From: Myxococcales bacterium
GTDB taxonomy: Bacteria; Myxococcota_A; Bradymonadia; REDH01
Assembly: GCA_020633625.1 (NCBI GenBank)
Contig: JACKDJ010000023.1
Coordinates: 531 to 64,530, forward strand
Length of the DNA stretch: 64,000 bases
Direction: 5' to 3'
The position numbers and the translations under genes are program-made. Under the pieces are notes generated by a model. It was not told the origin of the DNA, did not search any database, and was given only the letters and a program-made list of their open reading frames with translations. Of the stretch, positions 1-64,000 are shown piece by piece; positions within the stretch are counted from its first letter, which is position 1; each line of letters opens with the position of its first letter.

Positions 1-435
1 CTCTTCGGTGTCGGTGTCGTAGACTTGGCACGTCTCGATGTGTCCGTCGACGCAGCGCGTCTCGCGGTACACCGCGCAGCTCTCGACGTCGGACTCCGCC
101 AGCGGGTCCGCAGGCGCCGCGAAGATCGGCCAGTTCAGCTCCACCGAGAAGTCCGGCGGCGGCACATCGGGAGTGACGTCTTCGGCGTCTGGTGCCACGT
201 CGCCAGAGCCGTCCGCAGCATCCACCGCGTCGGGCGTCGTGTCCGTGGCGTCAACACCGACATCGGTGGTGTCGGCGACGTCGCTCGCGTCGGTGTCGGG
301 TTCGGCGTCCCCGGTTTCGACGTCGGTGGAGGTGTCGGCGGCGTCGGTCGTCTCTTCGCCTTCTTCACCTCCGCACGCCGCCAGCGGCGACAGGAGGGCG
401 ACGAAGGCGGTCAGGGCTAGCTTTCTACGATGCAT
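1..435 (-). CDS. Lipoprotein with acidic low-complexity linker, partial (3' end lies beyond window start)
   Basis: Manual reverse-strand translation from the ATG at 435..433 gives MHRRKLALTAFVALLSPLAACGGEEGEETTDAADTSTDVETGDAEPDTDASDV...CAVYRETRCVDGHIETCQVYDTDTEE. It has a signal peptide plus lipobox (LAAC). The frame stays open to position 1, so it is absent from the ORF track. Confidence 0.6.
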   Translation of the reverse strand, partial: MHRRKLALTAFVALLSPLAACGGEEGEETTDAADTSTDVETGDAEPDTDASDVADTTDVGVDATDTTPDAVDAADGSGDVAPDAEDVTPDVPPPDFSVELNWPIFAAPADPLAESDVESCAVYRETRCVDGHIETCQVYDTDTEE

Positions 436-511
436 GCGGCGCTCCGGTGTTGCGTCGAGCCACCTTTAGCGGCTCACTGCGGCACGCGCCACCGTTGCGT
501 GAGCATCCAGA

Positions 512-1762
512 ATGCTCATGCTGGCCGACACTCGCCCGAGCTGCTCCAACGTGAACTCGTCCGACCCCCAGACTGCACGCAGAGTTGTCGTCCTCTCCGA
601 CATCGAGATGGGCGCCGGCGGTCCCACCGACGACTTCCCCAGGACCGACTGGCTACTCGAGCTCCTCCGCGACGAGGCCGCCGCAACCCCCGCGGGCATT
701 GAGCTCGTCTTCGTCTTTAACGGAGACACGTTCGACTTCCTCAAGACCCACCGCGTCGACGGCAGCATCGCTCGCCTCATCGATGAGCGCTGCGCGCTCG
801 AGAAGCTCGACCGCATCGCCGCGGCCCACGACGCGTTCTTCAGCGGGCTCGGCGACACCCTCCGCACGCGGTCCCGAACGCGCGCGGTCTTCACGACCGG
901 AAACCACGACTACGAGCTCGAGTTCGGCGCCGTCAGAGCCTCGATCGCCGCACGCATCGCCGCCCCGGGCCGTGTCGAGTTCGTCGGGGCCGGCGTGGCC
1001 CTCGGCGACGCGTGGATCGAGCACGGCAGCCAAGAAGACGCGATGTTCCGCTTCGACTTCGCGTCACCGCTGCTCGAGCACGACGGCGTCAACGTCCTGC
1101 GGCTCCCGTGGGGCGCCATCGGAATCATCGACGTCATGCTCCCGATGCACGAACTCTTCGCGCACCACGACCGTATGCGCCCCCGAGGCCTCGTCTTCGA
1201 GGTCTTCCCCGAGCTGCGCGAGCTCCTCGTCGGTCGCGCCTGGCGCTACTGGAGCCGCGACTACCTGCGCCGCTGGTGGGGCGGCAGCGATCCCCTCGCC
1301 CGCGTCTCCTGGCGAATGGCGCGCGAGATCGTCTGGCGCCTCGGCACGGCGAACGCGTCACTCTCGGTCCACCAGCGCTACCGCCAGCGACTCGTCGACG
1401 GACCGCACCGAGTGATCGTCATCGGCCACGAGCACGAGGCCTCGTGGTGGGCCCACGCCGACCGCAAGCTCCTCACCACGGGCTGCCTCCGCTGCGAGTT
1501 CGCGCTGAGCCCAGACGGCAAGCAGACCACCCTGCTGCCAAGCGTATACGCCGAGCTCCTCCAAGACTCCTCCGGCCGAACCTTCCGTTCGGAGCTCAGG
1601 GAGCGACTAGGCCCAGAGCCGCCAACGGGCTGGGCCCCCGCCTCCATCTTCGACGTCCGACCCACCGTAGAAGCGATGCTTGCCGAGCAGCGCGACCGCC
1701 GCGAAGTCGCCCAAGCCCAGGTCGCCCACGAAAGCACCGACGACGAGTCCGACGGCGCCTGA
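512..1762 (+). CDS. Metallophosphoesterase (calcineurin-like phosphoesterase family)
   Basis: ORF 512..1762. Motifs present are NGDTFDF (GDxxD), TTGNHDYE (GNHD/E) and VIGHEHE (GHxH). Motif I reads SDIEMG, with Glu where His is expected. The start could also be the second ATG at 518. Confidence 0.75.
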   Translation: MLMLADTRPSCSNVNSSDPQTARRVVVLSDIEMGAGGPTDDFPRTDWLLELLRDEAAATPAGIELVFVFNGDTFDFLKTHRVDGSIARLIDERCALEKLDRIAAAHDAFFSGLGDTLRTRSRTRAVFTTGNHDYELEFGAVRASIAARIAAPGRVEFVGAGVALGDAWIEHGSQEDAMFRFDFASPLLEHDGVNVLRLPWGAIGIIDVMLPMHELFAHHDRMRPRGLVFEVFPELRELLVGRAWRYWSRDYLRRWWGGSDPLARVSWRMAREIVWRLGTANASLSVHQRYRQRLVDGPHRVIVIGHEHEASWWAHADRKLLTTGCLRCEFALSPDGKQTTLLPSVYAELLQDSSGRTFRSELRERLGPEPPTGWAPASIFDVRPTVEAMLAEQRDRREVAQAQVAHESTDDESDGA

Positions 1763-1770
1763 GCACCCGC

Positions 1771-2291
1771 GCCGCTCCTTCCCGAAGGTAGTTTCGGGGC
1801 CCGGGGCCGCTCCTTCCCGAAGGTAGTTTCCGGCGGTGGGGCGGGTCCGGCCGCTCCTTCCCGAAGGTAGTTTCGCGGCGGTGGGGCGGGGCCCTCCCGA
1901 AGGTAGTTTCGCGGCGGTGGTAGTTTCGCGGCGGTGGGGCGGGGCCCTCCCGAAGGTAGTTTCGCGGCGGTGGGGCGAGTCCCTCCCGAAGGTAGTTTCG
2001 CGGCGGTGGGGTGGGGCCCTCCCGAAGGTACACCCGCGCCTCCCGGGCACGCTCTGGGGCGGGGCCCTCCCGAAGGTAGTTTCGCGGCGGTGGGGCGGGT
2101 CCCTACTCCTCCGCGGGCGGGGGCGGGGCCCTCCCGAAGGTAGTTTCGTGGCCCGCGAGACGAGCGCGCTGCTCCGCCGCGGCCGACCCCGGCGGTGGGG
2201 CGGGTCCCTACTCCGCTGGCGGGGCCGGGGGCTTCCCGAAGGTAGTTTCGCGGCCCGCGAGACGAGCGCGCTACTCCGCCGCGGCCGACCC
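1771..2291 (+). repeat. Degenerate tandem array (about 36-bp unit) of a REP-like element with core CCCGAAGGTAGTTTC
   Basis: Core copies are all in the same orientation and start at 1781, 1816, 1860, 1896, 1949, 1985, 2021 (truncated), 2069, 2133 and 2234, plus a partial copy at 1921. The typical unit is CTCCCGAAGGTAGTTTCGCGGCGGTGGGGCGGGGCC. The array fills the convergent gap between the stop codons at 1762 and 2271. Confidence 0.9.
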
Positions 2292-2951
2292 CTCCGCCGC
2301 GGCCGACCCCTCAGCCGCCGCCGACCCCTCAGCCGCGCCGCTGCCGTCGGACCCCTCCGCCGGACTCGGCACCGCCACCGGCTCGGGCGCCGGCGGCGCT
2401 ACCTCCGGCTCGGGCGCGGGCGCGGGGAGCGACTCCACGAGCGTCTTCAGCGATGCGAGGCCCTCTTCGTAGTCCGCGCCGAGGAACTTCTCCATCGCCA
2501 GGTTGAAGTACCTGCGCATCGGATTCATCCCGGCGTTGACCTCGAACGACCAGGTGACGTGGCTGCCCGTCTCGGTCGGCTCGATGGTCATCTCTGCGAA
2601 CGCGTCGCCCTGGCCCTCGAACTCGATGTGGGTGCGGACGCGGCGGTCGGCCTCGGACTCGACGATCGACATCCGCCCAGAGCCAGACACCTTCGGGTCG
2701 CCCGACCATGTGTACGACGCGCCCACGCCCTCTGTCTGATCGGCGTAGATCTGCGTCGCCGTCGGGTCACGCCGAAGCCACGGCTGCCACTCCCCGAACT
2801 TCTTCAGATCGTTCAGGTACGGGAAGATCACGGCCGCGGGCGCGGCGATCTCGGTCGACCGCTCGACGTGAGCCTCGGCCGGGATCAAGTACGCTGCGCC
2901 GATCAGACCGAGCAGCAGCGCCAGAACGACTCGAAGGACCTTCTTCATCAC
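2271..2951 (-). CDS. SRPBCC-family (polyketide cyclase/dehydrase-like) exported protein with C-terminal (GSAAAE)n tail
   Basis: ORF 2271..2951. The N-terminal signal peptide is MMKKVLRVVLALLLGLIGAAYLIPAEA. The sequence HVERSTEIAAPAAVIFPYLNDLKKFGEWQPW is typical of SRPBCC ligand-binding domains. The tail is encoded by 18-nt tandem repeats at about 2274-2330. Confidence 0.75.
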   Translation of the reverse strand: MMKKVLRVVLALLLGLIGAAYLIPAEAHVERSTEIAAPAAVIFPYLNDLKKFGEWQPWLRRDPTATQIYADQTEGVGASYTWSGDPKVSGSGRMSIVESEADRRVRTHIEFEGQGDAFAEMTIEPTETGSHVTWSFEVNAGMNPMRRYFNLAMEKFLGADYEEGLASLKTLVESLPAPAPEPEVAPPAPEPVAVPSPAEGSDGSGAAEGSAAAEGSAAAEGSAAAE

Positions 2952-3113
2952 AGGCGTCCGTGTAGGGGAGTGTCACCAGCGGATCGCAGACCGCGCGCGA
3001 TAGTGCAAGATCTCCCACCCAGCGCGACCCGCGCCTCGATTCGCGCGGCGGACGACGAGCCTCACCCACTCCGCGGGTTACATCGCCACGGACTGACGCT
3101 AGGCTGACGCGCG

Positions 3114-5146
<2,033 letters not shown>

Positions 5147-5147
<1 letters not shown>

Positions 5148-5926
5148 TGCCAACCCTCACCCGCAGACAGCTCCTCGCCGTCGGCGCCGCGCTCGCGGCC
5201 GCGCAGCTTGGCGGGCCACGCCGAGCCCTCGCGTTTGGGGACGACGAGCAGTTCGACCTGCCGCTGATCGAGTACGACGGCCCCTGGAGCGGGCGCCCGA
5301 ACGCGGTCCGCCGTGTCCTCCAGGAGGTCGAGATGACGACCAGCGTGTTAGTCGTCGACACGTCGGCGAGCCTCCCACTGACGCTCGACGGCCTCCTTCG
5401 CTCCCCAATCGCGGTCCTCTGGGGCGACCGCGGCTTCGCGCCGCTGACAGACGACGCCCGAACCGCCCTCGCCACCTGGCTCGGCGCCGGCGGCTTGCTC
5501 TTCATCGACGGCGCAGACACCCGCCCGGACGGCGACTTCGACGCGTCCGTCCGCCGCGAGCTGGCCGCGATCCTACCCGACGCGCCCCTCACCGAGATCG
5601 GCCGCGACCACGTCCTCTGGCGCACGTTCTACATCGTCGAGCGGAACCCCGGCCGGCTGCGCCTCGACGCTCCCCTCTACGGCGCCACCCGTGACGACCG
5701 GCTCGCCGTCATCTACTCCACGAACGACGTCCTCGGCGCGTGGTCTCGCGACAACCTCGGCGCGTGGGACTTCGAGGTGGTCGGCGGCGACGAGCGCCAG
5801 CGGGACCTCACCCTCCGCTTCGGCGTCAACCTCGCGATGTATGCCCTCTGCCTGGACTACAAAGAAGACCAGGTCCACGTGAACTACCTGCTCCGCCGCC
5901 GGCGGTGGACGGTCGACCCGCAGTGA
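5147..5926 (+). CDS. DUF4159-like exported protein (Tat signal)
   Basis: ORF 5147..5926. The start ATG overlaps the helicase stop (TGATG). The twin-arginine leader is MPTLTRRQLLAVGAALAAAQ. The body (GGLLFIDG...DHVLWRTFY...RLAVIYSTNDVLGAWSRD) resembles DUF4159 proteins of aerotolerance-type operons. Confidence 0.65.
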
Positions 5927-8250
5927 CCGGCTACGATCGCACCGACCTGCTCCTCCTCGGCAACTGGAGCCACACACAGATCGCACTCTTCGCGACGCTC
6001 GCGCTCGGCCTGTGTGTGTTGACGTGGCTCGACGTCCGAGACTTGCCGCGACCGCGGGGTCCCATCCTCGTCGCGCTTCGCGCGCTGGCCCTGGCCCTCG
6101 CGTTGGCACTCCTGCTCGAACCTGCCCTGGAGCAGAAGGACGTGTCGCTGGTGCGGAATCACGTCGCCGTCCTCGTCGACGTCTCCGAGAGCGAGGCCCT
6201 CCCGACCCCCGATGGCCGCACACGCCTCGACCGCGCCCGCGACGCTGTCGCGGCGATGCGCCTCTCGCCCGACGACCCCGAGCACGAGTTCGAGGTCATC
6301 GCCTTCGATGATGGCGGCACGCCAATCACGCCGACCGCCCTGCAGACCACACCTGCCGCCGGTCAGGCCACGCACACGCTCGAGACGCTCGAGCAGGTCG
6401 CCAGCCGGCTCGGGCCGCGCGCGCTGGGCGGCGTCGTGATCGTCAGCGACGGCATCGACAACGGCGCGCTCGGCTCCCGCGTCCGCCGCGGAGACCCCCT
6501 CGACGCCCAGACCGCCGACGCCCTCCAGCGGCTCGGCGCACCGGTTCATACAATCGCCACGGGCGCGGCAGACGAGCTGCGAGACATCGCCGTCACCGCC
6601 GTCGACTACGACGAGTTCGCGTTCGTGCGAAACGTCGTCGCCGTGAGCGCCGAGCTGCGCGTGCTTGGATTTCGCGCCAGCGACGGCGACCTCGACGTGA
6701 CCCTCTCGCGCGACGGCGCCCCGCTACAGACTCGCCGCCTCTCGCTCGTCGACGGACAACGAGACTACCGCGTCGAGTTCGAGTTCGTCCCCGAGCAGAT
6801 CGGTACCGAGGTGTACTCCGTCTCGACTCCGGTACGCCCCGGCGAGGCGCTGAGCGCAAACAATCGGGAGTGGTTCGTTCTGAGGGTGATCCGGGACAAG
6901 ATCCGCGCGCTGCAGGTCGTCGGCCGGCCGAGCTGGGACGTACGGTTCCTGCGGCAACTGCTGCAGAGCAACCCGAACGTCGACCTGATCAACTTCTTCA
7001 TCCTTCGCACGCAAGAAGACGTCCAGCGAGGCTCCGAGCGAGACCTCTCGCTCATCCCCTTCCCAACCGAGGAGCTGTTCGACCAGCAGCTCGGCAGCTT
7101 CGACGTCGTCATCTTCCAGAACTTCGACTACGGACCCTACGACATGCAGCGGTACCTGCCGCGCATCCGCGACTACGTCAGAAACGGCGGCGGGTTCGTG
7201 ATGATCGGCGGGGACCGCTCGTTTGGTGCAGGCGGCTACGGCTCGACCGTCATCGCCGACCTCCTCCCCGTGACCCTCCCAGCCTCGCGCGGCGCCGACT
7301 CCATCGACCTCGGCAGCTTTCGGCCCACCCTCACCGCCGCAGGGCGGCGTCACCCCATAACGCGCGTCGAGTTCGACCCCGCCCGAAACGCCTCCGTGTG
7401 GGACACGCTCCCCGTCTGGAACGGCACAAACCGCGTCCTCGGCCCGCGCGACGGCGCCGTCGTCCTAGCGACACACCCGACTCTTCGGGGTGCCAACGGC
7501 GAGCCGATGCCCGTCATCGCCGTCGCAGACGTCGAGAGGGGCCGCACGATGGCCGTCACCTCCGACGGCACATGGCGCTGGAGCTTCGACCGCGTCGGGC
7601 GAGGGGAGGGGAGCGGTCCTTACTCCGCCTTCTGGAACAGCGCGATCCGATGGCTGATCCGCGACCCGGAGCTCAACCTGATCGACGTCGCGATCCCGGA
7701 TCCCGTCGTCGAGCTCGCCCCCGGGGCCACCGTCGACCTCCCGATCACCGTCCGCGTCTTCGAGCCCGACTACACACCGGCCGCCGGCGAGCACGCGTCC
7801 GTCACCATCTCGCGGCGCGCCCTCGACGGCGCGGACGGCGATGCCGCGGAGCTCGTACAGCAGACCTCTCTCGACATCGACGACGGTGGACGGGCGGCGC
7901 TGCGGCTCTCGATCGACACACCCGGCGCCTATGAGGTCGTCGCAGACGCACCCCTCGCCGACGGCACCGAGCGGCGCGACCGCGAGGTCTTCCTCGTCCT
8001 CCCGCGAAGCCGAGAGCTGCGCGACATCGAACCCCGTCCCGACCTCCTCGCCGCGCTCGCCGAGGCGGGCGGCGGGCGCGCCGTCGGCCCGCACGACGCC
8101 GTCGGTAACCTCGAGTTTCTCCCCGCGCAGGTGGAGCAGGTCGACCGCCGAGAGGTCGTCGAGCTCTGGAGCTCCCCGTGGACGCTGGCGCTGCTCGCCC
8201 TCATCCTCGGCGGCGAGTGGTCGCTGCGGCGCCGATGGGGGCGCCTGTGA
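5923..8250 (+). CDS. Membrane protein with BatA-like N-terminal double-TM segment, vWA-like region and glutamine-amidotransferase-like domain
   Basis: This is the in-frame part of ORF 5740..8250. I chose the GTG at 5923 because it overlaps the upstream stop (GTGA). N-terminal TM helices are LFATLALGLCVLTWL and ALRALALALALALLLEP. Other segments are VAVLVDVSES and DVVIFQNFDY...GGGFVMIGGDRSFGAGGY, with a C-terminal TM (WTLALLALILGGEW). Confidence 0.6.
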   Translation: MTGYDRTDLLLLGNWSHTQIALFATLALGLCVLTWLDVRDLPRPRGPILVALRALALALALALLLEPALEQKDVSLVRNHVAVLVDVSESEALPTPDGRTRLDRARDAVAAMRLSPDDPEHEFEVIAFDDGGTPITPTALQTTPAAGQATHTLETLEQVASRLGPRALGGVVIVSDGIDNGALGSRVRRGDPLDAQTADALQRLGAPVHTIATGAADELRDIAVTAVDYDEFAFVRNVVAVSAELRVLGFRASDGDLDVTLSRDGAPLQTRRLSLVDGQRDYRVEFEFVPEQIGTEVYSVSTPVRPGEALSANNREWFVLRVIRDKIRALQVVGRPSWDVRFLRQLLQSNPNVDLINFFILRTQEDVQRGSERDLSLIPFPTEELFDQQLGSFDVVIFQNFDYGPYDMQRYLPRIRDYVRNGGGFVMIGGDRSFGAGGYGSTVIADLLPVTLPASRGADSIDLGSFRPTLTAAGRRHPITRVEFDPARNASVWDTLPVWNGTNRVLGPRDGAVVLATHPTLRGANGEPMPVIAVADVERGRTMAVTSDGTWRWSFDRVGRGEGSGPYSAFWNSAIRWLIRDPELNLIDVAIPDPVVELAPGATVDLPITVRVFEPDYTPAAGEHASVTISRRALDGADGDAAELVQQTSLDIDDGGRAALRLSIDTPGAYEVVADAPLADGTERRDREVFLVLPRSRELRDIEPRPDLLAALAEAGGGRAVGPHDAVGNLEFLPAQVEQVDRREVVELWSSPWTLALLALILGGEWSLRRRWGRL

Positions 8251-11200
8251 CCCGCGCACGGGCGCTCGCCGCGCGGGGCCTGCGACTCGGAGTCGCGGTC
8301 GCCCTCGCTGCCGCGGTCGCCTGCGACGACGCCACCCCGCTCGGGTATGTGTTGGGCGACGCCGCCACCGACGGTGCTGGCGACGCAGCAACTTCGGACG
8401 CGACCGACGCGGATGCCGCGGTCGACCAAGACAGCGCGTCCGACGCCGATGATGCAAACCCAGACGCGTCGGACTCCGACACGCCCGACGCCGCAGACGC
8501 TCCCGACGAAGGCGACGCGACCGACGCCCATGACGCTCCCGACGCGGCCGACCCGGGGTCTGACCCGGAGGTCGACGGGACAGACGCAGACGTCGATTCT
8601 GACGTGGACGACGCCCCGTTTGTGTGTGGCGAGGGAACGACGCCGGCCTGGGCGGCGCTCGCGGGCTCGACCCTGACCGCGCGATGCTCGACGCGGTCGG
8701 TCGCCGTCACGGTGTACGACGACGCCACCCTCCGGCTCGTGACCGCCGCTCCGGGCGCTGCCGTCGACGCCCCCGCGAGCCGCGCCGTCGTCGCGACGCC
8801 AGCGCTCGCTTCGGCGGCGGGCGGGGGCGACGCCACGGGAGCGGCGACCGTCTGCTCCGGCGACTGGCGCGTCGTCGTAGACGACCGATGCCGGGTCCGT
8901 GTCTATGACGGCCTCGGGGTGGAGCGCATGCGAGACGCCGACGATGCCGGCGCGATCACGGCGACTGGCGTGACGCTCCGGCGCGAGGTGCCGACGGGCG
9001 CGCGCTTCTACGGGTTCGGCGAGCACACGGGGCCGCTCGAGCGGACGGCCACACAGACGACGTACTGGAACACAGACGCATACGACACGACCTACGGCGG
9101 GTGGGCGCCCGACGCAGACCCGATGTACATGTCACTCCCGTTCGGAATGTGGCTCGAGGGTGGCGTAGCGACCGGGCTCTTCACCGACGACTCTCGGCGG
9201 CAGCGGCTCGAGCTCGGCGACGCTACCCTCGCGGTAGACGTCGACACGGCGGGCCCTGTCGTTCAGTATATGTATGGCGGGCCAACCCCCGCCGACGTCG
9301 TGCGGCGGTACACCGCGATGACCGGACGCCCGTCGCGCCCGCCGCTCTGGGCGCTCGGCTTTCACCAGTCCCGCTGGGGCTACCAAGACGCCGCGACCGT
9401 CGAGGCGATCGCGGGGGAGCTCCGAGCGCGCGGGTTCGGGGCCGACGCCCTGACGCTCGACATTCAGCACATGGACGGCTTTCGGACGTTCACGTTCGAC
9501 CCGCTCCGGTTCGCCGACCCCGAGGGGCTCGCTGCCCGCCTCGCCTCGCTAGACTTCAGGCTGGTCGCGATCGCAGACCCGGGGATCAAGCAGGACCCGG
9601 GCTGGGACGTCTACGCGTCGGGTCTCGCTGCGGGTGTGTACGTCATGCGCGGGGCAACACCCTATGTCGGCGTCGTTTGGCCGGGCGACGCGGTGTTCGT
9701 CGACTTCGCGCTCGGCCGGGGCCGCGATTGGTGGGCGGCGCGGGTCGCTGAGCTGGCGGGGCGGGGGGTCGCCGGAGTGTGGCTCGACGTCAACGAGCCG
9801 ACGAACTTCCCGGAGGGCGGCTCGGGACTGTCGGTCCCCAACGAGCTGGCGGTCGGCGAGGTCGACCGGGGCGAGACGATGGCGAGCGTTCACAACGTGT
9901 ATGGAATGCTCGAGGCGCAGGCCACCGTCGAGGGCCTGCGCGCGGCGCGCCCCGACGAGCGCCCGTTCGTGTTTTCGCGCGCCGGCTATGCCGGCATACA
10001 GCGCTCGGCGGCGACGTGGACCGGAGATGTGCCGAGCACGTGGTGGGCGCTGCAGATGACGCTGCCGATGGTGCTGAACATGGGGCTGAGCGGCATGCCG
10101 TTCGTTGGCAGCGACGTCGGTGGGTACAGCGGAAACGCCTCGCCAGAGCTCTACGCCCGCTGGGTCCAGCTCGGCGCGTTCACGCCGTACTTTCGCGCGC
10201 ACGTGACCTCGGGCGTCCCGGGCCAGGAGCCGTGGATGTTTGGGACCGAGACCGAAGACATCGCCCGCGAGGTGATCGCGCTCCGCTACGAGCTGATGCC
10301 CTACCTCTACTCGCTGATGGTCGAGGCGTCGGAGACGGGAGCGCCGCCCCTTCGACCCATCCTGTGGGAGTTCCCGACCGACGCGTCGGCCGCGGCCATC
10401 GACGACGAGGCGATGTTTGGCCCGTGGCTGTTCGTCGCGCCGGTGCTGGAGGAGGGCGCGACCACCCGGACCGTCCGGCTGCCTCCTGGTCGCTGGGTGG
10501 AGTGGCGCTCGGGCCGCCTCGAGGTGGGTCCGGCAACGCTAGAGGAGCGCGTCACGCGCGCGGGCCTGCCGCTCTACCTGCGCGAGGGCGCGATCATACC
10601 GACGTGGCCGACGGTGACGTCGACGGCGGCGGGCTGGCCGGCGACGCTGGGCCTCGAGGTCGTCGAGCCGCCCGACGCAGGCTCCGCCTTCACCGTGGTG
10701 ATCGACGACGGACAAACGGAGCGCTGGCGAGACGGCGCCGTGGCACGGCTACGGGTCCGCACCTCGCGCGCGGGCAGCACCCTGACCGTCGACGCCGCGA
10801 CGACGGGCTCGCTGGCCCTCCCATTCGACACGGTCGAGCTCCGCCTGCGCCCATACGCCACGGCCCCCGCGGCGGTTCGCCTCGACGGCGTTCCGCTCCC
10901 GGGCGACAGTTGGCGGTTCGACGAAGCGGACCAAGCCATCTACGTCGAGCTCGCCGCGACCCGCGCATGGCGCCTCGAAGTCGACGGTGGCCCCGCCAGT
11001 GAGACAGCCCCGACGGTCCCGATCCGCTTCGTCGTCGACGTTCCACCCGGCACCTCGGCGGCGGACACGATCCACATCGCGGGCGAGCCGACGGCGTGGG
11101 AGCACGTCCCGATGACCTGGGAGATCCCGGGCGCCCGCGCCGCCATCACACTGCCGGTCCCAAGGGGCGCCTTCTTCGACTACAAGTACACCCGCGGCGG

Positions 11201-11318
11201 CTGGGAGACGGTCGAGAAGTGGCCGGGCTGCGCAGAGGCGGCGAACCGATACGGGTTCGGGCAGGCTTATCCGGAGAGGGCGGACCGGGTGTTCGAGTGG
11301 CGGGACTGGTGCGAGTGA
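8235..11318 (+). CDS. Glycoside hydrolase family 31 (alpha-glucosidase-like) lipoprotein with C-terminal starch-binding-like module
   Basis: In-frame part of ORF 8178..11318. The start is ATG 8235 or GTG 8247 (GTGA overlap with the upstream stop). The lipobox is LAAAVAC, followed by a D/A-rich linker. GH31 signatures are GVWLDVNEP and FVGSDVGGY. The C-terminus (IRFVVDVPP...IHIAGEP...FDYKYTRGGWETVEKW) resembles a CBM20-type module. Confidence 0.85.
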   Translation: MGAPVTRARALAARGLRLGVAVALAAAVACDDATPLGYVLGDAATDGAGDAATSDATDADAAVDQDSASDADDANPDASDSDTPDAADAPDEGDATDAHDAPDAADPGSDPEVDGTDADVDSDVDDAPFVCGEGTTPAWAALAGSTLTARCSTRSVAVTVYDDATLRLVTAAPGAAVDAPASRAVVATPALASAAGGGDATGAATVCSGDWRVVVDDRCRVRVYDGLGVERMRDADDAGAITATGVTLRREVPTGARFYGFGEHTGPLERTATQTTYWNTDAYDTTYGGWAPDADPMYMSLPFGMWLEGGVATGLFTDDSRRQRLELGDATLAVDVDTAGPVVQYMYGGPTPADVVRRYTAMTGRPSRPPLWALGFHQSRWGYQDAATVEAIAGELRARGFGADALTLDIQHMDGFRTFTFDPLRFADPEGLAARLASLDFRLVAIADPGIKQDPGWDVYASGLAAGVYVMRGATPYVGVVWPGDAVFVDFALGRGRDWWAARVAELAGRGVAGVWLDVNEPTNFPEGGSGLSVPNELAVGEVDRGETMASVHNVYGMLEAQATVEGLRAARPDERPFVFSRAGYAGIQRSAATWTGDVPSTWWALQMTLPMVLNMGLSGMPFVGSDVGGYSGNASPELYARWVQLGAFTPYFRAHVTSGVPGQEPWMFGTETEDIAREVIALRYELMPYLYSLMVEASETGAPPLRPILWEFPTDASAAAIDDEAMFGPWLFVAPVLEEGATTRTVRLPPGRWVEWRSGRLEVGPATLEERVTRAGLPLYLREGAIIPTWPTVTSTAAGWPATLGLEVVEPPDAGSAFTVVIDDGQTERWRDGAVARLRVRTSRAGSTLTVDAATTGSLALPFDTVELRLRPYATAPAAVRLDGVPLPGDSWRFDEADQAIYVELAATRAWRLEVDGGPASETAPTVPIRFVVDVPPGTSAADTIHIAGEPTAWEHVPMTWEIPGARAAITLPVPRGAFFDYKYTRGGWETVEKWPGCAEAANRYGFGQAYPERADRVFEWRDWCE

Positions 11319-11319
11319 G

Positions 11320-12081
11320 CTACCCCCCAACCAACCGATCCCCCCGATACAACCCCTCCACCCACGCCCACCCCGGCCGACTCCGATACGCGTCCTGCAT
11401 CGCGACTACGTCTGCCGTCAGCGGCACGTTCGGCTGCCAGGGCCGCTCGGCCGGCACCACCAGCGGGGAGAGCAGGGCGGCCGCGGCGAGGTCGGCGCGG
11501 CTCAGGGTGTCGCCTACCAGGTAACGGCGGCCGTCGGAGACGAGGGCGTCGAGCTCGTCGAAGGTGGCGTCGAACCGGGCGCGGGCTTCGGCTACGCGCT
11601 CTGGGCGCAGGCGGTAGAGCTTTCGCAGGCCGAGAGAGACCTGGCTCCAGAGCAGGCGGTAGAAGGTGCCTACCCACCAGGGCTGGCCGGCGGCCCACAG
11701 AGCGATCACGACGTCGGGCTGCTCCAGCAGCATCGCATACAGGACCGCGCGCAGGTCGCGCCCGAACCCGTCGTCGAAGAGCTGCTCCAGCCGGCGCGCT
11801 TCGGCGGCGGCGGCCGGATCGGACGGGGTGAGCGAGCGCGCCGGGTCCCGGGCGTCGGCCCAGTCGATGATCGCGTCGCTGCCCTGCGTCGTTACCCCGT
11901 CGGCGACCAACACCGGAACCCACGACGCCTTCGCGTCGACGCGCCGCAGCGCCAGCCGGTGAAGTCCGGGTGCGAGCGCGACGACGTCGTACTGGTTGCG
12001 GTGGTGGTCAAGCGCCCATCGCGCCTTCTCACAGAAGTGCGACAGCGAGAACTCGAGGAGCCGAGGGCGGGGTGCGGCCAT
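11320..12081 (-). CDS. Glutathione S-transferase family protein
   Basis: In-frame part of ORF 11320..12261, starting at the ATG at 12081 (MAAPRPRLLEFSLSHFCEKARWALD...). It has thioredoxin-like N-terminal and helical C-terminal GST-like segments. Confidence 0.65.
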   Translation of the reverse strand: MAAPRPRLLEFSLSHFCEKARWALDHHRNQYDVVALAPGLHRLALRRVDAKASWVPVLVADGVTTQGSDAIIDWADARDPARSLTPSDPAAAAEARRLEQLFDDGFGRDLRAVLYAMLLEQPDVVIALWAAGQPWWVGTFYRLLWSQVSLGLRKLYRLRPERVAEARARFDATFDELDALVSDGRRYLVGDTLSRADLAAAALLSPLVVPAERPWQPNVPLTADVVAMQDAYRSRPGWAWVEGLYRGDRLVGG

Positions 12082-12115
12082 GTTCGTCTGCTGGGGTGGG
12101 GTTCCGAGGCGCTCC

Positions 12116-13804
12116 CTAGGGCTCGCGAGTCCGTCTGACCAGGGGGGCCCAGCGCCGACAGTCCTCGAGAATGAAGCCGGGGTCGCGCCGAAAGTCCGCC
12201 GCCAGGCCCGATGCGATGTGACGCGCCGCGCGCAAGCCTGGCTCGGCGACGCAGAAGACACCGTCGGTGGCGAAGTACGTGACGTAGCCCGACGAGCGGT
12301 TGCCCCGCATCGTCGCGAACAGCGCGTCGGCGTGGGTCACGATGTCGGCACGCTCGAGCGTGGCGGTCGCGCCTCTAGTCGCCGTCCAGACGAGCGCCGG
12401 CGCCAGAGAGCAGAACGTCGCTAGCGCCTCGGACGCTCGATCGAGCTCGCCGACCTCGGCGTAGCAGAGCGCGAGGTTTAGCCACGCGGCGAACCTCGAT
12501 GGCTTCGCGCCGACCGCGACAAGCAGCTGCTCGATGGCAGCGCGCGGCTCTCCCTGGCGTCTCCGCAGCTCCCCGGTGATGCCGTGTGTCGTCGCCAGAG
12601 GGCTCGGCTCCACGAGGCGGTCGACGCGCTCGAGCAGCCGGTCCGCGTCGCCGAAGTTCCCGGTGAGCATGTGCACGCACGCGAGCCCGACGTGCGCCCA
12701 CCGCGACCGCGCGTACAGCGCCAACGCCCGCTCGAACTCCACCGCCGCCGCCCCGTAGTCGCCAGTCCACAGGTGGATCTCGCCGCAGTAGGTGTGCAGC
12801 AGCTCCGACCCCGGGAACCGGTCCTCGAGGGCGAGAAGGCGCGCACACACCTCGGCCGGCGTCGCGCTCCAGATGTCGGACTGGGTTCGCGTCACCGCGT
12901 CGCGGTCGGCCGGCTTGTCGGGATCCGCCACCGGCTCGGGCGGCGCCGCGCGCTCGTCGCCGGCGATGGAGCGACCTCCCAGGTGCGTCTCCGAGAGCAG
13001 TGTGGCGAGCGCGACGTCGCCGACTCGCATCGCCGCCGACGCTCGCGCCCGCCACGCGTGGTCTGCCCCTCCTGCCGGTGCCGCGAGCCCTGCGATCATC
13101 GCCGACGCCCGCTCGGGGTAGTGCAGCGCGAGGAGCGCGTCGGTGCACAGGTCGACGAGGTGCGGGCGCCGCCCGCAGAGCGCGACAACCGCGTCGGCCG
13201 CCTCGGCGCCACGCCCGAGCGCTGCGTTGGCGACGATGGCGCGCGCCAACGCCGCGGCGTCGCCGTGGGCGCGCGCCGTCGGGTCGAGGATCGCCTCCCA
13301 CCCCCCGCCGCTCGCGTCGGCGAGGTCGGCGGCGGTGGCCCCGAAGCGCAGGAACGCGTCGGGCGCCGCGCGGTCTGTCGCGCGTGTGGAGCTCGTGCCG
13401 GCGGCGAGCGCGCTCAGCGGGCCCGGCGGTGTAGCGTCGGCTGCGCGATGCTCCGAGAGCAGCGCCAAGAGCAGGGCGAGCCGCCTGCGCCGCGCCGCGC
13501 CGAGCGAGTCGAACAGCGCGCGCGCCGCCCGCTCGGCAGGAGTCGTGCGGCGCCCGAACGGCGTGAGGCCAACGTGCTCGTCGACGCACGACGCCGGCTC
13601 GGCGCGGGGCGCGTCGGGCGCTTCGATGAGGAACACGCTCCCGCCGGGCGCCATCAGCAGCAGCGCGCCGCCGCGCGCCTCGATCCGCCATGCCCGCTCG
13701 GGCGGCTCCGTCGGCAGGCCCAGCCACTCGGGGACCACGACGACGGCGGTGCGTCGCGCGTCACCGACCGCGTCGCCGACGACCAGCTCGGGGGTTCGCG
13801 ACAT
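12116..13804 (-). CDS. TPR-repeat protein, function unknown
   Basis: 562-aa ORF. The C-terminal half has repeated TPR-like helices (AAVEFERALALYARSRWAHVGLACVHMLTGNFGDADRLLERV, AWLNLALCYAEVGELDRASEAL). Confidence 0.6.
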   Translation of the reverse strand: MSRTPELVVGDAVGDARRTAVVVVPEWLGLPTEPPERAWRIEARGGALLLMAPGGSVFLIEAPDAPRAEPASCVDEHVGLTPFGRRTTPAERAARALFDSLGAARRRRLALLLALLSEHRAADATPPGPLSALAAGTSSTRATDRAAPDAFLRFGATAADLADASGGGWEAILDPTARAHGDAAALARAIVANAALGRGAEAADAVVALCGRRPHLVDLCTDALLALHYPERASAMIAGLAAPAGGADHAWRARASAAMRVGDVALATLLSETHLGGRSIAGDERAAPPEPVADPDKPADRDAVTRTQSDIWSATPAEVCARLLALEDRFPGSELLHTYCGEIHLWTGDYGAAAVEFERALALYARSRWAHVGLACVHMLTGNFGDADRLLERVDRLVEPSPLATTHGITGELRRRQGEPRAAIEQLLVAVGAKPSRFAAWLNLALCYAEVGELDRASEALATFCSLAPALVWTATRGATATLERADIVTHADALFATMRGNRSSGYVTYFATDGVFCVAEPGLRAARHIASGLAADFRRDPGFILEDCRRWAPLVRRTREP

Positions 13805-13860
13805 GGCCGGATCCTCTCACGCGCCCGCCGCGGCGGTCAACGCGGACGCGCGCTCCAGGC

Positions 13861-13892
13861 TTGACTTCGGCCGTGTTCGCCACGATAGGTAT
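13861..13892 (+). promoter_or_regulatory. Candidate sigma70-type promoter for the beta-oxidation pair
   Basis: TTGACT at 13861-13866, then a 17-nt spacer and a weak -10-like GATAGG at 13884-13889. It lies 46 nt upstream of the ATG at 13938. Pattern match only. Confidence 0.3.
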
Positions 13893-13899
13893 CGCGCAC

Positions 13900-13917
13900 T
13901 GAATGGTCGTTCATTCA
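13900..13917 (+). promoter_or_regulatory. Palindromic operator-like site TGAATG-N6-CATTCA
   Basis: A perfect 6-bp inverted repeat, TGAATGgtcgttCATTCA, lies between the candidate promoter and the start codon of the dehydrogenase/hydratase gene. Confidence 0.4.
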
Positions 13918-13937
13918 CCAACCACCCACTCGGTCAA

Positions 13938-16334
13938 ATGGCCTACGACATTCGGAAAGTCGCCGTCCTCGGCTCGGGCGTGATGGGCAGCGGCATCGCC
14001 GCTCAGCTCACGAACGCGGGGATCCCCTGCCTACTCCTCGACATCGTGCCGCCGAACCCGAAGCCGGGCGACGACGTGACGTCGAAGGCGTTCAGGAACT
14101 CCTTCTCGTCTGGCGCGATCGCGAAGTTCGCGAAGCAGAAGCCGGCCCCGCTCATGTCGAAGCGCGCGCTCGAGATCCTCGAGGTCGGCAACTTCGACGA
14201 TGACATGGGCCGCCTGGCCGAGGTCGACTGGGTCATCGAGGTCGTCGTCGAGAACCTCGCGATCAAGCAGAAGGTTTTTGCGAACGTCGAAGCGAACATC
14301 CGCCCCGGCACGATCGTCACCTCGAACACGTCCGGGCTGTCGATCAAGGGCATGACCGAGGGGCGCGGCGACGACTTCAAGCGCCACTTCCTCGTCACGC
14401 ACTTCTTCAACCCCGTCCGCTACATGAAGCTCCTCGAGCTCGTAGAGGGCGAGGACACCGACCCGGCAGTCACCGCCGCCGTCCACGCGTTCGGCGAAGA
14501 GACGCTCGGCAAGGGCATCGTCTACGGCAAGGACACGACGAACTTCATCGCCAACCGTATCGGCGTGTACGGCATGATGAAGACCATCGAAGAGATGCGT
14601 CGCGCCGAGCTGACCGTCGAAGAGGTCGACAAGATCTTCGGGCCCGCGATGGGGCGCCCGAGCTCCGCGATCTTCCGCACCGGCGACCTCGTCGGCCTCG
14701 ACACGTTCCTGCACGTCGCCAAGAACTGCTACGACACCCTCGTGCACGACGAGGAGCGCGAGGTCTTCCGCGCCCCCGACTTCCTCGAGGCGATGGTCCA
14801 GCGCGGGATGCTCGGCGACAAGTCGGGTGGCGGCTTCTACAAGAAGGCCAAGGGCGCGGACGGCGGCAAGGCGATCCTGTCGCTCTCTCTCGACACTCTC
14901 GAGTACGTCGAACAGAAGAAGGTCCGCTTCGACTCGCTCGGAGCCGTCCGCTCGGTCGACGACGTTCGTAAGCGCGTCGCGATGATGCTCGACGCCGACG
15001 ACACCGCGGCGAAGTTCGCGAAGAAGGTGACGCTCGACGTGCTCGCCTACGCCTCGCGCCGCATCCCCGAGATCGCCGACGACGTGGTCAACGTCGACCG
15101 CGGCATGCGCTGGGGCTTCGGCTGGGACATCGGACCGTTCGAGACGTGGGACGCCATCGGCGTCGAGAAGGGCCTCGCGATGATGGCCGAGCTCGGCATC
15201 GAGCCGGCCGCGTGGGTCAAGGAGATGGTCGCCGCGGGCCGCACGTCGTTCTACGGCGTCGACGGCGCCGCCGACACGTTCTGGGACATCCCCTCGCGCG
15301 CGTCGAAGGTGGCCCCCGAGAGCCGCCGCAACCTGCGCGTCGAGCACCTCAAGCGCACCGGCGGCAAGGTCAAGGAGAACTTCGGCGCCACGCTGTGGGA
15401 CATGGGCGACGACGTCCTCCTCGTCGAGTTCCACACGAAGATGAACGCGATCGACGACGACATCATCGCGATGCTCGACGCCGCCGTCGACGAGGCCGAA
15501 GCCAACTACAAGGGCATCGTCATCGGCAACGACGCGACGCCCGCGTTCTCGGCCGGCGCCAACATCATGGCCCTCCTCATGGGCGCCCGCGGCGGCCAGT
15601 GGGACATGATCCGCAAGATGGTCGGCGACTTCCAGCGCGTGAACCAGCGGCTGCGCTACTCGAAGATCCCCGTCGTCACGGCCCCCGGCGGACTCGCCCT
15701 CGGCGGCGGCGCAGAGGTCACGATGGCCGGCAACGCCGTGCAGGCGAAGTCCGAGCTCTACATGGGCCTCGTCGAGGTCGGCGTCGGCCTCATCCCCGGC
15801 GGCGGCGGCAACCTGCAGATGCTCCGCAACGTCTACGGCAGCTACGCCCTCGACCCCGACTTCGACCCGTTCCCGTTCATCAAGAAGGTCTTCCTCTCGA
15901 TCGGCATGGCGAAGGTCGTGACGTCGGCCGAAGAGGCCAAGGAGGCCGGCTTCCTGAACCCGACCGACGGCATCTCGATGAACGGCGACTTCGCCCTCTT
16001 CGACGCCAAGCAGCGCGCGCTCGGCATGTACGAGGCCGGGTTCCGCCCCCCGCGCCCGTCGCGCTTCCTCCTCCCCGGAACGCACGGCCGCGCGACGATC
16101 GACATGATGCTGTACGACATGCAGCTCAACAACCAGATCTCCGACTACGACCGCCACATCGGCTCCAAGCTCGCCGGCGTCCTCACGGGCGGCGACTGCT
16201 CGCCCACCGTGCCGGTCACCGAGGAGCGCCTGCTCGAGATCGAGCTCGAGGCCTTCCTCAGCCTCTGCGGCGAGGAGCGGACGCACGCCCGCCTGGAGGC
16301 GATGCTGACGACCGGCAAGCCGCTCCGCAACTAG
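13938..16334 (+). CDS. 3-hydroxyacyl-CoA dehydrogenase / enoyl-CoA hydratase bifunctional protein (dehydrogenase domain N-terminal, FadN-type)
   Basis: In-frame part of ORF 13143..16334, starting at ATG 13938 (MAYDIRKVAVLGSGVMGSGIAAQL, a Rossmann GxGxxG). The C-terminal third is crotonase-like (GIVIGNDATPAFSAGANI...GGLALGGGAEV). Confidence 0.85.
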   Translation: MAYDIRKVAVLGSGVMGSGIAAQLTNAGIPCLLLDIVPPNPKPGDDVTSKAFRNSFSSGAIAKFAKQKPAPLMSKRALEILEVGNFDDDMGRLAEVDWVIEVVVENLAIKQKVFANVEANIRPGTIVTSNTSGLSIKGMTEGRGDDFKRHFLVTHFFNPVRYMKLLELVEGEDTDPAVTAAVHAFGEETLGKGIVYGKDTTNFIANRIGVYGMMKTIEEMRRAELTVEEVDKIFGPAMGRPSSAIFRTGDLVGLDTFLHVAKNCYDTLVHDEEREVFRAPDFLEAMVQRGMLGDKSGGGFYKKAKGADGGKAILSLSLDTLEYVEQKKVRFDSLGAVRSVDDVRKRVAMMLDADDTAAKFAKKVTLDVLAYASRRIPEIADDVVNVDRGMRWGFGWDIGPFETWDAIGVEKGLAMMAELGIEPAAWVKEMVAAGRTSFYGVDGAADTFWDIPSRASKVAPESRRNLRVEHLKRTGGKVKENFGATLWDMGDDVLLVEFHTKMNAIDDDIIAMLDAAVDEAEANYKGIVIGNDATPAFSAGANIMALLMGARGGQWDMIRKMVGDFQRVNQRLRYSKIPVVTAPGGLALGGGAEVTMAGNAVQAKSELYMGLVEVGVGLIPGGGGNLQMLRNVYGSYALDPDFDPFPFIKKVFLSIGMAKVVTSAEEAKEAGFLNPTDGISMNGDFALFDAKQRALGMYEAGFRPPRPSRFLLPGTHGRATIDMMLYDMQLNNQISDYDRHIGSKLAGVLTGGDCSPTVPVTEERLLEIELEAFLSLCGEERTHARLEAMLTTGKPLRN

Positions 16335-16416
16335 GCGGGAGCACGCCGGACGTCAGGGCCGCCCACACCGCGGCGGCCCGCTCGACCCCTTACACCTCCA
16401 TCGAAGAGAGCCCGAA

Positions 16417-17586
16417 ATGAGCCAGCCGGTCGTCATCGCCAGCGCGCTGCGAACCCCCTTCACCCGCGCCCGCAAGGGCGAGCTCAAGGACACGCTCCCC
16501 GACGACATGGGCGGCTGGGCCATCAAGGCCGCCCTCGCCGCCGTGCCGAGCCTCGACCCGGCCGACGTCGAAGACGTCGTCCTCGGCTGCGCCATGCCCG
16601 AGGCCGAGCAGGGCAACAACGTCGCGAAGATCTGCGCCGCCGTCGCCGGGCTGCCCACCAGCGTCCCCGCGATGACGATCAACCGCTTTTGCTCGTCGGG
16701 CGTTCAGTCCATCGGCATCGTCGCGCAGGCCATCCAGGCCGGCTCCATCGACTGCGCCGTCGCCGGTGGCACCGAGTCGATGACGATGATCCCCATGGGC
16801 GGCAACAAGTTCTCGACCAACCCGCACCTGCTCGAGACCTACCCCGAGATCTACACGACGATGGGCGCGACGGCCGAGATCGTCGCCGCGCGCTTTGGCG
16901 TCACGCGCGACGAGCAGGACCGCTTCGCCTACGAGTCTCAGCGGCGCGCCGCAGAGGCGCAGGCCGCCGGTCGCCTCGACGACGAGATCTTCGAGGTGCA
17001 CACGCAGATGTTCGACGACAACGGCGAGCGCGTCTCCGTGTCGCTCAAGCGCGACACGATCAACCGCGCCGACACGCAGCTCGAGGGCCTGCAGAAGCTG
17101 CGCCCCGCGTTCAACCCCAAGGGCACCGTCACGGCCGGCAACGCGTCGCCGCTGACCGACGGCGCCGCCGCTGCCGTCGTCATGAGCCAGGCCAAGGCCG
17201 CCAAGCTCGGCGTCACGCCGCTCGGCTTCTTCCACGACATCCAGGTCGCCGGCGTCCCGCCCGAGATCATGGGCACGGGCCCCGTCCCGGCGATCCGCAA
17301 GCTGCTCGCCAAGAACGGCCTCACGACCGCTGACATCGACGTCTACGAGATCAACGAGGCGTTCGCCGCGCAGGCCGCGTACTGCGTCCGCGAGCTCGGA
17401 CTCGACCCGGCGAAGGTCAACCCGAACGGCGGCGCGATCGCCCTCGGTCACCCGCTCGGCGTCTCGGGCACGCGCATGACCGCCACGCTCCTGCGCGAGC
17501 TGAAGCGTCGCGGCGGCAAGTACGGCGTCGTGTCGATGTGCATCGGTGGCGGCATGGGTGCTGCCGCGCTGTTCAGCGTCGAGTAG
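16417..17586 (+). CDS. fadA: Acetyl-CoA C-acyltransferase (3-ketoacyl-CoA thiolase)
   Basis: 389-aa ORF. It has the thiolase active-site Cys region (TINRFCSSGVQS), NEAFAAQ, GGAIALGHPLG and a C-terminal CIGGGMGAA. Confidence 0.9.
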   Translation: MSQPVVIASALRTPFTRARKGELKDTLPDDMGGWAIKAALAAVPSLDPADVEDVVLGCAMPEAEQGNNVAKICAAVAGLPTSVPAMTINRFCSSGVQSIGIVAQAIQAGSIDCAVAGGTESMTMIPMGGNKFSTNPHLLETYPEIYTTMGATAEIVAARFGVTRDEQDRFAYESQRRAAEAQAAGRLDDEIFEVHTQMFDDNGERVSVSLKRDTINRADTQLEGLQKLRPAFNPKGTVTAGNASPLTDGAAAAVVMSQAKAAKLGVTPLGFFHDIQVAGVPPEIMGTGPVPAIRKLLAKNGLTTADIDVYEINEAFAAQAAYCVRELGLDPAKVNPNGGAIALGHPLGVSGTRMTATLLRELKRRGGKYGVVSMCIGGGMGAAALFSVE

Positions 17587-20032
17587 CCGGCGGCGCCGCG
17601 ACCGCGGCCCGCAAGAGCTCAATCGCGGTCGCCCGGCCGCGCGGGGTGACCAGATCGACGGGGCCGACGCAGCTCGGGCACCCGTCGCTGCACGTGCAGC
17701 CCTCGATCAGCTCGAGCGCGCCGCGCAGCAGCGGGTCGTGCAGCGCAAACAGCTTCTCGCTGAACCCGATGCCGCCCGGGCAGTTGTCGTAGAGGTAGAC
17801 CGTCGGGTCGTCGAGCAGCGCCGCGCCGATCGGCGACGCATCCTCTGCCTCTGAAGCGATCCACGACGCCTGATCCGCCGCCGACTGACCGTTCGCGACG
17901 CGATATGGCGTCGCGTCTGGCGCCGCGTCTGGACGTGACCCGAGCGTGACGTGCAGGTCGTGCGACGCACACATCAGGTGCACGAGCGCAACGGTGTGCA
18001 GCGCGCGGCCAACGCCGTGCAGCGCGCCGCTGATCGCCGTCGCATCGGCGTCGATCGTCTCGAGCAGCGAGGTCGGGAACGTCGCCCAGTACGCGGTCGT
18101 GTGCTTCTCGAGGTCGGGGAGGTGGATCTCGCCGTAGCCGATGTTCTCGAACGTCTTGAACCGGATCTTCTTGTAGCCGGTGAAGCGAGTCAGCACGCGG
18201 ACCTCGCCCCAGCCGCGGTCTGCGCGCGACGTGTGGTCCGGCAGCTCGTCGCTCTCGTCGAGGCGGTCGAGGACGAAGACGCGCGTTTGGTCGATGGCCT
18301 GCGTGAAGTACTCCGGCTCGACGCGCCGGACGTAGGCCTTGCGCTCGCGGTAGTCGAGGCGGTGCACCTCGTAGAACAGCGCGGAGTGCGTGTAGATCGC
18401 GTTCAGGTGAACGGTCTTGTGGGCGGCCTCGAAGTCGATCTCGCCGAGTATGGTCGGCGCCTGCTCACGCGACGTGTCGATGATGACGAAGTTCTCGTCG
18501 TGGATGTCGCGAATGTTGATCGTGTTTGCCGGATAACCCTCGGCCGACCAGCGCCAGCGCTCGCCATCGAACGTCAGCAGGCGCGCCTCTTCGGCGAGGT
18601 ACGCGAGCACGTCTTGCGTGTCGTCGGCCGACACGCCACCAAACTGCTCGTCGCCACCCATCGGGAGCTCGAACACCGAGCACTTCAGGTGCTCGGCGAG
18701 GATGCGGAGGTTGTCGGGGTCGATGCGCGCGTGCTCCGGTGTCGCGCCGAAGAAGTACTCGGGGTGGTTGACCAGGTACTGATCGACGGGGTCGTCGCCG
18801 GCCACGAGGATCGCGACCGACGTCGTCTGCCGTCGCCCCGCGCGCCCCGCCTGCTGCCACGTCGACGCGATCGTCCCCGGGTATCCGGCGATGACGCACA
18901 CATCGAGGCTCCCGATGTCGATGCCGAGCTCCAGCGCGTTCGTAGAGACGACACCCTGGACGTCGCCGGCGCGCAGGCCCCGCTCGATGCGGCGGCGCTC
19001 GTCCGGGAGGTAGCCGCCGCGGTAGCCCTCCGTGCGCTGGGCGAGGCGACGCTCGCCGCGCGCCTCGAAGCCCTCCTTGAGCTTGCGCGACACGATCTCG
19101 ACCTCGCGGCGCGACCGCGTGAACACGATCGCGTGGTGCCCGGCGCGCATGAACTTTGCCGCCAGCGTTCGCGCCGCGGAGCTCGGCGACTGCCGTCGGC
19201 GCTGCTCGGCGTCGACGATCGGCGGGTTCCACAGCAAGAACTGCTTCTCTCCGGTCGGCGCCCCGTTGCGCTGCACGACGACCGCGTCGCGCCCGGTCAG
19301 CGAGTGCGCCAGCTCGCCAGGGTTCGCGATCGTCGCCGACGTGAACACGAAGCGCGGCGACGAGCCGTAGTGCGCGCAGATCCGCTGTAGACGGCGGAGG
19401 ATGTTTGCGACGTGCGAGCCAAACACGCCGCGGTACGTGTGCATCTCGTCGACGACGACGACCCGCAGCGTCGAGAACAGCCGCCGCCAGCGCTCGTGGT
19501 TCGGGAGGATCGACGCGTGCAGCATGTCTGGGTTCGTCAGGACCGCCCGCGCCGCTTCGCGCACCCGCCGCCGCACGTCGACCGGCGTGTCGCCATCGTA
19601 GACCGACGCGATCTCGTCGAGCTGGGCGGCGCCCAGCAGCTCGTTCAGCTCGGCGCACTGGTCCTGAGACAGCGCCTTCGTCGGGTACAGGTATAGCGCG
19701 CACCCGTCCCCCGTCTCGCCGAGCATCGAGACGATCGGGACGTTGTAGCACAGCGTCTTTCCCGACGCGGTCGGGGTAACGACGACGACGTCGCGCCCCG
19801 CGCCCACCGCGGCCCACGCGTCCGCCTGATGCTGGTACGGCGCCGTGATCCCCCGCTTCGCAAGCACCGCGCGCAGCCAGGCCGGCACCGACGCAGGATA
19901 CTCGGCCGTCACCGCCGGGCGAGCGGGGATGCGGTGCGCCGCGGTCACGCAGCCGTGCGAGCGCCCGGTGCCGAGCGTCGCGACGAGCGCGTCGATCGAC
20001 GAGCCCTGGGTCGGAGGAGCGTTGCGTGCCAT
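17573..20032 (-). CDS. DEAD/DEAH-box helicase with C-terminal DUF1998/Zn-cluster domain (MrfA/YprA-like)
   Basis: ORF 17573..20116; the start is taken at the ATG at 20032, and 20116 is also possible. It has Walker A (TPTASGKTLCY), DExH (VVVDEMHTYRG), and a C-terminal four-Cys cluster (IEGCTCSDGCPSCVGP). Its 3' end overlaps the thiolase stop by 14 nt (convergent). Confidence 0.8.
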   Translation of the reverse strand: MARNAPPTQGSSIDALVATLGTGRSHGCVTAAHRIPARPAVTAEYPASVPAWLRAVLAKRGITAPYQHQADAWAAVGAGRDVVVVTPTASGKTLCYNVPIVSMLGETGDGCALYLYPTKALSQDQCAELNELLGAAQLDEIASVYDGDTPVDVRRRVREAARAVLTNPDMLHASILPNHERWRRLFSTLRVVVVDEMHTYRGVFGSHVANILRRLQRICAHYGSSPRFVFTSATIANPGELAHSLTGRDAVVVQRNGAPTGEKQFLLWNPPIVDAEQRRRQSPSSAARTLAAKFMRAGHHAIVFTRSRREVEIVSRKLKEGFEARGERRLAQRTEGYRGGYLPDERRRIERGLRAGDVQGVVSTNALELGIDIGSLDVCVIAGYPGTIASTWQQAGRAGRRQTTSVAILVAGDDPVDQYLVNHPEYFFGATPEHARIDPDNLRILAEHLKCSVFELPMGGDEQFGGVSADDTQDVLAYLAEEARLLTFDGERWRWSAEGYPANTINIRDIHDENFVIIDTSREQAPTILGEIDFEAAHKTVHLNAIYTHSALFYEVHRLDYRERKAYVRRVEPEYFTQAIDQTRVFVLDRLDESDELPDHTSRADRGWGEVRVLTRFTGYKKIRFKTFENIGYGEIHLPDLEKHTTAYWATFPTSLLETIDADATAISGALHGVGRALHTVALVHLMCASHDLHVTLGSRPDAAPDATPYRVANGQSAADQASWIASEAEDASPIGAALLDDPTVYLYDNCPGGIGFSEKLFALHDPLLRGALELIEGCTCSDGCPSCVGPVDLVTPRGRATAIELLRAAVAAPPATRR

Positions 20033-20260
20033 GGTCGCCGTGAGCTGCAGAGGCGGCGCGCCGGGAGTCGCGGTCACGCCCACCGCCAAGCTCGCTCGCG
20101 ACGCATGGCTGGTCAAGTGTTCAGTGTTGCGACTGCGTCACGTACAACTCACGCGGTCCACACGTGGATCCGGGGTGGCGCTGCTCGCCGGCCTGTGGCA
20201 GGTAGCCCGGCCCAGGTAGCCCACCCTCGGGCGAGATGCCCGCGCGACCCCCGGTGCCGC

Positions 20261-21091
20261 ATGCTCCGTCGAACCGATCTCCTCATTGCCTCTGCGGTCG
20301 CTTCGGCCGCGCTCACCACGGGCTGCGGCGGCGCGCCGGCGCCGACCGAGCCGGCCGCGCTCGTCGAGGCCGACCCCGTCGTCGTCGACATGTTCTCGTC
20401 AGACGAGCCGCTACCTGACTCGCTCGGCGGATCCGATCCGGCGGCCGGCGGCCACCACGGCGAGGCCGGCGGCCACCACGGCGAGGCCGGAGGCCATCAA
20501 CACGGTTTCACCGATCCCGAGGCGTGGGCCGCCCGATGGGACAACGCCGAACGCGACGAGTGGCAGCAGCCCGAACGCGTGATCGCCGCCATGGAGATCT
20601 CGCCCGGCATGACCGTCGCCGATGTCGGGACCGGCACCGGCTACTTTCTGCCGCACCTCTCGGCCGCCGTCGGCGCCGAGGGGCGCGTGCTGGCGCGAGA
20701 CGTCGAGCCGGCGATGATCGACTACGTACAGGCGCGCTGCGAGCGCGAGGGGCTCGGCAACGTCGACGCTCAGGTCATCGGGTTCGAGTCGCCGGGGCTA
20801 CCCGCCCACGGCATGGATCGCGTGATGCTCGTCAACACTTGGCACCACATCGAGTCGCGCGAGGCGTATGCCGCGGCCGTGGCCGAGACGCTGGCTCCGA
20901 ACGGCGCGCTCTACATCGTCGAATACACCCGCGATGCGCAGCCCGGCCCTCCCGCCGAGATGCGCCTCGACCCCGAGCAGGTGATCACCGAGCTCGCCGC
21001 TGGAGGGCTCACCGCCACGGTCGTCGAGCCGGCGCTCCCTCGTCAGTACGTCGTGCGTGCGGTCCTGGCGACAGAGCCCACGGCGCCTTAG
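20261..21091 (+). CDS. Class I SAM-dependent methyltransferase-fold lipoprotein with His-rich repeat
   Basis: In-frame part of ORF 19829..21091, starting at ATG 20261 (MLRRTDLLIASAVASAALTTGCGG, a lipobox). It has a GGHHGEAGGHHGEAGGHQHG repeat and a SAM-binding motif I (VADVGTGTGYF). Confidence 0.7.
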   Translation: MLRRTDLLIASAVASAALTTGCGGAPAPTEPAALVEADPVVVDMFSSDEPLPDSLGGSDPAAGGHHGEAGGHHGEAGGHQHGFTDPEAWAARWDNAERDEWQQPERVIAAMEISPGMTVADVGTGTGYFLPHLSAAVGAEGRVLARDVEPAMIDYVQARCEREGLGNVDAQVIGFESPGLPAHGMDRVMLVNTWHHIESREAYAAAVAETLAPNGALYIVEYTRDAQPGPPAEMRLDPEQVITELAAGGLTATVVEPALPRQYVVRAVLATEPTAP

Positions 21092-21130
21092 GCTTCGGTC
21101 CGCGCCGGAGGTCCCTCCGTCGACGTTCGA

Positions 21131-23233
21131 GTGCGCCCGCGCGCCAGCCAGACGACCATGCTCGAAGCCCCCTCTCTGTTCGCCGCCGCCCCCGCGCGGC
21201 CACGCGTCGCGCCAGCGCCGTACCTGCCGACGTCGCGCGCGGAGCTCGACGCGCTTGGGTGGGATGAGTGCGACGTCGTCATCGTGACCGGCGACGCCTA
21301 CGTCGACCACCCGAGCTTCGGGATGGCCGTCATCGGGCGCGTCCTCGAGGCGCACGGGTTTCGAGTCGGGATCATCGCGCAGCCGGACTGGCAGAGCGCC
21401 GAGCCGTTCACGGTGCTCGGACGTCCGCGCCTGTTCTTCGGTGTGACCGCGGGGAACATGGACTCCATGGTCAACCGCTACACCTCCGACCGTCGCATCC
21501 GGAGCGACGACGCATACACGCCCGGCGGCGCGGCCGACCGACGCCCGGATCGCGCCTCCCTCGTGTATGCGCAGCGCTGTCGGGAGGCGTTCCCCGGCGT
21601 CCCGATCGTGCTCGGTGGAATCGAGGCGAGCCTGCGGCGGGTCGCACACTACGACCACTGGTCCGAGAAGGTGCGCCGGTCGATCGCGTTCGACGCGCGC
21701 GCAGACCTGCTGCTGTATGGGAACGCCGAGCGCGCCGTCGTAGAGGTCGCCCACCGCGCCGCGGCCGGCGAGTCGCTCGACACGATGACAGACGTGCGAG
21801 GGAGCGCCTTTCCCGTCAAACACATCCTCCCCGGGTTCGTGGAGGTCGACGCGGCGGACCGCAACGCGGCGCGAGCCGCGACGATGGCTGCGCCGCGTGA
21901 GAAGACGGTCATGCGCCTGCCGTCGTTCGACGACGTTCGCGACAGCAAGGTCGCATACGCTCGGGCCTCGCGTGTGCTCCACGCCGAGACGAACCCGGGC
22001 AACGCGCGTGCGCTCGTGCAGCGGCACGGAGACCGCGAGCTCTGGCTCAACCCGCCCCCGATCCCCCTCACCACGGCCGAGATGGACTGGGTGTATGGGC
22101 TGCCCTACGCGCGGCAGCCGCACCCGCAGTACGGCGGCGCGAAGATCCCGGCCTACGAGATGATCCGCTTCTCTGTGATCATCGAGCGGGGCTGCTTCGG
22201 CGGCTGCACGTTCTGCTCGATCACCGAGCACGAGGGCCGGATCATTCAGAAGCGGTCACGCGAGTCGATCGTCGCCGAGATCGAAGAGATCCGCGACACG
22301 GTCCCGGGGTTCACCGGCGTGATCTCCGACCTTGGCGGGCCGACCGCGAATATGTATGGACTCGAGTGCAAGGACCCCGAGATCGAGGCAGCCTGCCGTC
22401 GACCCTCGTGTGTGTTCCCCGAGGTGTGCTCTAACCTCAAGACCGACCACGGCGAGCTGATCGAGCTGTACCGCGCTGCGCGCGCCGTGCCCGGCATCAA
22501 GCGCGTCAACGTCGCCTCTGGCGTGCGCTACGACCTCGCCAACGAGGACCCGCGCTACATCGACGAGCTCGTCACGCACCACGTCGGCGGCTACCTGAAG
22601 GTTGCCCCCGAGCACGTCGCCGAGGGCCCGCTCGCCGCGATGATGAAGCCGCGAGTCGCCGCATACGACCGCTTCGCCGAGCTGTTCGCGCAAGCGTCGG
22701 CGCGCGCCGGAAAGAAGCAGTATCTGATCCCCTACTTCATCGCGGCCCACCCCGGCACGACCGACGCAGACATGCTCGAGCTCGCGCTGTGGCTCAAGGA
22801 GCGCGGCATGAAGGTCGACCAGGTGCAGAACTTCCTGCCCGCGCCGATGGCGACCGCCACCGCGATGTACCACACGAAGAAGAATCCGCTGCGGAAAGTG
22901 ACCGACGAAAGCCCCGAGCTCGCAGTGCCCACCGGGGGTCGCCAGCGCCGGCTGCACAAGGCGCTCCTGCGCTATCACGACCCCGAGAACTGGGACCTCA
23001 TCCGCGAGGCGCTCGTCGAGCTTGGCCGCAGCGACCTCATCGGCAGCGGGCCGGAGTGCCTCGTCCCGAGCGCGAGCCGCGGGGGCGCTTCCGGCGGCGG
23101 TCGGCGGCAGGGCGGGAACGCGCGGGCGTCGAGCGGGCCAAGTGGACCGCGGTCGGCGCCGTCGCCCGGCGGTCACCCGCATCGCGGCCGGCCTACTCCG
23201 CCGGGGCCAGGGCCGCGTCGCGGTCGCGGCTAA
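21131..23233 (+). CDS. ygiQ: YgiQ-family radical SAM protein
   Basis: 700-aa ORF, collinear by eye with E. coli YgiQ. Shared segments are [32 protein letters not shown], the radical-SAM cluster [16 protein letters not shown], and [10 protein letters not shown]. It has a Gly/Arg/Pro-rich C-terminal tail. Confidence 0.9.
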
Positions 23234-24569
23234 GACGCACGAGCCGAGCTGTGAGGCCGAGCCAAACGAGGACGAGCGCGACGTTGACGCCGGCGAGCTG
23301 GCGCGGTTCGAGTGCGAAGAGCTGCAGGCACACGAAGACGAGCGCCGCCTGTAGCAGGTCACCGAGGCGAACGAAGAGTGTGTCGACGGCCTGCTTCGCC
23401 TGGTACTTCGCCTCGCGCGACGTGGGCAGCCACAGCAGCGCCTTGCCCGTGTTCATCAGCGAGTAGTCCGTCGTGTTCTCGGCCATCTTCGCGACACGGA
23501 ACAGCGCGAAGCCGGCGACTCCAGCGGCGAGCATCGTGTATGCGCCCAGCGAGACCAGCGGGAGCGCGAACAGGACGGCTGCGATGCCGCCGAACCGGAC
23601 CACCCGCGAGACGGCAAACGTCTGAACGACGAGCGTCGCGACGTTCACCCAGAAGAAGAACCCCTCGTAGAAGCTGCCGATGTAAGCACCGACGTCGGCG
23701 ATCTCGCCCGACGCCTGACCGGCCAGCGCCTGCCGCAGCACGACGTCGCTCAACAGGAACTCGCCAAGCGCGTTCACGACGTTTAGCAGCAGAACGAAGC
23801 CCGCGATGAGCCGCAGGTAGCGGTCCTCGAGCACGAGCGCGAACCCGCCGCTCGGGCGGAGCGGCTGCGAGCTCGCACGGGTCCCGTCGTCGTCTGTGTC
23901 GCCGAGCGCCGCTCGATGGACGGCAAACATGAGGGCGAGGTGCAGCACGACGAGGCCCGCCGCGACGCGCAGCATCGTCGACACGTCTGCGTCGAAGTGC
24001 GCCCGTAGCCACCCGGGGAGCAGCGCGCCGGCGGCCGCACCCGCCGTCATCCCGAAGCCGATCAGCGGGAAAAGGCGGTTCCCTTGGTCGCGGTCGTACA
24101 CGTCGTTCGCGAACGACCAGAACTGCGCCACCGTCGCGAGGCTGAACACGCCGGCCCAGACGTAGAAGACGAAGCCGAGCGACCCGAAGCTCGCCGCAGT
24201 GACCTCGCGCGACGCGGTCGCCGCCGGGCCGAGCGTCGTGACGGCGGGCGCGAAGGCGAGGAGGCAGGCGACGAAGAACGCGCCGACACCGAGAATCAGC
24301 GGGCCGCGGCCGACGCGCGCCGAGAGCCAACCGTAAGCCGGGACCAAGCCGATCAGCGCGGCCGCCTGTGCTGCCGACGCGTACGACTTCAGCTCCGCGC
24401 TCCCCGTCGCGAGCAGCAGCGGCTCGCGGGCGGACTTGATCACGTAGTACGCGCACAGCAGCACGAACACCGCGGTCGCCATCGTCAGCGCGCGCGCCCC
24501 CTCGCCGGGCCGAAGCTCGGTCACGAGGCCGAGGGCGCGATCGAGCGGTGTACGGCGGGCGGGGCGCAT
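23193..24569 (-). CDS. Tlc/Npt-like (ATP:ADP antiporter-family-like) MFS membrane transporter
   Basis: In-frame part of ORF 23193..25607, starting at the ATG at 24569 ([53 protein letters not shown]). It is about 458 aa and highly hydrophobic with multiple predicted TM helices. The N-terminal YYxxKxxREP motif resembles free-living Npt1/Npt2-type transporters. Confidence 0.55.
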
Positions 24570-24734
24570 GTGCGAACGTCTACCCGAGGGCAGTGCGCGC
24601 GCAACTTTCCGTGGCCCGGCGTCTCGGTGAGGCCGACTGGGACCGCGACCTAGCGGGGCGCGTAGCTTGATCGCGTGGATCGGTTCGTCTAGTCGAGGGG
24701 CCCTCGCGGCCGCGCGAGGACCGAGGAGACGTAG

Positions 24735-25748
24735 ATGCCCACAGCCGCTTCGACAGTCGCGTCCGCCCCCGCGGACGGCTCGAGCGTCGAGGCCGGCCCA
24801 CTGTGGGGCCTGACGACCTACTTCAACCCCTCGCGGTACCGAACGCGCCTCGACAACTACCGCGTGTTTCGCGAGCGCAGCCGCGCGCAGGGGCTCCCCC
24901 TCGTGACGGTGGAGCTGGTGCCGGAGGGCGGCGAGCCCGAGCTCGTCGAGGGCGCCGACGCCGACGTCTTGCTCACGCCGCGGTCCAGCGCGCAGCTCTG
25001 GCACAAGGAGCGGCTCCTGAACCTGGGCCTCGCTGCGCTCCCGTCGTCGTGTCGATACGTCGCCTGGCTCGACGCCGACATCGTCTTCGAAGACGACGGC
25101 TGGGTCGCAGCGGCGTGCAGCGCCCTCGAGCGGCACGTCGTGATTCAGCCGTTCACCAACGTCGTCTGCCTGCCCAAGGACGGGACGCCGGCGCAGTTCC
25201 CCGGCTCGCGCATCGGCTGGGGACTCGGCAGGCGGATCCTGCGCGGCACGACGGAGGGCACCTACCGGGTCGCGTTCTGCGCCGAGCACCGCGTGGGCGC
25301 GACCAAGCTCCCGGGGACGACGGGCTACGCGTGGGCCGCGCGGCGCGAGCTGCTCGACGCGCACGGGTTCTACGATCGCTGTATCATCGGCGGCGGTGAC
25401 CGCGAGCTCGCTCTGGCGTTCGTACGAGCGTCTGCCCAAGTGCCCGACAGCGAGGTGCGCATCCGCCACCCGCGCCTTCGGTCGCACGTCTCGGCGTGGC
25501 ACGACGCCGTGTTCGCCGACGTTCGTGCTAACGTCGGCGCGTTGCCGGGCACCGTCCACCACTACTGGCACGGCGACTCTCGCAATCGCCGCTACGCCGA
25601 CCGCCACGAAATCCTCGAGCGCTTCGACTTCGACCCCGAGCGGGACCTCGAGGTCGACGCCGAAGGATGCTGGCGCTTCGCCCCGACCGCCGCCCCTCTC
25701 GCCGAGGCGGTGGCCGGCTACCTGAGCTCACGAAGAGAAGACGGATGA
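24735..25748 (+). CDS. GT-A-fold glycosyltransferase-like protein (function unknown)
   Basis: ORF with a GAGGAG RBS upstream. It has a TTYFNPSRYRTRLDNY segment and a DxD-like motif (WLDADIVFEDD). Confidence 0.45.
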   Translation: MPTAASTVASAPADGSSVEAGPLWGLTTYFNPSRYRTRLDNYRVFRERSRAQGLPLVTVELVPEGGEPELVEGADADVLLTPRSSAQLWHKERLLNLGLAALPSSCRYVAWLDADIVFEDDGWVAAACSALERHVVIQPFTNVVCLPKDGTPAQFPGSRIGWGLGRRILRGTTEGTYRVAFCAEHRVGATKLPGTTGYAWAARRELLDAHGFYDRCIIGGGDRELALAFVRASAQVPDSEVRIRHPRLRSHVSAWHDAVFADVRANVGALPGTVHHYWHGDSRNRRYADRHEILERFDFDPERDLEVDAEGCWRFAPTAAPLAEAVAGYLSSRREDG

Positions 25749-26374
25749 AGCCACTCCAGTTCATTCGCGACGGCCGTCGCGGCACCTCTGCGGCGTCGGC
25801 GCCCGACCTGCCCGTCTTCATGAACCCGATCGAGTTCGCGCAGCTCGCCACCGCCGCGCACGCCGTGGCGCCGAAGCGCGTCCTCGAGTGGGGGAGCGGC
25901 GGCAGCACGGCCGCGATGCTGCGCCTGCTCCCGACCGTCGAGTCGTACGTCTCGATCGAACACAACCGCGAGTGGTTCGAGCGCGTGCGCAGCCTCGTCA
26001 AGGACCCGCGTCTCGACCTGCGGCACGCGGCGCCGAGTGAGCCCGAGCCGGTCATCTCGGAGCGGCTGTCGCGGCCGAAGCGGACGGCGGCGCTCAAGGC
26101 GTGGTTCGCGCGCTGCGAAGACGAGCCGGCGCTGATGGCAGACTACGTTGCGCTCCCCGGGTCGATCCACACGAGCTACGACTTCGTGCTGGTCGACGGG
26201 CGCGCGCGAAACGCGTGCATGCGCGCCGGCTACGCGCTCCTGCGGTCGGGTGGGGTCATGGTCATTCACGACGCGCAGCGCCCCGAGTACCGCGAGACGA
26301 TCGAGTCCTATCCGCACCACCTCTTCATCGAGCCGTGGGTGCAAGGGCAGATCTGCGTGATCCCCAAGCCGTGA
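25745..26374 (+). CDS. Class I methyltransferase-fold protein
   Basis: In-frame part of ORF 25667..26374; ATG 25745 overlaps the upstream stop (ATGA). It has VLEWGSGGSTAAM (motif I-like) and FVLVDGRARNAC. Confidence 0.5.
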   Translation: MKPLQFIRDGRRGTSAASAPDLPVFMNPIEFAQLATAAHAVAPKRVLEWGSGGSTAAMLRLLPTVESYVSIEHNREWFERVRSLVKDPRLDLRHAAPSEPEPVISERLSRPKRTAALKAWFARCEDEPALMADYVALPGSIHTSYDFVLVDGRARNACMRAGYALLRSGGVMVIHDAQRPEYRETIESYPHHLFIEPWVQGQICVIPKP

Positions 26375-27969
26375 CGCAGCCCGACGGCCCACCGCCGGTC
26401 GTCTCCCGCCGCGTGAAGTCGCAGTCGGAGCAGGCGGGGATCCTCGTCCTCGGCAAGACCGCTGCCACGCTGGCCGACATCATCAGCCCGCTGCTGATCG
26501 TGCGGCTGCTGACGAAGTCCGACGTCGGTGTGTTGACGGCGCTGCTGCTGATCTTCCAGACCACCACGGTCATCGCGGCGTCGGGCTATCCGCGCACGGT
26601 CCTCTACTACCTGCCGAACCGACCGCGCGCCGAGCGCCGGGCCATCGCTTGGAAGGTCGCGCGGATCCTCCTGGCGTTCGGCGCGGTGGGCGGCGCGTTT
26701 CTGCTCGCGACGGGGCTGTTCGGCGACGCGATCACGCAGGCAGCGGCGAGCTGGGCGGCGCGCGTCTTCAATCAGCCGACGTGGGCCGAGGTCGACCCGA
26801 GCGAGGCGTCGGTCCACGCGTGGCTCCCGCTGCTCGCGCTCTACCCGGTGCTGGACCTCCCGGCGCGAATGCTCCCCAACCTCCTCATCGTCGAGGGCCG
26901 CGCCCGTGCCGCGGCGGGGACGGCGCTCGTGAAGTCGATCGGCGAGACGTCTGCGATCCTGATCGGCGCGCTGCTCGGGGTCGGCGTCGGCGGCATTCTC
27001 GCCGGTATCCTGACCTTCGCGGCCGCGTACCTGTGCCTGTTTGGCTTCTACATGGTGCGGCTCTACCGGGGAGCGCCGAAGCTGGACCGCGCCCCGGTCG
27101 GGTTTCGCGAGCTGACCGACTTCTCGCTGCCGCTCGGCATGACCGACGCAGTGAACACGCTCAACAAGGGGCTCGACCGCTACCTGGTCCTCTTTTTCTT
27201 CACCGCCGCTGCGTTCGCCGAGTACCAGGTCGGCGCTTGGCAGATCCCGGTCATCTCGACGATCGCGTACTCCGTCGGGTCGGTGTACCTGCCGCAGTTC
27301 AAGCAGCTCTTCGACGAAGGCAGGCACGGCGAGGCGATCGACATCTGGCGCGCGTCGATCACGAAGGTCGCGCTGATCGTGGTCCCCGTATCCGTCGCGT
27401 TCTGGGTCGCCGCCGATGACCTGATCGCCGGCTTCTTCACCGCCGAGTACACCAACGCGGTCCCGATCTTCCGCTGGTACACGCTGCTCACGATGGGGCG
27501 CGTCGCGTCGTACGGAGGCCCAATCCTCGCGGCGGGGCGCACCCGGTACATCTTTTACGCGTCGGTGTTCACGCTCGCCTCGAACTTCGTCGTCAGCGTG
27601 CCGCTCGCCGCGACGGTGGGGTTCGTTGGCCCTGCCATGGGGACGGCGCTCGCGTTCATCCCGACCGTCGCCTTCTACGGGTACTACACGTCCAAGGCGA
27701 CGGGCGTGCCGTTCCGGCGCACCTTCCCGCTGTTCGACTACCTGAAGGTGGTCGCCGTGGCGGTCGCGGCGGGGGCGGTCGGCTTCGCAGCGAAGAGCGT
27801 CCTCGACGTCCCCAGCGCATTGCGACTGGTCGTCACCGTCGCCGTCGTCCTTGCGGCCTTCTCGGCCATCGGCACCGCGCTCGGTCTGATCGAGCGCTCC
27901 GACTGGCGCTACGTCGGCGACTGGCTCCGGCTTCGCATCCTGCGCGACGACCCGGCCGCGAACGACTAG
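26371..27969 (+). CDS. Polysaccharide/oligosaccharide flippase (Wzx-like, MOP superfamily)
   Basis: In-frame part of ORF 26101..27969; GTG 26371 overlaps the upstream stop (GTGA). It is about 532 aa, multi-TM throughout, with an N-terminus (LVLGKTAATLADIISPLLIVRLL) typical of polysaccharide biosynthesis flippases. Confidence 0.7.
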   Translation: MTQPDGPPPVVSRRVKSQSEQAGILVLGKTAATLADIISPLLIVRLLTKSDVGVLTALLLIFQTTTVIAASGYPRTVLYYLPNRPRAERRAIAWKVARILLAFGAVGGAFLLATGLFGDAITQAAASWAARVFNQPTWAEVDPSEASVHAWLPLLALYPVLDLPARMLPNLLIVEGRARAAAGTALVKSIGETSAILIGALLGVGVGGILAGILTFAAAYLCLFGFYMVRLYRGAPKLDRAPVGFRELTDFSLPLGMTDAVNTLNKGLDRYLVLFFFTAAAFAEYQVGAWQIPVISTIAYSVGSVYLPQFKQLFDEGRHGEAIDIWRASITKVALIVVPVSVAFWVAADDLIAGFFTAEYTNAVPIFRWYTLLTMGRVASYGGPILAAGRTRYIFYASVFTLASNFVVSVPLAATVGFVGPAMGTALAFIPTVAFYGYYTSKATGVPFRRTFPLFDYLKVVAVAVAAGAVGFAAKSVLDVPSALRLVVTVAVVLAAFSAIGTALGLIERSDWRYVGDWLRLRILRDDPAAND

Positions 27970-28006
27970 GCGTTGCCTCGGCGTCGCACGCTCCAGACGT
28001 GGCGCG

Positions 28007-28978
28007 TCAGCGTCGCACGACGCGGCGGAGCGGATTGACGAGGAGCTTCGGGTGCTGCAGCCCGAACGCGATCCGTCCGGCGAGCGGCATTCGGATCAGC
28101 GCCTCGACCTCACGTGCAGCGTCGGGCCACGCCGTCGCGATGGCGCTGGCCTCGCCGTCGTCTGATGGTGCATGGGCGATGGCGCGGACCGACAGCGAGT
28201 ACGTTCCGCCGGCGTGCGTCACGGCCTCCGTCCAGCAAGCGTCAACGACGAGCCCGGCCCGCTCGAGCAGCGCCCGGGTCGACGGCTCGGCGAAGAAGTT
28301 GATGTGCGTGAGCGGCTCTCGGCGGCGCGGGATGCGGCCCGCAAGCTCGAGCGGCAGCTCGACGTACAGCGTGCCCTGCCGCGATAGCCTCCCCGCCAGC
28401 TCACGCACGACAGCGACGGGATCTGTGACGTGCTCCAGCACGTGGCTAGCAATCACGAGGTCGAAGCGGCGCTCGGCCGGCACCTCGGCGATCGTCGTCG
28501 CGAGCTTCTCGACCCCGGCGATCGTCTCGGGCGCGTAGTCGACCACCGAGCACTGGAGGCCCGCTTCGACGAAGCGAACCATCAGGCTCCCGGTTCCCCC
28601 GCCGAAGTCGAGCACGCGCACCGCGCGCCCCGCGACGCGGTCGGCGACCGCCGCGAAGAGCTCCGCCGACCGCGTGCGGTCTGTCGTCGTCACCGTCGGG
28701 TTGTGCACCGTCGTCGACGACGCGCCGCCCAGCGCGGCGTACTTGGCGGCGACCTCTTCGGCCGTCGGCCGCGGCGCGTAGATGACGAGGCCGCAGCCTG
28801 CGCAGAGGACGTAGCGCGCGACGAAGCGCTCCGTTCCGGGCGCCCAGGTCTCGAACAGGATCCTGTAGCGCTGTGCCACCCCGTCCGGCAGACCGGTCTC
28901 GCCCTTCGCGTACGACTGCCGCCCGAGCTCGCGCCAGGAGTGGCCGTCGCAGACAGGACAGGAGGGGTTTTCGATCAT
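28007..28978 (-). CDS. SAM-dependent methyltransferase with N-terminal Cys4 zinc-ribbon
   Basis: ORF 28007..29020; the start is probably the ATG at 28978 (MIENPSCPVCDG...CAGCGL). It has motif I (VLDFGGGTGS) and a downstream FDLVIASHVLEHV. Confidence 0.75.
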   Translation of the reverse strand: MIENPSCPVCDGHSWRELGRQSYAKGETGLPDGVAQRYRILFETWAPGTERFVARYVLCAGCGLVIYAPRPTAEEVAAKYAALGGASSTTVHNPTVTTTDRTRSAELFAAVADRVAGRAVRVLDFGGGTGSLMVRFVEAGLQCSVVDYAPETIAGVEKLATTIAEVPAERRFDLVIASHVLEHVTDPVAVVRELAGRLSRQGTLYVELPLELAGRIPRRREPLTHINFFAEPSTRALLERAGLVVDACWTEAVTHAGGTYSLSVRAIAHAPSDDGEASAIATAWPDAAREVEALIRMPLAGRIAFGLQHPKLLVNPLRRVVRR

Positions 28979-29222
28979 CAGCCGTCGAACGAAATGCGCA
29001 GTGTGGCGCGCAACTCTCACGAAGTTGGCTCCGGATCAACCCTAGAAGAGTCCGACGACGTCTGCGCGGCGCGGGCACAGATGCTGCCGTGTCACGCGCC
29101 ATGGCACACGCGTCGGTGCTGTGTCAGCCGAGCGCCACGGACGGCGTCTGCGCCGCGTCTGCGCGACGCTCCCACCCGCGGCCCCGCTGGACCGCCGCCC
29201 CAGCGCGCCGTAGAACGCCGGC

Positions 29223-30506
29223 GTGCGTCGCTTCCTCTACATCACGCCGTACTTTCCGCCGCAGTCGCGGGTCGGCGCGCTGCGTCCGCTGAAGTTCGCG
29301 CGCCACCTGCCGGCGCTCGGGTGGGAGCCGGTGGTCCTCGCCGACCTGCTCCCGGCCGACGCGATGGACGCGACCCTGTTCGACGCCGTGCCCGCCGGTC
29401 TCGAGGTCCGCTTCGACTACAGCGCAAAGGCGGCGCGGACCTTCGGGGCGTTTCGGGCCGGTGAGCTTCCCGCCCCGCCGTCCTCGTCCCCGGCAAAGCG
29501 ACCGTCGCGGCTCGCGGCGTGGGTCGAGCGCAACACATCCCCCGAGTGGATCCCGCTCGGGGAGCACAGCGTCGACATCCCCCACGCCGTCGCGGCAGCC
29601 AAACGGGCGCTGACAGAGGTCGCGGGCTGCGAGGCGATCGTCGTCAACGCAGACCCGTATGCGGCCCTCATCGTTGGTCGGCGCGTGGCCGCCGCCACCG
29701 GCCTGCCGCTGATCGGCGACCTCCGCGACCCGTGGGGACCGTGCGAGCTGCGCCGCCCCCAGCGCCCGGCGCCGCAGCGCGCCGCCGTCGACAGGATCGA
29801 GCGCTGGGTGATCGACGGTTGCGCGAGGTACGTCGTCAACACCGAGACCGCGCGCGCCGCCTACATCGCGCTCTACCCGGACGTCCCGCCCGAGCGCTTC
29901 GTGGTCATCCGAAACCACGGCGACGCCGACCTGATCGGGGCCGGTGAGTTCCCGCGAGGAGACCGGTTCCGCATCCTCTTCATGGGGAACTTTCGCCGCT
30001 TCGTCGAGGGCACGCAGCTCCTCGAGGCCCTGGCGAAGCTCCCGGCGCTGGGCGTGTCGCTCGAACGCGTCGAGCTCGTCGTCACGGGACGCGTGCCCGA
30101 AGACGTGCGCACGCTGGCGGACTCGCTCGGTGTCGGCGAGGCGCTCGTCTCCGCGCCGTTCGTTCCGTATCGACAGGTCGGCCCGTACCTCGAGACCGCC
30201 GACCTTCTCGTCTCGCTCTCGAACGCGACCGACCAGCGCATACCTGCAAAGCTCTTCGACTACGCGACTTCGACGCGCCCGATCCTGATCGTCGCCGACA
30301 GCGTCGAGCTCGGCGACATCGCGAAGCAGCTCGGCGGCGCCGAGCTCGTCGGCCTGACCGACGTCGACGGAATCGCGCGTGCGTTCGCGCGGAGCGTGGC
30401 GAGCGGGCGCGAGCGCGTGATCCCTCGCGAGCACGCGGGGCTCGACAGCGCGACGGCCGCGGGAGCGCTCGCGGCGGTGCTCGAAGAGGCCACATCCGGT
30501 GGGTGA
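29223..30506 (+). CDS. Glycosyltransferase (GT-B fold, family 4-like)
   Basis: 427-aa ORF with a GTG start. The N-terminus (MRRFLYITPYFPPQSRVGALRPLKFARHL) and the overall length and organisation are typical of GT4-type enzymes. Confidence 0.65.
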   Translation: MRRFLYITPYFPPQSRVGALRPLKFARHLPALGWEPVVLADLLPADAMDATLFDAVPAGLEVRFDYSAKAARTFGAFRAGELPAPPSSSPAKRPSRLAAWVERNTSPEWIPLGEHSVDIPHAVAAAKRALTEVAGCEAIVVNADPYAALIVGRRVAAATGLPLIGDLRDPWGPCELRRPQRPAPQRAAVDRIERWVIDGCARYVVNTETARAAYIALYPDVPPERFVVIRNHGDADLIGAGEFPRGDRFRILFMGNFRRFVEGTQLLEALAKLPALGVSLERVELVVTGRVPEDVRTLADSLGVGEALVSAPFVPYRQVGPYLETADLLVSLSNATDQRIPAKLFDYATSTRPILIVADSVELGDIAKQLGGAELVGLTDVDGIARAFARSVASGRERVIPREHAGLDSATAAGALAAVLEEATSGG

Positions 30507-31426
30507 GGGGTCGGCCGGCGCGGCGCTCGCCGTGTCGTGGACCCCGCGGCGCCCGCAGGCTATCCTCGCGCGCCGACTCGCCTCTCACCGGAACCTCCGT
30601 GACCTCATCCAGCCACTCCGCACCGATGAACGGGATGCTCATCGTCATCGGGGCGATGAAGTGCGGGACGTCGACGCTCCACCAGCATCTGCGGCTGCAC
30701 CCTCAGATCTCGATGTCACGGGTCAAGGAGCTCGACTTCTTCGTCTCCGAGCGAACATGGCCGAAGGGGGTCGAGTGGTACCGGTCTCGCTTCGATGCTC
30801 GGGCAGCTGTCCGCGGGGAGTCGTCGCCGAACTACACGAAGTGGCCGAAGTTCGACGGCGTGCCGGCGCGAATGCACTCCGTCGCGCCCGACGCGAAGCT
30901 CGTGTACCTGATGCGCGACCCCATCGACCGCATCGTCTCGCACTATCGCCACAACGTCTCGCACGGTCGTGAGACCCGTCCGGTCGACGTCGCGCTCACG
31001 GAGCCCGGTCCAAACAACTACGTGACGTCGAGCTCGTACTGGCTGCAGATCTCGAAGTTTCTGGAGTTCTACGCCCCCGAACAGCTGCGGCTCTTCGAGC
31101 TGCGCGAGCTGAACTCCGAGCCGCGTCGCGTCGTGCGCGAGCTGTGCGAGTGGGTCGGCGTCGACGCGGCGTTCGATCACGCGGGGCTCGACCGGATCCA
31201 CCACTCGTCGAGCGACAAGGGCCGCCCGACCGAGCTGGGACGACGCATACAGGAGTACCCGGGCGGCCGCGCCGTCAGGACCGTGTTGTCGCGCTGGCTC
31301 GAGGAGCCGCTGCCCAAGCCGGTCCTCGCGCTCGAGACGCGAGAGTACCTGCGCGAGCAGCTCGCTCCCGACGTCGCCGCGCTGCGCGAGTTCTGGGGCC
31401 GCGACCTCGCGGACTGGAGCGTCTGA
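30503..31426 (+). CDS. Sulfotransferase-family protein
   Basis: ORF 30503..31426; GTG 30503 overlaps the upstream stop (GTGA), with an alternative ATG at 30626. It has a PAPS 5'-phosphosulfate-binding loop (VIGAMKCGTSTL) and a downstream RDPIDRIVSHY (3'-PB-like). Confidence 0.75.
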   Translation: MRGRPARRSPCRGPRGARRLSSRADSPLTGTSVTSSSHSAPMNGMLIVIGAMKCGTSTLHQHLRLHPQISMSRVKELDFFVSERTWPKGVEWYRSRFDARAAVRGESSPNYTKWPKFDGVPARMHSVAPDAKLVYLMRDPIDRIVSHYRHNVSHGRETRPVDVALTEPGPNNYVTSSSYWLQISKFLEFYAPEQLRLFELRELNSEPRRVVRELCEWVGVDAAFDHAGLDRIHHSSSDKGRPTELGRRIQEYPGGRAVRTVLSRWLEEPLPKPVLALETREYLREQLAPDVAALREFWGRDLADWSV

Positions 31427-31441
31427 GCTCGCTGCCGTAGG

Positions 31442-32863
31442 TCAGCGCTTGCCCAGGCGACGAAGGACCGACTGGGCGGCGTGCCAACCACACATCCCGT
31501 GCACGCCGCCGCCCGGAGGCGTCGAGGCCGACGCGATGAACAGCCGCGGGTTCGGCGTCGAGTACGGGTCGAGCCGCGCGACGGGTCGCGTAAAGAGCTG
31601 GGTGGCGTCGGCCGCGCCGCCCGTGATCGCCCCGCCCACGTAGTTCGGGTTGTGTCGCTCGAAGTCTGCCGGTGACCACACGTGGCGGGCCAGCACACGA
31701 TCGCGAAAGCCCGGCGCGAAGCGCTCGATCTGCGCTTCGATCGCGTCGGTCATGTCCACGGTGCAGCCGCTCGGCACGTGACAGTAGGCGTAGCCGGTAT
31801 GTTTGGACTCAGGCGCGCGCGACGGGTCGAAGTGGGACTGCTGGCAGACGATCAGGTAAGGCCGCTCGGCGACGCGCCCGCGCCACGGCGCCCGCTCCGC
31901 GTCTGCGATCTCCTCGAGCGTTCCGCCGACGTGGATCGTCGACGCGCGAGCGCAGTCCGCCGCCGCCCAGGGGATCGGGCCGTCGAGCGCGTAGTCGACC
32001 TTGAACGTCCCCGGGCCATACCGGTAGCGGCGAAGGCGCCGCCGATACGAGTCGGGCAGGGCGTCGCCGGCGATGTCGGCCATCGGACCGGGCGACGTGT
32101 CGAAGATCACCGCCCGCGACGGCGGCAGTTCGGCGAGCGAGCGCACCGGTGAGCCGAGCTGCACGCGGCCGCGCAGCGACTCGAACAGCGCGACGAGGGC
32201 CCGGGCGATGGACTGCGAGCCGCCGACCGCCACCGGCCACGCGGAGAGGTGCGCAGTGACCGCGAAGATCAGGCCGACCGCGCCCGAGAGGGGCGCTTCG
32301 AGCGGCAGGATCGAGTGGCCGGCGAGGCCGGCGAGCAGCGCACGCGCCTCTGGCGTCGAGAACGCAGCACGCGCGAGCAGGCTCGCGGGAAGGCCGCCCG
32401 CCAGGCCAAACCGCGCCATCGTCACGGGATGTCCCGGGATCTTCCCAAGCGGCGCCATCAGGTCTGCGAGGAGCTCTGGGCCAGCATCGACGAAGGGGGA
32501 CACGAGGCGTCGGTAGGCGCCGGCGTCGCGGCCGAGCCGTTCGGCCGTCTCGTCGACCGACAGCGACAGCGTCGCCGCGCGACCTCCGTCGAGTGGGTGA
32601 GCGACCGACAGCTGCGGGAAGGCCCACTCTAGCCCGTGCTCCGCGAGCGGCAGCGTGCGCCAGAACGGAGAGAGGACGCCCATCGGGTGCACGGCCGAAC
32701 ACAGGTCGTGCAGGTAGCCCTCGAGGGTGAGGGGACCGCTTCGCGTGCCGCCGCCGGCGACGGAGTCCGCCTCGAAGACGACGACCTCGAGCCCCTGCTG
32801 CGCGAGCGCGATCGCGGCCGACAGGCCGTTTGGCCCGGAGCCGACGACGACGACGTCGATCAC
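31442..32863 (-). CDS. FAD/NAD(P)-dependent oxidoreductase, phytoene desaturase (CrtI)-like family
   Basis: In-frame part of ORF 31442..32941; the GTG at 32863 overlaps the xth stop (GTGA). It has a dinucleotide-binding motif (VIDVVVVGSGPNGLSAA). Confidence 0.7.
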   Translation of the reverse strand: MIDVVVVGSGPNGLSAAIALAQQGLEVVVFEADSVAGGGTRSGPLTLEGYLHDLCSAVHPMGVLSPFWRTLPLAEHGLEWAFPQLSVAHPLDGGRAATLSLSVDETAERLGRDAGAYRRLVSPFVDAGPELLADLMAPLGKIPGHPVTMARFGLAGGLPASLLARAAFSTPEARALLAGLAGHSILPLEAPLSGAVGLIFAVTAHLSAWPVAVGGSQSIARALVALFESLRGRVQLGSPVRSLAELPPSRAVIFDTSPGPMADIAGDALPDSYRRRLRRYRYGPGTFKVDYALDGPIPWAAADCARASTIHVGGTLEEIADAERAPWRGRVAERPYLIVCQQSHFDPSRAPESKHTGYAYCHVPSGCTVDMTDAIEAQIERFAPGFRDRVLARHVWSPADFERHNPNYVGGAITGGAADATQLFTRPVARLDPYSTPNPRLFIASASTPPGGGVHGMCGWHAAQSVLRRLGKR

Positions 32864-33651
32864 GGCGTGTGTGGCGCGTCGAGGTCGACGAAGACCGGGG
32901 CGTGGTCGGACGGGGTCTGGTCGCCCTGCTTCTTGCGCCAAGTCCGCTGCGGCGCCGCCGCGACCACGCGCTCGGCCGCAGCTGCGCTGGCCAGGATGTG
33001 GTCGATGCGCATCCCCTGATTGAAGCGGAACGCCATCCCCCGGTAGTCCCAGAACGTAAACCGCTCCTTCGGGTCATCGGGAAGGCGCGGCTCCACGACG
33101 TCGACGAGGCCCGCCTCGATGAGGGCGCCCCACCGCTCGTGCTCGAGCGGGTGAAAGCTCGGCACGTCGACGAGCGCCGCGGGGTCCCACACGTCGGCGG
33201 CCGCAGGGGCGACGTTCAAGTCGCCGACGACGAGTGTGGGCTGGGCGAGGTCGAGGCCTCGAACGTACTCGATCAGCGCGTCGTAGAAGCGGAGCTTGTA
33301 TGGAAACTTCGGGGAGTCTGCCGCCCCACCTTGCGGGCAGTACAGGTTGACGATGCGGACGCCGTCGACCGTGGCGGCGATCAGGCGCGACTGGCCTTCG
33401 TCTGCAGCGGGGAGGCCGCGCTCGACGTCGGCGAGACCCCTCAGCGAGGCGATCATGACGCCGTTCCACTGCGGCTGCCCGAAGATCGCTACCTCGTACC
33501 CGCGCGCCTCGAACAGCTCACGCGGGACGGCGTCCGTGTCGAGCTTGAGCTCCTGGATGCAGAGCACATCCGGGCGCTCCGCGTCGAGGTAGCGCTCGAC
33601 GAGGGCGCCTCGGGCGTTGAGCGAGTTGACGTTCCAGGTGACGACGCGCAT
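32860..33651 (-). CDS. xth: Exodeoxyribonuclease III
   Basis: In-frame part of ORF 32860..33897, starting at the ATG at 33651 (MRVVTWNVNSLNARGALVERYL...DVLCIQELK). It has C-terminal SDHAPVFVDL. Confidence 0.85.
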   Translation of the reverse strand: MRVVTWNVNSLNARGALVERYLDAERPDVLCIQELKLDTDAVPRELFEARGYEVAIFGQPQWNGVMIASLRGLADVERGLPAADEGQSRLIAATVDGVRIVNLYCPQGGAADSPKFPYKLRFYDALIEYVRGLDLAQPTLVVGDLNVAPAAADVWDPAALVDVPSFHPLEHERWGALIEAGLVDVVEPRLPDDPKERFTFWDYRGMAFRFNQGMRIDHILASAAAAERVVAAAPQRTWRKKQGDQTPSDHAPVFVDLDAPHTP

Positions 33652-33659
33652 CGCCGCGC

Positions 33660-36362
<2,703 letters not shown>

Positions 36363-36449
36363 GTCACACCGGTGGGGTCGGGGTTCGTGCGTGGCGTATA
36401 GGCGCACGGGGCCCCCCGGGCAAGCGCGAGGCGGGCCTCGCCGGCGCCG

Positions 36450-37865
36450 CTACTCGGCCCCCGCGCTCGACTGCAGTCGCTCCAGCGCCGCCCGGGCAGC
36501 GCGGCCGACGTCGCCGTGGTCGGCCGCTGCGACCGACAGCTCGCGGTAGGCGTCGGCCGCTCGGCCGTCTGCCGAGTACCACCCGCCAAGCAGCAGGTGC
36601 AGCTCGGCCGCGCGTGGGTGTGCGGGGGACCGCGCGAGGAGGGCGCCCGCGTCGGCAGCCGCCGCCTGCGTCCTCCCGCCGCGAGCGAGCGACACCACCC
36701 GCCAGAACGCGGCGTCGTCAGACAGGGCGGCGCCGCGCCGGCTGGCGCCGCCGAACCAATCGGCCGCCGTCGCGAAGTCCCCGCTCTGCAGCGCAGCCCA
36801 TCCCGCGCGGAACTCGCGCTCCGCCTCGGGCTCGGCCTCGCGCCGCGTCCCCGCCGTCGCCGCCTCCACGCTGCGAGCTGGCTCAGGCGGTGGCGCGCCC
36901 GCTCCCCCGGGTGCTGCAGCTTCGCGTACCGGGCGGGGAGCCGCCACCGCCTGCGAGCGGGGAGCCGCCGTCGCTCGCGCCGCCGCGGACCCGCGCCCAG
37001 GGGAAGGGCGCGCCGCTGCGGCGACGTGGTCCGCCTCCCGAGCCGCCGTCAATGCCGCCGGCGCGTTGGTTGCCGTGACGGGCGCGCCGGCGGCGGGCGC
37101 TGCCTCGGGGAGCTGGACCGCAATATCCGCGCCGTCGCCGCGCGCGTCGGGAGTCGCCGCCGCGGGCGCACCAGCGTTGGCAACGATCGGTGCCGCGGTG
37201 CCGGGGCGCGTGAGTCGATCTCCCGCTTCAAAGGTCTGAGTCACCCCGGCCTCTCGAAGCTCGACGCGCCCGTGGAACACCCGAAGCTCGCGCAGTGTGT
37301 CCCGATCGGCGCGCACCTCGAACGCGGTTCCGACGACCTCGATTTCGCTCTCGCCCACGATCACGCGGAGTCGCTCATCCGAGTCGAGGGGCGAGACGTC
37401 GACGAGCACACGACCTTGCGTTACCCGTATGACCTCGTCGTGGGTGTCGCCGAAGTGTGCAAACGCCGCTGCGTCGAGCGCGGTGACGGTCGCGTGCTGG
37501 GCCGGGCCGCCCCCACGCAAGGCGAGCGTGGCCGCGAGAGCGGCGCCCGACAGCAACAGCAGCGCCGCCGCAGCGCCCACGACGGGCAGCGCGCGCGGGC
37601 GCGGGCGAGGTCCGCGCGCCGGCATCGAGGCCCCCGCGGCCGCGAGCAGCGCCGCTCGCGCTTGCGCGTGGTCCGGCGCGTCGCGCACGGGTGCGTCGAG
37701 GACTGCGCCGAGCTCGGCGGCGTCGTCTGCGAGCTGCTGCAGCGCTTCCCACCGGCTCGCGCAGCGCGGGCACGCGTCGAGGTGTTCTCGCACGGTCTCG
37801 CCGGGGTCCGCGGCGTCGAACGCACGCTCCAGCTCGATGGGCGAAGGACAGCCGTTCGTGCTCAT
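36450..37865 (-). CDS. Anti-sigma factor (zf-HC2, TM, FecR-like domain, TPR-like C-terminus)
   Basis: In-frame part of ORF 36450..38033; the ATG at 37865 overlaps the sigma-factor stop (ATGA). It has an HxxxCxxC motif (EHLDACPRC), a TM helix (LPVVGAAAALLLLSGAALAATLAL), and a FecR-like segment (VTQGRVLVDV...EIEVVGTAFEV). Confidence 0.75.
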   Translation of the reverse strand: MSTNGCPSPIELERAFDAADPGETVREHLDACPRCASRWEALQQLADDAAELGAVLDAPVRDAPDHAQARAALLAAAGASMPARGPRPRPRALPVVGAAAALLLLSGAALAATLALRGGGPAQHATVTALDAAAFAHFGDTHDEVIRVTQGRVLVDVSPLDSDERLRVIVGESEIEVVGTAFEVRADRDTLRELRVFHGRVELREAGVTQTFEAGDRLTRPGTAAPIVANAGAPAAATPDARGDGADIAVQLPEAAPAAGAPVTATNAPAALTAAREADHVAAAARPSPGRGSAAARATAAPRSQAVAAPRPVREAAAPGGAGAPPPEPARSVEAATAGTRREAEPEAEREFRAGWAALQSGDFATAADWFGGASRRGAALSDDAAFWRVVSLARGGRTQAAAADAGALLARSPAHPRAAELHLLLGGWYSADGRAADAYRELSVAAADHGDVGRAARAALERLQSSAGAE

Positions 37866-38356
37866 GCGTCGACTCCCCGCAGCTCGAGCAGCTTCGCGCG
37901 TGCGTCGTGGAGGCGTCGGTGAACGGTGCCGACCGGGACGTCGAGCGCTTCGGCCACGGCGGTGGCCGGGAGGTGCTCGAGCTGTGAGAGCACGAAGACC
38001 TCGCGGAGCGGCTCGGAGAGCCTGCGCAGGCATGCGTCTAGCTGGCGCAGCTCACTGCGACACTCGAGCGCCTGGCGAGGGTCCTCGTCGGTAGGCCGCG
38101 CCCACCCGAACGCCCCAGCCAGCCGCGAACGGCGAGCACGCGCGCGTCGCTCGTTCCTCACCACGTTCACCGCGACTCCGATCAGCCACGCTCGGGCGCT
38201 CCGGCTGCCATCGAAGTGGGGGGCGGCTGTGAACGCTGCCAGGAACGCCCGCTGCACCAGGTCGTCGACGTCGGCATCGGTCGGGCCGAGCAGCTTCGCG
38301 ACGACGCGGGTCAGGTCGCGGGCGTAGAGGTCGAACAGCTCGCCGAGCGCGGTCAT
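37862..38356 (-). CDS. ECF-type RNA polymerase sigma-70 factor
   Basis: In-frame part of ORF 37862..38734, starting at the ATG at 38356 (an alternative lies 24 nt upstream). Region 2 is DDLVQRAFLAAF...WLIGVAVNVVRNERR and region 4 is LPATAVAEALDVPVGTVHRRLHDARAKL. Confidence 0.8.
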   Translation of the reverse strand: MTALGELFDLYARDLTRVVAKLLGPTDADVDDLVQRAFLAAFTAAPHFDGSRSARAWLIGVAVNVVRNERRARARRSRLAGAFGWARPTDEDPRQALECRSELRQLDACLRRLSEPLREVFVLSQLEHLPATAVAEALDVPVGTVHRRLHDARAKLLELRGVDA

Positions 38357-38475
38357 GTCTCCACGAGCGCAACGTCGAAGGCCGTCCGAAGCCCGCGCCT
38401 CGGCGTCGCGCCGCTCGTCGGCGCGCGTCCGCGCCGCGTCGAGCGACACCAGCTCGCCGGATCGCGCCCGCGCGC

Positions 38476-39495
38476 TCACTGGGCGCTCCAGTCGACGCCG
38501 AGGCCGACAGACGCGCGCCACGTGGGCGGCGCGGCCAGCGTGACGGTCTCGGCCTCGCGCGATCGCGAGCCGGCGGTGGGGTCGAAGACGAGCCGAGCTG
38601 TGACCATCGCGTGGACCCGCCGCGGGCCGGCGCCACGCAGCCAGAGCGCGGCGCCGACGCGCGGCCCCACCGCGTCGAGAGTGTTCTCCGGTATGCTGCG
38701 CGCGCTCGCATCGTCTGGACGCGTTCGGGCCCATCCGATCCCAGCCTCAATGGCCGGCGTCACGAAGACGGCGCCGGCGCGGAGAGTCGGGCCCCAGCCC
38801 AGCGCCGCAGACAGGTCGTAGCGCGCCGACACGTCCTGGTCCGCGTCGTGCGCGCCCTCGATGTCTGTCGCGGCCTCGAGCCTCACGCGGACCGCCCCGC
38901 GCCCCAGCCCCACCGTCGCGCCCCCTCCGGCGTCGAACCAGCCCTCGGCCGCTCGGTCGACGCCGACGCCGGCGTCGACGAACAGCGACACCGGGCGCGC
39001 GCCGCGGTCTCGCCGTCGAGTCTCGGTCGACGGCTCAGACTCGGCAGACGGCATCGTCGTGCTCGCTCCCGGACTCTGCCCATCGTCGTGGTCGGGAGCG
39101 GGTGGGATGTCGCCGTCGACGAGCACGAACAGATCGAGCGCCGGGCTCTGCTGAGTCCAGCTCTGGATCCACGCCGCCGCGGCGTCGACGCTGACGAGCT
39201 CGCGCGTCTCCGTGCGGCCGTCGCCGCGCGTGGCGACGACGCGGAGCGGGGAGCCCCCGGTCACTGCGACGCGTGGGCAGTCGTCGCCGGGCGCGACCCG
39301 AACCCCGAGGGCGGCGAGGCTCGCTGTCAGCGCAGACATCGACTCGGGGTCGCCGCCGAGCGAGATCGCACCGTCGCAGTCGGTGCGGACCAGCTGCGCA
39401 CGCGCGCTGCCCGGCGCGCCGACCAGCAGCGCGGCCGCGAGGGTGGCGGCTGCCCGGCGCTGGGACTCGGTGCGACTGTGTCGGATCGGCGACAT
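38476..39495 (-). CDS. Exported hypothetical protein (possible outer-membrane beta-barrel C-terminal half)
   Basis: In-frame part of ORF 38476..39792, starting at the ATG at 39495. The signal peptide is MSPIRHSRTESQRRAAATLAAALLVGAPGSARAQ. The C-terminal half has alternating hydrophobic patterns. Confidence 0.5.
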   Translation of the reverse strand: MSPIRHSRTESQRRAAATLAAALLVGAPGSARAQLVRTDCDGAISLGGDPESMSALTASLAALGVRVAPGDDCPRVAVTGGSPLRVVATRGDGRTETRELVSVDAAAAWIQSWTQQSPALDLFVLVDGDIPPAPDHDDGQSPGASTTMPSAESEPSTETRRRDRGARPVSLFVDAGVGVDRAAEGWFDAGGGATVGLGRGAVRVRLEAATDIEGAHDADQDVSARYDLSAALGWGPTLRAGAVFVTPAIEAGIGWARTRPDDASARSIPENTLDAVGPRVGAALWLRGAGPRRVHAMVTARLVFDPTAGSRSREAETVTLAAPPTWRASVGLGVDWSAQ

Positions 39496-39671
39496 GACCT
39501 GATTGTCCGGCTCTCGCAGACTCCTTCGGACTCGGTCTCGAGCCCACCACGATAGCCCGAGCTCGGCTGGAACCGAAGGATCCGGTCGGTGGCGGGCAAT
39601 GTGTGTAGACGCGTCCAAACCCACCATCCGCTGCCCGCGCAGCAAAGAACCCTCACGCAAAGGCGATCGAG

Positions 39672-40427
39672 ATGAACGATATCGTGCAGTTCCCGTTCTA
39701 CGCTCAGCTCCTTGTTGCCGCCGCCCTCGGCGGTGTCTGCGCCTGTGGCGACGCCGCCGCCAACGACGATGTAGCGCTGTGCTACGACACAAACGTGTCG
39801 GTCTCGCTGTGCGACCCGGCCACCGCGTCGTTCACCCTCGCGTCGACCAACCAATACTACCCGCTCATCCCCGGCCTGCGCGTCGTGCTCGAGGGGATCG
39901 ACCACGAAACCGGCGACACCGAGCGCGTCGTGCGTACCGTCCTCGCCGAGACGCGGACCGTGGCCGGCGTCGAGGTCCACGTTCTGCGCCACGAGACGTA
40001 CACGAACGGAGAGCTCGAGGAGCTCGCGACAAACTTCTACGTCGAGGCGACGGATGGCACCGTTTGCTACTTCGGCGAAGACGTCGAGTGGTACGAGGGC
40101 GGACAGCAGGTCGACACCGCGGGCTCGTGGCGCGCCGGCGTCGACGGCGCGGCGCCGGGCGTGATCATGCCGGCGGCACCTTCTGCCGACAACCGCTACC
40201 TCCAGGAGAACGCCCCGGGGATCGCGCTCGACATGGGGCGCGTCGATCTCATCAACGGGACGATGACCGTGAACGGCGTCGTCTACGAAGACGTCGTCAC
40301 GATCTACGACATCAATCCGTTCGAGGGCTGTGTCGAGCCTGAACAGAAGCGCTACATCGCCGGGATCGGCGAGGTGCAAGACGTAGACGCGGTCCTCGTC
40401 GAATTCGAGTTGCCCAGCGGGAGCTGA
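39672..40427 (+). CDS. Hypothetical lipoprotein
   Basis: ORF 39672..40427. The N-terminus is MNDIVQFPFYAQLLVAAALGGVCACGD (signal peptide plus Cys). I recognised no domain. Confidence 0.5.
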   Translation: MNDIVQFPFYAQLLVAAALGGVCACGDAAANDDVALCYDTNVSVSLCDPATASFTLASTNQYYPLIPGLRVVLEGIDHETGDTERVVRTVLAETRTVAGVEVHVLRHETYTNGELEELATNFYVEATDGTVCYFGEDVEWYEGGQQVDTAGSWRAGVDGAAPGVIMPAAPSADNRYLQENAPGIALDMGRVDLINGTMTVNGVVYEDVVTIYDINPFEGCVEPEQKRYIAGIGEVQDVDAVLVEFELPSGS

Positions 40428-40465
40428 GGCGGGGCGCCGGCGCTGATCGCGTCTACCCCGCGATC

Positions 40466-41020
40466 TCACCCCGACAGGTCACGCCGCACGCGCGCGTACG
40501 CCTCGACGTCGACGACGTCGCCGGTCGAGAGGCGCGCGTAGCTGCGCAGCACCCCCTCGTACCGCATCCCCGCCTTCTGCATCACGCGCGCCGAGCCCGG
40601 GTTCGACAGCGCACAGTAGGCCCAAACACGGTGCACGTCGTCGCACTCGAACATCGCGTCGATGACCACCGCCGCGGCCTCGGACATGATGCCCTGACCC
40701 CACAGGCGGCGCGCGAGCACGTAGCCGAGGGTGACCATGGGCGGCGCGAAGATGGCACCGATCATCCCAACCACGAGTGGGTCGTCGCCCAGGCGGATCG
40801 ACCACGTGAACTCCCGCCGGGCGGTCCAGGCGTCGGCGGCGTACGCGAGGAACTCGTGCGTGTCTGCGACGCTGCGGTGCGTCGACCAGAGCAGCGTCTT
40901 CGTCACCTCGGGGTCAGACGCGTACTCGCGAAAGATGTCTGGTGCGTCGGCCGCCCGCGGACGGCGCAGCGAGAGCCGCGGAGTGCTGAGCTGCTCGGGG
41001 GGCGAGAACGACGAAGTCAT
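40466..41020 (-). CDS. GNAT-family N-acetyltransferase (RimJ/RimL-like)
   Basis: In-frame part of ORF 40466..41098, starting at the ATG at 41020 (MTSSFSPPEQLSTPRLSLRRPRAADAPDI). It has the acetyl-CoA motif region RRLWGQGIMSEAA. Confidence 0.75.
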   Translation of the reverse strand: MTSSFSPPEQLSTPRLSLRRPRAADAPDIFREYASDPEVTKTLLWSTHRSVADTHEFLAYAADAWTARREFTWSIRLGDDPLVVGMIGAIFAPPMVTLGYVLARRLWGQGIMSEAAAVVIDAMFECDDVHRVWAYCALSNPGSARVMQKAGMRYEGVLRSYARLSTGDVVDVEAYARVRRDLSG

Positions 41021-41030
41021 CGCGCCTCGC

Positions 41031-43637
41031 TCAGTGAGCCGCCGCCCAGCTCGGCCCGACGCCGACCTCGACCTCGAGCGGCACGGCCAGCTCCACACAG
41101 CGCTCCATGCGCTCCCGAACCACGGCGACGACCTCTGTCACCTCTGCCGGCGGTGCCTCGAAGAGGAGCTCATCGTGGATCTGGACGAGCATCTTCGCCG
41201 CCAGACCGCGGGCATCGAGCTCGCGTTGGATCTGCAGCATGGCGAGCTTGCAGATGTCGGCGGCGGAGCCCTGGATCGGTGTGTTTGCCGCGATGCGCTC
41301 GCCGTAGCCCCGATCCTGCCAGTTGTTGGAGCGGAGCTCCGGGATCATCCGACGGCGCCCCAGAAGCGTCTCACAGTACCCGTTCGCGTCGGCCTCGGCG
41401 ATCGTCCGGTCCAGCCACGCTCGCACGCCCGAGTAGAGCTCGAAGTAGCGGTCGATCATCTCCTGTGCGCGCTTGCGCGGCACGCCGAGCTGCTGTCCGA
41501 GGGCGGTCGCGCCTTGTCCGTAGATGGTGGCGAAGTTCACCGTCTTGCCGACCGTGCGCTGCTCGCGTGTGACCTCGGCTTCGACGACATCGAAGATGCT
41601 GGCAGCAGTCTGGCGATGCAGGTCGAGCCGCTCGTTGAACGCCCGCAGCAAGGCCGCGTCCTTGGAGCAGTGCGCGAGCACGCGGAGCTCGATCTGGCTC
41701 CAGTCGGCAGAGATCAGCTCCCAGCCGCCGCGCGGCACGAAAGCCTCGCGGATGCGCCGGCCATCGTCGGTCCGTATGGGCGTCCGCTGCAGGTCCGGGT
41801 CGGTCGTGATGAGGCGCCCAGAAGCGCCGGCCGTCTGTTGGAACGTTGCGTGCACTCGACCGTCGGTCGGGTCGATCGCACGCTGCAAGACCTCGGTGTA
41901 TGTGTTGATCAGCTTGTCGAGCGCCCGCCACTCCAGCACACGTTCCGCGATCTCGTGCTTGGGCGCGAGGCGCTCGAGGACGTCGGCCGCCGTCGAGTAG
42001 CCGGTCTTGTTTCGTTTGACGACGTCGATCTTCAGCTCGTCGAACAGCACCTCGCCGAGCTGTTTCGACGAGCCGAGGTTGAACGGATGGCCGGCGAGCT
42101 CGTGCACGCGGGCCTCGACTTCGGCACGCCGCGCGCCGAAGTCGCGCTGCAGCGACGCGAGCACGTCTGGCAGAACGCGGACGCCGTCGGCCGACATCCT
42201 CGCGAGGACTCCCGACAAGGGGAGCTCCACGTCGTCGTGGATCTTGCGGGCATCGAGCTCGTCCAAGCGCGGCACGAGCGCCGTCCACAGGTCCTCGGTG
42301 GCGACGGCGCTGCTCACCGCCCACGCGGCCACGGCCGCAGGGTCCGCCTCTGCGAAGGTCGCCGCGCCACCCCGCGCGTCGCGCGCCGTGGGCAGCGCGC
42401 GCTGCAGGTACTCGCGAGCGACGCGCTCCAGCTCGTGCGGGATGCACTTGGTGGGGTCGACCAGGAACGACGCGAGCGCCGTGTCGCCCGCCACGCCACC
42501 CAGCGCGTGACCGGCGCGGCGCAGGGCGGCGTCGAGGTCGCGGGCGTGGTGCACTATCTTCGGGCGGGGTCCCGCGAGGAGTTCGTGGAGCGCCTCCGCC
42601 GTGGCTGGCGACAGCGGCGCGTAGCCAGCGTCGCCGCCGACACACAGCGCCACGCCGACGAGGGCGGGGGCGCGCGGAGGCTCGGAGTCCAGCACGGGCG
42701 CGACCGCGATCGCACCTCTGCGTGGGCAGAGAGCCACGCGCGAACGGCCTCGTCGGTGCTCAGCGTGTTGGCGTCGGGCGCCTCGGCGAGCGGCTGCGCT
42801 GGTCGGCGCCAAGCAGCGAGTTGAACTCGAGACGTCGATAGAGGGCGTTGATCGCGGCCTCGTCGACGGGTGGGAGGTCAGCCCCTCGATGCCGAACGGG
42901 AGCGGCGCGGCGCAGTCGATGGTCGCCAGCTCTCCGAGAGCAGCGCCTGGTCGCGGTAGGTCTCGAGGTTCTCGCGCTGCTTGCCCTTGAGCGCGTCGAG
43001 GTTCTCGTAGACGCCGTCGAGGCTTCCGTACTTCTCCAGCAGGCCCGCCGACGACTTCTGCCCGACGCCGGGGACCCCGGGATGCCGTCAGAGCTGTCGC
43101 CCATGAGCGCGAGGTGGTCGACGAACTGGCTCGCCAGCACGCCCCACTTCTTGCGCACGAGCTCTTCGTCGTAGGTGACGTCGCGCATCGGGTCGAGCAT
43201 GCGGACCTGCGGCGCGATGAGCTGCGCGAAGTCCTTGTCGCCCGACACGATCATGACCTCGTGCCCGGCGGCGACGGCCTGTTTGGTCAGCGTTCCGATG
43301 ACGTCGTCGGCCTCTGTACCCGGGACGCGCAGCGTCGGGTAGCGGTGAGCGGCGACGACCTCGTCGATCAGCGGGAGCTGAACACGCAGGTCGTCGGGCA
43401 TCGACGGGCGCTGCGCCTTGTACTCGGGGTAGCGCTCGTCTCGGAACGTGGGGCCTGGGCGTCGAAGATGACCGCGCCGAAGCGGGCGAGCTTCGCCGCG
43501 AGCAGCTTCCGGAACATGAGCGCGAACCCGTAGGTCGCGTTCGTCGGGGTGCCGTCGGCGGTCGAGAAGCTGGAGGGGATCGCGAAGTAGGCGCGGTAGA
43601 TCAGCGCGCTCCCATCGATGAGTACGACCCGCTCCAT
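41031..43637 (-). pseudogene. polA: DNA polymerase I, reading frame interrupted about six times in the 5'-nuclease/linker third
   Basis: Three ORFs (43637..43368, 43401..42760, 42812..41031) carry collinear Pol I sequence. These are MERVVLIDGSALIYRAYFA, MPDDLRVQLPLIDE...SGDKDFAQL, LEFNSLLG, and an intact polymerase domain ending VPLEVEVGVGPSWAAAH. Hand translation shows -1 frame losses near 43451, 43077, 42937, 42878, 42804 and 42716. Confidence 0.8.
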
Positions 43638-43650
43638 CGGCTTCTCCGCG

Positions 43651-44666
43651 CTAGGGCGTGCCTTCCATCAGCGACATCCCGTTGCCGAGATCGCGGCGGG
43701 TGCGCCGCGCCATCGCGATGAAGTCGGTCGCGCGGCCCGACGCGACCCAGGCCGCGTAGTCGGTGCCGCGCTGCAGGGCGTAGTGGTAGTTGCCCTCGAC
43801 CACGCGGCTCCAGTTCCCGTACTGCCGGGTGTGGAGCACCCACGAGTGGTCGTCGAACGGCATCGCCGTGATGTTGGCGACCGTCTGCGGGTCGTACGTG
43901 TAGTACTGCTCGGCGTTCGAGAGGTAGAGCAGGCGCACGGGCATCCCGTTGTCGCGAGCGACACGCGCGATGCCGGTCATCGCAGACGACGCGGTCAGGT
44001 CGCCGCGGATCGCGAACACGCGGTTGTTGATCCACAGGTTGCGGATGAAGTCGTACTCCGTCTGGTCGTTGACGAACGCGACGACGCCGTCGCGTGTGTA
44101 CTCGCGTGCCAGCCGGCGGAGTCGCGCGCCGCAGAGGTGGATCGAGGCGCGGAGCGAGCGAGCGACGGCCTCGGCGCGCGCCGGCGGGAGGTCCGCGTTG
44201 ACGAGCGCGATCACCTCGTCGAGCCGGTCGTCGTCCCAGTAGGCGAGGAAGTCGGCCGGGGTGGTCGCATGCTTGAAGAGAACGCCGTACGCCTCGTGGA
44301 CGTTCGCGATCTGCTGATCGAAGTCGAGCATGACGACGAGGGAGGACCGCGCCCAGCCGGCCATGACGTAGTTCTGGTCGGTGCCGACGCCGATGTAGAC
44401 GCCGCCGATGTTTGCGATCGTGTCGCGCACGATCCAGTGCCCCTCTTCGTTCGAGACCCAGTAGTGCGAGTCGCGTGTCAGCGCCTCGGGCTCGGGGTCC
44501 GGCGCCACAGCCTCGAGCTGCGACCGGATGTTCGCCGGAAGCGGCACGGTCGGTCGTTGGCCGCCGAAGTCTGCGCGGAGGCCGGGAGGGACGTCGCGAG
44601 CGCGGAGAGCGTCACGAGGAGCGCCGCGAAGGAGCGGCGGGAGAGAAGGGCGCGGTTTCTGGTCAT
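43651..44666 (-). CDS. Hypothetical exported protein; signal peptide and mature domain lie in different frames (apparent 1-nt frameshift)
   Basis: The mature domain is the C-terminal about 300 aa of ORF 43651..45549 (DSHYWVSNEEGHWIVRD...GVGTDQNYVMAGW...). A strong signal peptide (MTRNRALLSRRSFAALLVTLSALATSLPASAQT) starts at the ATG at 44666 in the frame of ORF 44478..45323. The frames meet near 44540-44560. Confidence 0.5.
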
Positions 44667-44789
44667 CGGTAGGGGTACGGCATGGACGGACGCTCGGCAC
44701 CCTATGGCGCCGTTCGATCCGCCGCAAGAACCGCCAGCGGGCGGCACGGCGAGGTGACCCCTGGCGGTCGCGCGGGCGTCGGTTCGACG

Positions 44790-45310
44790 GGTGAGGCGGT
44801 CGCCCCCAGGTCGTCGAGCCCACCCGTCGAGCCCGCCCGAAGGTAGCCAGTACGCCCCCGGTCGAGCCCGCCCCGCCCCCAGGTCGAGCCCGCCCCAGGT
44901 CGATGCGACGCCCGGTCGAGCCCGCCCGAAGGTAGTTTCCGCCCCCAGGTCGAGCCCGCCCGAAGGTAGTTTCCGCCCCCAGGTCGAGCCCGCCCGAAGG
45001 TAGTTTCCCAGGTCGAGCCCGCCCAGCCCGCCCGAGCCCAGGTCGAGCCCGCCCGAAGGTAGTTTCCCAGGTCGAGCCCGCCCCCAGGTCGAGCCCGCCC
45101 GAAGGTAGTTTCCGCCCCCAGGTCGAGCCCGCCCGAAGGTAGTTTCCGCCCCCGGTTGAGCCGGCCGTCGAGCCCGCCCGAAGGTAGTTTCCCAGGTCGA
45201 GCCCGAGCCCCCCAGGTCGAGCCCGCCCGAAGGTAGATTCCGCCCCCGGTCGAGCCCGCCGTCGAGCCCGCCCCCCGCCAGGTCGAGCCCGCCCGAAGGT
45301 AGTTTCGAGG
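44790..45310 (+). repeat. Degenerate tandem array (about 34-bp unit) of REP-like element, core CCCGAAGGTAGTTTC
   Basis: Core copies start at 44836 (degenerate), 44925, 44959, 44993, 45052, 45098, 45132, 45177, 45226 (GTAGATTC variant) and 45292. The unit is CCCGAAGGTAGTTTCCGCCCCCAGGTCGAGCCCG, with extra CAGGTCGAGCCCGCC submodules. Confidence 0.9.
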
Positions 45311-45373
45311 GTCGCCAACGCACCGCCCGCGGCCCGACGCCGAAAAGGGGCGGCCCGAGACCGGAGCCGCCCG

Positions 45374-46261
45374 ATGACCCCGCCGCGACAGATCCTCCCG
45401 AACACGAACTTCGAAGTCTGCACGCGCACGTTCGCGCGCACCTTCCGGCTGCTCCCGACGCCGGCGATCAAGAACGCGATCCTGTACATCGTCGGGGTGG
45501 CGGCGGCGCGGTACAACATCACGCTGTATGCGATGGTCGCGATGACCACGCATTACCACCTCGCGGGGAGAGACACCGACGGCCGGCTCCCCGAGTTCAT
45601 CCAGTACGTGAACTCGCTGCTGGCGCGCGCGCTGAACGCCGAGCAGGGCATGGACGACAAGTTCTGGTCGGGCGACGGCTACCACCTGCTGCGTCCGGAG
45701 TCCGCGGACGACCTGATGCGACGCCTCATCTACATTGCGGCCAACCCGGTCGCCGCGGACTTGGTGAATCGGGCGACCGACTACCCCGGCTTGCTCATCC
45801 GCCCGCGCGACATCGGAACGACGATCACGGCGAAGCGTCCGGACTTCTTCTTCCGCGACAGCGGGTCGATGCAGGAGTCTGTAGAACTGCGGTTCGAGAT
45901 CCCACCCGAGTTCGCGCACCTCGGTCGCGACGGCTACGTCGCCCTCCTGGAGGAGAACCTGCGCGTGGAGGAGCAGAAGCTCCGTGCCAAGCGAAAGGCG
46001 GAGGATCGCGCTGTCATGGGCGCCGACCGCTGCCGCCAAGCCGCGCTCGGCCGCCGCACCACGAAGTTCGAAGAGTGGTTTCGGCTGCGTCCGACGATCG
46101 CGGCCCGCGTGAAGCGAGAGCGGATCGCCGCGATCCGCGCGCTTCAGGCGTTTCGAGAGAGCTACTACGCGGCGCTGAAGGACTGGCGCGCGGGGCTGAC
46201 GGCAGTGTTTCCGCTCGGAACCTGGTGGCTACCTCGATTTGCCGGCGCTGCCGTCGGCTGA
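45374..46261 (+). CDS. IS200/IS605-superfamily Y1 (HUH) transposase homologue, REP-associated tyrosine transposase (RAYT)-like
   Basis: 295-aa ORF with GGAG 8 nt upstream of the ATG. It has an HUH motif (AMVAMTTHYHLAG) and, about 60 aa later, RLIYIAANPVAADLV (a catalytic-Tyr YIxxNPV motif). An intervening N..G....W segment is typical of COG1943-type proteins. Confidence 0.7.
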   Translation: MTPPRQILPNTNFEVCTRTFARTFRLLPTPAIKNAILYIVGVAAARYNITLYAMVAMTTHYHLAGRDTDGRLPEFIQYVNSLLARALNAEQGMDDKFWSGDGYHLLRPESADDLMRRLIYIAANPVAADLVNRATDYPGLLIRPRDIGTTITAKRPDFFFRDSGSMQESVELRFEIPPEFAHLGRDGYVALLEENLRVEEQKLRAKRKAEDRAVMGADRCRQAALGRRTTKFEEWFRLRPTIAARVKRERIAAIRALQAFRESYYAALKDWRAGLTAVFPLGTWWLPRFAGAAVG

Positions 46262-46464
46262 CCGCGCCGCGTCGAGTCCGAACCGTCGGGGAACCGTGGC
46301 GCCGCCAGGCGCGGCGAATCGGTGCGTCCCGAACAGTCGTCGTCGGTGCGTGCAGACGTGTGGTTGGATGCGGCGATGGTTCGGCGAGCGTGAGTTGCCG
46401 CAAAGGTCGGCGACATACGCCGAGGCGCACTCGAGAGGGTCGCGCCCGTTGGTTGATCGGGCGC

Positions 46465-46543
46465 ACTACCCTCGGGCGGTTGGGCGTCAGGCCCACTACC
46501 CCGGGCGGGTCGGCGGAGGGGCACTTACCTACCCTCGGGCGGG
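46465..46543 (-). repeat. Three inverted, degenerate copies of the REP-like motif
   Basis: The copies are ACTACCCTCGGGCGG (46465-46479), ACTACCCCGGGCGGG (46495-46509) and CTACCCTCGGGCGGG (46529-46543). They are the reverse complement of CCGCCCGA[A/G]GGTAGT from the upstream array, with A>G at one position. Confidence 0.7.
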
Positions 46544-46588
46544 TCGGCGGGGGTCGGCGGGGTCGGCGGGGGCGGGTCGGCGGGGGGA
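46504..46588 (+). repeat. G-rich short tandem repeat (GGTCGGCGG)n
   Basis: GGTCGGCGG occurs at 46508, 46542, 46552, 46561 and 46576, separated by G runs. Confidence 0.8.
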
Positions 46589-46762
46589 CCGCGCCGATCA
46601 ACCCCCGGTCGCGACGTTCGGCGTCGCCGTGCGCCCCCGATGCATCGCAAGATGGGCGGACGCCGCTCGACCGCGCAGCCTGCGTCGGGAGCGAACAGGC
46701 TGCTTCTGGGCGAGTTGCTGCCCGTCTGTCGCGCGCCTCGAGGCCGCGCCCCCGCTCCAAAC

Positions 46763-46805
46763 GCGCCGACGCGGGGGTGAGCGATGCCCACCCCCGCGTC
46801 GGCGC
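46763..46805 (-). terminator. Perfect 15-bp GC-rich stem-loop just 3' of the VIT-vWA gene (candidate terminator)
   Basis: GCGCCGACGCGGGGG (46763-46777) pairs with CCCCCGCGTCGGCGC (46791-46805) across a 13-nt loop. It begins 18 nt after the stop at 46823 on the minus strand. Only a short TTT follows it on that strand. Confidence 0.45.
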
Positions 46806-46822
46806 GGTCGCGCGACTCCGCC

Positions 46823-49141
46823 TTACGGCCGAATCTCGACGACCCGGTTGTCGAGGATGAACCGGACGCGGTCGCCGAGCGCGAGGACGTCGGCCAGGCC
46901 CGCGTTGCCGCGGAGGAGGGCGAAGTACTCGTCGGACATCGTGCGGATGGTCATGTCGACGGGCCGGCCGACCGCCTCTTGCTGCACCCACGTGCCGCCC
47001 TGCAGCGTGAACGACCGCCCACCGGCGGTTCGGACGCCCGCGCGCTGGTCCTCGGAGAGGGTCGTCGTGCGAAGCTCCTGGCTCCGCTCGATCTCGGCCT
47101 CGACAGCGTCTCGGCCAGACGCCGGACGGTCCGTCTGTGCGAAGCCGCCGGTACCCGGGGCGCTGCTTCGGCCGCCGCCGATCGAGCCGTAGCCGGTCGA
47201 GCCACCGAGCACGAGGCCGTCGGACGTCGTGCCCCGCGTGCGCGTCGTGCTCTGGGTCGTCATAGGCTCCTCGTTGACGGGAGCGGCCGCCGCGGCAGCC
47301 TCACGACGGGGGGCGGGGGCGGCGTCGTCGAGCTGGGGTCGCATGCCGCCCTCGTCGAGATCGCGCCACGTCGGCTGCGCGACCGGCATCGGCGGCGGCG
47401 AGATCCGCTCCGACGGGTCGACGGCGAGGTAGCTCGTGTATGGCGTCACGATACCCCACCGGGTCGCGAGCGCCACGATGTCGTCGACGGTCCGCTGCGA
47501 CGCCCCGCGCTCGTCGATCTCGGCGAGGAGCGAGTCGATCTTGCGGCGGGCCCACAGGTTGCCGACGAAGCTCGTGTCGGCGCCGTCGAAGCGCGCGAAG
47601 TCGGCGCCGTACTCCATCGTGTATGGGCGGCCACCGGCGCGGCCGGTCACGGTGACAGAGCTGCTGTGGTCGGCCGCGACACGACCAAACACGACGACCT
47701 CGCGATCTCGGTACAGGTCCGGCAGCGGGTTCGGGTACATGTCGCGCACACGAACTCCGGAGAAGTCGATCGCGATCTGCGTCAGCAGCGGCGAGCCGAT
47801 CGAGCTGTAGAAGGTGCCGACGACGTCGCTGAGGTCTTCGTTTGGCCGAACGTAGCCCGTCTCTCCGCGGCCGCGGCGCGCGATTCCGTCGAGCAGGCGC
47901 GTGTTGACGTCGTAGCCGACGCCGAACGCGAACACGCGGCGATCCCCGTCGCTGACGCCGGCGCGCGCCAGCTCGATGATGTCGTCGATGTTGGTGTTGC
48001 CTTCGGTCGGGAGCCCGTCGGTCACGAAGATGATCGAGTGGGGGCGGTCCGAGCTCGCGCGGTCGCGGAGGGCCCGCTCCAGGGCGTCGGAGATGTTTGT
48101 GTTGCCCCGCGCCGAGAGACCGTCAATGAACGCCGACGCGTCGCGGAGGGCGTCCCGCGTCGCGAGGCGCGGCGAGTCGAAGAGCGGCCGCACCGTGCTC
48201 GAGAACGAGATGATCTGCAGCTCGTCTCGCTCGCTGAGGTTCGACACGCAGTACCGGAGCATGTCGCGCGCCTGCTCGATCTTGGCCCCCGCCATCGAGC
48301 CCGACGTGTCGACGACGAACGTCACGCGCTTGGGCAAGACCTCCAGGTCCTCGAGCTCGGGCGATGGCGCCAGCGTCATCATGAAGTAGGCATCGCCACC
48401 GTCGTCGGCCTCGAACGTCAGCAGCGAGAAGCCGAGGTCTTCGCCGGACTGCTGAATGAAGAGCTCGAAGTCGCGCGACGTGCTCGCGGAGCTCGACTCG
48501 AGCGAGAAGTGGGCCGTGTGTCCGTCGCGCGATACGTCGGTGTCGATGTCGTGGTACGGCGAGTAGACGTTCGTGATCGAGTGCGCCGACCGGATGTCAC
48601 CAGACATCACGAGCGTCGGGATCTCGGCGGCCGCAGACGCGTGGAACGGGTATCGGTAGTGGAGCACGCCGCCCTCGCTCGGCAGCACGTTCGCGAACTC
48701 GATCTCGACGCGCTGCTCCCCGTGCGCCGGCACCGGGTAGATCGACGCCTGAAACAGCTCGCCGTCGACGTACTCGAGCAGGCCCGGGTCGCGCATGCGG
48801 CGGACGATACCCTCATACGTCGCGCGCGCCTCTTCGCGGCGGAGGACCTGGCCGCGGATGCGCTCGCCGTTCATCCACAGCGCGAAGTCGGTCGTGACCG
48901 AGCCGGCCGGGATCGCGAAGTAGTAGGTCGCCTCGAGGTCCTGGCTCGTTCGGTTCTCGAAGACCTGCGTCACGTGCGTGACGGCGCCGTTGTCGGTGAT
49001 CTCGACGTCGACGTCGTGCAGGCGGAGCCGGAGCGGGTCGAGGTGCTCGTCGCGCGGGATCAGGAGCTGCGCCGAAGCAGGCGCGGCGACCAGCAGCGCG
49101 GTGAGCAGGGCCAGAAGGGTCAGCAAGCGGGCGGGGTTCAT
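46823..49141 (-). CDS. Secreted VIT-domain / von Willebrand factor type A domain protein
   Basis: 772-aa ORF. The signal peptide is MNPARLLTLLALLTALLVAAPASAQ. It has a VIT-like N-terminus (VTHVTQVFENRTSQDLEATYYFAIP) and a vWA MIDAS motif (VTFVVDTSGSMAG). Confidence 0.85.
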   Translation of the reverse strand: MNPARLLTLLALLTALLVAAPASAQLLIPRDEHLDPLRLRLHDVDVEITDNGAVTHVTQVFENRTSQDLEATYYFAIPAGSVTTDFALWMNGERIRGQVLRREEARATYEGIVRRMRDPGLLEYVDGELFQASIYPVPAHGEQRVEIEFANVLPSEGGVLHYRYPFHASAAAEIPTLVMSGDIRSAHSITNVYSPYHDIDTDVSRDGHTAHFSLESSSASTSRDFELFIQQSGEDLGFSLLTFEADDGGDAYFMMTLAPSPELEDLEVLPKRVTFVVDTSGSMAGAKIEQARDMLRYCVSNLSERDELQIISFSSTVRPLFDSPRLATRDALRDASAFIDGLSARGNTNISDALERALRDRASSDRPHSIIFVTDGLPTEGNTNIDDIIELARAGVSDGDRRVFAFGVGYDVNTRLLDGIARRGRGETGYVRPNEDLSDVVGTFYSSIGSPLLTQIAIDFSGVRVRDMYPNPLPDLYRDREVVVFGRVAADHSSSVTVTGRAGGRPYTMEYGADFARFDGADTSFVGNLWARRKIDSLLAEIDERGASQRTVDDIVALATRWGIVTPYTSYLAVDPSERISPPPMPVAQPTWRDLDEGGMRPQLDDAAPAPRREAAAAAAPVNEEPMTTQSTTRTRGTTSDGLVLGGSTGYGSIGGGRSSAPGTGGFAQTDRPASGRDAVEAEIERSQELRTTTLSEDQRAGVRTAGGRSFTLQGGTWVQQEAVGRPVDMTIRTMSDEYFALLRGNAGLADVLALGDRVRFILDNRVVEIRP

Positions 49142-49243
49142 CGCGGCCTCGGGGGCGGGGGATGAACCGGTGAACGCCAGTGCTCGAGGTTCGGTCTACG
49201 GTCGGCGATCTTTGTGGTCGCGGGTCGCCCGGCGCTCTGCGTT

Positions 49244-49804
49244 CTAGCCGCGCCCGACCACCTCGTAGTCAGACGCGAACGCCTCCCACACCGCCCCCGT
49301 CTCTGGGTCGACCAGCCAGCGCATCGCGTGCTTGCGAGGTACGCGCACGACGCCGTCCGTCGCGACGTACGTGCCGAACACGCGGTCCCAGACAGGCGAC
49401 GTCACGCCGTGGTTTGCGTGCGGGTGGCGGAAGTGGTGGGCGAAGTGGTGCTTCCGAATCAGGCGGCCCCATGCGCCCCGCGGCGGGTGTGTGTGAACCC
49501 GTCGGTGTACCCACTCGTAGAACAGGTATGACGCCACGAATCCAGCGACGAAGGCGGCACCGCGGGCCACGCCGAGCCACGGCATCGTCAGCGCAGAGAG
49601 GACGACCGCCGCAGACGTCGCCGCGCGCGCCTTCTCCCACGGCGACGCGAAGTACTCGAACTCGGCGTGGTGTCGCAGGTGCTCGCGTGAGAAGTGGTTG
49701 CGCCCCTTCGCACGGTGGCCGGCGAAGTCGTGGAGGAGATACTCCGCGAGGGTCCAGCCGAGGGCGCCGACGATAAATAGGAACGATACGGTCACGGTTT
49801 CCAT
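49244..49804 (-). CDS. Fatty acid hydroxylase / sterol desaturase-family membrane protein
   Basis: 186-aa ORF with histidine boxes (HDFAGH, HLRHH, WVHRRVHTH, KHHFAHH) and hydrophobic segments. Confidence 0.75.
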   Translation of the reverse strand: METVTVSFLFIVGALGWTLAEYLLHDFAGHRAKGRNHFSREHLRHHAEFEYFASPWEKARAATSAAVVLSALTMPWLGVARGAAFVAGFVASYLFYEWVHRRVHTHPPRGAWGRLIRKHHFAHHFRHPHANHGVTSPVWDRVFGTYVATDGVVRVPRKHAMRWLVDPETGAVWEAFASDYEVVGRG

Positions 49805-49997
49805 TTTGGGAGCATAGCGTCGAGGAGGGGACCTCGCAACTGGGCGCGGCGAAGAACGACGAAAATCGTTGCGGGCCAGCCCCGAAATCGACGCCGCCGG
49901 GGTGGCGAAAGGCCGGCCGACCGGCTATCGCACCTCCGCGCACACCCGTCTTTTCGCGTGTCCGTTGTACAGACTCTCCATCTCGAAGGAGCGCCCC

Positions 49998-50810
49998 ATG
50001 GATCCCGAGCAGTTCGCGAACATCGTCAGCGAGTACGTCGTCGCCTTTGGCAGCAAGGTCCTGATCGCCATCGTCCTGTGGGTCGTTGGGCGGTGGCTCA
50101 TCGGCGTGGCGGGTCGGTTCATTCAGCGCTCGCTCGAGAGCCAGAAGGTCGACCCGACCGTGCTGCGCTACGTCGGCAGCATCATCAACGTCGCGCTGAA
50201 CATCGTCCTGCTCATCGGGATCCTCGGCTACTTTGGCGTCGAGACGACGTCGTTCGCGGCCGTGATCGCGGCGGCCGGCGTCGCGATCGGCATGGCGTGG
50301 GCGGGTCTGCTCGCGAACTTCGCCGCCGGCGCGTTCCTGATGGTCCTGCGTCCGTTCAAGGTCGGCGACTTCATCACGGCGGGCGGCGTGACGGGGACCG
50401 TCAAGGAGGTGGGCCTGTTCGCGACGACGGTCAACACGATGGACAACGTGCTGACCATCGTCGGCAACAACTCGATCTTCTCGGGCAACATCCAGAACTT
50501 CACGGCAAACCCGCATCGGCGTGTCGAGCTCACGTGTCAGCTCAACGGCGCGGTCGACGTGGCGCAGGCAATCGAGGTCCTCAAGCGCGAGGTCGCCACG
50601 ATCCCGAACGTGCTCGCCGACCCCGCCCCGTCGGTCGACATCCTCGAGTTCAACCTCGTCGGCCCGGTCCTCGCGGTGCGGCCGCACTGCCACAACGACG
50701 ACTACTGGCAGGTGTACTTCGAGACGAACCGCGTGATTCGCGAGGCGCCGATCAAGGCCGGCTTCCCGGCCCCGATGCCCGCCCAGACGGTGTTCGTGAA
50801 GAACAACTGA
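49998..50810 (+). CDS. Small-conductance mechanosensitive channel (MscS family)
   Basis: In-frame part of ORF 49869..50810, starting at ATG 49998 with GAAGGA upstream. It has three N-terminal TM helices and an MscS beta-domain (FKVGDFITAGGVTGTVKEVGLFATTVNTMDN). Confidence 0.85.
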   Translation: MDPEQFANIVSEYVVAFGSKVLIAIVLWVVGRWLIGVAGRFIQRSLESQKVDPTVLRYVGSIINVALNIVLLIGILGYFGVETTSFAAVIAAAGVAIGMAWAGLLANFAAGAFLMVLRPFKVGDFITAGGVTGTVKEVGLFATTVNTMDNVLTIVGNNSIFSGNIQNFTANPHRRVELTCQLNGAVDVAQAIEVLKREVATIPNVLADPAPSVDILEFNLVGPVLAVRPHCHNDDYWQVYFETNRVIREAPIKAGFPAPMPAQTVFVKNN

Positions 50811-50897
50811 CGCGACTCGCGTGGCCTCGCCGTCGGGTTCCGCCGGGACTGGCGCCGGCGGCCCGCTCCGCGCCGCGCAGGATGTGCCCAGTGCGGC

Positions 50898-51599
50898 CTA
50901 CAGCCGGTGGTCCACCTCGAGCGCCCACCGGCCCTGGCGAGTCGGCTGCTGCACCGCCCGGGCCAGGCGCTCGAGATATTGCGCGCGCGGCTCTGTATGG
51001 GCGCCGAGTGACTCTAGATGGCTCGTGTGGAGCTGGCAGTCGAGGAAGTCGAAGCCCCACGCCTCGAGCTGCCGAGCCAGCGTGACGAACGCGAGCTTCG
51101 ACGCTCCCGTTCGGCGGTGGAACATCGACTCGCCGCAGAACATCGCGCCGAGTGAGACGCCGTACAGTCCGCCGATGAGCTCGCCGGCGCTCCATACCTC
51201 CACCGAGTGCGCGACCCCGACCTCGTGCAGCTCCGTGTACGCGTCGCGGATGCCGTGCGTGATCCAGGTCCCCGGCTGTCCGGGTCGCGGGACGCGCGCG
51301 CACTCCGCGACCACACGTTCGAACGCTTCGTCCATGCTCACGCGGAGATCGGGCGCCCGGCTCTCCTTGCGCATGCTCCGCGAGACCCGGAGGTCGGTCC
51401 AGTCCAAGACCATACGCGGGTCGGGCGAGAACCAGGCGAGCGGGGCGCCCTTGATCGGCCACGGGAAGATCCCGCGGGCGTAGGCAGCGACCACCCGCCG
51501 CGGAGAGAGGTCGCCGCCGACTGCGACGAGGCCGTCGGGGTGATCCGCGAGCGCCGGATCCGGAAAGTCCGGCTCGCTACCGAGCAGATGGATCCGCAT
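50898..51599 (-). CDS. aat: Leucyl/phenylalanyl-tRNA--protein transferase
   Basis: 233-aa ORF with LVAVGGDLSPRRVVAAYARGIFPW, SMRK, EVWSAGELIGGLYGVSLGAMFCGESMF, and LDCQ near the C-terminus. Confidence 0.88.
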   Translation of the reverse strand: MRIHLLGSEPDFPDPALADHPDGLVAVGGDLSPRRVVAAYARGIFPWPIKGAPLAWFSPDPRMVLDWTDLRVSRSMRKESRAPDLRVSMDEAFERVVAECARVPRPGQPGTWITHGIRDAYTELHEVGVAHSVEVWSAGELIGGLYGVSLGAMFCGESMFHRRTGASKLAFVTLARQLEAWGFDFLDCQLHTSHLESLGAHTEPRAQYLERLARAVQQPTRQGRWALEVDHRL

Positions 51600-51663
51600 C
51601 GACGCTCGTTGTAGGGTCGAGACCCTCGCGGCTCTCCAGGTCCGAGTTCACTTCGGCAACGCC

Positions 51664-53709
51664 ATGTCTCGCTGGACCGTCATCGTCGCCATCGTCGCCG
51701 GTCTCCTCGCAGGCTGCAACCGGCACGCGCCCACCCCCGAGTCCACACAGGAGCCTGCGGTCGTCGATGGCTCGTCGCCGGAAGCGGTCGCCGAGGTCGC
51801 GCCCGCGGTGCCGGTCCCGCCGACTCCGCCGCCGATCCCCGCCGCGCGGCCCGACGCTCTCGCTGCGCCCCTCGGTGACGCGGCGGTTACCGTCCTCGTC
51901 GATGCCGCCGCCCTGCGGGCGTGGACGGCGCGGGCCGGGTGGGACGCGTCTTCGGGTGCTGCAGTCGACACGTGGCTCGCCAGCGCCGTCGCCGACGCGG
52001 CGCCGCTGACGGCGTCTGCGCAAGATGGCGCTCGCGACCCCATCCGGTTCTCGGCTTCCCCCGCGCGCGTGGCGATCGGGCTGACCGAGGGCGTCTCTTC
52101 GACGCTGGTGGCAGACGCCCCGATCGTGGCCCCGATCGGCGTCGTCGACGACGCTGGCGACGGGCTACAGCGCCTGCGACTCGCGCCCCCGACGCCAGAC
52201 GACGGCTCTGGCGCGGCAGCCGTCGCAGACGGGCCGACGGAAGCCAACGCGACGCTGCTGGCGGCGCTGCCGGCGGACGCGATGGTGACCGTCCTCGTCC
52301 CGTCGCTCGAGCGAGCGCCAGCCACCGCGCGCGACGCCATCTCGGCGATCGCCGAGGCGGGAGCGACGGGCTTCGGCGTCGCGCTGCGGCCCGACGGCTC
52401 GATGGTCGGCGCCATCGCCGCCGCAGACGAGGCGGCGGTGCGGCGCGCGCTCGGTCGAGGTCAGGCTTTTGTCAGCATGGCGCTTGGCCAGCTTCGCGGC
52501 GACGCGAGCCCGGAGCTCGGCGGCTGGGTGACGTACCTGAACCGAGCCACACAGGCCCTGTTCGCGCGGGTCTCGGTCGAGGCCGAGCCGTGGGGCGTCG
52601 CCCTCACGATCCCTCCGCCGACGTGCGGCGGTCCGATGAGGAATCTCACCGCTGCTGCGCTCGTGTTTGGTGCCGCCGAGTGGGCGTCGCGCGATCCGGC
52701 CGCCCGTCCGGCCGAGTATGTGGCGATGGACGCTCAGCTCGCGGAGGGCTGCCCGGCGATGCCCGGCCCGCCCGCGACCTTGCCTGGCCGGTACGCGCGG
52801 CTCGCCGACGCGCCGTCGGACGTGCGCTCGACGCTCATCGTCGTCGATCTCGCCGCCACGCTGCGCGCTGGACTGCCGACTGGCTTCGGGCTGCTGCCGT
52901 TCGCGCTCGATCCCGCCGCGATCGACTCGATGTTTGGTGCTCGGCCGATGGGCTGGTCGGGTCTCGACGCCACAGACGCGCACCTCGCCGTCGCGATGGA
53001 GCGGCTCGACGGCTCGACGGCGCCGCCGCGCATGGGCGCCTTGATGCCGGCGGCCACCGCCGCGCTGTTTGGCGAGGGATCGATCGACCGCATGACCCCG
53101 ACCGCGCCGGTCGGCGTAGAGGCCGGCTTTGCGACCCCCGGGTTCGACCTCGCTGCGCGCATGTCTGCCGAGGGTTCCGACGTGCTCCCTGCCGCGGACG
53201 GCGCGGTCGCCGCGGTGTGGTTGGGGCCGGCCTTCTTGACCCACTGGGCGCTGCGCACGCCGAGTGAGGCATCGCTGCGCCCCGTGCTGGAGCGCGCCAC
53301 CGGGCTGGTGATCGCGCTGCTTCCGTCGGGCCGCGTGCGGGCGACGCTGGTCGGCGCCGGACTCGACGGCGCGCTCGAGGCAAAGCTGGCGCTGACCGAC
53401 GGCGCGGTGGCGCTCGCGTCGTCGTCGGGCTCGGGCAACCCGGTCACGCCCGCTCAGATCGGCGAGCGTGTGGCTGCACTCTCCCGCGCGCTCGACGCGC
53501 TCGACATCAACACACGCGATGGGGACCTCGTCGTCGAAGGTCCTCTCACGAGCGCGCCGGTCCTTGCCGCGCTGATTCGGATCGGATTGCCGTCCCTTGC
53601 CGGGCTCAGCGGGCGCGGGCACATTCCGCTGCCGCTACCCCCGAACGCCGGGACGCCGTTCCGTCCCGCCTCCGCTCCCCCGCAGCCGTCGCGCACGACA
53701 GGTCCGTAG
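51664..53709 (+). CDS. Hypothetical lipoprotein (Ala/Gly/Pro-rich, no recognised domain)
   Basis: 681-aa ORF. The N-terminus is MSRWTVIVAIVAGLLAGC (lipobox). The opposite-strand ORFs look like Arg-rich GC artefacts. Confidence 0.5.
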   Translation: MSRWTVIVAIVAGLLAGCNRHAPTPESTQEPAVVDGSSPEAVAEVAPAVPVPPTPPPIPAARPDALAAPLGDAAVTVLVDAAALRAWTARAGWDASSGAAVDTWLASAVADAAPLTASAQDGARDPIRFSASPARVAIGLTEGVSSTLVADAPIVAPIGVVDDAGDGLQRLRLAPPTPDDGSGAAAVADGPTEANATLLAALPADAMVTVLVPSLERAPATARDAISAIAEAGATGFGVALRPDGSMVGAIAAADEAAVRRALGRGQAFVSMALGQLRGDASPELGGWVTYLNRATQALFARVSVEAEPWGVALTIPPPTCGGPMRNLTAAALVFGAAEWASRDPAARPAEYVAMDAQLAEGCPAMPGPPATLPGRYARLADAPSDVRSTLIVVDLAATLRAGLPTGFGLLPFALDPAAIDSMFGARPMGWSGLDATDAHLAVAMERLDGSTAPPRMGALMPAATAALFGEGSIDRMTPTAPVGVEAGFATPGFDLAARMSAEGSDVLPAADGAVAAVWLGPAFLTHWALRTPSEASLRPVLERATGLVIALLPSGRVRATLVGAGLDGALEAKLALTDGAVALASSSGSGNPVTPAQIGERVAALSRALDALDINTRDGDLVVEGPLTSAPVLAALIRIGLPSLAGLSGRGHIPLPLPPNAGTPFRPASAPPQPSRTTGP

Positions 53710-53748
53710 CCGCGCGGCCGCCGGGGGCCGGGCGTGCTTGCTGTGGTT

Positions 53749-53826
53749 GCCTGCTGCCCCTCGCCGGCGTGACTGCCTACTGCCCCTCGCCGGCGTGACT
53801 GCCTACTGCCCCTCGCCGGCGCACCG
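53749..53826. repeat. 26-nt tandem triplication spanning the stop codon of the 1603-aa gene
   Basis: The three copies are GCCTGCTGCCCCTCGCCGGCGTGACT (53749-53774), GCCTACTGCCCCTCGCCGGCGTGACT (53775-53800) and GCCTACTGCCCCTCGCCGGCGCACCG (53801-53826). The third copy contains the real stop (CTA at 53803-53805). Confidence 0.85.
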
Positions 53827-56800
53827 CGTCTGCTCGACGATGACGATCTCGACGCGCCGGTTGCGGGCGCGTCCCTCTTCGCTCGAGTTGTCCGCGATGG
53901 GGCGGCTCTCTCCGTAGCCGACGGACTCGACGCGCCCGGCGTCGAGCCCGTGCTCGACGAGGTAGCGCTCCACGCTCGCCGCGCGGCGGCGCGACAGGTC
54001 TTCGTTGTACTCATCGGCGCCCTGGTCGTCTGTGTGGCCCTCGACACGCACGAGCCGCACGTGTTGGGCGGCGTCGAGCGCTGCGGCGACGGCGTCGAGG
54101 AGGGGGAAGGAGCGCTCCTCGATCACGTCGCTGTCGAACTCGAAGTACACGCGGTCGCCGAGCTCCACCGCGTCGCACGTCACGAGGACCAAGCCGCCCT
54201 CGTCGGGGCACCCGTCGGTGTCGTCGATGCCGTTGAAGCGCTCCGGCTCGAGCGGGCACATATCGTACTCGTCGAGGACCGAGTCGAAGTCGTTGTCGGG
54301 CTCGGGGCAGCCGTCCTCGTCTTGCCAGCCGTCGAAGTCCTCGGGCTGGAGCGGGCACGGGTCGTTGACGTCGAGGATGCCGTCGCCGTCGTTGTCGGGG
54401 TCCGGACACCCGTCGGAGTCCTGGAACCCGTCGGCGTCTTCGGGCTGCAGGGGGCACTCGTCGTCTTCGTCGAGGATGCCGTCGCCGTCGTTGTCGGGGT
54501 CTGGGCAGCCGTCTTCGTCTTCGAAGCCGTCTCGGTCTTCGCGGACGTCGGGGCACGAGTCGAGGCTGTCGCGGATGCGATCACCGTCGCGGTCATCGTC
54601 GTCGAGGACGGGTCCAAACGTGACGCCCGCGAGGAGCCGCCAGTCGGGCGCGCCGAAGCCCTCGACGAGCCCCGTGCCGGCGGCGACCTCGAGCAGAGCA
54701 CCCCCGCCGAGGGCGGCCTTCAGTCCGACGAGGAGCTCGATCGGGTTCTCTTCGGACCCGAACCCGTCTGCGAGCACCGACGACGCCCCTGTGATCTCGG
54801 GAGCGAGGGCGATGGACCCCGAGACGGGGACGACCGCGCCGACGCCCCACGTGAAGACGTCGTTGACGCCCACGTCGAGGAAGTCTGCGCGTTGACGAAA
54901 AGCCCAGCCGAAGTTCCCGACGATGTGTGTTCCGCCGGCGAAGCCATAGTCGAGCGCAAGCCGCGGCTCTATGCGGAGGTCGCCGCCTTGGAACGCGTCC
55001 TCGTCTCCGGTCGGCAGCTTGGCGTCGATCAGCGCTGCGAGCGCGAGGCCCTCGTCGCCGTGGCCCAGGAGCTGCAACCGTGGCACGAGACGCACGTCGC
55101 CGACGCCAAACCCGGCGTCATCGAACGGTGCGTCGCCGGACTGAATGAGCGTAAGAGGCACGGCGACGCCGACCTCGAAGCGATCGGCGAGCGAGAACGC
55201 GCCGAGCAGGTTCAGGGTGAGCTGACCGTGGACGACCGAGAGAAACCGGTCTCCGTTGCCGTCTTCGACGACGAACGGGTCGTCTGCGTAGTCGAGCGTC
55301 GCGCCGGCCTCCCATGACCCGCGCGGCGCGAGTCGAGCCGTCGACAGGCCAAACACGGCGGCCCGCTGCGATGGCATCGGCGCAAAGCCGTGCGTGTCGA
55401 AGCCGTCGACGGACTGTGCCCCCGACGGCGCAGGGGCCGCGAGCGCGACGACTGTCGCGCCGAGCGCCGCGGCGCGCGCGGAGCCCGTTCGTCGCCGGCC
55501 GCCGCGCACGACGAGCAGCGCGGTGAGTAGAATCAGCCCGCCCGCCAGCGGTGCGTGTGGCGCCGATCCGGAGGCCGCGCAACCAAACAGAGTGCCGCCC
55601 CGGGCGTGCGCACCGTCTGGCCACACGAAGCCGTCGGGCCGGTTCGGGTCGGTCTCGCCATCGTCGACCTGCCCGTCGTGGTTGGTGTCTTCGTCGCCGT
55701 CGTCGACGCCGTCATCGTCGGTGTCGGGATCGGTCGGGTCGGTGGTGGTCGTCGGGTCTTCGTCCGGGACACACAAGCCGAGGCTCATGTCGGTGTCGTC
55801 TCCGACCTCGTCCTCGCTGACCCCGAGCTCGGTGCCATCGTAGATGCCGTCGCGATCGGTGTCGGGCTGGAGTGGGTCGGTGCCGACCTCGCGCTCGCGG
55901 CCGTCGTCGACGCAGTCGTCGTCAGTGTCGGCGTCGTTGGGGTTCGTCTCGCCGATGTCGTGGTTGCCATCGCCGTCGAGATCTTCACCGGCGTCGCAGA
56001 CGTCGATGACGGTCCCGGCTCCGTCGCACAGTCCGTCGCCGTCTGTGTCGGGGTTGCGCGGGTCGGTCGGGTTGTCGCCGTTGACCTCGACGCCGTCGAT
56101 GATGCCGTCGTCGTCGGTGTCGGGGTCGTTGGGGTCGGTGCCGATGACGTTCTCTTCGCCGGTCGTGAGGCCGTCGTCGTCGGGGTCTTCGTCGAAGACC
56201 AGGTCGTCTGAGGGGTCGAGCGGATCGGTGCCGTTGGTCAGCACCTCGGTGCCGTCTGGGACGGTCCCGCCGTCGGTGTCGGCGTTGTTTGGATCGGTCT
56301 CGTCGGCGTCGCGCGTGCCGTCCGCATCGAGATCCTCGCCGCCGACACACACGCCGTCGACGTCGCTCGGCCCGTCGCAGAGGCCGTCGTCGTCGGAGTC
56401 GGGGTCGAGCGGGTCGGTCGCGTTGTCGCCGTGCACCTCGGTGCCGTCGACGATGCCGTCGTCGTCGGAGTCGGGGTCGAGCGGGTCGGTCCCGGCGGCA
56501 GCTTCGTCTTCGTTGATCAGCCCGTCGTGGTCTGGGTCGCCGCCGCGGTCGTCGCCGCCGTAGAGCGGGTCGGTCGCGTCGTCGAGGACCTCGTCGCCGT
56601 CGCCGACGCCGCCGTTGTCGGTGTCGAAGGCGTTTGGATCGGTCTCGTCGTCGTCGAGCACGCCGTCGGCGTCGCGGTCCTCGCCTCCGACGCAGACGTC
56701 GACGACGTCGTTGGGCCCGTCGCAGAGCCGGTCGTCGTCGGAGTCGGGATCGAGGGGGTCGGTGGGGTTGTCGCCGTGCACTTCGGTGCCGTCGAGGATG

Positions 56801-58614
56801 CCGTCACCGTCGGTGTCGGGGACGTCGACGTCGGTGCCGACGTCGCGCTCCTCGCCATTGTCGAGCCCGTCGCCGTCGTCGTCGGCGTCGAGGTCACGCC
56901 CGCCGCGCGTCGCGCCGAGCTCGGACGTCTGTGCGGCGAGCGTCGCGGTGGCGCTGACGACGACGGGGCCCGAGATGACGCCGTCGTTCGGGAGCACAAA
57001 GCGGAAGCGTCGCTCGGCGCCGCTGGTCGCCGCGTCGAGGTCGGCGAGCGAGCCCTCGACGCCCTCGCCGAGCCAGCGCTCGCCCTCTCCGAACCCGGTG
57101 GGGTCGCTGGCATCCGAGGCGAAGAAGTCGAGCGTGGCGCCGGCCGGAGCGGTGCCCTCGACGATGATGGTGTCACCGTCGCGGTAGAACGCCTCGGTGA
57201 CGACCGGGAAGTTCTGTAGGCCGTTTGGTCCGTCGTCGGAGTCGCCGTCGTCGTTGAGGGTGGGGCCATCGCCGTCGAGGTCGATGGCCAGCGCGCCGTT
57301 GTCGCGGAACGTGTTTGCACGCACCGCGACCGTCGAGGCGCCGCGCACGACAACGCCCGCCTGTGTGTTCGTCGCGATCGCGTTTCCGGCACCGACGCTG
57401 CCGATCGAGAGGCCGGTCGAGTCGACGATCTCGACGCCCGGTCCGACGTTGCCGAGCTCGGCGCCGCCGCTGTCGGTACCGATGGTGTTCGCGAGGAGGG
57501 TCGCGTCGGTCGCACCGGCGATCAGGACCCCACCGGCGCCGTTTCCGCAGATCGCGTTGCCCGCGCCGACGTCACCGACCTCGACGCCCGGCGCGAGCTG
57601 CACTCGGACGCCGACGCCGGCGTTTGGGATCGTCGCTGCGGTGGAGCGGGCGAGGCCGACTCGGTTGTCGACGAGCCGCGCCCGTCGGCCGGCGGCGCGG
57701 ACGATCGACACGCCGTCCTCGCTGTTTCCAGAGATGACGTTCCCATCGAGCAGCGCGTCGGCGGCTCCCTCGACCAGCACGCCGGAGCCGGCGTTGGCGA
57801 GCGCAGCGGCGCCCGATGCGTCGACGCCGATGAGGTTGTCGCGCACCACACAGAGCTCGGCGCCGTCTCCGAGCTGGACGCCGTCTTCGCCGTTGGCCGA
57901 GATCACGTTCCGCTCGACGAGGTTGCCGGGGGCGCCGTCGAGCCTGACCCCGGCGTCACCGTTCCCGAGGGCGGTGCGGCCAAGGGGACCGACGCCGATG
58001 TAGTTGCCGGTGATGTCGTTGTTTGTTGCGCCGTCGCCGGAGATGACGACGCCGAAGTCGTCGTTCGCAGAGATGATGTTGCGCGTCAGCGGCGTGGTGC
58101 CGCCGACTACGTTGTCGGGCACTCCGACGATGGAGACGCCAAACCGACCATTCCCGGCGGCGGCTCCGGCCGGCGTGATGCCGATCCAGCACCCCTCGAC
58201 GCGGTTCCCGCCCCGCGTGCGGACGAGGATGCCGCCGTTCGAGAAGTTGACGATCGAGATGCCGCGAACGGTCGAGGCGCCGCCGATGAGCTCGAGCCCG
58301 GTGGCGCCGACGAGGGACGCGCCGTCGAGCACGACCGTTGGGACGCCGCCGTCGGCGACGGTCCCCGAGGCGTCGATAGTGACGGCGACGCTGACGGGCG
58401 GCAGGGGCGTGATCAGGCGGATCGGACCCGACAGCGGGTCGACGATGATCGTGTGCGGTCCGGCCCCGGCTCCATTCACCTGCTCGATCGCCGAGCGAAG
58501 CGAGCCCGCGCCGGAGTTGCTCGAGCTCGTGACGCGGACCTCGATCGCGCCTGCCGGTGCGGCGAGGACGAGGAGGACGAGGGGGAGAAGCGAGACGATT
58601 CGCGAGACGCGCAT
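53803..58614 (-). CDS. Giant exported protein: parallel beta-helix repeats, thrombospondin type-3 repeats, internal MYXO-CTERM-like anchor, beta-barrel-like region, more TSP3 repeats, C-terminal OmpA domain
   Basis: 1603-aa ORF. The signal peptide is [23 protein letters not shown]. PbH1-like repeats include [13 protein letters not shown] and [14 protein letters not shown]. There are many DxDxDGxxDxxE repeats. The OmpA C-terminus is [27 protein letters not shown]...NRRVEIVI. Confidence 0.85.
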
Positions 58615-58839
58615 GGCACTGCGAGGTGAGAGCGACGGGCCGAGATTGGCAGTGTCGCACGCTCGCCGTGGGTGTGGGACAAGTCAAAAATCCGCCGCGT
58701 TGCGCAGTGCCGCGCCTACACGCGCCACTCGCGACTGCAGCCACTCGTCACCGCCCCCTCGCGCCCGGCCGTGGGGGTTGACCGACCGACAGGGAGGCGC
58801 GACAGTCTAGCGTCGCCGAAACCCAACCTTGGAGTCGAG

Positions 58840-60405
58840 ATGAAGCGCACGAATGCTGGAGTGAGCCGCCGCGCCTGGATCAAGTCTGTCGGCGCCGTCG
58901 CGGCGGGCGCCGCGCTCGGTACCACCGGATGCGCTGACGACGCGGCCGGCGAAGACGGGTCGATCGACGCGGGGTTCGGCGACGCAGATGGTGGTGGGGG
59001 AGACTCGGGCGGTGGCGTCGACACGGGCAGAGACGCGGTCACAGATGCGGTCAGCGACGCGGCGGCCGACACTCCGGTGGGCCCGCCTCCGGCGCTGCAG
59101 CCGGTCCGCGGCGACGGGTCGCACCCGTACCACTACATCGACAACATCGTGATCGTTCAGATGGAGAACCGGTCGTTCGACCACATGTTCGGCGCCCGCT
59201 CGTTGCTCGAGGGGATGGCCGAGGTCGACGGGCTCCGCGAGGGGATGTCGAACACGACTTCGAGCGGCCGCGTGGTGCCGATCTCGCTGCTGTCGGAGGA
59301 CTGGAAGTTCGACCCGGACCCTTCGCACAGCCACAGCGGCTCGGTGGAGCAGTGGAACGGCGGCGCAAACGACGGGTTCGTTCGCAACTTCGAGCGGCTG
59401 CTGAACGCGAGCAACTACGAGGAGAAGATCGAGTCGATCATGGGCTACTACTCGCGGGCGCAGCTCCCCGCGTCGTACGGGCTCGCCGACAGCTTCACGA
59501 TCTGCGACCGCTGGTTCTGCTCCGTCCTCGGCCCCACGTGGCCCAACCGCTTCTTCAGCCACGCGGCGAGCTCGGACGGGCAGTGGGGGAACGACCTCGC
59601 GCTGAACGCGAAGACGCCATACACATACGCGATGGACGCCGGCTTGACGTTCGGGGTGTACCACTACGCGTTCTACTTCTTCCAACTCCTGGTCAACGAC
59701 ACGGCGGCGGGCAGCTACCCGCATGGCGACATGGATGCGTTCTTCACCGCGGCCGCCGAGGGGACGCTCCCGAACATCACGATCGTCGAGCCGGACTACG
59801 CGCTAAACGACGACCACCCGCCGCACGACGTCCGCCTGGGACAGGCCTTCGTGCAGAGCGTCTACGAGGCGCTGCGACAGTCGCCGCAATGGGAGCGGAC
59901 GCTGATGGTGGTCCTGTACGACGAGCACGGCGGGTTCTTCGACCATGTGGCGCCGCCGACTACTCAGGGCGACGAGCGCGAAGCCGAAGGGTTCGGACAG
60001 CTCGGCTTTCGCGTGCCGGGCATGCTGATCGGGCCGCTCGTGAAGCGCGGCCACGTGATGCACACCGTGGTCGACCACTCGTCGGTCCCGGCGCTGATCA
60101 GCCGGGTGTTTGGTCTGCCGTTCGTGAACCGGCGCGCGGAGCTTTCCGGCGACTTCGTCGACGCGTTCGACCTGGAGCTGACGCTCGACGCGGCGCGGCC
60201 CGCGCCGCCGATCCTGCCGCCACTCGAGTTCCAAATGGACAAGCTCCGCCACGCGCTGACGCTGCCCTCCGGCCAGCCGGAGCTCGAGGCTTACGCGCGG
60301 CGGCACTTCGGCCTCGACGACGGCGGGTTCAGCGGGCGAATGCGCGTGCTGGAGCGGTATCTTCGTCAGCTCGAGCGGCTGCGCGTGGCGACGGTGCGGG
60401 GCTAG
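58840..60405 (+). CDS. Phosphoesterase-family protein (phospholipase C / AcpA acid phosphatase type), Tat-signal lipoprotein
   Basis: In-frame part of ORF 58672..60405, starting at ATG 58840 with GGAG upstream. It has a Tat motif (SRRAWIKS), a lipobox (GTTGC), and the family signature IVQMENRSFDHMFG. Confidence 0.8.
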   Translation: MKRTNAGVSRRAWIKSVGAVAAGAALGTTGCADDAAGEDGSIDAGFGDADGGGGDSGGGVDTGRDAVTDAVSDAAADTPVGPPPALQPVRGDGSHPYHYIDNIVIVQMENRSFDHMFGARSLLEGMAEVDGLREGMSNTTSSGRVVPISLLSEDWKFDPDPSHSHSGSVEQWNGGANDGFVRNFERLLNASNYEEKIESIMGYYSRAQLPASYGLADSFTICDRWFCSVLGPTWPNRFFSHAASSDGQWGNDLALNAKTPYTYAMDAGLTFGVYHYAFYFFQLLVNDTAAGSYPHGDMDAFFTAAAEGTLPNITIVEPDYALNDDHPPHDVRLGQAFVQSVYEALRQSPQWERTLMVVLYDEHGGFFDHVAPPTTQGDEREAEGFGQLGFRVPGMLIGPLVKRGHVMHTVVDHSSVPALISRVFGLPFVNRRAELSGDFVDAFDLELTLDAARPAPPILPPLEFQMDKLRHALTLPSGQPELEAYARRHFGLDDGGFSGRMRVLERYLRQLERLRVATVRG

Positions 60406-60406
60406 G

Positions 60407-60438
60407 CAGTCGGGCGGCCGCGCCGTCGTCGCCGACTG
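60407..60438. terminator. Imperfect stem-loop between convergent genes (candidate bidirectional terminator)
   Basis: CAGTCGGGCG (60407-60416) pairs with CGCCGACTG (60430-60438), with one bulged G. It lies between the stops at 60405 (+) and 60443 (-). There is no clear U tract. Confidence 0.3.
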
Positions 60439-60442
60439 ACGC

Positions 60443-61675
60443 CTACGGCAGCACCGGGCGCTCGGTCGCCGGTACGTCGCACCCGACGAAGTAGATCGTC
60501 GAGCCGGCCCCCTCGCTGACCTGATAGTAGCCGCCGTCGCCGTAGACTACCGCCTCCCCCTGCGGCTCGGCAGCGAACGGGACCTGGGCCGGACGGACGT
60601 CTTGCATCGCCGGCAGGTCGATGCCGTCGGGGAGCACGTACTCCAGCATCCCGGTCCAGCCGCGGACGATCAGGCGCCCCAACACGGGGTCGAAGTCCGC
60701 GGCCGTGGCCCGCGTGCTCGAGCCCGGGAGCATCGGCGAGAGGTCGAAGGTGCCGTAGTCCGACATCGCCACCGCGGTGTCTGACGCGCGGAATAGTGCG
60801 CCGAAGAGCTGAAAGGCGTCGCCGCCCTGTTTGGTCAGCACGTAGACGCGCGCGTACTGGTCGACGACGACCGACTCGACGTTGTAGTCCGCTCCCTCCG
60901 GGTATCCGAGGATCATCGTGTCGACGGCGTCGATCGTCTGGTCTCCGGCGCCGGGGTCGGGCTCCACGATTCGGTGGATCCGAGACGGGACCCCGATCGC
61001 CGTGCGCGCCTCGGCGTTGTCGCCGACGTCGCCAACATACAAGCAACGATCGGCGTCGCCGAACTCGCACGGCCCCGCCGCCATGTCTTCCCAGTCCCAC
61101 GCAAACTCGACGGTCAGCGTGACGGTCGCGAGCAGCGCTCCGGAGTCGATGTCGACGGCAAACAGCGTCGGACCGGCCCCCGAGTCGTTGTGCATCCAGA
61201 GCACGCCAGGGGTCGAGGCCATCGCGAGGCCCGAGATCTCGGTCAGCCCGTCGGGAAGGGAGCCGCGCGCCACCGGTTCGGCGTACTCCGCGCAGCCAAG
61301 TCCGTAGGGGTCGGGAGGAGGCCACTCGACGACGTCGGGCGCTGCGGCGTCTGGGTCCGTCGTGTCGTCGATCGCGTCCGCGACCGTGTCGCTGCCGTCG
61401 CCGCTCGCGTCGGGTGTGGCGTCTGCCACGTCGAGCCCACCGGTGTCTGGCTGGGCATCAGCGCCAACATCCGAGGCCGCGTCTCCGGCTCCAGCGGCGT
61501 CGTCTCCCACGTCTCCCACGTCGCTCGTCGAGCTCGACGCGTCGGCATCGGACTCCGGGGTGTCGCCGTCGCACCCCACGACAGCCGCGAGCGCGGCTGC
61601 TGTCAGGAAGGCGATGGCCGGCGCGCGGCCCTTGGGCCGGGTCTCGTCGGAACCGGGGTGGGACTTGATCGTCAT
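60443..61675 (-). CDS. Hypothetical lipoprotein with acidic linker
   Basis: In-frame part of ORF 60443..61837, starting at the ATG at 61675 (MTIKSHPGSDETRPKGRAPAIAFLTAAALAAVVGCDGD). A long D/A/S/T-rich linker is followed by a globular domain of about 270 aa. Confidence 0.55.
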   Translation of the reverse strand: MTIKSHPGSDETRPKGRAPAIAFLTAAALAAVVGCDGDTPESDADASSSTSDVGDVGDDAAGAGDAASDVGADAQPDTGGLDVADATPDASGDGSDTVADAIDDTTDPDAAAPDVVEWPPPDPYGLGCAEYAEPVARGSLPDGLTEISGLAMASTPGVLWMHNDSGAGPTLFAVDIDSGALLATVTLTVEFAWDWEDMAAGPCEFGDADRCLYVGDVGDNAEARTAIGVPSRIHRIVEPDPGAGDQTIDAVDTMILGYPEGADYNVESVVVDQYARVYVLTKQGGDAFQLFGALFRASDTAVAMSDYGTFDLSPMLPGSSTRATAADFDPVLGRLIVRGWTGMLEYVLPDGIDLPAMQDVRPAQVPFAAEPQGEAVVYGDGGYYQVSEGAGSTIYFVGCDVPATERPVLP

Positions 61676-61914
61676 CGTTGGACTCCAGGCAGGCTCAACG
61701 CTGTCGTAGGGCACGCAGCCCGCGAGCTCAACGGTCGGCGCGTGCCGATGTCGCCGCTCCTGCCACGGCCGCCGGAGGTCAGCGTCGGCGAGACGCGGCT
61801 CCGGCGCCGACCTTGACGTTCGCGCCCGGGGTGCCACGCTTGGGGCGGCGCCGGAGGCACGACCGAGTCGGCCAGCGAGGTGCCGCTTCCCGTCTGCGTT
61901 TTCGAGGAGCCGAG

Positions 61915-62757
61915 ATGAGCGAAGAGTACACCCCGCCCGACGTGTGGACGTGGCAGAGCGGCTCCGGCGGGAAGTTTGCGAGCATCAATCGTCCGATCGC
62001 CGGACCGACGCACGAGAAGGAGCTGCCGGTCGGCGAGCACCCCTACCAGCTCTACTCGTTGGCGACGCCGAACGGGGTAAAGCCGGCGCTGATGTTCGAG
62101 GAGCTGCTCGCCGCGGGTCATGGCGACGCCGAGTACGACGCGTGGCTCGTCGACATCCAGGCGGGCGAACAGTTCGGGAGCGGCTTCGTTGGAGTGAACC
62201 CGAACTCGAAGATTCCGGCGCTCGTCGACCGGACGGGCCCAGAGCCGGTTCGCGTGTTCGAGTCTGGCGCGATCCTTCTTCACCTCGCGACGAGGTTCGA
62301 CGCCTTTCTGCCAACCGAGATCGCTGCGCGCGCCGAGTGCCTTTCGTGGCTGTTCTGGCAGGTGGGATCAGGCCCCTTCGTCGGCGGGGGCTTCGGCCAC
62401 TTCTACGCATACGCCCCGACGAAGATCGAGTACGCGATCGACCGCTACGCGATGGAGGCGAAGCGACAGCTCGACGTGCTCGACCGTCGGCTGGCGGAGG
62501 CCGAGTTCCTGGCGGGTCGGGAGTACTCGATCGCCGACATGGCGGTGTGGCCGTGGTATGGCGCGCTGGTTCGCGGCCTCCTGTACGACGCGGCGGAGTT
62601 CCTTTCGGTGCACGAGTACACGCACGTGTGCCGCTGGGCGGAGTCGATCGCCGCGCGTCCAGCGGCGCGGCGCGCGGTGCTCGTGAACCGGAGCTGGGGC
62701 GAGGTACAGCTTCGCGAGCGGCACAGCGCGGCCGACCTCGACGCGATCGTGCGCTGA
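61915..62757 (+). CDS. yghU: Nu-class glutathione S-transferase (YghU-type)
   Basis: In-frame part of ORF 61678..62757, starting at ATG 61915. It is collinear by eye with E. coli YghU: VWTWQSGSGGKFASINRPIAGPTHEKELPVGEHPYQLYSL, GFVGVNPNSKIPAL and GGGFGHFYAYAP. Confidence 0.88.
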   Translation: MSEEYTPPDVWTWQSGSGGKFASINRPIAGPTHEKELPVGEHPYQLYSLATPNGVKPALMFEELLAAGHGDAEYDAWLVDIQAGEQFGSGFVGVNPNSKIPALVDRTGPEPVRVFESGAILLHLATRFDAFLPTEIAARAECLSWLFWQVGSGPFVGGGFGHFYAYAPTKIEYAIDRYAMEAKRQLDVLDRRLAEAEFLAGREYSIADMAVWPWYGALVRGLLYDAAEFLSVHEYTHVCRWAESIAARPAARRAVLVNRSWGEVQLRERHSAADLDAIVR

Positions 62758-62790
62758 CGAGGGCTGCGGGCGTGCTCGCCGTCGCCGCCG

Positions 62791-63600
62791 CTAGCCGGCG
62801 ACGTCGGTCCGGAGCGCGTGCGCCGGGATCAGCAGCAGGAAGCCCTGCCCGCGTCGCGCGAGGACGCAGCGTCGGGCGAGCGTCGCGGAGTCTGCGTCTG
62901 CGAGCCCGTCGAGCGCGGCGCCGGCGCCGACCTCGCGGATCCAGTCGCGGACAGTCTCCGCCGACAGCCACCCCTCGTCCATGAGCCTTCGGAGCACGCG
63001 CCGGAGGTCGCTGATGGCCTGGGCGACGTTGAAGTCGCGGCCGACCGCGTCGAGCAGGTCCCACTCGTGCACGAGCCCCGGCGCCCTGGCGGCGAGCGCC
63101 CAGAAGACGAGCGACGTGAGCGGCTTCATCGGGACGAACAGGTCGCCGAAGCGGACGTCGCAGCCGTCGCCGTCCCGAACGAGCGTGAACGATGGCTCGC
63201 CCGGCTTCGGTGTCGTGCGCGGCGCGAGTGGTCGATTGACTGGTGAGGTGGCCGCGACGCGCGCGACGGCGAGCAGGACGCCGCCGAGCTGAAGCGCCTC
63301 GCAGCGCTCCGGAATCCGCGCGCGCGCGCCGGCGGGGACGGTGCCACCGTCGATGAAGACCCCGTTCCCGCTCGTCAGGTTCTCGACCCACCACGCGCCG
63401 GCCTCGACCCACAGCCGTGCGTGCAGTCGAGACACCGTCGGGTCGCCGACGACCACGTCGCAGTCCATGCCGCGCCCGAGGCGCGCGCCGCTCGTCACCA
63501 CCCAGGTCCGTCCGGGTTCAATGGCGCCCGGCGTGGGTCCTGGCACCACAGTCAGAATGAGCTCTTGGTTCACGTCCAGGCGAGGGATGCGCGGGGACAC
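62791..63600 (-). CDS. FHA-domain protein
   Basis: 269-aa ORF. The FHA core is ARLGRGMDCDVVVGDPTVSRLHARLWVEAGAWWVENLTSGNGVFIDG. Confidence 0.75.
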   Translation of the reverse strand: MSPRIPRLDVNQELILTVVPGPTPGAIEPGRTWVVTSGARLGRGMDCDVVVGDPTVSRLHARLWVEAGAWWVENLTSGNGVFIDGGTVPAGARARIPERCEALQLGGVLLAVARVAATSPVNRPLAPRTTPKPGEPSFTLVRDGDGCDVRFGDLFVPMKPLTSLVFWALAARAPGLVHEWDLLDAVGRDFNVAQAISDLRRVLRRLMDEGWLSAETVRDWIREVGAGAALDGLADADSATLARRCVLARRGQGFLLLIPAHALRTDVAG

Positions 63601-63694
63601 GGTCGAGGCGCCTTGCCAGAGGCGACGGCGCGTCGCAAGCTGCGCGGCCTCGACGCACCCGTGGCGTCGTCGACGCCAGCAGCCAGACGAGTCG

Positions 63695-64000
63695 TTGCGC
63701 CTTCACGAAGTCTATGAGCTCCAGCGCTGGATCGGGGGGGGCCGCCAAGCCGAAGTGTGGCGCGGCGTTCACACGCCGACGGGCGCCGGCGTTGCGCTGA
63801 AGGTGCTGCATGACGCGGCTGGCGCCGGAGACCTCGTGGCGCTCCGCGCGGAAGCGCGCTCGCTCGCGCGGCTGACGCATCCGAACGTGGTCGGCGTTCT
63901 CGACGTCGGGCGTCTGTCGGGCCCCGACGGCCCGGAGACGGCGCGGCTCGGCGGGCGCACCTGCTTCGCGATGGAGTTGGGTGAGCAGACGCTGGTGCCA
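63695..64000 (+). CDS. Serine/threonine protein kinase, N-terminal part (continues beyond window end; start uncertain)
   Basis: Manual translation of the frame containing 63710 gives VYELQRWIGGGRQAEVWRGVHTPTGAGVALKVLHD...LARLTHPNVVGVLDVG, with a Gly-rich loop plus the VALK lysine. The frame is open to 64000. Candidate starts are TTG 63695 or ATG 63587. Confidence 0.65.
   Translation, partial: MRLHEVYELQRWIGGGRQAEVWRGVHTPTGAGVALKVLHDAAGAGDLVALRAEARSLARLTHPNVVGVLDVGRLSGPDGPETARLGGRTCFAMELGEQTLVP

Follow-up and report, generated by a model that had tools for sequence, protein, structure and literature searches.

The gene at 45374..46261 (+) of the 64-kb window (the whole stretch of Myxococcales DNA analysed, 64,000 nt) codes for a Y1/HUH protein of the RAYT class and lies between inverted copies of a short non-palindromic repeat. 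We think it probable that the locus is a cassette of the REPtron/TIRtron type, in which the protein acts on the repeat as its cognate. A conserved enzyme family is tied by position, across deep divergence, to a GTAG repeat that has no hairpin and occurs in direct arrays. Work on the biology of REP/RAYT has dealt almost entirely with gamma-proteobacteria, and our literature search returned nothing relevant on the motif, nor on RAYT or REPIN in Myxococcota. The locus appears to be a hitherto undescribed variant among the systems of enzyme plus repeat that are found in bacterial genomes. The initial annotation had read it as a REPtron; the REPtron-like organisation holds, whereas the strict REP/REPIN sense does not, the repeats being tandem and non-palindromic.

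The Y1/HUH protein and its family

The product of 45374..46261 (295 aa) is identical to the NCBI MAG protein P0317 (H6700_08455, Myxococcales bacterium). The two motifs that had first been taken as hallmarks of Y1/HUH enzymes, TTHYHLAG (H60-Y-H62) and YIAANPVAADLV (Y120), are both within this ORF and are conserved in the family. H60, Y120 and N124 are invariant in alignments of 27 and 34 sequences, in both of which H62 varies little or not at all. The tyrosine motif, YIAANP, has the RAYT form Y-x-x-x-N-P, P125 being kept in at least 90 per cent of the family alignment. The catalytic core covers approximately residues 10–145; the C-terminal extension behind it, some 150 aa long, is conserved and gave no library match. 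The Pfam HTH profiles Bac_DnaA_C, HTH_23 and HTH_28 were not found in the 295-aa protein at E ≤ 1, nor in 34 family representatives at E ≤ 0.01.

A profile search had been proposed as a check of the gene's identity, and its outcome depends on the level at which it is read. The protein itself scores below the cut-offs, with 15 bits against a gathering threshold of 23 for Pfam Y1_Tnp (PF01797; E = 0.029) and 41.1 bits against an equivalog cut-off of 80 for NCBIfam REP_Tyr_transpos (E = 1.5e-10), but the family and the structure give matches. REP_Tyr_transpos is matched by all 34 family representatives (best E only 2.8e-21) and Y1_Tnp, at E < 0.01, by 18 of the 34. Searched against PDB sequences, the family profile places TnpA_REP (4ER8) first (E = 2.2e-6). 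The same structure is the best Foldseek match of the AF2 model (pLDDT 92.5; E = 1.7e-6, TM 0.71, rmsd 2.5); the top eight PDB matches are TnpA_REP and the ISDra2 (Deinococcus) transposase, and IS608 TnpA follows from rank 11. In the model, Y120 lies on helix 111–122 and is aligned with the catalytic-tyrosine motif YINPV of 4ER8, and the predicted fold is TnpA-like. On this structural and family-level evidence we place the ORF in the RAYT class of Y1/HUH proteins; both structure and profile put E. coli TnpA_REP (4ER8) closest to it.

The family of approximately 300-aa proteins includes 1,675 clusters (50% identity) that reach E ≤ 1e-30. It has no specific model in Pfam or NCBIfam, and its members are annotated 'hypothetical protein'. 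The PHROGs and PADLOC libraries gave no matches. The gene is not single-copy. The source MAGs form the set H6697–H6700, to which GCA_020633575.1 belongs. MAG H6697 carries at least five diverged full-length paralogs (90–100% identity), as judged from accession runs and locus tags, and the paralogs of this MAG sit in unrelated contexts. In MAG H6700 one pair has 98.3 per cent protein identity (P0321 is the closest paralog). The paralog DNAs that were fetched are 85–91 per cent identical (dS 0.17–0.56), and their dN/dS of 0.09–0.10 indicates purifying selection. Each protein sequence looked up occurs in one genomic context only, which recurs across several assemblies or samples, and a tblastn search of plasmids found no plasmid copy. 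The anatomy of the locus was seen again in independent assemblies and metagenomes from NCBI, ENA, JGI and Logan. Many contigs with the Y1 gene are only 1–1.5 kb long, as expected if its flanks are repeated in the genome. The best match of the neighbouring VIT/vWA gene has 61 per cent identity, setting aside a 100 per cent partial self-match, and the search gave no comparable locus that could represent an empty site.

Repeat arrays at the locus and elsewhere

The upstream (left) array, at 44800..45306 (+), consists of 10 copies of the core CCCGCCCGAAGGTAG(TTTC) with the GTAG end toward the gene. As had been noted from the sequence, all 10 copies are in the same orientation. Eight are exact CCCGAAGGTAGTTTC (44925, 44959, 44993, 45052, 45098, 45132, 45177 and 45292), the copy at 45226 has a single mismatch, and the one at 44836 is truncated to CCCGAAGGTAG, without TTTC. 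A 17-nt sub-repeat, CCCCAGGTCGAGCCCGCC, alternates with the core copies, and the last core starts 81 nt 5' of the ATG. Allowing up to two mismatches, there are 18 core matches in the window against 0.05 expected. A CRISPR-like array is ruled out by the likeness of the spacers within the array and by a repeat of only 15–19 nt. A protein-coding repeat is equally ruled out: the long reading frames that cross the array are mechanical, and the genuine upstream gene starts at 44667 and carries a signal peptide. Scans for sigma-70 promoters and intrinsic terminators found none. The leader, from the last core copy to the ATG (45307..45373, +), contains CGCCAACGCA and, directly 5' of the start codon, a GGGCGGC/GCCGCCC stem. 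Homology between paralog loci begins in this leader, and CGCCAACGCA corresponds to CGCAACA, a box that direct reading of the sequences shows throughout the family some 60 nt 5' of the ATG.

Downstream, a conserved trailer (46288..46330, +) is composed of GGGGAAC, a GC hairpin (CGCCGC/GCGGCG) and AATCGGTGCGTCC. Its flanking words are kept in most homolog loci and the stem sequence varies; folded sequence by sequence, the hairpin has z ≤ -1.8 in five of 10 loci and -1.77 in a sixth. BLAST-level homology between paralogs stops at the trailer, 10–13 nt 3' of the hairpin, which may serve either as a 3' element of the RNA or as a hairpin at the right end of the DNA. Because the post-stop element aligned poorly, RNAalifold yielded no consensus structure for it, and Rfam returned nothing meaningful. 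The downstream (right) cores, three copies of the right-end subtype CCGCCCGRGGGTAGTGC, occupy 46465..46543 (-), the first starting 205 nt after the stop. The pattern CCGCCCGAGGGTAG is present on the - strand at 46466–46479 and 46529–46542, and the third copy (approximately 46495–46510) lacks one base. The three diverged reverse-complement copies are thus as first described, as is the GTAG end pointing toward the gene on both flanks. The only other - strand core match in the 64 kb is a one-mismatch, chance-level match at 42554; with 0.11 matches expected for the whole pattern, these two downstream copies are not due to chance, a doubt that the initial annotation had raised. Short tandem repeats of GGGTCGGCG(G) run outward from the right array (46537..46590), and their reverse complement resembles the left-array spacer (CGACCCGCC versus CGAGCCCGCC).

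The 19-nt core is CCCGCCCGARGGTAG followed by TTTC on the left and by TGC on the right (left-core oligonucleotide, CCCGCCCGAAGGTAGTTTC; right-core oligonucleotide, CCGCCCGAGGGTAGTGC). The core consensus is CCCGCCCGARGGTAGTTTC, and the conserved part of the repeat lies 5' of GTAG; the variants GTAG, GTAA or GTGA follow lineage. The core is not palindromic, and no hairpin has its foot at GTAG. In agreement with the little self-complementarity first noted, neither units nor arrays fold better than shuffled sequence (z between -1.5 and +4.8; the left array as single strand has +4.8 on the + strand and -1.4 on the - strand), and a weak hairpin occurs only 3' of the innermost right copy, in some loci. 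The exact 15-mer is common to arrays of organisms whose proteins are about 54 per cent identical. The spacers are specific to each array and differ even between paralogs with dS = 0.17; no sharing of spacers between arrays was seen.

The 15-mer is not purely local; confinement to this locus would, by the initial annotation, have spoken against a dispersed REP family. A second array, missing from the initial annotation, lies 43 kb away in the window at 1771..2292 (+), with nine exact copies of CCCGAAGGTAGTTTC (1781–2249) and two partial ones, between the convergent genes 512..1762 (+) and 2271..2951 (-). Its spacers, GCGGCGGTGGGGCGGGGCCCT, have a period of about 36 and are unrelated to those at 44800–45306; its fold has z = +1.5, and neither a Y1 gene nor a remnant of one was found near it. 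Further gene-less arrays are present in the loci L002 (5352–5506) and L132 (2114–2450), with a doublet in L128. All gene-less arrays are direct and in a single strand orientation, as opposed to BIME palindromes, with no inverted doublet (REPIN) among them, and every one seen belongs to the left-end subtype, GGTAGTTTC or GGTAGTTTG. There are no single scattered core copies in the 64-kb window. As a negative control, GTDB representative genomes were scanned for CCCGARGGTAGTTTC: among the matches listed, at least 120 unrelated loci with the exact 15-mer once had neither an array nor a Y1 homolog. Core arrays break short-read assemblies of Myxococcota MAGs.

The gene and its inverted-core geometry recur in most of the homolog loci examined, over 35–97 per cent protein identity. 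An upstream core on the gene strand is present in nine of 13 loci, with the proximal copy about 75–110 nt before the ATG in six (-75 to -108). In nine of 13 loci as well, and down to 44 per cent protein identity, the first inverted core lies 176–222 nt past the stop. Both flanks carry cores in at least seven loci and one flank does so in others; the member with 35 per cent identity has CCGAGGGTAGTT twice upstream. The upstream array is absent from four of the 13 loci, and a distant member from Planctomycetota has no recognisable core. None of the homolog loci examined has same-orientation cores 3' of the gene, which rules out insertion of an IS into a pre-existing direct array. The loci L138 and L139 differ by two whole-unit indels.

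Interpretation of the locus

In the cassette reading that we favour, the linear core would be recognised by the protein, probably aided by its 150-aa C-terminal extension, and single-stranded DNA would be cut and rejoined at or beside GGTAG by means of the HUH-bound metal and Tyr120. We infer that the core is bound and cut by the protein, and that the enzyme, rather than slippage alone, builds and seeds the arrays. Repeated cutting and joining between neighbouring cores could lead to gain or loss of whole units, and hence to fast turnover of an array whose core does not change by a letter. Where joining now and then reaches other intergenic DNA, it may seed gene-less arrays, which would go on to expand in place, each with spacers of its own. 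The cassette as a whole has been duplicated at least five times in the lineage, each copy being kept by selection. Several observations sit uneasily with this. To our knowledge, every Y1 transposase studied (IS608, ISDra2 and E. coli TnpA_REP) recognises a hairpin in its DNA, whereas the units described here do not fold better than shuffled sequences. Slippage at replication can expand and contract tandem arrays without an enzyme; the indels between L138 and L139 fit slippage, and could also be assembly artefacts. Since no spacer is shared, there is no sign of whole units moving from one locus to another, and the four loci without an upstream array and the coreless Planctomycetota member also count against the cassette.

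An ordinary autonomous insertion sequence is an unlikely alternative. Only the gene-carrying cassette would move, the arrays being slippage by-products at its ends and the gene-less arrays solo ends left after gene loss; the mobile unit would either be bounded by TIR-like cores or, as in IS200, begin just 3' of the last upstream core and end about 10 nt beyond the trailer hairpin. The five or more full-length paralogs in unrelated contexts of one MAG and the 98.3 per cent identical pair in MAG H6700 agree with such an element, as does paralog homology that begins at the last upstream core and extends as far as the inverted cores; its BLAST-level end 10–13 nt 3' of the trailer hairpin recalls the right end of IS608, and solo ends would suit gene-less arrays that are all of the left-end subtype. 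However, the paralogs are old (dS 0.17–0.56) and under strong purifying selection, and each protein looked up stays in one context across assemblies or samples, with no copy found on plasmids. The tyrosine motif is Y---NP, of the RAYT class, and not the Y---Q of IS200 (PMC6006769), and the ends are inverted, whereas those of IS200/IS605 are on one strand. The same-orientation cores expected 3' of the gene after insertion into a pre-existing direct array are missing, and the array at 1781–2249 has unrelated spacers and no Y1 remnant.

The same core could be a binding site only, for the Y1-like protein as a regulator or for a host factor, in operator or architectural arrays where nothing is cut or moved and copy number changes by slippage. 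The fixed distance of the proximal core from the ATG in a divergent promoter region, the linear, hairpin-free units and the unshared spacers would all suit this role. We nevertheless regard it as improbable: the catalytic His-x-His and Tyr, which are invariant (H62 at least nearly so) over the representatives, would be superfluous in a protein that only regulates, no promoter is expected about 200 nt after the stop or between convergent gene ends, where cores also occur, and unrelated loci and organisms that share the exact core imply that it has spread and did not arise independently. It is barely conceivable that the repeats are a chance low-complexity feature of a 70 per cent G+C genome or an assembly artefact. 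The sequence does come from a MAG, and short-read assembly of tandem repeats is prone to error, but 18 core matches against 0.05 expected and the same anatomy in independent NCBI, ENA, JGI and Logan data effectively refute this.

If the enzyme of the proposed cassette acts on the core, target recognition in the Y1 family is more flexible than thought, and the 19-nt oligonucleotide would be a testable substrate for the upkeep of repeat populations by (semi-)domesticated transposases. A broader reading, which we hold only tentatively and consider rather doubtful, is that the approximately 300-aa proteins form a large unnamed Y1/HUH branch. These proteins would recognise a linear, hairpin-less 19-nt site through the C-terminal region and would build and seed direct arrays, a mode of propagation distinct from the 'peel and paste' of IS200 and from REPIN doublets. 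This might be the first REP-like system for Myxococcota.

Comparison with known systems

The IS200/IS605 elements (IS608, ISDra2) have the same catalytic fold (Foldseek matches 2XM3 and 2VJV) and several copies per genome. The hairpin shortly before the drop in paralog homology (in six of 10 loci) and the stem that sequesters the start region are further points of likeness. However, the locus has no tnpB, as the initial annotation had stated, and its protein has Y---NP and 295 aa against Y---Q and about 150 aa for TnpA. The ends are inverted here and on one strand there. Apart from the start-codon stem, no conserved left-end hairpin was found, and the copies are 85–97 per cent identical, against about 99 per cent, and stable in context across assemblies.

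REPtrons consist of a RAYT/TnpA_REP gene with flanking REP/BIME, for example yafM/rayT of E. coli and the RAYTs of Pseudomonas and Stenotrophomonas (PMC6006769, PMC3479197, PMC3116915). The locus shares with them a Y1/HUH protein with the class-2 motif Y-x-x-x-N-P (PMC6006769) and with TnpA_REP (4ER8) as its closest match in structure and profile, a gene between inverted copies of a short repeat, a GT[AG]G repeat also found away from the gene in intergenic DNA, and paralogs within a genome that carry slightly different repeat variants. RAYT Group 2 is typically present in one copy per genome and Group 3 in a few diverged copies (PMC5581495); the multi-copy diverged paralogs resemble Group 3. 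The differences from REPtrons concern both repeat and protein. REP has its 5' GT[AG]G at the foot of a hairpin, whereas the core here is not a palindrome; the gene-less copies are long direct tandem arrays instead of REPINs or BIMEs, with no single scattered copies in 64 kb. The protein, of about 295 aa with a conserved 150-aa C-terminal extension, is below the NCBIfam equivalog cut-off, and the phylum is Myxococcota.

In TIRtrons (Di Nocera et al. 2013, PMC3733652; Quentin et al. 2018, subclass 2.1, PMC6006769) a RAYT-like gene likewise lies between terminal inverted repeats that are not palindromes and that keep fairly constant distances, and the TIRYT proteins, too, are longer and have C-terminal extensions. 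In some genomes their TIRs belong to repeated families in dimers or clusters (PMC3733652, PMC6006769), and subclass 2.1 is reported to be prevalent in epsilon-, beta- and delta-proteobacteria (PMC6006769). The TIR consensus is GGGGWSAS, against CCCGCCCGARGGTAG here, and the C-termini of subclass 2.1 match HTH profiles (Bac_DnaA_C, HTH_23, HTH_28), whereas the C-terminus here matches nothing. Descriptions of TIRtrons do not include long arrays of 10 or more units in which the core is exact and the spacers differ from array to array. The locus therefore lacks the palindrome and the REPIN doublet that define REP, though in its working it would be REPtron/TIRtron-like.

The Y1 gene and its protein family

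The gene at 45374..46261 (+) encodes a protein of 295 aa carrying the motifs TTHYHLAG (His60-Tyr-His62) and YIAANPV (Tyr120). Its divergent neighbour is a DUF7790 gene (43651..44667, −) with a signal peptide at its start, and its convergent neighbour is a VIT/vWA gene (46823..49141, −). The initial annotation had called the product a RAYT-like Y1 transposase. Taken alone, the protein falls below the curated cut-off of Pfam Y1_Tnp (15 versus 23 bits) and that of NCBIfam REP_Tyr_transpos (41 versus 80 bits; E = 1.5e-10, profile positions 33–144 of 146), whereas all 34 sampled family representatives match REP_Tyr_transpos and 18 of the 34 match Y1_Tnp.

A word-based search returned 47 homologues, and a profile search with a cut-off of E ≤ 1e-30 gave 1675 representatives of clusters at 50% identity, almost all of them about 300 aa long and matching end to end. 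H60, Y120 and N124 are invariant in the family alignments; H62 and P125 are nearly so. The window protein has the tyrosine motif Y-x-x-x-N-P, which Quentin et al. 2018 (PMC6006769) give as the signature of class 2 (TnpA_REP). The best PDB sequence for the family profile is Escherichia coli TnpA_REP (4ER8; E = 2.2e-6, residues 5–143), followed by ISDra2 TnpA, and 4ER8 is also the top Foldseek match (E = 1.7e-6, TM 0.71, rmsd 2.5 Å) of the AlphaFold model (pLDDT 92.5, pTM 0.89), ahead of ISDra2 and IS608 TnpA. The C-terminal 150 aa are conserved in the family (F260, Y264, FPxGTW) and have no match in Pfam, PHROGs, PADLOC or PDB. The family-level evidence for a RAYT-class Y1 protein is firm.

Repeats flanking the gene

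The 700-bp gap upstream of the Y1 gene holds an array (44800–45306, +) with eight exact copies of CCCGAAGGTAGTTTC, one with a single mismatch and one truncated, all on the + strand and alternating with a 17-nt sub-repeat. Downstream, copies of CCGCCCGAGGGTAG lie on the − strand at 46466 and 46529, with a third, lacking one base, near 46495. The GTAG end points to the gene on both flanks. The core is matched with at most two mismatches 18 times in the window (0.05 expected). Its downstream copies likewise exceed chance, being the sole − strand matches in 64 kb besides a chance-level near-match at 42554 (0.11 expected for the whole pattern). Together these results confirm the inward-facing arrays of the initial annotation. 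A 22-nt inverted repeat (46439–46460/46594–46615, 86% complementary) encloses the entire downstream cluster and could form a large stem with the cluster as its loop; no such repeat was seen in the homologous loci L001 and L002. The interval separating the Y1 gene from the convergent VIT/vWA gene contains a near-perfect 21-nt hairpin (46762–46806, 95%), terminator-like in appearance and without a T-run.

Little self-complementarity had been reported for the units, and this holds for 11 single units from five loci (all |z| < 1.6). No array, cluster or unit sequence folds as single-stranded DNA notably better than its shuffles: z is +4.8 (+ strand) and −1.4 (− strand) for the upstream array, −2.1 for the downstream cluster and +1.5 for a further array at 1781–2249. 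In the window and in L123 and L138, a weak bottom-strand hairpin of 6–8 bp follows the innermost right copy; it is not a general feature. Searches of Rfam and for sigma-70 promoters and intrinsic terminators found none.

Thirteen independent homologous loci, including the window, were compared from NCBI MAGs and ENA, JGI and Logan metagenomes. In six of them the upstream core nearest the gene begins 75–108 nt before the ATG; three have it at −144 to −381, and four lack it. Past the stop codon, the first inverted core begins at 176–222 nt in nine of the 13. This anatomy holds over 97% to 44% protein identity, and CCGAGGGTAGTT still occurs twice upstream of the gene in a 35%-identity member. The core consensus is CCCGCCCGARGGTAG followed by 3–4 nt, with GGTAG, GGTAA or GGTGA according to lineage; left-end and gene-less copies read ...GGTAGTTTC, and right-end copies ...GGTAGTGC or ...GGTAATC. 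Other conserved non-coding features are a CGCAACA box about 60 nt upstream of the ATG, a stem at the start codon and a post-stop element (46288–46330 in the window; same position in L001, L002, L123, L125, L128, L136, L138 and L140). The last consists of GGGGAAC, a hairpin with a locus-variable stem sequence and then GGTGCGTCC, listed also as (A)TTCGGTGCGTCC. Homology between paralogues at BLAST level stops at this element, whose role may be that of a 3′ element in the RNA or of a hairpin in the DNA at the right end.

Gene-less arrays and cassette duplication

A second window array, overlooked in the initial annotation, carries nine exact core copies between convergent genes (1781–2249, +). 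The spacers bear no relation to those in the upstream array, and no Y1 gene or remnant was found near it. It directly abuts an 18-bp repeat, CTCAGCCGCGGCCGACCC (3.6 copies, 2274–2337), inside the 3′ end of a Polyketide_cyc2/SRPBCC ORF (2271..2951, −), where it codes for a GSAAAE-type C-terminal repeat. Exact-core, gene-less copies also occur in L002 (5352–5506, on the opposite strand to its Y1 gene and 1.5 kb away), in the 100-kb metagenome contig L132 (2114–2450, no Y1 gene in the 11 kb fetched) and as a doublet in L128. The repeat thus extends beyond the locus. Outside its three clusters, its frequency in the window is at chance level (two 8-mer matches, 1.4 expected). In L002, the cassette and the array (− strand) are separated by a gene for a PemK-family toxin and by a small partner gene (4335–4990). 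The exact 15-mer is found once each in many unrelated genomes among the matches listed (L003–L122), especially Enterobacterales (Yersinia, Xenorhabdus, Proteus, Providencia), probably inside a conserved gene and without relation to the arrays. Other window tandem repeats, at 53748–53821 (26 bp × 2.8, 97% matches), 54229–54562 (99-bp period × 3) and 55976–56878 (345-bp period × 2.6), were also noted; the long ones probably belong to large repetitive coding regions.

The NCBI protein P0317, from a 'MAG: Myxococcales bacterium', has the same sequence as the window protein. Accession runs and locus tags suggest five distinct full-length paralogues in MAG H6697 (P0317, P0319, P0320, P0315 and P0002, with respective identities to the window copy of 100, 95.9, 94.2, 92.5 and 89.8%) and four in MAG H6700. 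The paralogous loci have unrelated contexts; their BLAST-level homology begins at the last upstream core and stops about 65 nt past the stop codon, and in MAFFT alignment it extends, more weakly, as far as the inverted cores. The whole cassette is therefore the duplicated unit. Many gene-bearing contigs are only 1–1.5 kb long; repetition of both flanks within the genome would be expected to produce this.

Gene-less arrays share the core only, each having its own spacers. Since the core is letter-perfect between organisms with about 54% identical Y1 proteins, and spacers already differ between paralogues at a synonymous divergence of only 0.17, array turnover outpaces that of neutral sites, and the core itself is kept constant. 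L138 and L139, metagenome versions of one locus, are 100% identical except for one whole-block indel in each flanking array (159 and 102 bp; L138 2405–3005 versus L139 2545–3005, and L138 3890–4850 versus L139 3890–4750). Either the copy number has truly changed or the assembly has collapsed repeats.

Proposed activity and relation to known systems

With a RAYT-class enzyme gene bracketed by inverted copies of a repeat that is also present at other intergenic sites, the locus is organised as a REPtron or TIRtron is. In the model that we hold most likely, the enzyme would recognise the linear core and would cut and rejoin single-stranded DNA next to GGTAG. This model draws on the chemistry established for IS608, ISDra2 and TnpA_REP, on catalytic residues that do not vary, and on a tight, ancient association of gene and repeat. 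Such activity would keep the core exact, add and remove units and seed new arrays.

A plain IS, with arrays as slippage by-products and persisting solo ends, seems unlikely to us. The paralogues show dN/dS of 0.09–0.10 at dS of 0.17–0.56, and each exact protein with retrievable context occurs in one context only, common to several assemblies or samples; they are old, selected, stable copies, not fresh IS copies. Still less probable is an array of binding sites for a non-catalytic protein, and an artefact is very improbable.

The searchable literature holds nothing on this motif or on RAYT-type systems in Myxococcota. The initial reading as a REP/RAYT REPtron stands for the organisation; strict REP/REPIN membership fails, as hairpin and doublet are missing. 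The HTH C-terminus and GGGGWSAS TIR motif of TIRYT subclass 2.1 (PMC3733652, PMC6006769) are not found here, and IS200 is unmatched in its Y---Q motif, end orientation and copy identity. In their pattern, the paralogues recall the duplication and loss seen among Group 3 RAYTs (PMC5581495). We file the system as a large, unnamed RAYT-class Y1 family of about 300 aa with a cognate repeat that is GTAG-bearing, hairpin-less and arranged in direct tandem arrays.
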